From Heptranchias perlo (taxonomy: Eukaryota), in the NCBI RefSeq assembly GCF_035084215.1, contig NC_090325.1:72106001-72170000 (forward strand): a stretch of 64,000 nucleotides of DNA, read 5' to 3'. Below, in pieces: positions 1-64,000 of the stretch. Within the stretch, counting starts at the first letter, position 1, and each line of letters starts with the position of its first letter. The position numbers and the translations under genes are program-made. The notes below the pieces were generated by a model that ran no database searches, had not been told where the DNA came from, and saw only the letters and a list, made by a program, of their open reading frames with translations.

Positions 1-338
1 TATGAATTGATAAAATTATAACATATTTAGAACTTGGAGCTGATCTGTGAATAGAACTACCTTGAATCCCCATATTTACCAATTAGCTCCGCTTTCGTAT
101 CTAAAAATGTGAATATAATTTACAGCATGTCACATCTTTGTAAGAAACGTCAAATAGTAACATTTGGTAAGTATGTTTACAACAGTATCCTGACATACCT
201 GTATTGAACATAATTCACAGATTTTTTATAGTTCCAGTGTTGTTCACACTCACGATTTTGTTAACAATTTATTGATTTTGCACTACTGTGTTACTGTGTG
301 GAGCTGATGGAATAAATAAGAGATCGAGCAAGAACTAT

Positions 339-1002
339 GGAGGTGATTTTAACCCACCCCGCTTGGTGGGAATGGCACAGCCGCACAGTTAAAATTGCCT
401 CCGAAAATGTACAGCTCCGACCTGCTCAAATCCTGCCGCCGCCACCTTAAATGGGCTATTTTAGCTCCCGGGCCTCATTTACATCGTGCTGGCCAGAAAT
501 GAGCAGAAAGAGGCATCTTGTCGGCTCCTGGCTTGGAGAACGCCCGCCAGCACTCAGGTAAGTGATGGGGAGGGGGTTTCAGCACAGCTTCGCGGGTCAG
601 AAGGGGAAGAGCCCGACGCAGCTGAGGCCCAGTTTGTCCTTGTGGGGCCCGGGGGGAGCACTCTGGCCAAGGCGGGAACCTCATTAATTAATGCAGATCA
701 GGGTCCTGAGATGTTATCAGGAACCTGTTGGTATTTTAACTGCCGACTGAGCAGAGTGCCCATCGTGATCACCTCACTTAGTAAAACTATGTGGGGAAGA
801 AGCGAAGGCCCTAAACGGTAAGTTTTAAACTCACCTTTGTGAGGCCAGGAGGAGCAGGAAGGGGGCAACTGGCAAACGGGATGTAAATGAGGCCTGGGTC
901 TCAATTGATGACATCAGGGTGGGGTAGGTTTGATACTCGCTCTACCCACCCCACCCCCTCCCCCCTGTCCACCTGAAACCTACTCCCAGTTAAAATCACC
1001 CC
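339..1002. mobile_element. Non-autonomous GC-rich MITE (Harbinger-type ends)
   Basis: Terminal inverted repeats GGAGGTGATTTTAAC (339) / GTTAAAATCACCCC (989-1002); GC-rich body in AT-rich flanks; no credible ORF. Confidence 0.6.
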
Positions 1003-1798
1003 ATCTGTTCTCTTCTATCCCTGTGGATCAAGGGCGTTAACACAATTGTGCAAAAATCAATGAATTCTTATTAAAATTGTGACTGCTAGTAGCACTGAAT
1101 TTCCATGACTGGAACTTTAATTGCACATTGTGAAACAGCATGTTATTTGATTTGTTATAAGGTTTCATTCCTCTGATGTTCAGAGCAAAAAAAGGGAGAT
1201 AGGAGTAATAGACTCTGGTTCAGAGCGGCAGCCAGAATATGCATGGAAATGGACACAGCAGGAATTCAGGTTACATAGATGTGGCAAAGGTTCAGAGAAA
1301 CATATCCTGGCTGTAAACGGAGGGCGGGAAGGAGAGATATGAAAGAGTCTAAAGTTAAAGTCTGAGGGGGGACTTTTAACCCCCAGGTTGGGCGGAAGAG
1401 GGGCAGGGGGTGGGGGGTTAAAAATAAAAAAATAGGAAACCTTACCCCAACCCGCCTCCAACGGTTTTAATGGAGGCGGATTGGGGGGGGTGAGTGACTA
1501 ACCTGCTCTCCAGAGGCGGGTCCCTAATTTAAATATTTTAATGAGGCTGCGTGCCTCAGATTTTAGCTGTGTTCAAACTTAATGGCTACGGGCTAAGTTT
1601 CCCAGCCTCGGGAAACCCGGCAGCTGGAGGGGGGCGAGAATGGCCGGATCCAACAGGTAAGAGCCTTTCCAGCAATGGGCCAAGAGGAGCAGGACTGCAT
1701 CCCACCGGCTCCCCAAGCTAACCTGTTTCCCACTCCACACGATGGGTCCCCCGCGATCAGACCCCCTTGATCTATCCAGCCCCTCTGATCTATCCAGA

Positions 1799-2070
1799 CC
1801 CCTGACCGATCTCTCCATGGCCCACCCATCCCCCATCTCTCCAGCCCCCTGACCGATCTCTCCACGGCCCACCCATCCCCCATCTCTCCGGCCCCCGACC
1901 GATCTCTCCATGGCCCACCCATCCCCCATCTCTCCAGCCCCCTAACCGATCTCTCCATGGCCCACCCAACCCCCATCTCTCCAGCCCCCTGACCGATCTC
2001 TCCATGGCCCACCCATCCCCCATCTCTCCGGCCCCCTTCTGATCTCTCTGGCCCGACCGATGTCTCCATG
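1799..2070. repeat. 47-bp minisatellite, about 5.5 copies
   Basis: (G/A)ACCGATCTC recurs at 1804, 1851, 1897, 1944, 1991; the unit is not a multiple of 3, which explains the cycling repetitive minus-strand ORFs. Confidence 0.9.
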
Positions 2071-2159
2071 GCCATCCCCCCAATCTCTCTAGCCCCACCC
2101 TCCCCATCTATCTGGCCACCCCTAATCTATCCACGCCCCCTAACACCCCCTCCCGACGT

Positions 2160-2245
2160 CCCCTCCCTTCCCACAATCTCTCCTTCCCTCCCCACAATTT
2201 CTCCCTCCCTCCCCACAATTTCTCCCTCCCGCCCCACAATCTCTC
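2160..2245. repeat. 21-bp tandem repeat, about 4 copies
   Basis: CCCCACAATTTCTCCCTCCCT units (PSLPTIS repeat in the ORF track). Confidence 0.85.
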
Positions 2246-2609
2246 CGCTCCCTGTTTGCAGCCTGGGGCCACAGAGCCTTCTCACCCGACAGACAGCCAG
2301 CCTCTCAATCTGGCTGGCTGCAACTGGGAAACGAAATCCAAAAATTTAAATTGGGTCCTGCCATTTAATTCAGCAGGACCTCTGGGCAACCAGTATTTCC
2401 AGGTTTCCTGGCCGCTACACCTCCCCCTCTCCCCGTAAATATAGGGGCCTGAGTGGCTCTGTGGCAGGATGGTTGAATTGTAGAGAGCTTGGAACCTCCA
2501 CGAACCAGTGCCCCGGTTCGGAGACAGTTCGGGAGACGGAATGGATCCATGAGCGGTTTGAGGGGCAGAGTAGCAGCGGGTGGTGGCTGTCCAGTGGAAT
2601 CAGAGAGAA

Positions 2610-2713
2610 GGAAGAACTTACATTCATATAGCACCTTTCACGTTCTCAGGATGTCCCAAAGCACTTCACAGCAATTGAATTATTTTTGAAGCATAGTCAC
2701 TGTTGTAATGTAA
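2610..2713 (-). mobile_element. Deu-SINE/L2-type 3' tail fragment
   Basis: Matches the tail of the SINE copies at 19970, 49259 and 53800 (TATAGCACCTTTCAC...GTCCCAAAGCACTT...GTCACTGTTGTAATGTA). Confidence 0.75.
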
Positions 2714-3096
2714 ACAGAGGAGTGGACAACTGACCATGAGCCACCAGATGTTGATCCTGGAGTCTATTGGAGGAGCGTGGTGGCCTCAGGGGTTAGCAGA
2801 TCCCTGAGCAGAGGAGCGAGAAGCAGTGGGAGTGAAACCCAAGGGCACAGAGCAGTGAAGAGTGGGGAACCAGAGGAAGGTGAAGAGCAACTCCAGGGGA
2901 TCAGTGTAGATGGGGGAGTTGGTCTGAGGAACAGCTGGAAGGTGAGGAGCACACAAGATCGAGAGCCGCAATAGGAGGTTGAGGAACTGTCCAACTCAGA
3001 CCAGCGAATGGTGATGGATGAGTTCTGAAAGATGAGTGGAGCAGAGCAGAGTCAGTGAGCACAGGAAGCAATCAGACAGCATCAAAGCAGAGACTT

Positions 3097-3157
3097 CTAT
3101 TTTAACAGAGGCATTAACCTACTTATTAAAAATCAGTTAATGCCTCTGTTCAAATAG
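3097..3157. repeat. Short inverted repeat (22-bp arms, 17-nt loop)
   Basis: CTATTTTAACAGAGGCATTAAC / GTTAATGCCTCTGTTCAAATAG, 21 of 22 paired. Confidence 0.85.
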
Positions 3158-3787
3158 CAGAGAGAAGAGTTTCAGGCAAGTGTTTGTACATTAGTATCCC
3201 ATTAGTATAGCATAATTCATGGGCCATGAATTAATGTGCATAGAATTAGGCTTTTATGAAGAAAGTGTGGGTATTTACAATGAGAAGAGCTCAGCCAGCT
3301 GGTTTGGCAAGAAGGTAGACTTCCAGATTTTCCCATTTTCTAAACATACTGATTAAAATACTCTGCACTCACTTTTGTTAATATGTTGGAATCTAAGAGT
3401 TTTGGGAGGCTTAACATTGTTTAACATTAGTGTTTTTATTACAGGTTATTAGACATGCTTCATTACAAAACTCAAAAAAACGGTGCTTAAGAAAGTACCG
3501 AAACTATCTTAAAGGGTACACACCGAGTAGGAGGAAATACTGAACAAGCATTTAACAAAAAATTAACTGTTGGGCAGAAACACAGGCATGTGAAATTCAA
3601 ATTTAATCATTTAGTTTCAAAACATTAGATATTTTAAATGTTGTGTGCACATTATTTTACATTTCAAATTGTATCTTAATCTGCAACATAATACATTAAG
3701 AAAATGTACAACAAACTTTAAAGAATAAAATTACAAAAATTAAATCGGTTCTTCAACACCTGACTGGAAAAGTATCATAGGGTTAAC

Positions 3788-3849
3788 TGATGGGTATTAT
3801 TAATTGGTGGGTATTATTAATTGGTGGGTATTATTAATTGGTGGGTATT
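3788..3849. repeat. 17-bp tandem repeat, about 3.6 copies
   Basis: TGGTGGGTATTATTAAT units. Confidence 0.9.
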
Positions 3850-3999
3850 TTTCTCAATGCAATTCTCCACTTAATTAAAAATATATTTTTATAGTGCAGA
3901 GTTCTATAATAACAATATCCTATTCACTACATTTTAAAATTATTTGAAATTTTAAGTTATACTAAAACTTTGCTAACATTTGTGTTTGCGAAAGACATT

Positions 4000-4755
4000 G
4001 AGCTAGATTTTGCTGTGAGTGGCGATCGAACAGTGTCAGCCGTTCATTAGTCTTGCACTTGCCCATAGACTTCCTATGGGATTTTGCACAGCAAGTTACT
4101 GTCAGCGGGACAGCCAAATGGTGCGGTGCCCTCTACAGGGCATCTGGGACCTGTGTGAACAGGGCAAGCAACTTGACCAATCAGATTGAAGAATTGTGAA
4201 TGAGCAGCGCAGAGTCTGAACCAGGAAGTGTCGATTAGAATAGTGAATTCAATGTCAAATCAGGTACAGAAAGTGAAATAAAGAGAGGGAAAGAAAGATT
4301 GGATTAAGAGAGAGAGATAAAAGAGACAGAGAAAAAAATTAAGAAAAAAATTATTTAATTAAATTTTTAAAAAAATGTCTAACAATAATTGAAATCTGAA
4401 GGAATGAGACTCCACACGTGTAAAAGTTAATTTTCAGTGGCAGTGAGGTTGTTTGGCAATAACTAAGACTTACCACGCCATTAAAAGGGTATGTACACTG
4501 ACATGGACAAGCTTAGTCTGTATCTATGATGTCAGTGCAGGAACTTCACGCTGTTCAATTCACGTGAATGCTGACTCATCCAGCGAGATGCCGTTTTCGG
4601 GCAGTATACAGAAGAGCAGGGTATCTTGGGCAACAACGTCTCGATTTCCGCGTATAACTGCGCATGTGCGGTTGCCGGAAGTTACTGTTTGATTTGTGCA
4701 TAAATAACGGTGAGTGCTGTTAGCCTACCGTTCGTTTTACAGCAAAATCCGGCCC
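4000..4755. mobile_element. MITE with terminal inverted repeats
   Basis: GAGCTAGATTTTGCTGT / ACAGCAAAATCCGGCCC; internal CCAAT, CCGGAAGT and TGCGCATGTGCG motifs. Confidence 0.65.
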
Positions 4756-4830
4756 TTTATTTATTGTTGAAGGTCATGCAGGAATTAGTCACAAGGACAG
4801 TTGTCAGATGTTGAACGATGTCTGGATTAT

Positions 4831-4920
4831 GGGTACAGTAGTATTGTGGTTATGTTACTGGACTAGTAATCCAGAGGCCATGAAACAATAATCCAGAGTC
4901 ATGAGTTCAAATCCCACCAC
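4831..4920 (+). promoter_or_regulatory. tRNA-derived internal Pol III promoter (A/B boxes) at the LINE 5' end
   Basis: A-box-like TAGTATTGTGG (4839-4849), B-box-like GAGTTCAAATCC (4903-4914), followed by CACCA. Confidence 0.6.
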
Positions 4921-6477
4921 AAATGGGGAATTTAAATTCAATTAATTAAATAAAATCTGGAATTAAAAAAAACAGTATCAGTAATGTTGGCCATGAAACT
5001 ACCGGATTGTCGTAAAAACCCATCTGGTTCACTAATGTCCTTTAGGGAAGAAAACCTGCCATCCTTACCCGCTCTGGCCTATATGTGACTCCAAACCCAA
5101 ATCAACACATCACAGTGGTTGATTCTTAATTGCCCTCTGAAATGGCCCAGCAAGCCACTCAGTTGTACAATCTCGCTACAAAAAGTCATAATAAGAATAA
5201 AACCGGACAGACCACTAGGCACCGGACACGACAAAAGCAAACCAAGCCCAGTCGACCCTGCAAGGTCCTCCTCACTAACACCCGGGGACTTGTGCCAAAA
5301 TTGGGAGAGCTGTCCCACAGACTAGTCAAGCAACAGCCTGACATAGCCATACTCACAGAATCATACCTTTCAGCCAACGTCCCAGACTCTTTCATCACCA
5401 TCCCTGGATATGTCCTGTCCCACCGGCAGGACAGACCCACCAGAGGTGGCGGTACAGTGATATACAGTCAGGAGGGAGTGGCCTGAGGAGTCCTCAACAT
5501 TGACTCCAGACTCCATGAAATCTCATGGTATCAGGTCAAACATGGGCAAGGAAATCTCCTGCTGATTACAACCTACCGTCCTCCCTCAGCTGATGAATCA
5601 GTCCTCCTCCATGTTGAGCACTTGGAGGAAGCACTGGGAGTAGCAAGGGCACAGAATGTACTCTGGGTGGGGGACTTCAATGTCCATCCCCAAGAGTGGC
5701 TCGGTAGCACCACTACTGACCGAGCTTGCCGAGTTCTGAAGGACATAGCTGCCAGACTGGGCCTGTGGCAGGTGGTGAGCGAAGCAACACGAAGGAAAAA
5801 CCTACTTGACCTCGTCCTCGCCAATCTACCTGTCGCAGGTACATCTGTCCATGACAGTATTGGTAGGAGTGACCACTGTACAGTCCTTGTGGAGATGAAG
5901 TCCCATCTTCACACTGAGGACACCATCCAATGTGTTGTGTGGCACTACCACAGTGCTAAATGGGATAGATTCAGAACAGATCTGGCAGCTCAAAACTGAA
6001 TGTCCATGAGGCGCTGTGGGCCATCAGCAGCAGCAGAATTGTATTCCAGCACAATCTATAACCTGATGGCCCGGCATATTCCTCACTCTACCATTACCAA
6101 CAAGCCAGGAGATTAACCCTGGTTCAATGAGGCGCGAAGATGAGCATGCCAGGAGCAGCACCAGGCGTACATAAAAATGAGGTGCCAACCTGGTGAAGCT
6201 ACAACATAGGACTACATGCATGCTAAACAGCGGAAGCAACATGCTAGAGACAGAGCTAAGTGATTCCACAACCAACGGATCAGATCAAAGCTCTGCAGTC
6301 CTGCCACGTCCAGTCGTGAATGGTGGGGGACAATTAAACAACCAACGGGAGGAGGGGGCTCTGTAAACATCCCCAACCTCAATAAAGATGATGTGGAGAT
6401 GCCGGTGATGGACTGGGGTGGACAAATGTAAGGAATCTTACAACACCATGTTATAGTCCAACAATTTTATTTTAAAG

Positions 6478-6514
6478 TCACAAGCTTTCGGAGATTATCT
6501 CCTTCGTCAGGTGA
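6478..6514 (-). ncRNA. Minimal type I hammerhead ribozyme motif (mirror copy)
   Basis: Exact reverse complement of 6531-6567. Confidence 0.8.
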
Positions 6515-6530
6515 GTAGTGAACTCACTAT

Positions 6531-6567
6531 TCACCTGACGAAGGAGATAATCTCCGAAAGCTTGTGA
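6531..6567 (+). ncRNA. Minimal type I hammerhead ribozyme motif
   Basis: TCAC-CTGACGA-A-GGAGA(TAA)TCTCC-GAA-AGCT-T-GTGA: stem I, CUGAnGA core, stem II, GAAA core, palindromic minimal stem III, UH site. Confidence 0.8.
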
Positions 6568-9179
6568 TTTTAAAATAAAATTGTTGGACTATAACCTGGT
6601 GTTGTAAGATTCCTTACATTAATCCTCAATAAAGGCAGAGTTCAGCACGTGAGTACAAAAGACAGGGCTGAAGCGTTTGCAACCATCTTCAGCCAGAAGT
6701 GCCGAGTGGATGATCCATTTCAGCTTCCTCCCGATATCCCCACCATCACAGAAGCCAGTCTTCAGCCAATTCGATTCACTCCACGTGATATCAAGAAACG
6801 GCTGAGTGCACTGGATACAATAAAGGCTATGGGTCCTGACAAAATCCCAGCTGTAGTGCTGAAGACTTGTGCTCCAGAACTAGTTGCGCCTCTAGCCAAA
6901 CAGTTCCAGTACAGCTACAACACTGGCATCTACCCGACAATGTGGAAAATTGTCCAGGTATGTCCTGTCCACAAAAAGCAGGACAAATCCAATCCTGCCA
7001 ATTACCGCTCCATCAGTCTACTCTCAATCATCAGCAAAGTGATGGAAGGTGTCGTCGACAGTGTTATCAAGCGACACTTACTCACGAGTAAGCTGCTCAC
7101 CGGTGCTCAGTTTGGGTTCCGCCAGGACTACTCGGCTCCAGACCTCATTACAGCCTTGGTCCAAACATGGACAAAAGAGCTGAATTCCAGAGGTGAGGTG
7201 AGAGTGACTGCCCTTGACATCAAGGCAGCATTTGACCAAGTGTGGCACCATGGAGCCCTTGTAAAATTGAAGTCAATGGGTATCAGGGGGAAAACTGTCC
7301 AGTGGCTGGAGTCATAAGTAGCACAAAGAAATATGGTAGTGGTTGTTGGAGGCCAATCATCTCCGTCCCAGGACATTGCTGCAGGTGTTCCTCAGGGCAG
7401 TATCTTAAACCCAACCATCTTCAGCTGCTTCATCAATGACCTTCCCTCCATCATAAGGTCAGAAATGGGGATGTTCGCTGATGATTGCACAGTGTTCAGT
7501 TCCATTCGCAACCCCTCAAATAATAAAGCAGTCCGTGCCCGCATGCAGCAAGACCTGGACAACATCCAGGCTTGGGCTGATAAGTGGCAAGTAACATTCG
7601 CACCAGACAAATGCCAGGCAATGACCATCTCCAACAAGAGAGAGTCTAACCACCTCCCCTTGACATTCAGCGGCATTACCATTGCCCAATCCCCCACCAT
7701 CAACATCCTGGGGGTCACCATTGACCAGAAACTTAACTGGACCAGCCACATAAATACTGTGGCTACAAGAGCAGGTCAGAGGCTGGGTATTCTGTGGCGA
7801 ATGACTCACCTCCTGACTCCCCAAAGCCTTTCCACCATCTACAAAGCACAAGTCAGGAGTGTGATGGAATACTCTCCACTTGCCTGGATGAGTGCAGCTC
7901 CAACAACACTCAAGAAACTCGGCAATCCAAGACAAGGCAGCCTGCTTGATTGGCACCCCATCCATCACCCTAAACATTCACTCCCTTCACCACCGGCGTA
8001 CTGTGGCTGCAGTGTGTACCATCCACAGGATGCACTGCAGCAACTCGCCAAGGTTTCTTCGACAGCACCTCCCAAACCCACGACCTCTACCACCTAGAAG
8101 GGCAAGGGCAGGAGGCACATGGGAACAATACCACCTGCATGTTCCCCTCCAAGTCACTCACCACCCCGACTTGGAAATATATCGCCGTTCCTTCATCATC
8201 ACTGGGTCAAAATCCTGGAACTCCCTTCCTAACAGCACTGTGGGAGAACCTTCACCGCACGGACTGCAGTGGTTCAAGAAGGCGGCTCACCACCACCTTC
8301 TCAAGGGCAATTAGGGATGGGCAATAAATGCTGGCCTTGCCAGCGACGCCCACATCCCATGAACAAATTTTAAAAAAGGATTCACATTGCAGCAAAATCA
8401 ACGCAGGTTCAGAAGATTATAATTTTTCAGTTGATAATGCAACCATTGAACAAAAAGGTGCGCTAACAGTAAATGCATATACAATATGAAATTATTTTTA
8501 ACTTGTTTTGCCAATGTTCTTGTGTACATTATAGATTGAATTATTAGACTGCACCAAACAGTATATTACAAAAAGCAGCATTGTAACTACCCTTCCAACT
8601 GTCTCTTGACTTTGCAAACCGTGAGAATCACAAATCCAAAATTGTTAAAATCAGAACATAAGAAAGCATGGAATGAAGAGAAGATCATGTCACTCATCAA
8701 ACCCATTCTTCCAACATGTCTTCTCTTCTATTTTGGGCTTTACTGCATCCATTTAATCTCCCGAGGAAAACTTCGATAAGTTTCTGTCTTCCTCCCATAA
8801 CCTCACAAAAGGTAAATCACGTGAAAGTCTAGAATATCTATCTTTCCATCCTTCCTTGGCAAAACATTTCCAGGATCCCAATCACTCAGGAATTACTATG
8901 TTTCACACAGCAGTAACTGGAAATTCTACCCATGCTGAAGAGATGATGTAACTGGGTAGAGGGGAAGGGTCTTCAGTCTCTAGAACATCTCTCACACCCA
9001 GGCCAGAATTTAGAAGCACAACAACCATGGGAAACTGAGAGAACAAATTAATTTACATGCTTTGGATTACAAACATTTTAATGGGCTACCAAATTTGATA
9101 TACAGGTAGGCCAACTGACTACCAATGAAAACACCTTGGGTTAATTTTGACTTTAGGTGATAGTATAAAACTGGCTGAC

Positions 9180-9543
9180 ACTACAGTGCAGTAGTGAGGG
9201 AGTGCTGTACTGATGGAGGTGCCATCGTTCGGATGAGACGTCAAACCAAGGCCCCTTCTGCCCTCTCAGGTGAACGTAAAAGATCCCATGACACTATTGG
9301 AAGAAGAGCAGGTGAGCTCTCCCCAGTGTTCTGGCTAATATTTATCCCTCAACCAACATCATTGAAACAGATTATCTGGTCATTATCTCATTGCCGTTTG
9401 TGGGACCTTGCTGTGTGCAAATTGGGTGCCACATTTTTCTACATTACAACAGTGACTTTGCTTCAAAAGTATTTCCCTGGAGCACTTTGGGAGGTTCTGA
9501 GGTCATGAAAGGCACTATATAAATACAAGTATTTCTGTCTTTA
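9180..9543 (+). mobile_element. Deu-domain SINE (SacSINE1/AmnSINE1-like), 5' truncated
   Basis: GATGAGACGTCAAACC...AAAGATCCCATG...CTGGCTAATATTTATCCCTCAACC body and L2-type tail; multiple copies in the window. Confidence 0.8.
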
Positions 9544-9553
9544 CTAAAATATT

Positions 9554-10200
9554 GGCCCAATATTTACAGGGAGTCAGGGAGGGTGTGGGTCAGGCTGAAA
9601 ATGGCTAAAGACCCCGACAAGGTCGGGGGCACGGAGGTCTTGCCGATCTTAACAGCAGGACCTCATTAACATCTTGTAGCTCCACCTCCCACCTGGCAGC
9701 TGGCCAAATGGACAGCCTGGCTGACAGGCAGGAAGGAACGCCAGCAGCAGGAGGCTGCAGCTGGGGACCCTTGAGGGTGGTCGCTGGCAATTGGGAGGTG
9801 GGGGAGGTCAACAATCAGGAGGGGGGGAAGATCAGCAATTGGGAGGGGGGGAGGTCGGCAATTGGGAGGGGTGTTGGCATTTGGTAGTTGAGAGCGGCCT
9901 GCGATTGGGAGAGCCGGGGGAGGCTGGAGATTGGGACTGGGGTGGGAGGCTGATGATCGGGCTTTGGGGAGGCCGAAGGCATCCTTGAGGGGCCTAGGGG
10001 GAGCAGTCCTGCTCCTCCTGGCCAACTTGGAGTGCTGAAACAGCCATCTATCTTGGGGATTGGCAGCTCCAGCCCCTATTTCACTGCCAAGTTTCCCAAT
10101 TCCCGGGACCGAGCAGCAGCAGGTAATTTCAAATATGTTAATATGCGTCTTGCCTCTCCACGGCAGGACACTCAGACGCCCCGACATCCACCGCAATAGG
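9554..10200. mobile_element. MITE related to 1365-2449, inverted
   Basis: GGCCCAATATTTACAGGG is the reverse complement of the 2431-2449 end; palindromic core at 9991-10023. Confidence 0.55.
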
Positions 10201-10520
10201 TACATGTCTATATGTGTTTATGTAAACATAATGTTAATAAAATGTAACTCAAGGTGATCTTAGGCAAGACCAAGAAGAAAGTTAAGGGAAATGGTGAAAA
10301 TTGACCCAGAGTGGTTTCATTCAGGTTCAAAAGGAGGGAGATGTAAGAATATAGTTTAAAACTAGCATGGTCAAGTATCCCATCTTGCATAGTGTTCAGG
10401 TATTTAGCAAGATGGTGTGCTAGTTGGGGCGCTCATCTCTAGCCATGAGACACAGATAAGAGCCTACACAATCCTGAGAACAATAATAGCATGTAAACAG
10501 AGATGAAGGTTGAGGTCATC

Positions 10521-11542
10521 TGTTACGTTATGTGAAACAGCTCACCTTGAGTTTTTTTAAAATTTGTACATGGGATGTGGGCGTCGCTGGCAAGGCCAGC
10601 ATTTATTGCTTATCCCTAATTGCCCTTGAGAAGCTGGTGGTGAGCCGCCTTCTTGAACCGCTGCAGTCGCTGCAGTGAAGGTTCTCCCACAGTGCTGTTA
10701 GGTAGGAAGTTCCAGGATTTCGACCCAGCGACAATGAAGGAACGGCGATATATTTCCAAGTCAGGATAGTGTGTGACTTGGAGGGGAACGTGCAGGTGGT
10801 GTTGTTCCCATGTACCTGCTGCTCTTGTCCTTCTAGGTGGTATAGGTCGCGGGTTTGGGAGGTGCTGCAGTGCATCCTGTGGATGGTAAACACTGCAGCC
10901 ACTGTGCGCTGGTGGTGAAGGGAGTGAATGTTTATGGTGGTGGATGGGGTGCCAATCAAGCGGGCTGCCTTGTCCTGGATGGTGTCGAGCTTCTTGAGTG
11001 TTGTTGGAAGTGCACTGATCCAGGCAAGTGGAGAGTATTCCATCACACTCCTGACTTGTGCCTTGTAGATGGTGGAAAGGCTTTGGGGAGTCAGTAGGTG
11101 AGTCACTCGCCGCAGAATACCCAGCCTCTGACCTGCTCTTGTAGCCACAGTATTTATGTGGCTGGTCCAGTTAAGTTTCTGGTCAATGGTGACTCCCGTT
11201 AGCATGGCGTCAGCCTGGCAGGATAATTAATGACTCGGAGATAAGGCCAGAGATTCTTAAGTAAAGAACAAAGCAGCCAAATAGTATAAAGATAGGGCAT
11301 GCTCCCTCCCAAAAGTTAGAGCTCTTGGGACAGTTGGAAGTCCACAGCCAGAAAGGCAGTCTATGAAGTCGAGTCACCTTGAGTCCAGGTTGTATGAACT
11401 GCTTGTCATTTAATGTAATGTTGAAGACAGCTCTCGTGCAATTCTGTTATAAATCAATATTAAAACTTGTTGTTGAATGTCCATTCGGGCCTGAATCATG
11501 TGGAAGTTATTGTTGAAGGACTAGCAACCCTTTGTTGCGACA
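10521..11542 (+). mobile_element. Possible solo LTR interrupted by the LINE fragment
   Basis: TGTTAC...GCGACA ends, TATAAA near 11285, ATTAAA near 11459; no matching TSD seen. Confidence 0.3.
10553..11195 (-). mobile_element. 3' fragment of the tRNA-headed LINE family
   Basis: ORF 10603-11205 near-identical to the C-terminus of 26613-27653; same 3' tail. Confidence 0.9.
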
Positions 11543-11574
11543 GTAACTGGAAAATCTGCTTACAGGAACATTAT

Positions 11575-12120
11575 GGGGTCTAAATTTGATAGCCCAATAA
11601 CAGGCGTAAAATGATCAGCGCGCTGAACTCAGGCGCCCAAAGAGAGAGGCCCGAGGACCGTTCTAAATTCGTCTTCAGGTCTCATTGGAATAAATCTGGC
11701 GAGCTGCAGGCGTCAATCGGTCATCCCGATGCCACTCGCCGATCTGAGCCCTTCAAATTTCGGTTAGCTTAGAAGCTGAACTAGCTCGCAGCTACATCTG
11801 GGGCAGGGAAGGGGGGTAGGAAAAAGGGAGAGGAGAGAATGCAGGCTGGCAGCATTCCTGCTCCTCCTGGCTCCACATTAAGAAAACCTGCCGGTTTCTT
11901 CCGTGGCCTCCAGGGGTCCCTTTAAGGACCGTTGATTATGCTTCTGCCGAGACTGGAAAGCTATTCGGAGCTTGAGCAGCACAAATCTGGCGCGGGCCAT
12001 CACCCTGTTAAATTTGTCATCGTTGCGCCCATTCTACCTCTGTAAAACAAGTGTAACAATGTTTCATTGAGGCCCCTAAGTGTTTGTGCAGTAATATTCA
12101 CACAGTGTAAATTTAAGCCC
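11575..12120. mobile_element. GC-rich MITE
   Basis: GGGGTCTAAATTT / AAATTTAAGCCC ends; shared core at 11845-11876. Confidence 0.5.
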
Positions 12121-12370
12121 TTAGTATAATACTCTGAAATACATCATACACATAACTGTTGTATATTGTGCAATAACACAGGCATCATCTCAGACAATGA
12201 AACCTCTCACTGAATTGAGAAAGTGGCAAAACTATACTCGCTCTGGTCAACCATACACTTGGCTTGTAGAAAGATTGCTGTAAGAATTACAGCTATCAAT
12301 GCCTGTGACAATACTAATTTATTTCACACTAGTTATTAGCCACTTTCCACTTACACCTCCTTACTATTGG

Positions 12371-13326
12371 AAACATAGAAACATAGAAAATAGGAGTAAG
12401 AGTAGGCCATTCGGCCCTGCTCCATCATTCAAAATGATCATGGCTGATCGTCTAACTCAGTACCCTGTTCCCGCTTTTTCCCCATATCCCTTGATCACTT
12501 TAGCATCAAGAAATAGATCTGTCTCCTTCTAATGACTTGGCCTCCATTGCCTTCTGTGGTAGAGAATTCCACAGGTTCACCACCCTCTGAGTGAAGAAAT
12601 TTCTCCTCATCTCGGTTCTAAATGGCATACCCCGTATCCTGAGACTGTGACCCCTGGTTCTGGACTCCCCAGCCATCGGGAACATCCTCACTGCATCTAG
12701 TCTGTCTAGTCCTGTTAGAATTTTATATGTTTTCATGAGATCACCTCTCATTCTTCTAAACTCTAGTGAATATAGGCCTAGTCAACTCAATCTCCCCTCA
12801 TACGTCAGTCCTGCCATCCCAGGAATCAGTCTGGTAAACCTTTGTTGCACTCCCTCCATGGCAAGGACATCCTTCCTCAGATAAGGAGACCAAAACTGCA
12901 CACAATACTCCAGATGTGGTCTCACCAAGGCCCTGTACAACTGCAGTAAGACATCCCTGTTCCTGTACTCAAATCCTCTTGCAATGAACGCCAACATACC
13001 ATTCGCCTTCCTAACTGCTTGCTGCACCTGAATGCTCGCTTTCAGCGACTGGTGTACAAGGACACCCAGGTCTTGTTGCACCTCCCCTTTTCCCAATCTA
13101 TCACAATTCAGATAATAACCTGTCCTTCTGTTTTTACAACCAAAGTGGATAACCTCACATTTATCCACATTATACTGCATCTGCCATGTTCTTGCCCACT
13201 CACCCAACTTGTCTAAATCACATTGGAGCCCCTTTGCATCCTCCTCACAACTCACATTCCACCCCAGCTTTGTGTTGTCTGCAAACTTGGAAATGTTACA
13301 TTCCATTCCCTCATCCAAATCATTGT
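12371..13326 (-). mobile_element. CR1 LINE, 5' truncated
   Basis: KFADNTK, LYRALVRPHLEYCVQFWSP, RGDL, WNSLP motifs; (TTTCTATG)n tail at 12371. Confidence 0.93.
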
Positions 13327-14029
13327 TACTTATTGCAGTTCCCACCCAAATCAATCTAATAACCTGTTTTAAGCAGTGCAATTTGTGCAGTGCATTGGAG
13401 CATCACCAGATATTGCCCAGAGTCATGACCAAATCTTTGCCATACATCTCATAGCAGCCAGTCTCAGAGTGGTACTGGCAGAAACCTAGAGAAGGTTGTC
13501 TTCCCCTTCCCCTTCAACACGAAATGGTACATAGCTGTTAACCAAGAAAGGTTGGGGGTAAATATCTTAGAAAGTGGAGTCTCCAGGTCAATGAGTAAAC
13601 ATCAGGGCGGCATTGTGCCATACAAACCATTAAAGCATCAGGTTCTAGCCCTCAGGTTTAATCCTCAATCTATGCTGAGGTAGTGTTAATGGGGATGCTA
13701 TAATTAGGTTTTTGAAGGAGCTTTTAATCACTGTCTAGACACACCTGCTGGAAATTGTGTGAACGGTGTTTAGACATTAGGCGAGAACTAGTTTGAGCTC
13801 ATCTATAATCTTCCCCTCCAGTTCCTTCACACATGAAGAAAAAACACTTGGGCAAGGTACTGAAGGACAACCACAGCCGTGGAACATTATCACCTTCACG
13901 AGAGGAAGGAAGAAGCAACTATGAATTGCCCCAGGAGTAAGGGTACAGTAGATTGCATTAAATTATACATGTAGGGCCTCACAATATTTTAGGATTTGAG
14001 CACATGAAAGTAGACAGATACTCCAGTGG

Positions 14030-14320
14030 AACACTGTGTTGTGTTATCAGAAATGCTGATCTTTGTATGAAAAGTTAATCCAAGTTTAACCACCTGCTCT
14101 TGTAGTTCAGTTGGCCATTAAAAATCCCATGGCACTATTCGAAGAGAAGTGAGCTGTCCTGACCAACATTGCACCCTTAACCAATACCACCAAAAACACT
14201 TTAACCAGTCATACATCCAGTTTCTTCCATGTTTGCCTACATAACAATAGTCATTTCACTTCAAAGGAAATTATTGTATGTGAACTGCTTTGTGATGTTT
14301 CTGTGATGCAAGTCTTTGTA
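14030..14320 (+). mobile_element. Degenerate Deu-SINE
   Basis: TTAAAAATCCCATGGCACTATTCGAAGA and a tail-like segment. Confidence 0.6.
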
Positions 14321-14640
14321 ATACAGTATTGTCTGTTATTCTACAACACACTACTAAAGGTTTACTATTACAAAACAAAGATCTCATTGAATTGTTACAC
14401 ATCTGATATTCCTGGATAAAAATTTCAAGCAGTCACTTTTATTAATTATTGCTTTGTAATTTTGGCACGTGAAAAACTTGTTGGTCATTTTGTATTGTGC
14501 TCTCCCATGGGAGGAGTTTACTTAACATAAAATGCTACAAAAAATGAAAAAAAAACAAGTAAAAATGTACTTTTAATTGCTTTATGGATCTCAGAGTCGG
14601 CACAAAAAAGTACTGGTAAACTATAGGTTGAAAACAGAGT

Positions 14641-14654
14641 CCAGTAGATGGCAG
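14641..14654 (+). promoter_or_regulatory. CTCF core motif match
   Basis: CCAGTAGATGGCAG fits CCASYAGRKGGCRS in apparently unique AT-rich DNA; motif match only. Confidence 0.45.
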
Positions 14655-15412
14655 TACAGTAGCACAATTGTTGTGCAATAGAACTATTTGAATGTGTAAT
14701 TAATTTGGGGAGTGTGAGTAGATTTTCTATTTGAGTATATAAAGCAATGGAGAATAGAAAATCCTCCATTCTTTGTGCTCAATGTCCACATCAAGTATTC
14801 TCAGGTTAAGCACAACACTCAAAGATCCCTGCAGAATTCACAAATATCTAAAGAGAGGGCCAATTGTCCTTTGCGGTGTGCCTAGGGAATGCTTATTTCT
14901 CAGGTATAAAGCAAAAGAAAAAGTAGATCCATAATACCAGGTCTCCCATTTATAGTGCACTGTCATTTCTGGGGTTTCCAGGGGTAGAGCAAAGTGCTGT
15001 GCCTACCAGAGGTGGCAGCTTGATAATAATATAGAAATGAGATAGGAGTAATGTCATAATGCTTCCCACCTCATTTTCCTGGGTTTCCACTTAGCAAAAG
15101 GCCCAATGGTGGTTCATCCACCATAACGCAGCCTTAGGATTTGCACCCAGCTCTGTTTAGTTCAGAGGATCCCCAAGAAGGGAGAGGCAGCAAGCAGAAG
15201 GAGGTAAATACTTTATGCCCAACATATGCAGCAAAGCGTTTTTGGACAACAACCAGAAGGCCCTCCGGCTGACAGCCACTGCCACTTTTGTAGGCCTCTC
15301 CCCTGGTTCCAGACACAAGGCCCTGCAAAGAGGCGGGCCTACTCAGGTAGTACTGTGTTTGGTTCTGATCGCTACACTTCAAAAGAGGTATAGATGCATT
15401 GGTGAATAGAAA

Positions 15413-15774
15413 TGCCAGCCTTGGCTCATTGGTAGCACCCTCACCTTTGAGTCTGAAGGCTCTGGTTTCAAGCCCCACTCCAGGACTTGAGTATATAATC
15501 TAGACTGACATACCAGGAGTGCTGCACTGTCAGAGGTGCTGTCTTTTGGATGCGATTTTAAGCAGAGGCTCTTGTCTGTTGAGATATACACAAAAGATCC
15601 TGTGGCAATATTTAAAGAAAAGCAGAGGAGTTTTAGTGATGCCCTGGCCATCATTTATCCCTTCACCAGTACCATGAAAAACAGACTAACTGGACATTTA
15701 TCTCTTTGCTATTTGTGGGACCATGCTATGTGCAAATTGGCTGCTGTGTTTGCCTACAAGACAACAGAGACTAT
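15413..15774 (+). mobile_element. tRNA-headed Deu-SINE, 5' part (tail continues at 19076-19168)
   Basis: A box TGGCTCATTGG, B box GGTTTCAAGCC, Deu body; rejoins its tail across the Harbinger insertion. Confidence 0.85.
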
Positions 15775-16022
15775 GGGTCCGATATTAGGAGGGCAGCGGG
15801 TGGTCGACTGGGCGTGTGGGTAACGCGCCCAATGAAATCAGTGTGCTCCGCACGGAATCGCAGGCTAATTGGAACCACTTACCTGTGCTTCCGGGTTTCA
15901 CGCTGGAAAGCTGCGCAGTGGGCGGACTGCGCATATGCAGCAAAGTCTGTCAGCTGGAGGAGCCCTATTTAAAGGGGCTGTCCACCAATGCTCCTCCTGC
16001 AGCAAACAACCAATTCTGAACC

Positions 16023-17866
16023 ATGGAGCAGCCCAGAGGGAAGGTTGCCCCAAGATTTTCGGACTCCTCACACCAGGTGCTGCTGGATGGGGTGAGGAGG
16101 AGGAGGGAAATTCTTTTCCTATCCGATGGGAGGAAGTGCCCTCCCTCCACCTCCTCGGCCACCATGGAGGTGGCCGAGGAGGTCACCAGCAGCGGCAATG
16201 TGCCACGAACCTGGGTCCAGTGCAGGAAGAGATTTAATGACCTAACCAGGTCAGCCAAAATGAGTATACTTACACATTCTCCCACACTCCGTCTTCCACA
16301 TCACCTCCACCACCACACATCCCCTTCTGCACTGCCACCACAACACTCTCACATCACTCCTCACATCCACTCAACTATCATCCTCACCTTGCCTGCACGT
16401 ACTCACCGCCTCTGTCCCCATTCGAACACTACCACGCAGCCCAATCCTCATACAATCTCATGGCTATGTTGCACACGCACCCTCCCATGTATCTCCCTCA
16501 CGCTCAACTCCACCCACACCAATGCATGCAGCGGCTCACCATGCAACCATCACTCATTCACGCCTCTGTGTTTTGCCTTGATAGGAGAAGAGATGCCAGA
16601 ACGCCCGGGAGAGGGCACGGACCAGAGGGGGCCCGCCACACCAGGTGGTCCTAACGGACGTGGAGCATCAGGCGTTGGACATCAGCCGCACGCTGGAGTG
16701 CCTGTCCGTGACGGATGCCGAGGCTGGGATTGCACAAACGGCCAGTGACAGAAAGCTAACATTCAGCACTCATGATAGCGAATGATCTTAGCATCACTTG
16801 GCATCTGCAGCACCTCAACATCTGTCCACATGCCTAACATTGCTTTCTGTTCTCTTGCAGGCCCATCTGCGAGTGTCGTGACCATGGAGGGCGATTCCTC
16901 AGAGGACCTGCCGGCCTCTGAGGATCCATTGTCACATCTGAGACAGCCATCCACCAGCGCAGATACACACACCTAGATGGGTCCCCGTCCTCACTTAGTT
17001 GGGCTTGCACATGGTGAGTCACCACGCACATGTGAGCACGAGCAGACCCTGGTGGCAGGGGCAGCCGTGGAGAGTCCGCGTCGGTGGGAGCACTCTTCTC
17101 CAGGCTCTGGTCAGCTGGACCCAGATGCTGAACCCTGGGGGCCAGCTGTGAAAAGGAGAGTCGTCAAGGGGCAGCAGCACATTGCCGAGGTACTGGAACA
17201 GTTGCCACGTGCACTCTCCACAATCGCGCAGAGGATGGAGGAGTCCAACTCCTGCATGAGGGGAATGGTGGCACAGGTACAGGAGGGTATCTAGGCATCT
17301 CTGAGATAGTGTCGCGGGTAGGTGCGGGAATGTCTGCAATGGAGGAAAGGCTAGCCTCCATCGAGCGTCAAGCACGGTTCAACAATGAGTCCATTCAGAC
17401 CCTGACAACGGCCGTTCGGATTCAGGGTGAGCAACATTCTGCCGCCTTAAACAGGCTGACAGATACTTTACAAGTGGCCTTCCAAGGCCTCACACAAGTC
17501 CTCCAAACTGTTGTCCAGCAGGGTGGAAGGAGTGATGTGGGCCTGGGCCACGAGAGGGATGATGGTGAAAGGGGACATGGAAGTGGGGACGCCACTCAAA
17601 GCGCTCCCACGTCTCACCCGTTGCCCCCCTCTCAACCAGTACCCGCAATGCTGCCCCCTCTCCAGGTGGCCGAGTCTGCCCCTGCACAGGTGCAAGTGGA
17701 GCAGTCTTTGGAGGGGCCCTCACGGGCACCGAAACCCAGAGGGCGTCGGCCGAAAGCATCTAATCGGTCAGGGCATGGACAAGAGCAACCTGCCACTACC
17801 TCTGCTGAAGCCACAGAGGTAGCACCATGTAGGGGTTCCCGGAAACGCAAGGCGAAGGTTTTGTGA
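16023..17866 (+). pseudogene. Harbinger Myb/SANT-like DNA-binding protein, 3 exons (16023-16259, 16585-16744, 16861-17866)
   Basis: APRFSD...RREILF...RTWVQCRKRFNDL trihelix; exon 2 RERARTRGGP; basic C-terminus RKRKAK; AATAAA at 17942; first donor degraded to AT; stops in exon 3. Confidence 0.85.
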
Positions 17867-18084
17867 GCAGAAAGGGGATGAACAAAGGTGTCTGACGATT
17901 TGTCATGTTTTTCATTTATATTTCTTTTCTGCCACATGCACAATAAATATTATTATTATCACCACTACAGCCACGTCTTGCCCATTCTTGACTGGCTTGT
18001 GGAATAGGTCCCTTTCATGGGTTTCACCATGAACACGTACACTTGATGCCACCCATTGTGTCACTACAGAGTGGGTGTAGGTGT

Positions 18085-18535
18085 ATTTGCAGGGCTCTTT
18101 TGTGCAGACGACTGAGAGACGTCGACGATGTCCCCGGTGGCACCCTGGAAGGATGCAGAGGAGAAGTTGTTGAGGGCAGTGGTGACTTTGACAGCAACAG
18201 TTAAGAAGATGGTGCTCAGGCCAGCCGGGAGCAGCTCAGCATCAAGGAGGCTGCAGATGTCCACAACTACATGTCGAGTGACTCTGAGCCTCCGTGTGCA
18301 ATGCTGCTCAGAGAGGTCCAGGAAGCTGAGCCTCGGTGTGTAGACCCTATGGCGAGGGTAGTGCCCTCTGCGACACATCTCTCTGCGGTTGCCCTCCCTC
18401 CTGCTGTGCAGGTGGATGTGTCACAGCACTGTGTTGTGGAGCTCCATGTGTCAGAGGTGGACGGCGTGGCCAGCGAGGCTGGTGATGCTGTTCGCCCTCC
18501 GAGGAGGTCATGACTGCAGCTATGGCGGCCCCCAT
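18085..18535 (-). pseudogene. Harbinger (HARBI1-like) nuclease, N-terminal part only
   Basis: YTPRLSFLDLSE...VAVKVTTALN...SFQGATGD...SQSSA; catalytic DDE region deleted. Confidence 0.85.
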
Positions 18536-19572
18536 CCGGAAGATGTATATCTGAAGGGGTCCGCAAGGTAGGAACGTGTCTGGACACTGGGGTAAGTGTG
18601 CAAGTTTGTGAATTTTATTGTTAGGAGGAGGGTGGTAGAGGCCAAACTTTGTCCAAAGTGACAGAGTGGCCTCCTGCAATGAGTGAGGGTCTCCCCCCCC
18701 CAAACCTGTCAAATGGACCTTTGCAGCTGCCACAGGCTGATGGCTGCAACACGTCCATTTGAACTGGAAGTGTTTCCCCCAGTACGGGAAACAGTCTCAG
18801 TTCATTTCAAAATCCCACCCCTCCTAAAATATCAGGTCAATCAGGTCTGTAAACGACCTGAAGTACCTGTTTAAGTACTTTAAGTGGCATCCCGCCAGTT
18901 TTAATTGCCGGTGGGAGTCCCACATACGGGGGCTGCGCGCATGTCAGCGTGTCACTGGGGAACCCGGAAGTGAGCGGGTTGGAGCCGGGCTCCGGACCCG
19001 CCCCGGGAATCCCCAATTTTCGCAGCCCCCCCGCCACGAATGCACCCGCCCGGGGGTGCGAAAATCGAGCCCTATATTTCAAAAGTAATCCATTAGTTGC
19101 AAAGTGATTTGGGACATCCTAAGGATATGAGATGTGCTATATACATGCAAACTATTTCTCTTTTCTTTCAAAGAACAACAGTAAAACAGATTAAGTATGA
19201 GGAAAGATTGAAGAAGCTTAAGGTCTAGAGAGTAAAAGACAAGTTCAGAGCTCATGTCAGGAAGCATTTATCCAAACAAAGAGTGATTAACACATGGAAT
19301 GGTCTTCAGAGTAGTGAAGTCAGAAACTCTGGACTCATTTAAGAGGCAGTTAGATGCTGTGAAAGGTAAGTTAGAATGGACCAAATGGCTTTCCCAATCT
19401 GTGTTTATCTTTGTGAAATTTAAAATAGATAATAGTAAAAGTTTCTTTCCTCAAAGGATGATAAACATTTGAATAGTTTAAGGCAGTAGAGTCAAAGACA
19501 TTAGTGGTATTCAGATAGATGCTCAGCTGATGCAAGACCACTTCACACCAACACAAAATGTATCCTGTGCTA

Positions 19573-19693
19573 CATCTGGCCTGTTAATTATGATGGCACT
19601 CACCCAGGACCCATCTGGCCTGTTAATTATGATGGCACTCACCCAGGACCCATCTGGCCTGTTAATTATGATGGCACTCACCCAGGACCCATC
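19573..19693. repeat. 39-bp perfect tandem triplication
   Basis: CATCTGGCCTGTTAATTATGATGGCACTCACCCAGGACC at 19573, 19612, 19651. Confidence 0.95.
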
Positions 19694-19773
19694 AGGGGCC
19701 TTTTTATAAAATCCAAAATCACTTAACAAGCATAGAGATACTTGGAACACACACACTCAACCATGAGCACTCA

Positions 19774-19787
19774 GTTTCCATAGTAAC
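19774..19787. promoter_or_regulatory. RFX X-box motif match
   Basis: GTTTCCATAGTAAC; motif match only. Confidence 0.4.
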
Positions 19788-19969
19788 CCATCGTACAAGC
19801 TTCCTGTGTAAGACTGCAGCACTTAGAAAATATTTTTGAAATCATTGAACTCTTTGATCTGTTCTCCTTCCTTTTTTATAAAATGTATTAAAATGCTGTT
19901 GTCCTTTGCCTTCCTGGCGTATGACAGTTCTGGGATGTATCGCAAGCATTTAATTAAGCTAAAGCACAA

Positions 19970-20370
19970 TAAAGAAAGATTTGCATTTATATAGTGCGTT
20001 TCACGACCTCGAGATGTCCCAAAGTGCTTCATAGCCAATCAAGTACTTTTTTTGCAGTGTGGTCACTGTTGTAATGTAGGAAATGCGGCAGCCAGTTTGC
20101 GCACAGCAAGCTCCCACAAACAGCAATGTGATAATGACCAGATAGTCTGTTTTAGTGATGTTGGTTGAGGGATAAATATTGACCAGGACACCAGGGAGAA
20201 TTCTCCTGCTCTTCTTCAAAGTAGTACCATGGGACCTTTTACATCCACATGAGAGGGCAGATGGGGCCTCGGTTATAATGTCCCATCCGAAAGACGGCAC
20301 CTCTGATAGTGCAGCATTCCCTCAGCCTGGATTTTGTGCTGAAGTCTCTGGAGTGGGACTTGATCCCACA
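19970..20370 (-). mobile_element. Deu-SINE
   Basis: Reverse complement of the 9180 and 15413 SINE, including tail and B-box region. Confidence 0.85.
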
Positions 20371-20609
20371 ATATTGTACCCTTGTGCAGCTTAAGAGCAA
20401 GGTGACATTTGGACTATTATGTGCACTTTTGGTCATTCTGCACTGAGTAATGTTTTCCAAATTCCATCTATACTACCTCTACCTGTGAAAAAGTAAGTTC
20501 AACATCAATTTTAAAAATTGCACAGATAAAATAGAGTAGGTTCATAGCCTTAAACTTGTTCTTACCATGTGAAAAATATGCTGAATCCATTCCTAATATA
20601 AGTTACTTA

Positions 20610-21880
20610 GGATCGTAGGAATTGCTAGACAAAAAAAGACCAAGATCAATCTACTTCTCCTTCTACCATCCTGGTACTTTCATGGTACAATGATAATGGA
20701 GTTGTTGACTAATCAATTAATCTACAATGAACCCAAACATAATGCAAGGAAAACATCAGTGATGGAGAGCTTTGGGAACCATAGGTCCAAAGCCACCTCT
20801 TCCTCCCAAGCATGCTACACTTACCAACATGTAATGTCTCAAATTGCACATATACTGTATCCCAAAATGTAATTTTCTGAAAGAAATCTATCTAATTTGG
20901 ATTTGAATGAATCAATACTAACTGCTTCCACAGTCTCCCTAGGGAGTCTGTTCCATAGATTGACCACTTGCTTACTGAAATAATTGCCCCGATATTAACA
21001 TGGAGGTGGGGAAGGCGCGGGGGAGCTCAGTAGCATGGGGAAAACACGGCAAGGCCGGGGGCATGGAAGCCCCGCCGATCTTAATGGCAGGGTCCCATTT
21101 AATTAATCTTCTGCAGGCTCCTGCAAGACTGCCGGCCAAATTAACAGTCTGGCCGGCGGGCGGGAGCACAAGCAAGCAGCAGGAGGCCGCAGCCAGGGAC
21201 CTGTGGGGACGATCCCCGGCAGTCAGTACAGGATGAAGGCTCCGGGCCGCATTCGGGGCTGGTGGGGGGGTGGTGGGGGTTACGAGGACATAGGGGCCGC
21301 CAACGGGAGGGGAGAGGAGTGAACAATGGGACCGTGATCAGGCTGAGGGAGGCCGAAGGCTTACTTGTGAGGCTTGGAGGGAGCCTTCCTGATCCTCCTG
21401 GCCCACAAGGAGTGCTAAAATGAGCTGGTCTTCAGCATTTACCGTGACCAGTCAGCACCTCCCGTCTTGGATCTGCTGCTGAGAATCCCACAGTGCGGGC
21501 CTCCCCCTCGATCACTCTTAAATTTAAGTCGTTGCGCCGTGATGTCACCAGGCCTCCACTTTTGAATGTTAATTAGGCCCCCGCTTGCCTTTTGTGGGAA
21601 CCTCGTCGATGGCCTGATTCCTGTCCATTAAGTTTTAAACGGGCGGGAACAGGGTCGGGTTGGGGTCGGGTTGCTTGATCCTGATATTTTAATCACCCCC
21701 AACCGACCCTCTCCTGCCCATCGGGGTGGGGGAGGGGCGTAAAATCGAAGACATTGTTTCCGCTGATTTACTTTAAAATTATTCCCCTTCAAGTGCAGGC
21801 CGTGTCCTCTGGTTCTACTATTTTGGACAAGGTGAAATAGATTGTCATGGTCTATATTATCCAGTAGTAACAATTTTAAC
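20610..21880 (-). mobile_element. Old CR1 3' fragment interrupted by a MITE at about 20985-21750
   Basis: NLFHLVQNSRTRGHGLHL (CR1 C-terminus) at 21760-21880 resumes near 20980; GC-rich insert with core palindrome at 21364-21409. Confidence 0.6.
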
Positions 21881-23190
21881 ACAGAAGGAGACCAGTCGTA
21901 GTTTATTCTCCATAATCTTTAATAATTTCTTCTTCAAGTGTTTACCTAATTGCCTCTGATATACCATAATTTACTCATCGTCAATAGCCATTTGATGTAA
22001 TGCAGCTCATATTCTAAAAAGCTTTTGCAAGGAAAAAGCTCTTCTAACCTTCCCCTTTTGGTACTAATGCCTTTGGTACTAATCCTAAACTTATGCCCCC
22101 TTATTTTTTTTAATTTATACTCAGGATGTGGATGATGTTGAACTTATATGCAACAGGTTCGTTTACATGTTCATTTATTGCCTATTCCTAGTTGCCCTGA
22201 AAGTGGCTTGCTAGGCTATTTCAGAGGGCATTAAACATCAGCCATGTGCTGGAAATTAAAGTCATGTATGGGCGAGACCAGATAGGAGTGGCAGGTTCCC
22301 CTCCCTGAGGGGCAGTAGTTGGGTTTTTATGACAATCAGTGGTGATCATGGTCATTTTTTCTGGTGCTAGCGCACAAAATACCAGAACCAGGAAATTACT
22401 TGGAGCTCTTCTCATTTTGCCGGCATTACTTCGCCAGAAGTTTTGCCTGTGTAAACGGGTTCCCACCACTGTTCCCTCTAAGCTACACACGTGCACAACC
22501 ACGCAGCGGTCTGTTGTGTGCTGTGCACTTAATCGTTCCATCGACGCACGTAGTAAAAAGTTCAGCTGAATAAATACATTATTATATTAATTGTAGTGTG
22601 TTCTGTTGTTTAATATTCAAATGCTTGGTTTGGTTGTTTTAAAAAATAATGCAGCCTGATAAATTAAATCAAATAAAACTCCAGGTAAAAAGCAATCAGT
22701 TCAATTTGTTGTTTTAATTTGTTAGGTGTATGAGACCATGATACGGAATCTAGGCATGCACATTTATGGGTAGTCTGCATTGCACCGGTTAGACCAATCA
22801 GAGTAAGTAATTGTTAAGGCAAGGGGAATCATCATCATCATTTATGATTGGCAGTTAACTGAACAGCCTGTCAGACAAGAACGTGTCACATGCAAGTCAA
22901 AGTCACTTGGGGCCTGTAGACGTTCTAGCTGATAACGGCTCAGACGAGCCCGTGAGTCACTGCAACACCTCACTGTCAGACCCATGTTTAAGTGGAAAGC
23001 AATAGCATCAGCCAACAGTGAAGCCAGCGCTAAGAACAGTGGCTGGATGAAATTGTAGAGGTGGAATCTCATGAATCAAGAAGCAAGATCCGTGTACAAC
23101 TGAGGGAGATATTCCAATATAGTGCAGATGTGGGCTTGATCTGCAAAACATGTGCTGGAGCAAAAATATCAGGTGATTTCTCCACTGGCA

Positions 23191-23442
23191 AGAAATGGGA
23201 AGATGAACGGAAGTTAGACCATGTAAAGAGCCATTTATCAAGAAATGGGAAGATGAACGTAAGTTAGACCATGTAAAGAGCCATTTATCAAGAAATGGGA
23301 AGATGAACGTAAGTTCGACCATGTAAAGAGCCATTTATCAAGAAATGGGAAGATGAACGGAAGTTAGACCATGTAAAGAGCCATTTATCAAGAAATGGGA
23401 AGATGAACGGAAGTTCGACCATGTAAAGAGCCATTTATCAAG
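23191..23442. repeat. 50-bp tandem repeat x5 inside the transposase zinc finger
   Basis: AGAAATGGGAAGATGAACG... at 23191, 23241, 23291, 23341, 23391. Confidence 0.95.
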
Positions 23443-24456
23443 CAAATCACATGAATCTGCTGTGGTTGTTCTTAGAAACAGAAATTCTCACCCACTGGGA
23501 TTTTGTTTGAGGAAAATGTTAACAGAAACTGCTGCTGACAGAGAGAATAGAATGGACCTGATAGCGAGACAGTGATCGAAGCCAGATGAAATAAAGATTC
23601 TCATAGACAACGTACTGCTTGGAGTACAAATGAACAACTCCATGTACTCTGTGCAACATACACCCGACCATATGGCTAAATATCTCCAGGTACCAGCGAA
23701 CTGGCATAGCAAAAACTATGTCTTTGAATTTTTGGAATCAATCAACATTGTCGTCCATGCAGAAATTATGTCAGAGATTCGCCAATCTTTATTTCATACA
23801 CTAATTAATTATTGATGAGAGCACGGATATTTCAGTCAGCAAGATGCTTATCATTTATTTTAAGTTCAGGGAAGCTGCTTCTGCAGTGCACAAGACACTT
23901 AGTGTTCGGTGGAATTGTTAAGTTAACTTCTTGCAATGCACTGGCTATTACAACAGCTATCAAAGACTTCTATACTCTGAATCAGCTGGACATGATGAAA
24001 ATGGTGATGTTCACTTCAGATGCTGCTTCTGTCATGCTGGGAAAAAAACAATGATGTTGCCACACAGCTTAAGCAGTCCATTCCACATTTAGTGGAGCAA
24101 CACTGTGTGGCCCATCGAGAAGATTTGGGAATAGTTGATGCCTGGAACAAAGTACCATTGATAAAGGAAATAGAGACATTGCTGAAAACCATTTATACAG
24201 TCTTCTGCAGATCTTCAGTTAGAAAAGGACAATTTGAGGATATTGCAAATATCACAGAATGTGAAGCTGTGTCCTTTCGACCTCTAAATGAAGTGAGGAA
24301 GCTATCGAGATATTTTGCTGTTAGTGCTCTGATGTGCAATTACTATGCTCTTCTTCAATACTTTGAGCATGAAAAGCCAGAGAACAGAGAACAATGACCC
24401 AGTTGCCAAGTATTGCCTGAAGAAGCTCACATTGCACCATAGTGGCATTGAATGAT

Positions 24457-26270
24457 ATAGAATCATAAAATCACAGAAAGGTTACAGCACGGAAGGAGGC
24501 CATTCAGCCCATCGAGTCCATGCCGGCTCTGTGCAAGAGCAATCCAGCTAGGCCGCTCCCCCGCCCTATCCCTGTAGCCCTGCAAATTACTTCCTTTCAA
24601 GTACTTATCCAGTTCTTTTTTGAAGGCCATGATTGAATCTGCCTCCACCACCCCCTCGGGCAGTGCGTTCCAGATCCTAACTGCTCGCTGTGTGAAAAAG
24701 TTTTTCCTCATGTCACCTTTGGATCTTCTGCCAATCACCTTAAATCTATGTCCTCTGGTTTTTGACCCTTCCACCAATGAGAACAGTTTCTCTCTATCTA
24801 CTCTGTCTAGACCCTTCATAATTTTGAATATCTCTAATCAAATCTCCTCTCAACCTTCTCTGTTCCAAGGAGAACAACCCCAGGTTTTCCAGTCTATCCA
24901 TGTAACTAAAGTCCCTCATCCCTGGAATCATTCTACTAAATCTCTTCTGAACCCTTACTAAGGCCTTCACATCTTTTCTGAAGTGAGATGCCCAGAACTG
25001 GACACAATACTCCATTTGTGGCCGAACCAGTGTTTTATAAAGGTTCATCATGACTTCCATACTTTTGTACTCTGTGTCTCTATTTATAAAGCCCAGGATC
25101 CCGTATGCTTTTTTAACCACTTTCTCAACCTGCTCTGCCAACTTCAACAATTTGTGCACATATACCCCCAGATCTCTCTGTTCCTGTACCCCTTTTAGAG
25201 CTGTGCCCTCTAGTTTATATTGCCTCTCTTCGTTCTTCCTACCAAAATGTATCACTTCACATTTTTCTGCATTAAATTTTATCTGCCACGTGTCTGCCCA
25301 TGCCACCAGCCTGACCATATCCTCTTAAAGTCTATCACTATCCTCCTCACTGTTTACTACCCTTCCAAGCTTTGTGTCATCTGCAAATTTTGAAATTGTG
25401 CCCTGTATACCCAAGTCCAAGTCATTAATATATATCAAGAAAAGCAGTGGTCCCAGCACCAACCCCTGGGGAGCACCACTGCACACCTCCCTCCAATCCA
25501 AAAAACAACCTTTCACCACTACTCTCTGTTTCCTGTCCCTTAGCCAATTCTGTATCCATGTTGCTACGACCCACTTTGTTCCATGGGCAGCAATCTTGAT
25601 AATAAGCCTACCGTGCGGCACTTTATCAAACGCCTTTTGAAAGTCCATATACACCATATGAACTGCATTGCCCTCATCCACCCTCTCTATTACCTTAAGA
25701 AAAAACTCTACCAGGTTAGTTAAACACGATTTGCCTTTCACAAATCCATGCTGGCTTTCCCTAATCAATCCACCCTCGTCCAAGTGACTGTTAATTCTGT
25801 CCTGGATTATCGTTTCTAAAAGTTTCCCCACCATTGAGGTTAACCTGACTGGCCTATAGTTGCTGGGTTTATCCTTGCACCCTTTTTTGAACAAGTGTGT
25901 AACATTTGGAATTCTCCAGTCCGCTGGCACCACCCCCGTATCTACGGATGTTTGGAAGATTATGGCCAGTACCTCCGCAATTTCCACCCTTACATCCCTC
26001 AGCAGCCTAGGATGCATCCCATCCAGACTGGGTGACTTATCTACTTTAAGTACAGCTAGCCTTTCAAGTACCTCTTCTTTATCAATTTTTAGCCCATCCA
26101 CTATCTCAACTATATCTTCCTTTACTGAGACTCTGGCAGCATCTTCTTCCTTGGTAAAGACAGATGCAAAGTACTCATTTAGTACCTCAGCCATCCCTTC
26201 TGCCTCATTGAGTAGATTTCCTTTATGGTCCCTAATCGGCCCCACCCCCCCCCCCCTTACTACCTGTTTA
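24457..26270 (-). mobile_element. CR1 LINE, 5' truncated, inside hAT
   Basis: ORFs 25325-26245, 24794-25318, 24463-24819 with RT motifs (DFQKAFDKV, KFADDTK); (ATTCTATG)-like tail. Confidence 0.93.
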
Positions 26271-26548
26271 TTCTTTGTGAGCTAGCAGAATTGTGCAAAT
26301 GCTTTCAGAAGAGATGTTTAACAACAATCGAAGCTGTTCAGTTAACAAGGGCCAAGATCCGCAGGTTCAGAGGACAGTATCTCGGCGAGACAGTCTTCTG
26401 GTGCAACACAGTGAAAAATCGAATTGCGTCATGCACAAGAGATGAACCATTCAAGGGAGATTCCATTCTGACATTCGTATCCCTACTACGTGATCGTCTG
26501 GAAAAAAGATTCCCAGAAAATGAACGGTCCGCTTTTGATTTTGCTTCA

Positions 26549-27752
26549 CTTTTTAAAAATTCGTTCACGGGATGTGGGCGTCGCTGGCGAGGCCAGCATT
26601 TATTGCCCATCCCTAATTGCCCTCGAGAAGGTGGTGGTGAGCCGCCTTCTTGAACCGCTGCAGTCCGTGTGGTGACGGTTCTCCCACAGTGCTGTTAGGA
26701 AGGGAGTTCCAGGATTTTGACCCAGCGACGATGAAGGAACGGCGATATATTTCCAAGTCGGGATGGTGTGTGACTTGGAGGGTAACGTGCAGGTGGTGTT
26801 GTTCCCATGTTCCTGCTGCTCTTGTCCTTCTAGGTGGTAGAGGTCGCGGGTTTGGGAGGTGCTGTCGAAGAAGCCTTGGCGAGTTGCTGCAGTGCATCCT
26901 GTGGATGGTACACACTGCAGCCACAGAGCGCCGGTGGTGAAGGGAGTGAATGTTTAGGGTGATGGATGGGGTGCCAATCAAGCGGGCTGCTTTATCTTGG
27001 ATGGTGTCGAGCTTCTTGAGTGTTGTTGGAGCTGCACTCATCCAGGCAAGTGGAGAGTATTCCATCACACTCCTGACTTGTGCCTTGTAGATGGTGGAAA
27101 GGCTTTGGGGAGTCAGGAGGTGAGTCACTCGCCGCAGAACACCCAGCCTCTGACCTGCTCTCGTAGCCACAGTATTTATATGGCTGGTCCAGTTCAGTTT
27201 CTGGTCAATGGTGACCCCCAGGATGTTGATGGTGGGGGATTCGGCGATGGTAATGCCGTTGAATGTCAAGGGGAGGTGGTTCGACTTTCTCTTGTTGGAG
27301 ATGGTCATTGCCTGGCACTTATCTGGCGCGAATGTTACTTGCCACTTATCAGCCCAAGCCTGGATGTTGTCCAGGTCTTGCTGCATGCGGGCTCGGACTG
27401 CTTCATTATCTGAGGGGTTGCGAATGGAACTGAACACTGTGCAGTCATCAGCGAACATCCCCATTTCTGACCTTATGATGGAGGGAAGGTCATTGATGAA
27501 GCAGCTGAAGATGGTTGGGCCTAGGACACTGCCCTGAGGAACTCCTGCAGCAATGCCCTGGGGCTGAGATGATTGGCCTCCAACAACCACTACCATCTTC
27601 CTTTGTGCTAGGTATGACTCCAGCCACTGGAGAGTTTTCCCCCTGATTCCCATGGACTTTTACTAGGGCTCCTTGGTGCCACACTCGGTCAAATGCTGCC
27701 TTGATGTCAAGGGCAGTCACTCTCACCTCACCTCTGGAATTCAGCTCTTTTG
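26549..27752 (-). mobile_element. tRNA-headed LINE family, 5' truncated copy inside hAT
   Basis: ORF 26613-27653 (346 aa) is an RT C-terminal half with FADD; same 3' tail. Confidence 0.93.
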
Positions 27753-29789
27753 TGCACCACAACAAATCAGCCATGAATTTGGCACTGAGAATATTGAAAA
27801 GCTGGTTGATAAATACAGACAAATCCTGATCCTTGGTCAAGTAAGGTCTTCTGGGCAAAACATCATGGATGAGATGGAACTCGTTGTGAGCCAATACAAT
27901 GACTACAAGTACTTAATTACAGAGATGATTGAAACAAAGTCATTGAAAACATTTCAGGACATGGTGACTTTCAGTCTACAAAATGCAGAACGGTACAGTG
28001 TGCTTTCACAACTAGTGGATAAATGTGCAACATTTCAAGCTTCAAACGTTGATTGTGAGCGTGGCTTCAGCCTTATGAATAATATAAAAATGAAATCACA
28101 AAACAGTTTGAAAGAAGATCACCTTGATATGCTTATACGGATCAAATCTCATCTGTCAAGTGATAGAGAAGTAAACCTGGACAAAATATACAAACACTGG
28201 AAGAGAGGGAGAGACAGAAGAGAAAAACATCTGAACCAGAGACAGTCACCCTCTTCTCCATCATCTGGCCTGTCATCTACAGACTCTGGGTCTCAATCAG
28301 GATGTCTCCATTCCTATGGTGGCAGTGTTCACTTCTGAGATTTCTATCACCAGTCTTGTTTAATTAAAAATCCATGACAGTTCGCCTTGTTACAAATATC
28401 CATTACTTTATACATTTGTTCTGTTTGTTATTTACCGTGAATAATGTTTTCTAAAAAAGCTGTTCTATTCAAAGTTGTGATTTTTTTTCCGGTGGTGCAC
28501 ACAGCACAAACCCAAATTCATTCCACACATGGACACAAAAAAAATTAGAGGGAACATAGATCCCCACCATACTTCTGCCGAAGGATTACTGTCTGCTGAC
28601 GGAGAGGGAGCAATTTCAAGGAATTTCCTGATCCAGATTTATTGAATTCAGTTTTGCAATTTGCCAAGGTGGGAGTTGAACTGATGATCTCTGGGTTGCT
28701 AATACAGGATCACCACAAGCAGTGGAAATAATCTTCCACCATTTACTCCCTCAAAACCCATCAACCCAAGCAGGACTCTCCAAAGAAGCTGCTGTGGAGG
28801 TAGGAGGAGCAGGAGTGCTCTCCGGAATCCATAGTATTCCTCTCCTGCTCCAAAATTGTAGTGGGCTGAATATCTTCTGGAATGGGGCAATAAGTAATGC
28901 AATGTGATTTTTGACTCACTACCGCTCCACTGCTGCTCGGAAATTGGGATGAAAATTGGCATCGGTGTCTTTCCTCATCTCAATTTGAGTTCATTTTTTT
29001 TTTAAAAAAACACAAATGCGTTGAACTTTGAAAATAAACAAAGGCTTTAATTATCACTAATGCTATACTCAGAGTGCACAAACATTCTAATTATTGATAT
29101 CTGTGGCTTACAGAGATGGACAGAAAGCAAGAGATATACTTCCAGGAACTAATTACAAAACATCAAATTTATTGTTTGCAGAGGTCAGAAAGTCACAAAT
29201 TAATGCTGCCAGACCTGAGACTCTCCCACCCAGTGCTGTCAGACCCAAGCCCTCCCCTCCTCTCACTGTTAACAGACACTGCGGGGTAATTTTAACCTCC
29301 AAGAATGGGTGGGTGGGTAGTGAAAATCATAGGTTTTTGTAGTGCGACTGCAACCTGGTACCAACGTGGCCACTTCCCGATTTAAGTGGGTGCGTTTGAA
29401 TGCGCGCACGCAGCCGAAACTCAGAAGTGGCGTCCCCAATTACTGCCAGCAGGTGAGTACTTAGCGCATCAATTAAGGTCATTGAGGTAGTTCAGGTAGG
29501 TATTTTTTAATTGCTTCTTAAACAGAAACAAATTTAACTTCTCCTGCACGGGTTTCCCGGGCCTCCTAAATCTCGCCTGTGAAACAGAGGCGAGTTTCAG
29601 CCAATATTGATTTGGGCTTTTAAGCCTGTGATTGGCGTATCTCAATTAAAGCTCAGGTATTGCAGCTGGTCTCTCAGACAAACTTGAGACTGAGGGTTCT
29701 TGTGTTGAGACTGAGGGTTCTTGTGTTGAGACATCTTTAACAAAACATTGGAGCCTCTCAAACTGACAAGATCAGGCTGAGGGGGCACA

Positions 29790-30677
29790 ATGGATGTATT
29801 CCAGAGGACGAGGAAAATGACCATCCACAGCAGCCACGTCGTGCTGTGTTGGGATCTGCAGGTGCACAAGAGAGAGGTGCACAACACGGATCTGGAGAAC
29901 AGCAGAGAGGGGAGCAATGTATTGCCCGTCGCAGTAAAAGTAACCGTTGCCATCAATTTCTTTGCCTCTGGATCCCTCCAGAGTGCCACTGGTGACATCT
30001 CTAGGGTCTCTCAATCGTCTGTGTATGCCAGGGGCATCAGATTACGTGAACTTCCCCGCGACGACAACAGCCAGAATGAGCGAGCAGTGGGTTTTGCCCC
30101 TCTGGCTGATTTCCCACGGGTGCAGGGTGCCATCGATTGCGCACTCGTGGCAGTCCGAGGACCACCACATGAACCAGGAGGCTTCATAAACTGAAAGAAC
30201 TATCACTCCATCAATGCACGACTGGTGTGCAACTACAGGAAGAAATTTCTGCAGGCGTGCGCCAGATTCCCTGGCAGCTGTCAGTATGCGTTCGTTTTGA
30301 GCCATTCCAACATTCTAGACCTCTTCCAAGCAGGAGACAGACTTAAGGGCTGGCTCGTTGGAGACAAGGGATACCCCCTGCAAACATGGCTCATGACACC
30401 TGTGAGGAAACTCACCAATGAGGCACAAGAGCAATACAACCAGAGCCTCATGACCACCAGGTGCGTCATTGAGCAAGTCATCGGTATGTTAAAGATGCTC
30501 TTCAGGTGCCTGGATAGGTCTGGAGGTACCCTTCGTTACTCGCAAGCAAGGGTGTCCAGTACAATTGTGATGTGCTGCGTCCCGCACAACATAGCGCAGC
30601 AGAGAGGATTAGAGGCGCAGGAGGATGAAGGCGCTCATCAATCACCCTCTGTTGATGACAAGATTGAAGAAGAGTAA
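29790..30677 (+). pseudogene. Harbinger (HARBI1-like) DDE nuclease
   Basis: VAVKVTVAINFFASGS, VQGAIDC, WLVGDKGYPL, TRCVIEQVIGMLK; internal deletions and TGA at 30192. Confidence 0.9.
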
Positions 30678-31100
30678 ATGGATGAGGAGGGCGAGGAGGA
30701 GGAATATGATGATGGTACACCCAACGACCGACCAGCCGCGCCCATTGCTGCCCGGAATGCCCTAGTCTCTCACAGGTTCTCTTAACAACAGTGGCAAAAG
30801 GGATACATTGAGATACACAGACCAGCTGGCAAAACCACCACCACCAACCCCCTGCCACCCACATTGTACGAAACACTCCTTCAACCATGCAAACACCTAT
30901 TTCACACTTGCCCAATGGGTTCTGTCATGTATTGGCATTCATCATGAAGCAAATGAGAGGGCAACTTAACACTCAGGACGCAATAATGGCCAAAACGTGG
31001 AAGTGGTGATAATCAACACATTTAATGCGCCAATATTTTAAAAAATGAAACTTAATAACATAACATTTCTTCAAACACGCATGTGCATACCCTTGGTGAA

Positions 31101-33125
31101 CTACAATTGCTTGAATTTACACTTCCTACAGTTTCTAAGTGGTGCATCCACTATGGCCTCAGAGATAGTGGCAGGTTGCTCAGATCCCTGCTGTGACTGC
31201 TGAGATGCTTTTGGCCAATGGCCTCTGGGTTTTGGAGCCCGTGGGGGTCCCACCGGAGGAACAGAGAAATTTGGGGGTATATATACACAAATCGTTGAAG
31301 GTAGCAGGGCTTTATAAATAGAGGCATAGAGTACAAAAGTAAGGAAGTCATGATGAATCTTTATAAAACGCTGGTTCGGCCACAACTGGAGTCCTATGTC
31401 CTGTTCTGGGCACCGCACTTCAGAAAAGATGTGCAGGCCTTAGAGAGGGTGCAGAAGAGATTTACTGGAATGATTCCAGGTATGAGGGACTTTAGTTACA
31501 TGGATAGACTGGAAAACCTGGGGTTGTTCTCCTTGGAACAGAGATGGTAGAGAGGAGATTTGATAGAGGTGTTCAAAATCATGAAGGGTCTAGACAGAGT
31601 AGATAGAGAGAAACTGTTCCCATTGGCGGAAGGGTCAAAAACCAGAGGACATAGATTTATGTTGATTGGCAAAAGAACCAAAGGTGACATGAGGACAAAC
31701 TTTTTTTACACAGCGAGTGGTTAGGATCTGGAATTCACTGCCTGAGGGGGTGGTGGAGACAGATTCAATCATGGCCTTCAGAAGGGAACTGGATAAGTAC
31801 TTGAAAGGAAAATAATTGCAGGGCTACGGGGAAAGGGCAGGGGAGTGGGTCTAGCTGGATTGTTCTTGCATAGAGCCGGCACAGACTCGATCCACTAATG
31901 TTGGAGTTGGACTCCTCCATCCTCTCTGCTATTGTGGACAGTGTGCGTGGTACATTTATCAGTACCTCGCAAAGGTGTAACTGTACCTCAATCATTCTCC
32001 TTCTCAACGATGGCCCCCAGGGATCAACATCTGCGTCCAGCTGAGCAGAGCTTGGAGAGGAATGCGCCTTCTGACGCGGAGTCTCCACAGCTGCCCCTGC
32101 CACCACTGTCCACTTGTTCTCACTTGCGAGTTGTGAATCATTGGGTGACAACCCAACTAACTCTCTGCCTGGACCCACCGAAGTGCGAGTATCTGCGTTG
32201 GTGCATGGTTGTATATCCTGTGGTGTGCACCCTCAGAAGCTCCTCTGAGGAATCGATGTCTTACATCTCAACCGTTCATCTTCTATGTGTGAAGGCCCTG
32301 GATGACAACAGAAAGCGATGTGAATTAGTCATTGGCAAAGTAACAATCTTGCTAATCACCATAGTCAGGTTTCTCATAGTTCAGTCATTAATGAAATAAA
32401 GTCATCATGTGTGTGAAAGATGTTTAAGTTCTGTCATGAGGTATCTGTGGGTTCCCAGTCTCTCCATCTCCGATGAGTAGGGATGCAGATGCCTCACTTA
32501 TCTCTACGGCCTGCTCCTCTGTATCTGTTAGCGGGACTATTTGTGGATGGCCACCTCCAGTGCTCGTGCTGTCCCTTGCGTTTTGCACGCTCTTCTCCTA
32601 CAAGAGGCAAAAGAACAGACCTGTGAGTGACTGAAGGGACATATTCACCTGATGGATGCAGTGCATTGGGTGAGGGTGACTATGAGACAGATGCATCACA
32701 TTGCATCAGTATTGGTGTGAGTGGCAGTGGTGGATGGATACATGGGGAGGTGAGGTAGTGCATAGAAAGTGAAGGATGGGTGCTGCTGAAACTTAAGTGG
32801 GTGTGAGGAGTGATGTGAATGAGTAGGCTTGGCAAGACAGAGTGAGAGGGGGGCATGGTACGCCACAGGATGTAGGTGAATCAGCAATTGTACTCACTTT
32901 TCCTGACTTGGTTAGGTCATTAAAGCACTTCCTGCACTGCAGCCAAGACCTGGGCGCCGTCACCTCCTCAGTCACCTCCAGCCAGGCCTTCTTGGCGGTA
33001 GAACCAGGTTTCTTTCTCCCATCACTTGGGTAAATGACCTCCCTCCTGGTTCTCAGTGCAACCAGCAATACTTCAAATGAAGCATCCGAGAACCTGGGTG
33101 CTGCCTTAACTCTCTTGGTATCCAT
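31101..33125 (-). pseudogene. Harbinger Myb/SANT-like gene, 3 exons (33125-32898, 32597-32438, 32297-31101)
   Basis: APRFSDASFEVLL...RSWLQCRKCFNDL then GTGAGT donor; exon 2 is 160 nt as in copy 1; exon 3 partly replaced by CR1. Confidence 0.85.
31257..31891 (+). mobile_element. CR1 internal/3' fragment lacking terminal tail
   Basis: LYKTLVRPQLE...FWAPHFRKD; closely similar to the 24457 copy; stops at GACTCGAT. Confidence 0.9.
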
Positions 33126-36100
33126 ACCTTTATTTCCTCCTTTCTCCGCCAAAATCCATTTTTACATTGGCCCTTTAAATAGTGGAGTTCTGATCGCATC
33201 ATCCGGGTGCGCACTACACCCACTGCGTAGCTTGGAGACACGAAGTAAAAATAACTGCCTTCAATTGAGTTGCGATCGCAAATTCCGGGGCACCCACTTC
33301 ACTTTCAGGTTTCCCATGCGTAAATCTACCCCCCCCCCCCCCCACCCCCCCCCACCCCCCGCCACCCCACTCCCCGCTCTCTTCCCGGTTCCAGGTAAAA
33401 ATCATGCCCCATCAATGAGTCAAATTGCATATTACAGCTCCCAGTTTTGCCATATTTCAAACTCTCCATGGTGATGCCAGACCATAGATTTCCCCTTTTG
33501 CTGCCAAACCCCAGCAGCTCCAGTGCAGCGGTGCCTAACTCCAGGACACCCAACCCAGTTCTGCTAAAGCTCAGGATCAACCTCTATTGCTACCAGAACC
33601 CAGGATTACACCCAGTGCTGCTAATCCCCTCTCCCTTTACCCAGTTCTGCTACATACCAGAGGGCAGAAATTGTAGTGACATCATTCCATCTGTCATTCT
33701 GTTCGCACTGTGACCCCATCCCAAATCCTGGGGACGGATTCATTTGAATATTAAGGAGTGGGCAGCATGCCACTAGTGGCACCGGAGGAGCACCCAACCC
33801 ATGAAACGGGAAGATTATTGTGGGCTCCTTCCCACTTCATGGGAGAGGGCTACCGGCCAGTTTGGCTACAGATGAAAACTCTTCTAAAATTCTTCTATGC
33901 AGTCCCCTCAATGGTGGGCCCCAAAATTCCATCTAGGATCATTATTCATTTCAAACTGGCATTGTGGGGGCAACATAGCAAGTGTGCTTGCCTATTGTGG
34001 ACATACTAACCACTGGCTGCAATACAGCCGTTTCTGCCAGGATTTCCTCTGTGCCTGTGAACCCCTCAGATGTGTCGGGGTAGATGGGACACGGACAGGA
34101 AAAGCACCTAACACCCTCTGTTGGAAGTTTCCAGTTCTGCAAAGAAGGGATGGAAACCTGACCGAGGTGGGTATCATCCTAATTTGCAGCTCCTCCACTC
34201 CCAGGATGCCTGATTTCCACTCCAAAAAAAGAGCGGAGGTTTTTGGCTCCGCTATCTAACTCCAGCTGATGCATCTTACCATCTTACTGTGCATTCTCAG
34301 CTTTATAACTGTTAAGTGATAAAAATTAAATGCATAGGTAAAGGAATATACATACAAAATAAAAGCCAATCATTTATGATTTTCACAGAATAATGGGCAC
34401 AGTTGTGAAATTCAATCCCCAAAGCACCAATAAAAACCCCAAAATACCCTTTAATAAAAAGGTTGGGAGCTTCTTATTTGGTGAATCAGAGCATCAAAGC
34501 TGCATCCAGCTATTCAGTGGAACCACACATTAGCACAGCATCTTTGGAATAACCTTCTTCGAGGATGCTTCTGAAACGCCAATTGATGCTCCATGTAGTT
34601 CAGTTTACATGCAAATCTGTTTGTTAAAACCTCCATTATATAATTTTTCCCAGCAGCGCTTGCAACATTATTTGTCAATTTGAAGTTTTTGTGGAAACAC
34701 TCATTTTTTAAACAATCAACAGGGTTTTGACTAATGGGGATAATTTTAAAAAAGATACGTTCATTTTCATCAGCCTTCCTTTATTAACAACTTTAGATTC
34801 CGTTCAGATTTAACACCTAACTAATTTGACAAGAAATGTAATACTTCTATCTAATGCGTGTACACAATAGTTGTGCTGGAAATCTATACTGGGGTCAGTA
34901 TGGTGCTTGTATTAAGTGAATGTTTTTCCAGATTCTACTGTTCGAGGGAAAAAGCCACTAAAAGCACAGAGACATCACCCACTGTGGTCCTATGCAGATA
35001 AATATTTACACTTCTCAGCAATAGGTGGGATGGGTTTCACTAGTTCTCAGCTAGGCTCTACTGTAGGTGAACATTGCTCAAAGAGAACAAAAAACACTTT
35101 GTACTTTATCTCTTTTAGCCCCTGTAGACTGAACATCATGTACTTTATATTGTCAGAAGTACTGCTCCATACAGCTCTGGGGTGCAAAAGGAAGCATTAC
35201 ATTTTCCATGCTCAGAACTGATTAGTAGCTATTTCTGCCACAACTTATCTGCTCATTTAACAGCAGAGACAAAAATTAATCTTTTGAATCTGGAACATTG
35301 CAATATGTGCAGCCATGCCACTAATGTATTATTAAATACAAATCTGTATGTTAATTAGAGGCCAGAGAAGTTTCAGAATTTATTCTCGTGTGAGGACTGA
35401 GGTTAATTTCCTGTACTCTTCTTACACTGCCTGAGATAAGACTCCAAAAATGGTCTGTTTTCATAACATCACATGTCTTATCTAAATATCCATCACTGTT
35501 AAAATATTTTAAATATAGCCATTTGGGAAGAAGGTGATGTGGTCATGTATCTGTTACCTGTGGCTATTGAAAATATCATACATTGCCACTGAAGAAGGTA
35601 TATATAGAATGGCAAAAATCAGGAAATTACATATTTCGCTGGCTTCATAACTGGTTCTTAAAATATACTAGTGATAAATACTGGCCTTGACAGTGACGCT
35701 CATATCTCAAGAATGAATTTTAAAAATTCTGAATTTAACAGTTCCACATTTTTTTCTTTAATTGTCAAGTGCACTGAGCAATGGAAAGATCCATAACTGG
35801 GTGAAGAATTCTGGTTAAGAAGTAATTTCACTGACATGTGCTGAGTGATTATTCATAAATCAATAAAAACCCTTAAGGACTGATTCTGGCCTAGATTGTT
35901 AGATTTGTATTCTGCTCACAGAAAAAGCCAGCTATCTTGTTCGTGGGAACTCCTTTCATGTGTTCTTGATGTACAAGGATGCAGCAATATTGCAATAATT
36001 TCGCAACTTATAAAAGATCAGAATTCATAGAGGCCATTCTGCCACCCAGCACTTCCTGTGGAGAGCGGCATTCACATGGAGCTCATCTTGGGAAACCATG

Positions 36101-36515
36101 TGCCAGTGATTTCCTGAGATGCTCTTGTTGCAAGCACCGCTCTCTACTGGGAGTGCCGGATCACTGGATCACCTCTCATGACAGCATTATTAGTACAGGA
36201 CGTCAGCGGCATTTGGGATTTGCTGTTGATACATCAGGAAAGATTTCCTCTGCACTGCAATGGCAACTGATCTTCGGCTAGGCAGGGCTGCCGGCCTTTA
36301 CCTTCGCCCCTGGCCCTGGCTGATTTAAAAGGTGCCACTGTGGCCATTTACCGCACCATTGGTGCGCCCGTGTCAGTGGAGGGAGTGAGGTCAAATGCTT
36401 TGATGTCTTGCCACAGCTTAGCTCTGGCATTGACAGCCTTAGTCAAAGTGTCCAGTTGAAATTTAAACCTCCCCTACTGCAAGCCTCAGCAATGCTTGTC
36501 TGTGTCTGATAGTGA

Positions 36516-36861
36516 ATGTGACGAAGAAACCAGCATCCAAGAAGGGCGCCAGGAAAGCGATGAGTAAAGTCACAGCAAAGGGTGGCAAGAAGCGAAGAAG
36601 GTCGAGGAAGAAGAGTTACTCAATCGACATATGTTAAAACAGATTCACCACGACACCGGCATCTCTAAGACTATGAGCATCATGAACTCCTTTGTGAACG
36701 ATGTTTCAAAGTGCATCGCGGGTGAAGCTTCACGCCTGACCCATTACAACAAGCGCTCGAGCATCAGCTCCCGAGAGATCCAGACAGGCGTGCACCTGCT
36801 GCTACCCAAGGTGATGGCCTCGCACCCGTGTTGGAAGGGATACTCCGCAGTACCAAAGTAA
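36516..36861 (+). pseudogene. H2B: Histone H2B pseudogene
   Basis: KKPASKKGARK...[60 protein letters not shown]; frameshifts; no stem-loop seen. Confidence 0.92.
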
Positions 36862-38214
36862 AACTCGGCAATGCACTGAAACAAAATACAATGTTTGTTG
36901 CTAGGAACTCACTAACATTCCTTACAGCCAACGTTGCTAAGGCACAAATAACAAAGTATATCGCACATCATCCCCTCATTTGCGACTTATCATAATGCAC
37001 CCACCCATATTTTGGGCAGACGTATGATACACCTGGCATCACTTTACCAGTGTAATGGAAGAGGAAAATCCGCCCTATCATGTTTTCCTCATCACTGTTA
37101 TGCTTTGTGCAGTCTCAACTTTATTTTGACTGTTACAAAAACCTTTAAACAATTATTTTTTTAAAAAAGGTCATTAAGTACTTGGGAAACCTTCAAACAA
37201 AATTTGTGTTTGACTCATTTATCTCAAGTTTTTAAAAAAAACTTAATCCAAATATCCATAACATTTTCCTTTTATAGAACAATTATCAAATTTATTCCTG
37301 TAAACGGTGGCTCTTTCAGTGGATTCTTGCTGTAAGTTCAGTGGGGGTCTGCTGCAACGGTCACAAAAAAAGAGTCACGACCCAGATGTGCCGGGTCCCA
37401 GCCTTCAACCATAGACTCTGGGATAGCTTTGTAGGAGCACAGGCTCTGCCTGCCTCTACAAGGCCACTGTCGTAAGGAGGTGTCCAGGGGCAGGGACTTT
37501 GAGTCAAGAGTTTCCATGCCCCGGCCCTCAGTCAAGTCTCAATGCACCTTTGGCATAAGTACGTCTGACCTCACCAGGTATAAGGGGGCCACCACTGGAC
37601 CGGTGGGGGGCGGGGGGGAGGGCGGTGTCTAGGTCTGTGTCAGGACCTGGATCCCAGAAGATCGGGGAGCAGTATTATGACCTTTCTAATGAGGTAGAAA
37701 AATAACTCACAGGCAGCCCGGCCTGCCAGCTTCCACCACCATTTCTGACCCTGTGAAATTCTGCATAACTGTCAGGATAACATTTCTGTGGATTTTTGAA
37801 TATGATCAGGCAGATTTAAGGAAACTTTTATAAAATATTGGTGAATTATAATATTTGTTGATATGTATTAGTGCACAAATACTTCTGCAATTAAATAAGC
37901 GTGAAGAGAAGCTTCAGGGTAATATTTGTCTAAGGGGTTTCTACATTTTGATTTTTCACTCCATCTCCCTTTAGCATTTAATAAGATTGTGTTTTGATAT
38001 ACACATTTTTCATTACCACTCAATCCAAAGTATAACCAGGGATTTGCAGTGAAAGAAAAAACATTGTTTTGGTCTATTCCAGGGAAGATTGCCTGATGTT
38101 TGAAGTGCCCCAATTGTCTCCTACCCATTCATTGATTCTACATCTGTGAAAGGCTATTTATGTTTTCTAAAATAAATTTAAATTGAAACAGCCTCCATAT
38201 TTGCCAGTTCATCT

Positions 38215-39200
38215 TCTGCAAATTCCACTACCTACAGCATGATCCCACCATCAACGCATCTTCCCCTCCCCGCTTTCCAAATAGACGATTTCCTGCACGA
38301 CACACTAGTTCACTTTTCCAGCATCCCAACCTTCCTGTGCAAAACAGAAGATGCAACACTTCTGCCCACACCAGTGTCCAGGGCCCCAAACACTCCTTCC
38401 ATGTGAGACAGCAATTTATGTGTATTCTAATCTAGTACACGGTATTTGCTGTTTACAGTACAGTCTCTTCTATATTGGAGAGACTAAACACAGATTGGAT
38501 AGCCACTTCGCCAAGCATCTCCATTCGGCTCGCAAGCGCGACCTTAAGCTACCTATGGCTCCTCACTTTAACTCCCCCTCCCATTCCCACTCTGATCAAT
38601 CTATTATTGGGCTTGTACACTGTTCCAATGAAGCTCAATGCAAACTTCAGGAACAATGGGAGAGATTTTCAACTGCTGGCCACCTGTTTCTCAACTAAAA
38701 AACGGGCAACTAGCAGCTGGAAATCAAGGTGGAGAGGGGGAGGATAGTTTGATCACCCCATTAATGCCCAAGGCCCACTTGATGTCATTTTCAGGTACAA
38801 ATGGGTAGGGCTTGCACTGCACATGTTCAGCCTCTTTTTACCAGTGCTCCTCTTGGTTCCAAAATAAATACAGTGTGTCACTGCCAGCCCTTGCTTGACC
38901 CCTCTGGGATTGATTCTCCCCCGCTGATTAGCTCACCATGGGAACAGCCAATTTCCTGTCCTCCCACAACTGATGAGCTGCACCAGGATGCCTGCTTGGT
39001 ACTTGCAGCATTTAGCTGAGGCCCAAATCTGAATATGGTTCGTGCCTGCTGATATCAGATTCAGGTGGGTGGCTCAGCCCCTCTTTCAATTTCACACCCA
39101 TTTGAGGTTGAAGTCCAAAATCACCCCCAACACCTTATCTGTCCCCTAGGCACCCTGCAAACCGGTGATCTGAACATTGACTTCGGTAACTTCAGACTTA
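38215..39200 (+). mobile_element. Degenerate Penelope-like element (GIY-YIG region), split by a MITE
   Basis: NLVHGICC...FYIGETKHRL..HF..H, HFNSPSH, KLQEQ resuming as HLI...LGTLQ..LNI at 39131. Confidence 0.8.
38657..39127. mobile_element. MITE, Harbinger-type ends
   Basis: GGGAGAGATTTT / AAAATCACCCC, CAA duplicated; removal restores the PLE frame EQHLI. Confidence 0.7.
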
Positions 39201-39389
39201 TAACTACATCCTCATTTTCAAACCTATTTTAATTTCATACCTGACCACCTCCCACCAAGTTTTCCATTCCTCCAGTGTTCTTACATTTAGCTCTGGTCTC
39301 TCATTTCCTTTGTTATTCACATGTTCTTTGTTTCTTTAATGTCTTAATGCTTCTATTATTTGACTGGGACAATCTGTTACATAATTCCA

Positions 39390-41074
39390 TTCACCATCAT
39401 GGATGTTAGGGAACTTGGGGAAATAAATAGTGATGTCTTGAGGAGTGTACATATTACAGAGAGGGAGGTGCTGGAAGTCTTAACGCGCATCAAGGTAGCT
39501 AAATCTCCGGGACCTGATGAAATGTATCCCAGGACGTTATGGGAGGTTAGGGAGGAAATTGCGGGTCCCCTAGCAGAGATATTTGAATCATCCACCGCTA
39601 CAGGTGAGGTGCCTGAAGATTGGAGGGTAGCAAATGTTGTGCCTTTGTTTAAGAAGGGCGGCAGGGAAAAGCCTGGGAACTACAGACCGGTGAGCCTGAC
39701 ATCTGTAGTGGGTAAGTTGTTAGAGGGTATTCTGAGGGACAGGATCTACAGGCATTTGGAGAGGCAGGGACTAATTAGGAACAGTCAGCATGGTTTTGTG
39801 AGAGGAAAATCATGTCTCACGAATTTGATTGAGTTTTTTGAAGGGGTAACCAAGAAGATAGATGAGGGCTGTGCAGTAGACGTGGTCTACATGGACTTCA
39901 GCAAAGCCTTTGACAAGGTACCGCATGGTAGGTTGTTACATAAGGTTAAATCTCATGGGATCCAAGGTGAGGTAGCCAATTGGATACAAAATTGGCTTGA
40001 CGATAGAAGACAGAGGGTGGTTGTAGAGGGTTGTTTTTCAAACTGGATGCCTGTGTCCAGCGGTGTGCCTCAGGGATCGGTGCTGGGTCCGCTGTTATTT
40101 GTTATTTATATTAATGATTTGGATGAGAATTTAGGAGGCATGGTTAGTAAGTTTGCAGATGACACCAAGATTGGTGGCATTGTGGACAGTGAAGAAGGTT
40201 ATCTAGGATTGCAATGGGTTCTTGATAAATTGGGCCAGTGGGCCGATGAATGGCAGATGGAGTTTAATTTAGATAAATGTGAGGTGATGCATTTTGGTAG
40301 ATCGAATCGGGCCAGGACCTACTCCGTTAATGGTAGGGCGTTGGGGAGAGTTATAGAACAAAGAGATCTGGGAGTACAGGTTCATAGCTCCTTGAAAGTG
40401 GAGTCACAGGTGGATAGGGTGGTGAAGAAGGCATTCGGCATGCTTGGTTTCATTGGTCAGAACATTGAATGCAGGAGTTGGGATGTCTTGTTGAAGTTGT
40501 ACAGGGCATTGGTGAGGCCACATTTGGAATACTGTGTACAGTTCTGGTCACCCTATTATAGAAAGGATATTATTAAACTAGAAAGAGTGCAGAAAAGATT
40601 TACTAGGATGCTACCGGGACTTGATGGTTTGACTTATAGGGAGAGGATGGATAGACTGAGACTTTTTTCCCTGGAGAGTAGGAGGTTTAGGGGTGATCTT
40701 ATAGAAGTCTATAAAATAATGAGGGGCACAGATAAGGTAGATAGTCAAAATCTTTTCCCAAAGGTAGGGGAGTCTATAACGAGGGGGCATAGATTTAAGG
40801 TGAGAGGGGAGAGATACAAAAGGGTCCAGAGGGGCAATTTTTTCACTCAAAGGGTGGTGAGTGTCTGGAACGAGCTGCCAGTGGCAGTAGTAGAGGCGGG
40901 TACAATTTTGTCTTTTAAAAAGCATTTGGACAGTTACATGGGTAAGATGGGTATAGAGGGATATGGGCCAAGTGCAGGAAATTGGGACTAGCTTAGTGGT
41001 ATAAACTGGGCGACATGGACATGTTGGGCCAAAGGGCCTGTTTCCATGTTGTAACTTCTATGATTCTATGATTC
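39390..41074 (+). mobile_element. Young CR1 LINE, 5' truncated
   Basis: Uninterrupted RT ORF; (TTCTATGA)n tail. Confidence 0.95.
39399..40991 (+). CDS. CR1 ORF2 reverse transcriptase (open, endonuclease missing)
   Basis: KSPGPD, NYRPVSL, QHGF, DFSKAFDKV, GVPQGS, FADD, WNELP with no stops; expression not shown. Confidence 0.7.
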   Translation: MDVRELGEINSDVLRSVHITEREVLEVLTRIKVAKSPGPDEMYPRTLWEVREEIAGPLAEIFESSTATGEVPEDWRVANVVPLFKKGGREKPGNYRPVSLTSVVGKLLEGILRDRIYRHLERQGLIRNSQHGFVRGKSCLTNLIEFFEGVTKKIDEGCAVDVVYMDFSKAFDKVPHGRLLHKVKSHGIQGEVANWIQNWLDDRRQRVVVEGCFSNWMPVSSGVPQGSVLGPLLFVIYINDLDENLGGMVSKFADDTKIGGIVDSEEGYLGLQWVLDKLGQWADEWQMEFNLDKCEVMHFGRSNRARTYSVNGRALGRVIEQRDLGVQVHSSLKVESQVDRVVKKAFGMLGFIGQNIECRSWDVLLKLYRALVRPHLEYCVQFWSPYYRKDIIKLERVQKRFTRMLPGLDGLTYRERMDRLRLFSLESRRFRGDLIEVYKIMRGTDKVDSQNLFPKVGESITRGHRFKVRGERYKRVQRGNFFTQRVVSVWNELPVAVVEAGTILSFKKHLDSYMGKMGIEGYGPSAGNWD

Positions 41075-41132
41075 CATCCTACCCTCTGTGTTTGTTTGCC
41101 TCTCCATTTTTTATATATTCCTTTCCCCTTTA

Positions 41133-41385
41133 ACTTTTAGAAGGAAATGGAGATGCAGCGACAAGACGCTGCCAACTGTATGCGTTATGGTGGAGGTTCT
41201 ATTTGAATTCATTATTATGTTTTTTTGCATTTATCAGGAGACAGTAAGATTAATAGCAATATAGGCTATGGGTTTTTAATAATCACATCTACCCACAATG
41301 TAAAACAGAAGTGCTGAATGGTATAAATAATGACCAACCCAGAGTCTCAGTTATTAACTCTTAAGGACACACAGTACAGAACATA
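41133..41385 (+). repeat. Unclassified dispersed repeat (other copies 50908-51085 + and about 51105-51340 -)
   Basis: AAGGAAATGGAGATGCAG.GACAAGACGCTGCCAACTGTATG...ATAATGACCAACC shared. Confidence 0.85.
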
Positions 41386-41539
41386 ATATAGAAAAAATCT
41401 AGACAGTAACAATTTCCGATGGGTTGACCTCATGTCTTCCTTATTCAATAATGGAACAGTGTTAAGCAGCTTACTTTGTGACCCTCAAAAACCAAAAGTA
41501 ATCCTGTTAGCTATTCAAGAGTCAATTAACAGCAATTTC

Positions 41540-41950
41540 CAAACTCATGTCCCTTCTCTGCAAGTTAATGACCAGCACACTCCATATTTTCCAGTCTCTT
41601 CAGAGGTTTATCAACCCTTTATGTTAAATCTTCTTACTCTACCGCTGTATACAGCCACCTTTGCATGCCTATTGAACTGTTACCATCAGCCTTTGTCAGA
41701 CAGTAACAATGCAGTTTTGCTTGTAATGCAGAGTAATGTATGGCAATTTTCTCATCATAAACAGCCTTTCTATTTCTCTCTTTCCTTGCGTTAATTCAAG
41801 GACCCTCTCCTAACTAATTCTTCTTGTGCAACTAATTTTCAGCGAATGCCAGTAGCGCTATAGTTCAAATGCCTGCAGCCATCTTCCTACTTCAGTGTTT
41901 AACATCCAGTTTTCACCTTTGTACATTGTTGTTGTCTACCTATAAACAGT
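41540..41950 (-). mobile_element. Ancient RTE-like LINE C-terminal remnant
   Basis: Minus-strand translation RWLQAFEL*RYWHSLKISCTRRIS*ERVL resembles the RTE C-terminal RRL.AFE..CYR..L.ISW motif. Confidence 0.55.
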
Positions 41951-42009
41951 TCAGCATTCTACCTCTGATCACCAGCTTTATTTTAAGGTTGACTGTAATT
42001 GACTTGTCA

Positions 42010-43141
42010 GAAAAGTAAAAGCCCATGGGATCCAAGGGAAAGTGGCAAGCTGGATCCAAAATTAGCACAGTGGCAGGAAGCAAAGTGTAATGGTCGACGG
42101 GTATTTTTGTGTCTGGAAGGATGTTTCCAGTGGGATTCTGCAGGGCTCAGTAATAGGTCACTTGCTTTTTGTGGTATATATTAATGATTTCGGCTTAAAT
42201 ACAAGGGGCAAGATTAAGAAGTTTGCAGATGATACAAAAATTGGCCGTGTGGTTGATAGTAAGGAGGAAAGCTGTAGACTGCAGGAAGATATCAATGGAC
42301 TGGTCAGGTGGGCAGAAAAGTGGCAAATGGAATTCAATCCATAGAAAAGTGTAAGGTAATGCATTTGGGGAGGGCAAACAAGGCAAGGGAATACACAATA
42401 AATGGGAGGATACTGAGAGGTGTAGAGGAACAGAGGGACCTTGGAGTGCATGTCTACAGATCCCTGGAAGTAGCAGGACAGGTAGATAAGGTGATTAAGA
42501 AGGCATACGGCATACTTTTCTTTATTAACTGAGGTATAGAATATAAGAGCAGGGAGGTTATGCTGGAACTGTATAAAACACTAGTTAGGCCACAGCTTGA
42601 GTACTGCATACAGTTCTGGTCACCACATCACAGGAAAGATGTGATTGCACTAGAGAGGGTGCAGAGGAGAATTATGAGGATGTTGCCAGGACTGAAGAAT
42701 TTTAGCTATGAGGAAAGATTGGATAGGCTGGGGTTAGGATAGGCTTTGGAACAGTGGAGGCTGAGGGGAGTTTTAATTGAGATGTATAAAATTAGACTGA
42801 CTCGATAGAGTGGATAGGGGGGACCTAGTTCCCTTAGCAGAAAGGTCAATAACCAGGGGGCATAGATTTAAAGTAATTGGTAGAAGGATTAGAGAGGAGC
42901 TGAGGAGAAATTTTTTCACCCAGAGGGTGGTGGGGGTCTGGAACTCACTGCCTGAAATGGGTGGTATAGGCAGAAACCCTCATCACGTTTAAAAAGTACT
43001 TGGATACGCAATTGAAGTGCCGTAACCTACAAGGCTATGGACCAAGCGCTAGAAAGTGGGATGAGGCTGGATAGCTCTTTTTCGTCCGGCACAGACACGA
43101 TGGGCCAAATGGCCTCTTTCTGTGCCATAAATTTCTATGAT
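42010..43141 (+). mobile_element. CR1 LINE, degenerate, 5' truncated
   Basis: KFADDTK, LVRPQLEYCIQFWSP, WNSLP; TTTCTATGATT tail; second tail-less 3' piece at 43485-43660. Confidence 0.9.
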
Positions 43142-44672
43142 TGGCATGAGGCCAACCAAAAAATGATTGACATTTGGGAAATAGCATGTGCAATTGTAAT
43201 TGAGGATAATTATTTGCAAAGTGCATAGAATAATGAGCATAATTCAAACAGTAATGATACTGTTAAATTAAACACACTGGAGATATTCTGCTGCTGTTAC
43301 AAGGCCTACAAAACCATATTTTGTACAAAACAATTACATTTTATGACTATGGTCATGCAGAGGAGAAGCAGAAGTAAAGAACATGCATAAAAAGGGAGAG
43401 AATTAAAGAACATAAATTAATGCAGTGGGAAAGGTGGTAATGCACTATTTTGGATTTTGTTGCATTGTTTAATGTACTTCTCTATTTTTTCACCCAGAGT
43501 GTGGTGGGGTCTGGAACTCACTGCCTGAAAGGTTGGTAGAGGCAGAAACAGTCATCGCATTTAAAAAGTACTTGGATATGCTCTTGAAGTGCCATAAGCT
43601 ACAAGGCTACGGGCCAAGCGCTAGAAAGTGGGGTTGGGCTGGATAGCTCTTTTTCAGCCGTTAAATTTTTTTAATTACAGTGTTTAGTTTCTATGCACCT
43701 TGTTTGCTAGCACTGGTATTTGTACAGATTGTCCTGAGACATTCCTGTTTTCCTTTGATGTTTATTCTGTAAAAGGAATAAAAACAATAAATGTTAATTT
43801 TTTTTATGCTCTGATGCAGGGCAATACCGTCATGTTTTCTGCTTTAGCAAAAATCACATAAGTGTATGTTTTCTGGTTATTTTTCATAAAATATGGTTTC
43901 CAAAGTAAAAGGATGAAAATTTTATGATAAAATGTGTAATTTTGTTATCTTCCACTGCAGTTGCTGTAGAAATTATTTTCTCCTCAGATATGAGTGGATA
44001 GGAAAGGGGCTGTTTTGATGGCATTAAAAGGGGAATTGTAACTGACAATGGGTTTTGAGCGGGCTGAGGATGGGGTGGGACGGGCCCGACGTCATCATTC
44101 TGAGGCCCAGTGGGTTTTAACTGCTGTGTCTTATTAACATGTGATTGGCGAGCTGACTGCCTAATCGTGTCGGTGACGGGAAACCTGTCCACTTGCAGGG
44201 GGAGATTTCTGGCGGGCTATTTAAACCATAAATACACCTCTTAAAAGGAAGGTTGCATTCACATTGCTGACATTGGTCTCTGCATTTACTGGAAATATCT
44301 CAGTCTGGAAGGTAAGTTGGAAGCAAGCCGCCAGGTTTTCTGACACATCTGTGGAGGTCTTAGCTGAAGAGGTGAGGGTGTGGCGGGATGTCCTTTTCCC
44401 AACAGATGAGAAAAAGTTGCCAAAGCATAACTGTCAACAGGCCTGAAGAGAGATGGCAGAGGTAGTTAACAGTAGGAGCATCATCTCCAGGACCTGGGTT
44501 CAATACAGGTTCAACAACCTGACCAGAGCAGCAAGGTGAGTGCAAGTCTTCATATCTCCCTTTCTCTGCATTACACTTGGCAACAGAACTTCCCCCCGCC
44601 CTCTCCTCCCCCAGCAGTCTGAACACTTCCCTCCCCTGTAACACATCCTTTTGGAAACGAAACAAAATTATA

Positions 44673-45197
44673 AACAACAACTTGCATTTATATAGCACCT
44701 TAAACAAAGTCCCTTTTTATGCATGTTCTTTACTTCTGCTTCTCCTCTGTATGACCATAGTCATAAAATGTAATTGTTTTGTACAAAATATGGTTTTGTA
44801 GGCCTTGTAACAGCAGCAGAATATCTCCAGTGTGTTTAATTTAACAGTATCATTACTGTTTGAATTATGCTCATTATTCTATGCACTTTGCAAATAATTA
44901 TCCTCAAGGAGAGAGAGTTGGAGAGCTAGAAAGGTTTAGGCAGGGAATTCCAGAGCTCCATTGAGGGATTTGAATACAAGGATAAAAATGTCTACATCAA
45001 GGTGTTGGTGGACTGGGAGCCAATATAGGTCAGCGAGCACAGGGGTGATGGGTGAATGGGACTTGGTGCAAGCAGGGTTTTGAATGAGCTTAAGTTTATG
45101 GAGGGAAGATGGGAAGCCAGCCAGGAGAGCAGTGGAATAGTCAAGCCTATAAGTACAAAAGCATGGATGAGGGTTTCAGCAGCGGAAGGGCTGAGGT
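44673..45197 (-). mobile_element. L2-like LINE 3' fragment interrupted by a templated insertion
   Basis: (AAC)n-TTGCATTTATATAGCACC tail shared with the Deu-SINEs; body GGCAGGGAATTCCAGAGC... Confidence 0.6.
44710..44907 (-). repeat. 198-bp inverted copy of 43200-43397
   Basis: Reverse complement with one mismatch. Confidence 0.95.
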
Positions 45198-47198
45198 TTA
45201 CTTTGGAATAGTGGGGGATGGTTGACTGATGCAGGATAAAGGAATTGTGACATTAACCTGGAAACCTGGCGCACACCTGCATTATTCTGTGGTGGTGATC
45301 ACTGACCAGCTGCACATTGATGAAATGAAATCCTTTCCTGTTAACTAATGGTCGTGGATGGTTTTCTGGTGTCCTGATGACTACATGTGGACAATCAGTA
45401 ACCCCCTGCACATGAGAAAAGCCAATCTCAGAGCCCTTTCATTCTGACTGCTGGTGTCCATTGGGAAGGCTATGTAGTTGGTGGCCCTGGCAAAGAGGAC
45501 TGAGAGATGCAGGGAATGTCCCCTGTAGGAGCTTGGAAAGAGCCTGAGGCAAAGAAGTTAAGGGCAATGGTGACTTTCACTGCCACAGGCAAAGCATGGC
45601 CACCTGGCCCAGCATGCAGTAGGTCTTCTTGCAGAAGAGGAGCTATCCTCATGCACTGCTTCTCAGACAAATCCAGGAAACTCACTCTGTGCCTGTACAC
45701 CCTATAGGTTGGGTAAGGCTTTCATTGAGCAGCCCCTTCTCCTGTTATCTCCTAAGAGGTCCAACTGCCACTCCTTGTGGTAGGGCAGCCTGTTACTGCA
45801 GCTGCTGCTCCTGTTGCTGCTTTTCCTCCTCTTCATGCAACCAAATTAAAGTTCCAAGATTGACACCCATCATAAGCATTCTGATTGTATTGGTGCAGAA
45901 CAAATGTAGAAAAGAAACAATTTCCAAGGCAAACTTACCAGTGGAGATTCAGAAAACACAATCGCAAACAGGGACCTATTATCTGAGTGCTTGCAGGTGA
46001 GTGCCCCTTTAAATATCATTTCCAATGGCCCTTTGGAAACCAATCCCACTTGGCTTTGCTCAGCGATATCAGCGACTTCCATGTTAGTGTGTTGTAATTA
46101 GGACCTGACGCAATTTTATCATAGGACCGCGGTGTGCACGTATTCCCAAGGCTCTTGCCTGGTTCCGGTGGGCGCCTCGGTTGCCAAAAAAACTGCGCGG
46201 TTAAGATGGCGGTGGGCAGGAATGAGGTGGTAAGTCTCCTGACATGATTTTAACTCCGCTACCGCCCTGTTCCCGCCAGGTGCAGGGGAAGGAGTTAAAA
46301 TCGCCCCTTAAATGTTAGCGCTGGTGCAATGCCACCACAAATCTCAGCATAGTGAAATTCTGGGCTTGGCTATGCCTTCAAGAACTGGCACTGAAGAAGA
46401 GAAAGTAGAAGGCAAGTCAATCCACTTTTATGCAGCCTGTAAGGGCTACCTCAGGCAAATACAGAGAAATTAGAGCAGCTCCCAACCTTCCCTTCAACTG
46501 GAGATTGGTGTGTGGTTTGAAGTGGCCTAAAGATGGGGAGAAAAATGAATGTAGTGGAGGTTTTAAAAAATACATAAAGAGGAATAAATGATTTTACCTC
46601 TGATTACGTGGACAAGTTATTCTCTGCTATTTCTGGTGAAAATACAAGAAGGCTGCAGGTTTCAGCCATGGCATGCTTTACTTTCCCTTGTTTTTATTTG
46701 AGAACATTTGACCTCTGTGTTTTGTTCTGTATAAAGTATCCCTAATTTTGTCTGTGACAAATTCATCCACATTGTATTCCCTTCCACTGTTCATTCAGAA
46801 AATGTTTTCTCCTGCAGTTATAAAAAGGAATATGGAAAGTCCATTTTCCCACTCACCCTAAATCCTCCGCCCCCACATATTGTGCAGAAAACCATTTTCA
46901 GTGCAGACACAAAAGTGCTTAGCCAAAAATGCTGTTCATTATCCAGCTCAACTCCGTTGTTGGAAAATTAAGGCTTTTATCTCTTGTGAAATGGACAGAA
47001 ACCTTCTTGGAAATAGTAATCATATTTATTTATGAGCCTCCTTTATAATTGATAGATTGTATGTAGTCACATATATAGTCATTTTCAATTAACTTTTGTC
47101 AAGGAAGCAAAATCTCATTTCTTTTCTATTTAATCTTTCACCCTCACATTCAGTATTCAAATAGTTAATCCACCAGCAGGACTAAAAGATTATCGTAT

Positions 47199-47212
47199 GT
47201 TTCTATGGCAAC
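47199..47212. promoter_or_regulatory. RFX X-box motif match
   Basis: GTTTCTATGGCAAC in apparently unique DNA; motif match only. Confidence 0.45.
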
Positions 47213-49258
47213 CTTTCAACCCAGAAAATCAGTGACCTTGAAGGGAAGCTCAGCTATCTTTAAAGCACTTTGAAATTTTAGCTCTGTAGTTTTAATGATA
47301 AATAGTAAAACAACTGCAATACGTGATATAGCTGTTCCTAATACTTTTTATGCATTATCACCATAAAAGGCAGTTCTTATAGGCAACCCCACAGTCCCTA
47401 TTATCTGAAACTTAAACATATGCATATAGTATATAGCATACCGCAAGACAAAGAATCCTCCCCTAGATTGTAAACTTGTTCCTGGGAGGTACATAAGATT
47501 TCATTTTGTCTCATGTCACTCAAAAGACATTACCATGTCAGACATGTTTTATAACAGACTAAACTATTAAACAGGGTCAATAGAAAATAGAATTATTTAC
47601 AGAAGCAGGCAATATAAGCAAAATATTGAAATAAAACAATAGAGTACTAAACGTGTGGAACCAGCTCACATGGATGAATCAAACACCAGCTAGGCAAATC
47701 CCTCTGAATACAGAATTTGAGAAGAAGCACTTCTCAGAAAGAACTGATCAACCTTATTCCTCAGGGGAAACAGAATACAAACTTTATATGAATTGCATAA
47801 GTGCAAGGTCAAACATATGTAACGTGCTTTTTATATATACTTATGATCCCTGTGACAAATAAATACTTGTTTTGAAAGCCAGTCAGATAATGGTGTTCGA
47901 TTGATCAATATCAGTAAATTTTACAATGTATAAGTATGAGGTTGGCCAATAGAGTGAGAGGACAATAGAATGAATAAAGGGATTTTAACCTGAACTGGAG
48001 TGAGGGGTGAGTTCTAAGTTCTTTTTATTGACCAGCTAATTGTTATAATACTAGTAGTTGTATAATTGGTGGTGGAGTAATTTTTCTGTGATTGTGCTGG
48101 TTGATTAAAAAGATAGCTATTTATTAAATTGAAATTACTGGCGGCTGGGTTTGGTCTGATTAGCTGTTTGTAAGTGGAGTGATTACACTGACTACGCTAC
48201 TTGAGTGAGTTTAAGTGAACTGGAATTCAACCCTCAGTCAAAGTTGGCCTGAATCTACAAGTGAGATTCATTCTAATCAATTAATTCTAGATTGCACGGC
48301 AGTTAGGAACATAGAAATGGTAGTCAGGAGCTTGGCTAGTGATGTGTGCAGCAGGCACGGACTGGGCACAGGAAACGACACCAGCGCTGGAATAAGTAGG
48401 CCCGAGGCACTCTGATATTGATCCTCGAGCCTTATTTACGAGACCGGTGAACTGCTAATACCTCCTCGGCATCCCCAGGCAGTTCACCAGCAAAGATTTC
48501 AATTTCAGGCCGCTGCATCGCCAGCAGCAGCCCTCAGGTAGGTCATGGCGGGGGGGCGGGTGTGATCAGGAGGGGGGTTGAGATATGGTGGATGCTGAGG
48601 GGGAGCCATGAACAGTTTTCAGCACTGCAGCAGACCTGGGGAGAGAAGTCCTGATCCAGTAACATCGAAGGAGATTGGTGACTGAATCCTAGGTTGTTGG
48701 CAGCTGGTTACAAATGAGGATGAAGTTTGCTGATAGCGGGAGGAAGGCAGTGGTAAATGTGCTTCTGACTGTTATACACATTTCTTCTGGAGCCCATCAA
48801 GCAGGGCATTAATCGAAGATGGGAACTCCCACACCCTCTTGAAAATTTCAAGCATTGCACACAACCTTTTGCACACTCTTTCTTTGAGCCAAAGCTGCAT
48901 CGCACACTTCTCCTGCAGTGGAGGTGGAAGATGTGCAACAGCAAACAGATACTAAGACCTCCAGCCTAAAACCCTTCCCTGTTATTAGAAGGTTTCTCAG
49001 TGGACTCACTAGCCATGGATGCGAAAATCAGCTCTGGTCTCCTAGGAGCCATCCCCCACCTCAGTGTTTCTTCCTCCAAAAATTCCACCACAATGGACTC
49101 TTGCTTACTGGTGGCATCTTGGCTGCTTCCTGAATAATGGCCATTGACGTGGATAATAATTGAGTGCAAACCCTTTCTTTGCATGTAGGCCATAGAGTTG
49201 ATACAAGGAACTTAGTGCCCACATGGATGCCATCTTAAGACACCTTGCACTGAAGGGA

Positions 49259-49682
49259 AATAAAGAACTTACATTTTCACAGCACCTTTCATGACCTCAG
49301 GACTTCCCAAACTGTTTCACAGCCAATGAAGTACTTTTGAAGTGTAATCACTGATACAATGTAGGGACGTATGGCAGCCCATTTGTGCAGAGTCCCACAA
49401 ACAACAATGAGATAAATGACCAGATAATCTTTTCAAGATGTCGGTTGAGAGATAAATGTTAGCCTGACAGTCCTGTTCTTCAAATAGTGCCATCAGATCT
49501 TTTACATCCATTTGACAGTTTAACATCTCATCTGAAAGATAGTGCCTCTGACAATACAGAACTCTCTCAGAACTACACTGAAGTGTCAGCCTAGATTAAG
49601 TGTTCTAGTCTTTGAAGTGGGGCTTGAACCCACAACCTCTGGCTCAGAGGCAAGAGTGTTACCACTGAGCAAAGACTAACAC
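49259..49682 (-). mobile_element. Full-length tRNA-headed Deu-SINE
   Basis: Head with A box and GGGTTCAAGCC B box (49620-49680), body and tail. Confidence 0.85.
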
Positions 49683-49699
49683 CTAATCTATCACCTGTC

Positions 49700-50060
49700 C
49701 AGTTGATGCCTTTTACGTATTTCCACAGAGAAAGTAATGAAGATGTTGTCCCTTGTTGAACACAGCATCTGTCACTTATTTATTTCAGGTGTGTATTGCA
49801 GACTGCCTAACGTGGCACATGTCCTTGGGGTGGCTTGGAAGGATACAATAGCAGGAAACTTTCAAGCTGTGGTAACCTTCTCATCTACAAGACGAGCAGT
49901 CCCTATTCCAGATGTTGTCTTCAGGTAACCCTGCAGCAGCACCAAGTGACAGCCTGTTTTATGAAGCAGAGGCAGTAAAGACAGGTCTCCTCTGACATTT
50001 CCAGGTATATGTGGAGGGGACCATAAATGTGGTCCTCGGGAAGTGACAGGTACAAACAGA
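49700..50060 (-). pseudogene. Heavily decayed Harbinger nuclease N-terminus (copy 4)
   Basis: Minus-strand pieces YLEMSEETCL, KQAVT, KVTTA, SFQAT, QSA.H colinear with copies 1-3. Confidence 0.6.
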
Positions 50061-51486
50061 ATGCCTCAGGTGTTGTTTCACTTCCATTTGGTGGCCCCTC
50101 AAGAAGTCTTCTTTCTTATCTGTTGCATTCAGCACCTTTGGAAACTAGCAAGGAAGGCCCATGATCAACATTTTGTACGGTGCAATTTAAATGCCCACAG
50201 CAACCAAGAATACTGAAGGAAAGAACTGGCAGCAAAGATCCCCAAGACATATGAATTTGGCAGAGTTCCCAGTAAAAACAAATAATGCATGGGACAAATT
50301 GCAGCAACATTTACCACAAAGAATTTTGAATGACCACAAGATATACCTAGCTTTTAAGAGGACTGCTTGAACAGGCTGAACCTGAGGATCCCTGGTGCAC
50401 TCATTTCAAATGAGCAAGCAGTATATCATGGGAGGTTCCTCGTCCACAGTCTGGAATTCGTCTGAGGAACCCAATTTACTAAAATATTCAATTTAAACAA
50501 GGCCTATCCATGCTTGTATTTAGTCCCATGCCTGAATTTACTCGCACAATTGGCCTGTTGTAAAATTAGACGTGCACGGCTGTGGACTTGACTTCTTGAG
50601 CTCCACCTGCTGGCTGAGAGCCCTGTGCCCTGTGTGGAGCCTCGGGAAATTGAGCCTATTGATATTTCATGAAGGTGCAACTTCCATTTTGAGAGGGGTG
50701 TGTTAAGCATTCATATCATAATATCGCACAGTGTAAATTCTGGGCTATAATTGTAGAAATACTACAAGTTAGTTGTCAAGAAAAAGGCATTTTTGAAAGC
50801 AGGATTTTGTTACAAATTCATCACACAATTTAAGATAGCCATAAATTTGTGGTAAATGTAAAGGTCTCTCACCCTGTTTTTTTGTTGTTCTGCAAATGTG
50901 TTGTTGCTTTTACAAGGAAACAGATGTAGCGACCACATGCTGCCAGTTGTATATATTAAGATGAAAATTTTGTTTTAATTCATGATTTTTTTTTCATCTA
51001 TCAGGTGTATAAATAATGGCTAACCCAAACTTGCAGTTATTTATTCTAAAGTTGTGTTGGTTGGTAGACACAGTACAGAACACACTTCAATGTTTAGCAC
51101 TTTCCTAAAAGTGAGCCCTTAGAATAATAACTCAGGTTGGTCATTATTAATACCATTCAGCTTTCTGTTCTTCATCGTGGGTAGATGTGATTATTAAAAA
51201 CCCATAGCTTATATTGCTATTATTCTTACTGCCTCCTGATAAATGAAAAAAAAACATAATAATGAATTCAAATAGAACCTCCACCATAACACATACAGTT
51301 GGCAGCGTCTTGTCTCTGCATCTCCATTTCCTTGTAAAAGTATCAACACCACTCCATGCAGCTTCAAAAAAGGGTGAGAACTTTTGCAAGTTTATAGTTA
51401 TCTCAAATTGTGTGATGCATTTACATTTTTTTAACAATATCTTGCTCATTTTTGAATTATGGTCACTTTCCTTTTCTATAGTATTT

Positions 51487-51670
51487 TTAATAAGAAAAAG
51501 GAGCAGGAGTAGTCCATATGGCCCCTTGAGCCTGCTCCACCATTCAATTAGATCATGGCTGATCTTCAACCTCAACTCCACTTTCCTGCTCGATCCCCAT
51601 AGAGTCCAAAAATGAATCTCTCTCAGCCTTGAATATACTCAACGACTGAGCATTCACAGCCTTCTGGGGG
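51487..51670 (-). mobile_element. CR1 3' end fragment
   Basis: Matches the CR1 3' UTR at 12371, 54224 and 60200. Confidence 0.8.
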
Positions 51671-52259
51671 CTTTTCTCTTTACTTTGTCTTAATTCTAAG
51701 TCTAGTCCACCCCCATGCTAAGCAGCATCTGGAACCAAGAAAGTGTGCAGTGATCAATTGCCAAGTTATTCTATATGATGCCCATGAACCAACTACCAGA
51801 AAGTGCATGGGGAGGAAACATGTTTGTTTGCAACTATTGTTACCGGTTTCTCTTCTTAAACTTTTCTGTCTATTTGTATTTTTTAGTTTTCTCCTTTTAT
51901 TATTTTTCTGTTTTTCTTTTTACTTTCTGCTGTTTCATTCTTATCTATCGATTTACTTTTTTTTTACTTTGTTTCTTTTTTTTTAAAAACATTTTTTTGT
52001 TACTTTTTTAATTCTGGAGAGAAGAATTACCCTGGGCACAATGTCTGGATTTTCCTCATCGGTAGATTACCCTCTGGAAGTGCAGTGGGGTGGGACTTTC
52101 ACCCACCCCTTGGAGCTGCCGCTGATCTCACCTAATTTCCCAGGGTCAGCATACTTTATAGAACTGAGGCTGACCTCTGGGAATATTCCTGCCCACTATT
52201 AGACATCACCACCGGCTTGGGCACAAAATTTAAATGCCTAAAGCCTAAAGGACCCAGCA

Positions 52260-55200
52260 CCACCACAAGGGAAGAAGAGGAAAAGAAGACACACAGAATA
52301 ATGAGTGCAATGTCAGAAGCAGAGCACACAACCCCAACATTTTCTAATGCCTCCACAGAAGTTCTCCTTAATGAGATACAAGGGGGGGCGGGGGAGTGGT
52401 GAGGAGGATGGCCTTCATCTCACTTTGTTGTACTGCTTGAAGAGCTTTCTACTAATCTGCTGGAGGAGCCATTGTGTCCTTGCTGCGGCCAGCCATCCCC
52501 CCCACCACCCCACCCAAACTGGACCTTTACTCATTGCTTTTCATGAATGAACCTTACTAATTGCCCTACCGGGTTTGCATTTGCTAGTTCTGTGCATTTC
52601 TCATCACCATATAATGCATTAACAGGGCAGTAGCGGCCTCAAAATAGAGTCAGTGGCCTTACTGCCCCGTTAACCCCGACGATACCATTTTAAAAGGGCC
52701 CAACCCACTGAGCGCCCAAAGTGCCTGTCTGTTTCAGTTGGTAGGCCCCTTGTACCATGCAGACCAGAGTCCTATGGTATACATAAGACCCCGATTGCCC
52801 TTTTAGGTTGGGACTGGTCACAGCATGAGTGATGAACACTCCGATCAGTTCAATGGGCAATAGAGCCGAATAGACCCAGCAAGATTGCTCCTCCAGGCCA
52901 AACAAAAACAATCTAGGCCTCTGAGCCCCAAGACCCCCAACCGTTCCCCTCCCCCCACCCCCCGCACATGCTGCTGGCCGGGGCGGCCCGATATTGTCCA
53001 GCGTAATCCGGCGAGTAGCTAGCATCACAATGCTTGTTTGGCGTCCCATAGCTCGCCAGTTTGATGTGGGGCCTCACAATCACAGCAGTCTCTTTGCTGC
53101 TGGAATGGCAGGCAGTCAGCCACCCAAAAGTCAAAATTGACTAATTAATGCAGCATTCTTCCCGAGGGAGAAAACAGCCCATAACCATTGGAAGAAGTTG
53201 GGCATAGCTGGTGGTCCCATAACATTTGCCCTTTCATCTCATTTGAGGAGGAATCCTTGGGAAGACACACAGGAGAGGATATGGGAGATGGGGAAGTCTG
53301 GTGCCAACTGCAAATTCATCATAACGTTCAGCTTCTCTTAGCTCCCATGCTGCTGCACCACACAATAATCTAGATAATGAAAGCCCAATGTAACTCTTTC
53401 TATTTTACATTACATTTCAACTCCGCTCCTGAGCGACTCGTTCTGACCTTTCCTCTTCTTGTCCTCTTTTAAATGTGCCAATAAATCAGCAATCAGAGGA
53501 TTAAGATCACCAGTATCCAGGCCACTCTGCTTCAGTCCCTGCCAGCACTTCATCAGCCTATAATTCATTCACCCTTTGGTCTCCAAAGCACCAGCCCAGA
53601 GACATGCACTGGGAATGCGTTATGTATTGATGCAGAGGGTAGTGCACAGAGAGATGCACAAGGCACAAGTGGGTGGAAGGAGCTCAGAGGATGAACGAGT
53701 AGATACTGTTAGCTGGAGTGTCAGGAGATGTCTGCCCTTGGCTGAGAAACCTCAGGACCCAGTTCTCAGGGGTCCTGATTCCAAAAGAAGAATGTGTAAA
53801 TAAAGAAAGACTTACATTTATATAGTATTTTTCACTACCACATGACATTCCAAAGCACTTTATAGCCAATTAAGTACTTTTGAAGTATAGTCACTGTTGT
53901 AATGTAGGAAACGTGGCAGCCAATTTGTGCACAGCAAGGTCCCACAAACAGCAATGTGATAATAACCAGATAATCTGTTTTAGTGGTGTTGGTTGAGGGA
54001 TAAATATTGGACAGGACACGGGGAGAACTCCCCATCAAACATAGGTACAGGCATTGATAAAGCCTTCCCAATATGTGCAGCTCAGTTGAAGGAATCCAAT
54101 ACTCATATTTGCAATACCATGATGGATGTGTCTGCAGCACTACAGTCTACCCTGGAGTGTATAGTAGCTCCAGGGACATCTGCAGCACAGGCTCCCTGAG
54201 CAGAGGCCCTAAGGTTAGTCTTAGAACATAAGAAATAGGAGCAGGAGTAGGCCATATGGCCCCTCGAGCCCTCCGCCATTCAATAAGATCATGGCTGATC
54301 GATCTCAACCCCACTTTCCTGCCCGATCCCCATATCCTTTGATTTCCCTAGAGTCAAAAATCTACCTATCTCAGCCTTGAATACACTCAATGACTCAGCA
54401 TCCACGGCCCTATGAGAAAGAGAATTCCAAAGATTCACAGCCCTCTCTGAGAAGAAAGTCCTCCTCATCTCAGTCCCGAATGGCTGATCCCTTATCCTAA
54501 GTTCTTGGCTTCTGCCATGGGTGCTCTGGTTGCAAACAAAGAGGCCTTGGGTGCTAGTATGAAGAGGGCTGCCACTTCTGGCCTCCAAATCTTTGGGTCT
54601 GGGATGCAGGGAAGTATCTCTCAGGGCTTCATTCCTGCTGCTCATTGGCTAACCGGTGTCGTTGCCCAATATTAGTGGCCTGGCAAGCATGCATTCTCAT
54701 GATGATGCTATCTCTCAGCACAGTTTCACATAAGAGCCTTCTTGCCAGACCTCTCAGATCCTTGCACATGTAGCAGAAAACCTGCAGGTCTAGACTGCGC
54801 TTGCAGCAGCACAAGAAACACAGCCTGCAGCAGATCCTTCTCCAGATTCAGCTGCTCTAAGATGAGGACCACCTTAGTCTCCAAAAGCTCCTGGAGGAAT
54901 GCAGACGCCAGCCACCTCATGAACCTCTGTCACTCAGCGATGACCTATGAGAAAGGAGCCACAAGTGTTACTGACCCCGAAAGGAAGCATAGTGGAAGTA
55001 ACTAGCAAAGAGACACCAAACTCAGGTTGTTCTTAAAATTTGCCCGTCATACATTAGGATCAGTGCATGAATGTATCTTTCTCAGAAAATGCGTGAGTTG
55101 TAGACAGGTCTGTTAATGTAGTGGGCAAAATTGAAGTCAGGAGAAGGTCTCACATATCAAATTGTCACAAATGTTTTCCTCTGAATTGTCTTCATGGTGA

Positions 55201-55460
55201 TGCTTGAGGCCCCTGAATCCCTTGGGAGTCTTTTTTTCCTCCTCCAGAGCTAAGTAATGCAGCATACAGCACACCATCCTTGAGATCCTGTTTGGACTAT
55301 ATTGCAGAGCATCCCAGATTAATCCAGCACCTGCAGTGGGGCTTCAGATGTCAACAGTCTGCTCTATGATGACTCTGGTGACAGCATAGACTTCATTGTA
55401 GTGGTGCTAGCCTCGTAATTTGGAAATTAGCCATACATGCAGAGGATAACCTTTATCTCC
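52260..55460. mobile_element. Decayed Harbinger copy 5 with nested SINE (53800-54032, -) and CR1 (54224-54500, -)
   Basis: Myb start PTFSNASTEVLL (52300-52380, +); minus-strand nuclease C-terminus GDKGYPL, YNE..AVTRVIIEQ, ALQYSP (55260-55460). Confidence 0.65.
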
Positions 55461-57237
55461 ATCCAAACACTTGCCTGGACCCCCAGGTAGGCCCTACTCC
55501 CACCGTTTGTTGGGGCAGTACAATTATTCAGCAGGATGGCCACCAATGCTCTACCCAGCATATTTTATACAGGGGCCATAGGGTCCCAGCCCAAGCCCTT
55601 GCCATGCCCCCTACAATGGTGTTAACCTTGTTTGGGGGGAGTGCGCAGTGAAGGCTCCATCCCCAGCAAAGCCCCATAGAAACTCTGGGAGAAGGCCAGG
55701 ACCTGAGACCCAGTGTATGAGTCTTGGTCTAATTTACAGCTGTTCCACAGCATTCCCACTGGAGGTACAGCAGGACTGTGCTGGAAGAGCCACAGATTTT
55801 TAGCCCCGCTACGCTTAGGCTGTACTAAGTTTTGATGTGGCTGCATTTGGAATATTGTATCCACTTGTGGTCATATGCATGCTGGGGAATAGCGAGGCCC
55901 TGGAGAAGGTTCAGAGATTTTTCTCTTTTTTTTGCCTTTCTTAGGAGATTGCATAACTGCACAAGGCTGCACTATGTCTGGACGGGGGGGGGGGGGGGGG
56001 GTGGGGAGGGGGGGTGTTGATGGACTAGTCACCCTTTCCTGTCAATTTTATATGTTTATATTAAAGAAGAGGTGATGTGTGCCACTAAGTTCCAATGTAT
56101 AATGCAATTAATTAAGATAAGTTTCAGATTTTAAAATCTAAATTGGTGGCAAGTACTTGATTAATTCATGGAATAAAATGTTTCTCACATGTTGAATCTA
56201 TGATAACAAAGCAACATATTGAGGCCAATGAGATATGTGTCGAGAATAAAGAACGTGATAACAGGACACTTAGGATTTGGCAGAGTAAACATGGATTTAT
56301 GAAAGGGAAATAGTGTTTGACAAACCTATTGGAGTTCTTTGAGGATGCAGCTAGTAGAATAGATAAGGGGGAACCAGTGGATGTGGTGTATTTGTATTTT
56401 CAGAAGGCTTTCGATAAGGTCCCACACAGGAGGTTGGTGAACAAATTTAGAGCACATGGAATAGGGGGCAATATACTGGCATGGATTGAGAATTGGTTAA
56501 CAGACATAAAATAGGGAGTAGGAATAAATGGTTCTTTTTCAAGTTGGCAGACTGTGACTAGTGGGGTACCGCAGGGATCGGTGCTTGGGCCCCAGCTATT
56601 CACAATCTATATCAATGATTTGGATGAGGGGACCAAAGGTAATATTTCCAAGTTTGCTGAAGACACAAAACTAGGTGGGAATGTGAATTGTGAGAAGGAT
56701 GCAAAGAGGCTTCAAGGGGATATGGACAGGCTAAGTGAGTGGGCAAGAACATGGCAGATGGAATATAATGTGGAAAAATGAGAAATTATCCACTTTGGTA
56801 GGAAAAACAGAAATGCAAAGTATTTTTTAAAATGGTGAGAGTTTGGGAAATGTTGGTGTTAAAAGGGATCTGGGTGTCTTTGTACATGAGTCACTGAAAG
56901 CTAACATGCAGGTGCAGCAAGCAATTAGGAAAGCAAATTGTATGTTGGCCTTTATTTCAAGAGATTTTGAGCACAGCAGTGACGATGTCTTACTGCAATT
57001 ATATAGGGCCTTGGTGAGACCGCACCTGGAGTATTGTGTACTATTTTGGTCTCCTTACCTAAGAAAGAATGTATTTGCCATAGAGGGAGTGCAGCAAATA
57101 TTCACCAGACTGATTCCTGGGATGGCAGGATTGTCATATGAGGAGAGATTGAGGAGACTACGCCTGTATTCTCTAGAGTTTAAAAGAATGAGAGGTGATC
57201 TCATTGAAACACACAAAATTCTTACAGGGCTCGACAG

Positions 57238-59972
57238 ACTGTTCCATCACCATCCCTGGGTATGTCCTGTCCCACCGGCAGGACAGACCCACCAGAGGTG
57301 GCGGTACAGTGATATACAGTCAGGAGGGAGTGGCCTGAGGAGTCCTCAACATTGACTCTGGACCCCATGAAATCTCATGGCATCAGGTCAAACATGGGCA
57401 AGGAAACCTCCTGCTGATTACCACCTACCGTCCTCCCTCAGCTGATGAATCAGTCCTCCTCCATGTTGAGCACCACTTCGAGGAAGCACTGGGAGTAGCA
57501 AGGGCACAAAATGTACTCTGGGTGGGGGACTTCAATGTCCATCACCAAGAGTGGCTTGGTAGCACCACTACTGACCGAGCTGGCCGAGTCCTGAAGGACA
57601 TAGCTGCTAGACTGGGCCTGTGGCAGGTGGTGAGCGAACCAACACGAGGGAAAAACTTACTTGACCTCGTCCTCACCAATCTACCTGCCGCAAATGCATC
57701 TGTCCATGACAGTATTGGTAGGAGTGACCACCGCACAGTCCTCGTGGAGATGAAATCCCGTCTTCGCACTGAGGACACCATCCAACGTGTTGTGTGGCAC
57801 TACCACCGTGCTAAATGGGATAGATTCAGAACAGATCTAGCAGCTCAAAACTGGGCATCCATGAGGCGCTGTGGGCCATCAGCAGCAGCAGAATTGTATT
57901 CCAGCACAATCTGTAACCTCATGGCCCGGCATATTCCTCACTCTACCATTACCAACAAGCCAGGGGATCAACCCTGGTTCAATGAGGAGTGTAGAAGAGC
58001 ATGCCAGGAGCAGCACCAGGCGTACCTAAAAATGAGGTGCCAACCCGGTGAAGCTACAACTCAGGACTACATGCATGCTAAACAGCGGAAGCAACATGCT
58101 ATAGACAGAGCTAAGCGATTCCACAACCAACGGATCAGATCAAAGCTCTGCAGTCCTGCTACATCCAGTCGTGAATGGTGGTGGACAATTAAACAACTAA
58201 CGGGAGGAGGAGGCTCTGCAAACATCCCCATTCTCAATGATGGCGGAGTCCAGCACGTGAGTGCAAAAGACAAGGCTGAAGCGTTTGCAACCATCTTCAG
58301 CCAGAAGTGCCGAGTGGATAATCCATCTCAGCCTCCTCCCGATATCCCCACCATCACGGAAGCCAGTCTTCGGCCAATTCGATTCACTCCACGTGATATC
58401 AAGAAACGGCTGAGTGCACTGGATACAGCAAAGGCTATGGGCCCCGACAACATCCCAGCTGTAGTGCTGAAGACTTGTGCTCCAGAACTAGCTGCGCCTC
58501 TAGCCAAGCTGTTCCAGTACAGCTACAACACTGGCATCCACCCGACAATGTGGAAAATTGCCCAGGTATGTCCTGTTCACAAAAAGCAGGACAAATCCAA
58601 TCCGGCCAATTACCGCCCCATCTGTCTACTCTCAATCATCAGCAAAGTGATGGAAGGTGTTGTCGACAGTGCTATCAAGCGGCACTTACTCACCAATAAC
58701 CTGCTCACCGATGCTCAGTTTGGGTTCCGCCAGGACCACTCGGCTCCAGACCTCATTACAGCCTTGGTCCAAACATGGACAAAAGAGCTGAATTCCAGAG
58801 GTGAGGTGAGAGTTACTGCCCTTGACATCAAGGCAGCATTTGACCGAGTGTGGCACCAAGGAGCCCTAGTAAAATTGAAGTCAATGGGAATCAGGGGGAA
58901 AACTCTCCAGTGGCTGGAGTCATACCTAGCACAAAGGAAGATGGTAGTGGTTGTTGGAGGCCAAGCATCTCAGCCCCAGGACATTGCTGCAGGAGTTCCT
59001 CAGGGCAGTGTCCTAGGCCCAACCATCTTCAGCTGCTTCATCAATGACCTTCCCTCCATCATAAGGTCAGAAATGGGGATGTTTGCTGATGACTGCACAG
59101 TGTTCAGTTCCATTCGCAACCCCTCAGATAATGAAGCAGTCCGAGCCCGCATGCAGCAAGACCTGGACAACATCCAGGCTTGGGCTGATAAGTGGCAAGT
59201 AACATTCGCGCCAGATAAGTGCCAGGCAATGACCATCTCCAACAAGAGAGAGTCTAACCACCTCCCCTTGACATTCAACGGCATTTCCATCGCCGAATCC
59301 CCCACCATCAACATCCTGGGGGTCACCATTGACCAGAAACTTAACTGGACCAGCCATATAAATACTGTGGCTACGAGAGCAGGTCAGAGGCTGGGTATTC
59401 ACCTCCTGACTCCCCAAAGCCTTTCCACCATCTACAAGGCACAAGTCAGGAGTGTGATGGAATAATCTCCACTTGCCTGGATGAGTGCAGCTCCAACAAC
59501 ACTCAAGAAGCTCGACACCATCCAAGATAAAGCAGCCCGCTTGATTGGCACCCCATCCACCACCCTAAACATTCACTCCCTTCACCACCGGCGCACTGTG
59601 GCTGCAGTGTGCACCATCCACAGGATGCACTGCAGCAACTCGCCAAGGCTTCTTCGACAGCACCTCCCAAACCCGCGACCTCTACCACCTAGAAGGACAA
59701 GGGCAGCAGGCGCATGGGAACAACACCACCTGCACGTTCCCCTCCAAGTCACACACCATCCCGACTTGGAAATATATCGCCGTTCCTTCATTGTCGCTGG
59801 GTCAAAATCCTGGAACTCCCTTCCTAACAGCACTGTGGGAGAACCGTCACCACACGGACTGCAGCGGTTCAAGAAGGCGGCTCACCACCACCTTCTCAAG
59901 GGCAATTAGGGATGGGCAATTATTGCCGGCCTTGCCAGCGACGCCCACATCCCGTGAACGAATAAAAAAAAA
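57238..59972 (+). mobile_element. Young copy of the tRNA-headed LINE family, 5' truncated in the endonuclease
   Basis: 647-aa ORF 57522-59465 plus 59481-59909; poly(A) end. Confidence 0.95.
57522..59909 (+). pseudogene. APE-RT polyprotein with a premature TAA at 59463
   Basis: GDFN, SDH, NYRPI, QFGFR, GVPQGS, FADD; 15-bp in-frame deletion near 59400. Confidence 0.88.
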
Positions 59973-60439
59973 GGATAGATGCAGGGAGGCTATTTCCCCT
60001 GGCTGGGGAGTCTAGAACCAGGGGTCACAGTCTCAGAATAAGGGATAGGGCATTTAGGATTGAGATGAGGAGAAATTTCTTCACTCAGAGGGTGGTGAAT
60101 CTTTGGAATTTTCGACCCCAGAGGCTCAGTCAGTGAGTACATTCAAAACAGAGATCGATAGATTTCTCGATGTTAAAGGCATCAAGGGATATGGCAGGAA
60201 AATGGTGTTGAGGTAGAAGATCAGCCATGATCTTTTGAATGGCAGAGCAGGCTCGAGGGGCCAGATAGCCTACTCCTGCTCCTGCTCCTATTTCTTATGT
60301 TCTTATGTTCTTAATTTCTTCAGGACTTCTCCACTCAGCCTCCGTAATTTCGATGTGGAGATGCCGGTGATGGACTGGGGTTGACAATTGTAAACAATTT
60401 TACAACACCAAGTTATAGTCCAGCAATTTTATTTTAAAT

Positions 60440-60476
60440 TCACATGCTTTCGGAGGCTTCCTCCTTCCTCAGGTAA
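60440..60476 (-). ncRNA. Hammerhead motif in the PLE terminal repeat (probably mutated)
   Basis: TTAC-CTGAGGA-A-GGAGG(AAG)CCTCC-GAA-AGCA-T-GTGA; the conserved U16.1 reads A. Confidence 0.7.
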
Positions 60477-60707
60477 ATGTTCAGGAGCTCCTCGAAGCCT
60501 ACGCATTTATACATATAGAACAATACATGATGTTTACAGAATGCCCCTGCAACTGCCCGTTGCCAAGGCAATCACCGTGTTCAGACAGAGAGGTGTCACC
60601 TGCAGAACCCCCGAATACACATTCAACAAAAAAACAAACAGGAAAAAAAAACAGAGAGAGGCAGAAACATCCGGAAGGCAGAGAAAGCCAGCAAATGACC
60701 CATTATA

Positions 60708-62300
60708 TTAAAAACAGATAACATTTGTTCCCTGGTGGGGTAACGTGTAGCGTGACATGAACCCAAGATCCCGGTTGAGGCCGTCCTCATGGGTGCGGAA
60801 CTTGGCTATCAATTTCTGCTCGACGATTTTGCGTTGTCGTGTGTCTCGAAGGCCGCCTTGGAGTACGCTTACCCGAAGGTCGGTGGATGAATGTCCATGA
60901 TTGCTGAAGTGTTCCCCGACTGGGAGGGAACCCTCCTGTTTGGCGATTGTTGCGCGGTGTCCGTTCATCCGTTGTCGCAGCGTCTGCATGGTCTCGCCAA
61001 TGTACCATGCTCTGGGGCATCCTTTCCTGCAACGTATGAGGTAGACAACGTTAGCCGAGTCACAGGAGTATGAACCATGCACCTGGTGGGTGGTGTCCTC
61101 TCGTGTGATGGTGGTATCTGTGTCGATGATCTGGCATGTCTTGCAGAGGTTACCGTGGCAGGGTTGTGTGGTGTCGTGGACGCTGTTCTCTTGAAAGCTA
61201 GGTAATTTGCTGCGAACGATGGTCTGTTTGAGGTTGGGTGGCTGTTTAAAGGCGAGTAGTGGAGGTGTGGGGATGGCCATAGCGAGGTGTTTGTCCTCAT
61301 TGATGACATGTTGAAGGCTGCGGAGAACATGGCGTAGTTTCTCCGCTCCGGGGAAGTACTGGACGACAAAGGGTACTCTGTTGGTTGCGTCCCGTGTTAG
61401 TCTCCTGAGGAGGTCTATGCGATTTTTTGCTGTGGCCCGTCGGAACTGTCGATCGATGAGTCGAGCGTCATATCCCGTTCTTACTAGGGCGTCTTTCAGC
61501 GTCTGTAGGTGTCCATCGCGTTCCTCCTCGTCTGAGCAGACCCTGTGTATTCGCAGGGCCTGTCCATAGGGGATGGCCTCTTTGACGTGGTTAGGGTGGA
61601 AGCTGGAAAAGTGGAGCATCGTGAGGTTGTCCGTGGGCTTGCGGTAGAGTGAGGTGCTGAGGTGCCCGTCTTTGATGGAGATTCGTGTGTCCAAGAAAGA
61701 AACTGATTCTGAGGAGTAGTCCATGGTGAGCTTAATGGTGGGATGGAACTTGTTGATGTTATCGTGTAGTCTCTTTAGTGATTCCTTGCCGTGGGTCCAT
61801 AGAAAGAAAATGTCGCCGATGTATCTGGTGTATAGTGTTGGTTGGAGGTCTTGTGCAGTGAAGAAGTCCTGCTCGAACTTGTGCATGAAAATGTTGGCGT
61901 ATTGGGGTGCGAATTTGGTCCCCATGGCTGTTCCGTGTGTTTAGGTAAAGAACTGGTTATCGAAGGTGAAGACATTGTGATCCAGGATGAAGCGGATGAG
62001 TTGTAGGATGGCTTCCGGAGATTGGCTGTTGTTGGTGTTGAGTATTGATGCTGTCACAGCGATGCCGTCATCGTGGGGGATACTGGTGTACAGTGCCGAG
62101 ACATCCATCGTGGTGAGAAGTGTTCCTGGTTCAACTGGTCCGTGGGTACTGAGTTTTTGTAGGAAGTCTGTAGTGTCGCGACAGAAGCTGGGGGTTCCCT
62201 GTACGATGGGTTTCAGGATGCCCTCGATGTATCCAGAGAGGTTCTCACACAGGGTTCCGTTGCCTGATACGATGGGACGTCCGGGTGTGTTTGGCTTTGT
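60708..62300 (-). pseudogene. PLE reverse transcriptase / GIY-YIG endonuclease
   Basis: 405-aa ORF plus upstream in-frame RT behind a TAA near 61942; catalytic YxDD reads YIGD. Confidence 0.9.
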
Positions 62301-63234
62301 GTATTTCTAATTTCAGTAGAAGTTCAGTGGAAATCCATTTACGTGCATAAACGGAAATATGTTATGGAAATTTTCTACTGAAAGATTTCCACCAGAAACT
62401 TCAACCAGTTTTTTTCCTCTTTCAGATGCCAATAGAACTGCTGTATATTTTTATCTGACAATAAGCAATAAGAAGAACAAGAGCACTATGTCCAATTGCT
62501 GTCAGAAATGGAAAGGCTTGGTGTAAATCACAGTGCGAAACTATAGTGGCAAAGAGGATTAATGTGAGACTCAAGTGTAACAATTATTGAAACAACTACT
62601 CACCAGAAACTGGAGAACCACAGCAAATCTTTATGAAAAGTATGATGGTAACTTATTGCAAGAAATGGGAGTATGGGGTGAATTGCTGCAAAAAGCAGCA
62701 CCGCAGTACATCAATAGAAATGATGACAACCTTTCAAAGAATCTCTGAGAAATGGAAATGTTACTTCCAATAACAAAAGCATAACAACAAACCGTGCCAT
62801 GATGTTGATGAAATCTAACAAATCACTACAAGAAATAATAGCATTTAGGGAGTGCCCACAGGCAACGAGAGAGTCAGGAATGAAGTAATGCCTGAAAAAA
62901 CCTTGATGAAATTAGAACATTGTTGTTAATTGCTGTAAGAAAATATAGGGCTGATTTTCCTCTGCCTTGCACCAAAATAGCAAACAAAATATGGGTCAAT
63001 GGAGAGGAAAAATGGGTGCTAATCCTTTGGTCTCACTTTGCTCCTGCATGGCATTGAGAATGAACTGCATCTATGGCTTTTCTGATGTTTGCACCTGACT
63101 GTGACTGAAGAAGATGCAGCAAAATAAATGTATTTGTTTCTTCTGTACTTGTTGCAGAATGCTCTTAGTATTTTATACTTAGCGATGGAGGCCATGTTTA
63201 GTACAGTACCAGCTGCTCAAGTGGTGGTATAGCC

Positions 63235-63500
63235 CCTAATTTGAGATGAAATTAGTGACCATTTAGAAATGCATGGTTTGATCAAGGACAGCCAGCATGG
63301 ATATATTAAAGCAAATAGTGTTTGACAAATTTAATAAAGTTTTTTAGATCAAGTAAGGGAATGCAAAGGATGTAGCATCTATGAATTTTCAGAAGATGTT
63401 TTATGAAGTGTCTTACAGGAGGCTTACCATAAAAATTCAAGCATGTAGTATAAGGCAATATGTAGCAACATGAATAGAAAGTTGTGTGTGGTTTAAAACC
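63235..63500 (+). mobile_element. Old CR1 RT fragment
   Basis: HLEMHGLIKDSQHGYIK...CLTNLI.F motif. Confidence 0.65.
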
Positions 63501-64000
63501 CCTTGAACAAAAAACATTGAGGAAAGAGTTAACTGTGCCCCTTTTAAACAAAGGTATTTGAAAAACTGCAAACACAGTAATGTAGACAGAATTGGTTTAA
63601 ACTGCATTATTGCAAATCCTGCATTGACCCATATTTTATTTGCTATTTAGTCACAAGGCAGAGGAAAATCAGCCGTATATGGTCTTTTGGAAACACAAGC
63701 TTTCCATCGTAGCAGGAGGTAATGAAAGACAAGGAAACATGTTGCATACATCAAAGGTTGTTTATAAAAGCAAATCGTATAAGGAATGCATTTGAAGCCA
63801 TTGAAGTAACTAGACGGAGATAAAACTGTTATAAAACCTAGTCTGTGCATAGAGAAAAAGGGGCCACATACTACGATCTCTGTACGGAAGGTCACAAACA
63901 AAGATAATAAAGAGATCTCTTACATTCCATGGTTTCAGCAGATGGTCTTTCCTACATCAAAGAGACATAATCCTAGTAACAAATGGAGCAATTGGACAAA

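Follow-up and report, generated by a model that had tools for sequence, protein, structure and literature searches.

Introduction

In the parts of the PLE literature that we could draw on, insertions are described as carrying an inverted, 5′-truncated copy, a one-sided tail of 30–40 bp and a TSD (PMC8557442, PMC3846280, PMC2377424), and self-priming has been proposed as the source of the inverted copies (PMC3846280, available text). A CX2-5CxxC linker before the endonuclease defines the Neptune/Nematis group in the available sections of PMC8557442, and, in those of PMC2377424, transcription of Penelope in D. virilis is driven by a TATA-less promoter and begins within the upstream pLTR. Minimal hammerheads (min-HHRs) occur in pairs in Schistosoma, about 100–700 bp apart on opposite strands, according to the accessible portion of PMC4209133. 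For Poseidon PAc of Anolis, both strands are cut and extended in vitro, two RT start sites bound the tail, and the template is uncleaved RNA (PMC11167929). The population of short, stub-like copies described here bears on the origin of inverted pLTRs and one-sided tails in PLEs, and on the role of the hammerhead.

The window analysed here is a 64,000-nt stretch of the Heptranchias perlo genome (NC_090325.1, positions 72,106,001 to 72,170,000). It contains a hairpin that we regard as probably a single insertion of a coding PLE, in which two short, head-to-head pLTR copies were built at the landing site.

Architecture of the hairpin and its surroundings

The hairpin lies within a LINE, and its parts, with their flanks, are as follows.

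5383 to 8378, plus strand: broken APE-RT LINE, the recipient of the hairpin insertion
6375 to 6387, plus strand: left TSD, 13 bp, identical to the right TSD at 12 of 13 positions
6388 to 6424, minus strand: PLE tail, 37 nt, present on the left arm only
6425 to 6521, minus strand: left arm, a pLTR piece corresponding to element positions 38–134, with a templated match extending to 135 (= 6522)
6478 to 6514, minus strand: minimal type I hammerhead whose predicted cleavage site falls between 6482 and 6481, with the architecture given in the available part of PMC4209133
6522 to 6523: junction or loop AC, unique in the genome, in which C6523 is templated by neither arm
6524 to 6620, plus strand: right arm, an inverted pLTR piece without tail, element positions 134–38
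6531 to 6567, plus strand: minimal type I hammerhead whose predicted cleavage site falls between 6563 and 6564
6622 to 6634, plus strand: right TSD, preceded by one extra A (6621)

The earlier note on this DNA had reported two 97-bp inverted arms with a 2-nt spacer and a 13-bp near-TSD within a LINE, and both descriptions hold, with three mismatches between the left and right arms (at 6449, 6477 and 6515, 97 nt each). The tail can be traced in a full-length element (locus L149), where it runs into the ATG of an ORF beginning MATIDTT and ends at the start codon. As RNA, the hairpin is predicted to fold at −170.9 kcal/mol (z −28), and none of 200 shuffles was equally stable. An Rfam scan of the hairpin gave no match to a hammerhead model; its match to MIR841 (77 bits against a gathering score of 200) was rejected as a hairpin artefact. 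A splice-donor-like CAGGTGAG on the antisense strand was likewise set aside, and taken to be the complementary sequence of stem I and CUGA.

An uninterrupted relative of the host LINE occupies 57339–59465 of the window, with the empty site near 58221–58243, and at another locus (L124) what is apparently the same LINE family has also received a copy of the hairpin's PLE subfamily. Elsewhere in the window there are short tandem arrays at 1788–2095 (47-bp units), 19573–19696 (39-bp) and 23139–23495 (50-bp), as well as open frames at 29781–30677 and 16020–16748 which we take to resemble remnants of a Harbinger-type transposase and its Myb/SANT-like partner.

The arms derive from a coding PLE

Both hairpin arms are pLTR of a coding PLE of Neptune/Nematis type. 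At three loci (L121, L124 and L149) the arms lead on into ORFs for RT and GIY-YIG, with a CX4CXXC linker in the translations, and we group the family with Neptune/Nematis because this linker fits the definition given in the sections of PMC8557442 cited above. The full-length copy at L149 is a partial tandem, with a match to RVT_1 at E 2e-10 and to GIY-YIG at E 9e-4 (20 bits, against a cut-off of 22.6). The features of an EN+ PLE insertion are all present: a pLTR with hammerhead, a one-sided tail, a TSD and an inverted truncated copy. The family is large: exact matches in the 3.25-Gb genome number 6,692 for the 50-nt tail sequence, and 368 matches were counted for a 40-nt subfamily marker. The window itself holds a coding relative:

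60352 to 62306, minus strand: 5′-truncated coding PLE of a sister subfamily, encoding the RT C-terminus, CX4CXXC linker and GIY-YIG, with an in-frame stop near 61941

Two further loci deserve mention in their own right. L419 (C1:22729500-22737000) is a PLE in partial tandem; its open frame spans 902 codons, and its inverted arm measures 2.5 kb. At G000:C1:147697164-147736045, ten same-strand matches to the hammerhead marker of one PLE subfamily are spaced 1.6–7.2 kb apart within 39 kb, for which a tandem cluster and a segmental duplication are the alternatives.

Hairpins are common, junctions mostly differ

The earlier note took the hairpin for a non-coding unit mobilised by PLE proteins; the PLE origin and insertion by PLE proteins are supported, whereas a self-propagating unit is not. 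It had also named inversion points that differ from copy to copy as the mark of one-off products, and this is what a search for copies with the same junction in other flanks returned: the 30-nt junction of the window hairpin occurs once in the genome. Across 70 short hairpins, the centre strings were distinct in 68, a count that point mutations inflate. In a search with the whole element, all 40 candidates scored (of 1,204) matched over near-full length at 93% or better, which has the look of a family; such a search favours copies shaped like the query, and junction-blind searches gave a different picture. The best 30 matches mostly have different centres, though a perfect AATT palindrome is common to about five of them, in different flanks. 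Microhomology would generate such a junction repeatedly; rare re-mobilisation may also occur.

On C1, 95 tail copies were taken in position order (from the first 96 of the 100 listed, one locus giving no result; four arms extended beyond the locus). The shortest tail arm ends at 61 nt and the longest at about 2,600, in a continuum into ORF-bearing copies. Simple inverted pairs make up 66 of the 95, and in 25 (about 26%) both arms end at 116–140, so that scaling 25 in 95 to the 6,692 tail matches gives probably more than 1,500 short hairpins like the window copy in the genome. From the unique junction and the continuum of arm lengths together, it follows that the hairpin shape is common yet rebuilt at each insertion. 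Descent from a non-coding master, which would leave a common junction in different flanks, is not supported by the junction and arm-length data, and head-to-tail tandem units of the retrozyme kind are absent, a single head-to-head unit lying between the TSDs. It is therefore highly improbable that the element is a non-autonomous, ambisense ribozyme hairpin, transcribed and re-mobilised as a unit in the manner of SINEs, retrozymes or viroids: the near-full-length matches, the similar short hairpins in the C1 sample and a few shared junctions are in its favour, and the unique junction, the continuum into coding copies, the missing promoter-like box and the folding energies described below count against it. 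For the window copy this model is largely refuted.

Hammerheads inside the hairpin

Each arm does contain the intact minimal hammerhead that the earlier note had described, with CUGACGA and GAAA cores, a 4-bp stem I and an AGCU palindrome, and stem II has 5 bp in both arms. Across 20 hand-picked variants, which are related sequences and from which the structure itself was drawn, 97.8% of cells are compatible with the pairing, against 27–49% in slid controls. Double changes across these variants affect the pair that closes stem II (A-U, G-C and C-G), and the compensatory change that had been noted against the PLE at 60440, from A-U to G-C, is real. The hammerhead of that homologue (60440–60476) also carries U16.1>A (at 60445), and its core is broken because of this change.

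Within the hairpin the predicted ribozymes appear to have little opportunity to form. Whichever strand is read, transcription reaches the antisense arm ahead of the ribozyme, which leaves no folding window for the latter. Forcing the hammerhead fold in the full hairpin RNA costs 64 kcal/mol on the plus strand and 58 kcal/mol on the minus strand, and still 50–55 kcal/mol when the transcript has only just completed the ribozyme. A folding switch or a viroid-like rod, both of which had been suggested for this locus, is therefore unlikely, the antisense arm outcompeting the ribozyme by about 58–64 kcal/mol, and the hammerheads, passengers of the pLTR, are predicted to be locked inside the hairpin. 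RNAcofold predicted no AGCU-paired active dimer, although nearest-neighbour folding is no test of such a dimer.

The near-perfect 97-bp duplex, present in what are probably more than 1,500 copies, raises a different potential role, in which hairpins of whatever origin would act, through read-through from the host or from LINEs, as a dispersed source of dsRNA and endo-siRNA against the PLE pLTR. We consider this quite unlikely, as the insertion mechanism yields the same structure without selection.

One tail, one TSD and two related arms

The inverted copies are asymmetric. One tailed and one tail-less arm were found in all 43 scorable inverted copies of a tail-blind sample (four more were not scorable), in 111 of 113 copies selected by their tail (the other two having two tails), and in 12 of 13 scorable copies selected by the ORF start, a set with one locus in common with the earlier sample and whose single exception, L421, has no tail. 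In four of four ORF-start copies, a tailed inverted arm correctly predicted that the far end would be tail-less. As a separate observation, two outward-facing tails lie 16 nt apart, tail-to-tail, at L274 on C3, perhaps as the result of two insertions at one site.

The TSD measures 12–14 nt in 83 of 108 copies, and both outer junctions typically show 0–3 nt of microhomology. Either arm may be longer than the other by hundreds of nt, and the tail-less arm is often the longer (265 versus 1166, 762 versus 1380). At the same time the two arms are clearly related: their lengths correlate (rho 0.76, and 0.80 outside the end peak), and 30 of 45 pairs carry an identical haplotype in both arms against 4.6 in shuffles. 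Such correlated, haplotype-sharing arms count against a clean two-template model; they would fit two rounds of copying from a single RNA, or a pair of RNAs transcribed from the same source locus. In only four of the 45 pairs do the arms differ at two or more diagnostic sites. At L066 and L081 (C1, 3.87 Mb and 11.9 Mb) the two arms carry different subfamily haplotypes in stem II, a pattern that suggests either that two RNAs served as templates or that the template was switched.

Two primers, one at each of the start sites demonstrated in vitro for PAc, are favoured because of the tail asymmetry, the TSD size, the microhomology and the finding that either arm may be the longer. A rather unlikely alternative keeps the same one-off PLE origin and has the inverted arm arise by self-priming and fold-back, or through stalling of RT at the 5′ edge of the hammerhead. 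Self-priming is a published hypothesis (PMC3846280, in its available text), and the correlated arm lengths, the haplotypes and private variants shared between arms, and the occurrence of palindromic junctions are all as fold-back would have them. Fold-back is disfavoured because folding back a tail-less cDNA makes no tail, and it sits poorly with tail-less arms that often exceed tailed ones by hundreds of nt, with microhomology to RNA sites at both outer junctions, and with the four pairs whose arms differ at diagnostic sites. The evidence on stalling lies in the positions of the arm ends.

Arm ends and a putative RNA start

Arm ends are far from evenly distributed in the C1 sample: 2.7% per nt fall at 126–140 and 1.1% at 116–125, as against 0.15–0.35% per nt in the bins 57–115 and 141–600. 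Of 94 arms in subfamily S, 37 end at 131–139 once three small indels are set aside; the upper edge is sharp and few ends lie beyond it. No pile-up of cDNA ends occurs at the ribozyme cut in the C1 sample, where only one of 86 ends falls at 91–98, and ribozyme-cut RNA is thereby ruled out as the main template 5′ end. Stem II and the AGCU palindrome were also considered as annealing sites that might set the junctions, and were rejected, as the ends peak at 126–140 and not at 97–109.

Promoter-like calls were made with the TATA and Inr consensus sequences. In several subfamilies a TATA-like box lies 36–42 nt upstream of CUGA and about 30 nt from the arm ends. Among 24 short arms of the GAGCG subfamily, 14 end at 135–136, where an Inr-like site lies 30 nt away from TATAAAT. 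This subfamily has four extra nt between hammerhead and TATA, and in GAGTG only three of 15 short arms end at 135–136. This difference between the two gives a Fisher p of 0.02, and other splits give 0.03–0.17, depending on hand calls, with a pattern that hides ends below 130, GAGTG ends called by hand and mixed parents of the GAGTG subfamily; a link between the end shift and the 4 nt is only suggestive. In a copied-cap test, the first inserted base was C in 19 of 49 (p 0.25).

Judged by these positions, the short arms are likely to be run-off products from the 5′ pLTR, with ends that would mark the RNA start. An RT stall would account for an end peak directly past the hammerhead, but the ends tend, if weakly, to track the TATA/Inr spacing. 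The hairpin ends before it reaches the TATA-like box, and for this reason the window copy is likely a dead end.

A model for short inverted insertions

Parentage, junction diversity, tail asymmetry, TSD size and end positions are established here, and we lean towards twin initiation by the PLE as the process behind them, in which each end of a staggered cut would use one tail start site and the commonest product would be a run-off cDNA resembling a strong-stop. Specifically, the GIY-YIG endonuclease would stagger its cut by about 12–14 nt. Each 3′ DNA end would then pair with the element RNA over 1–3 nt, one at the end of the tail beside the AUG, while the second would pair about 37 nt upstream of it. 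Reverse transcription from both primers would proceed within the 5′ pLTR and run off where the RNA begins, about 30 nt downstream of the TATA-like box, so that the cDNAs would measure about 135 and 100 nt. End joining would finally connect the two cDNA ends.

This run-off model predicts an RNA start at 131–136, one primer per tail site and an uncut RNA template. If it is correct, the thousands of short hairpins record, like fossils, where PLE transcription starts, and would argue against both self-priming and ribozyme-cut templates.

Comparison with known systems

The layout of an inverted truncated copy, a tail and a TSD is already published, to judge from the available parts of the papers cited above, and as a single locus the window hairpin is ordinary. 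Like canonical EN+ PLE insertions as described there, it has a head-to-head inverted pLTR, a tail at one end and a TSD, and its relatives include partial tandems and palindromic junctions; it differs in that its arms are only about 100–135 nt and lack an ORF. Neither the pile-up of ends at the TATA/Inr site nor the strict one-tail rule appears in the portions of PMC8557442, PMC3846280 and PMC2377424 available to us. Our literature search found no description of twin priming or of strong-stop run-off cDNA for PLEs, and closed papers, supplements or Repbase/Dfam entries may hold one.

The hammerheads resemble the metazoan PLE min-HHRs as presented in the accessible part of PMC4209133, with a short stem I, an extra nucleotide before G10.1, a G10.1-C11.1 pair and palindromic 15.2–16.2. 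The same source gives the wider spacing of the Schistosoma pairs, whereas only 16 nt separate the two motifs of the window hairpin, whose ribozymes are predicted. The closest biochemical parallel is PAc: the lack of a cDNA-end pile-up at the cut agrees with uncut RNA as its template in vitro (PMC11167929). The PAc ORF starts inside the hammerhead and its tail lies 111–118 nt into the ORF, in contrast to the tail described here, which ends at the AUG; inverted products were outside the scope of that study (PMC11167929).

Finally, non-LTR retrozymes, as far as the accessible text of bioRxiv 10.64898/2026.07.22.740005 describes them, are also non-coding, PLE-derived and equipped with a type I hammerhead. 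They form head-to-tail tandem units, whereas the window hairpin is a single head-to-head insertion with a unique junction. Same-sized palindromes with TSDs may be rebuilt at each insertion, and need not form a MITE- or SINE-like family.
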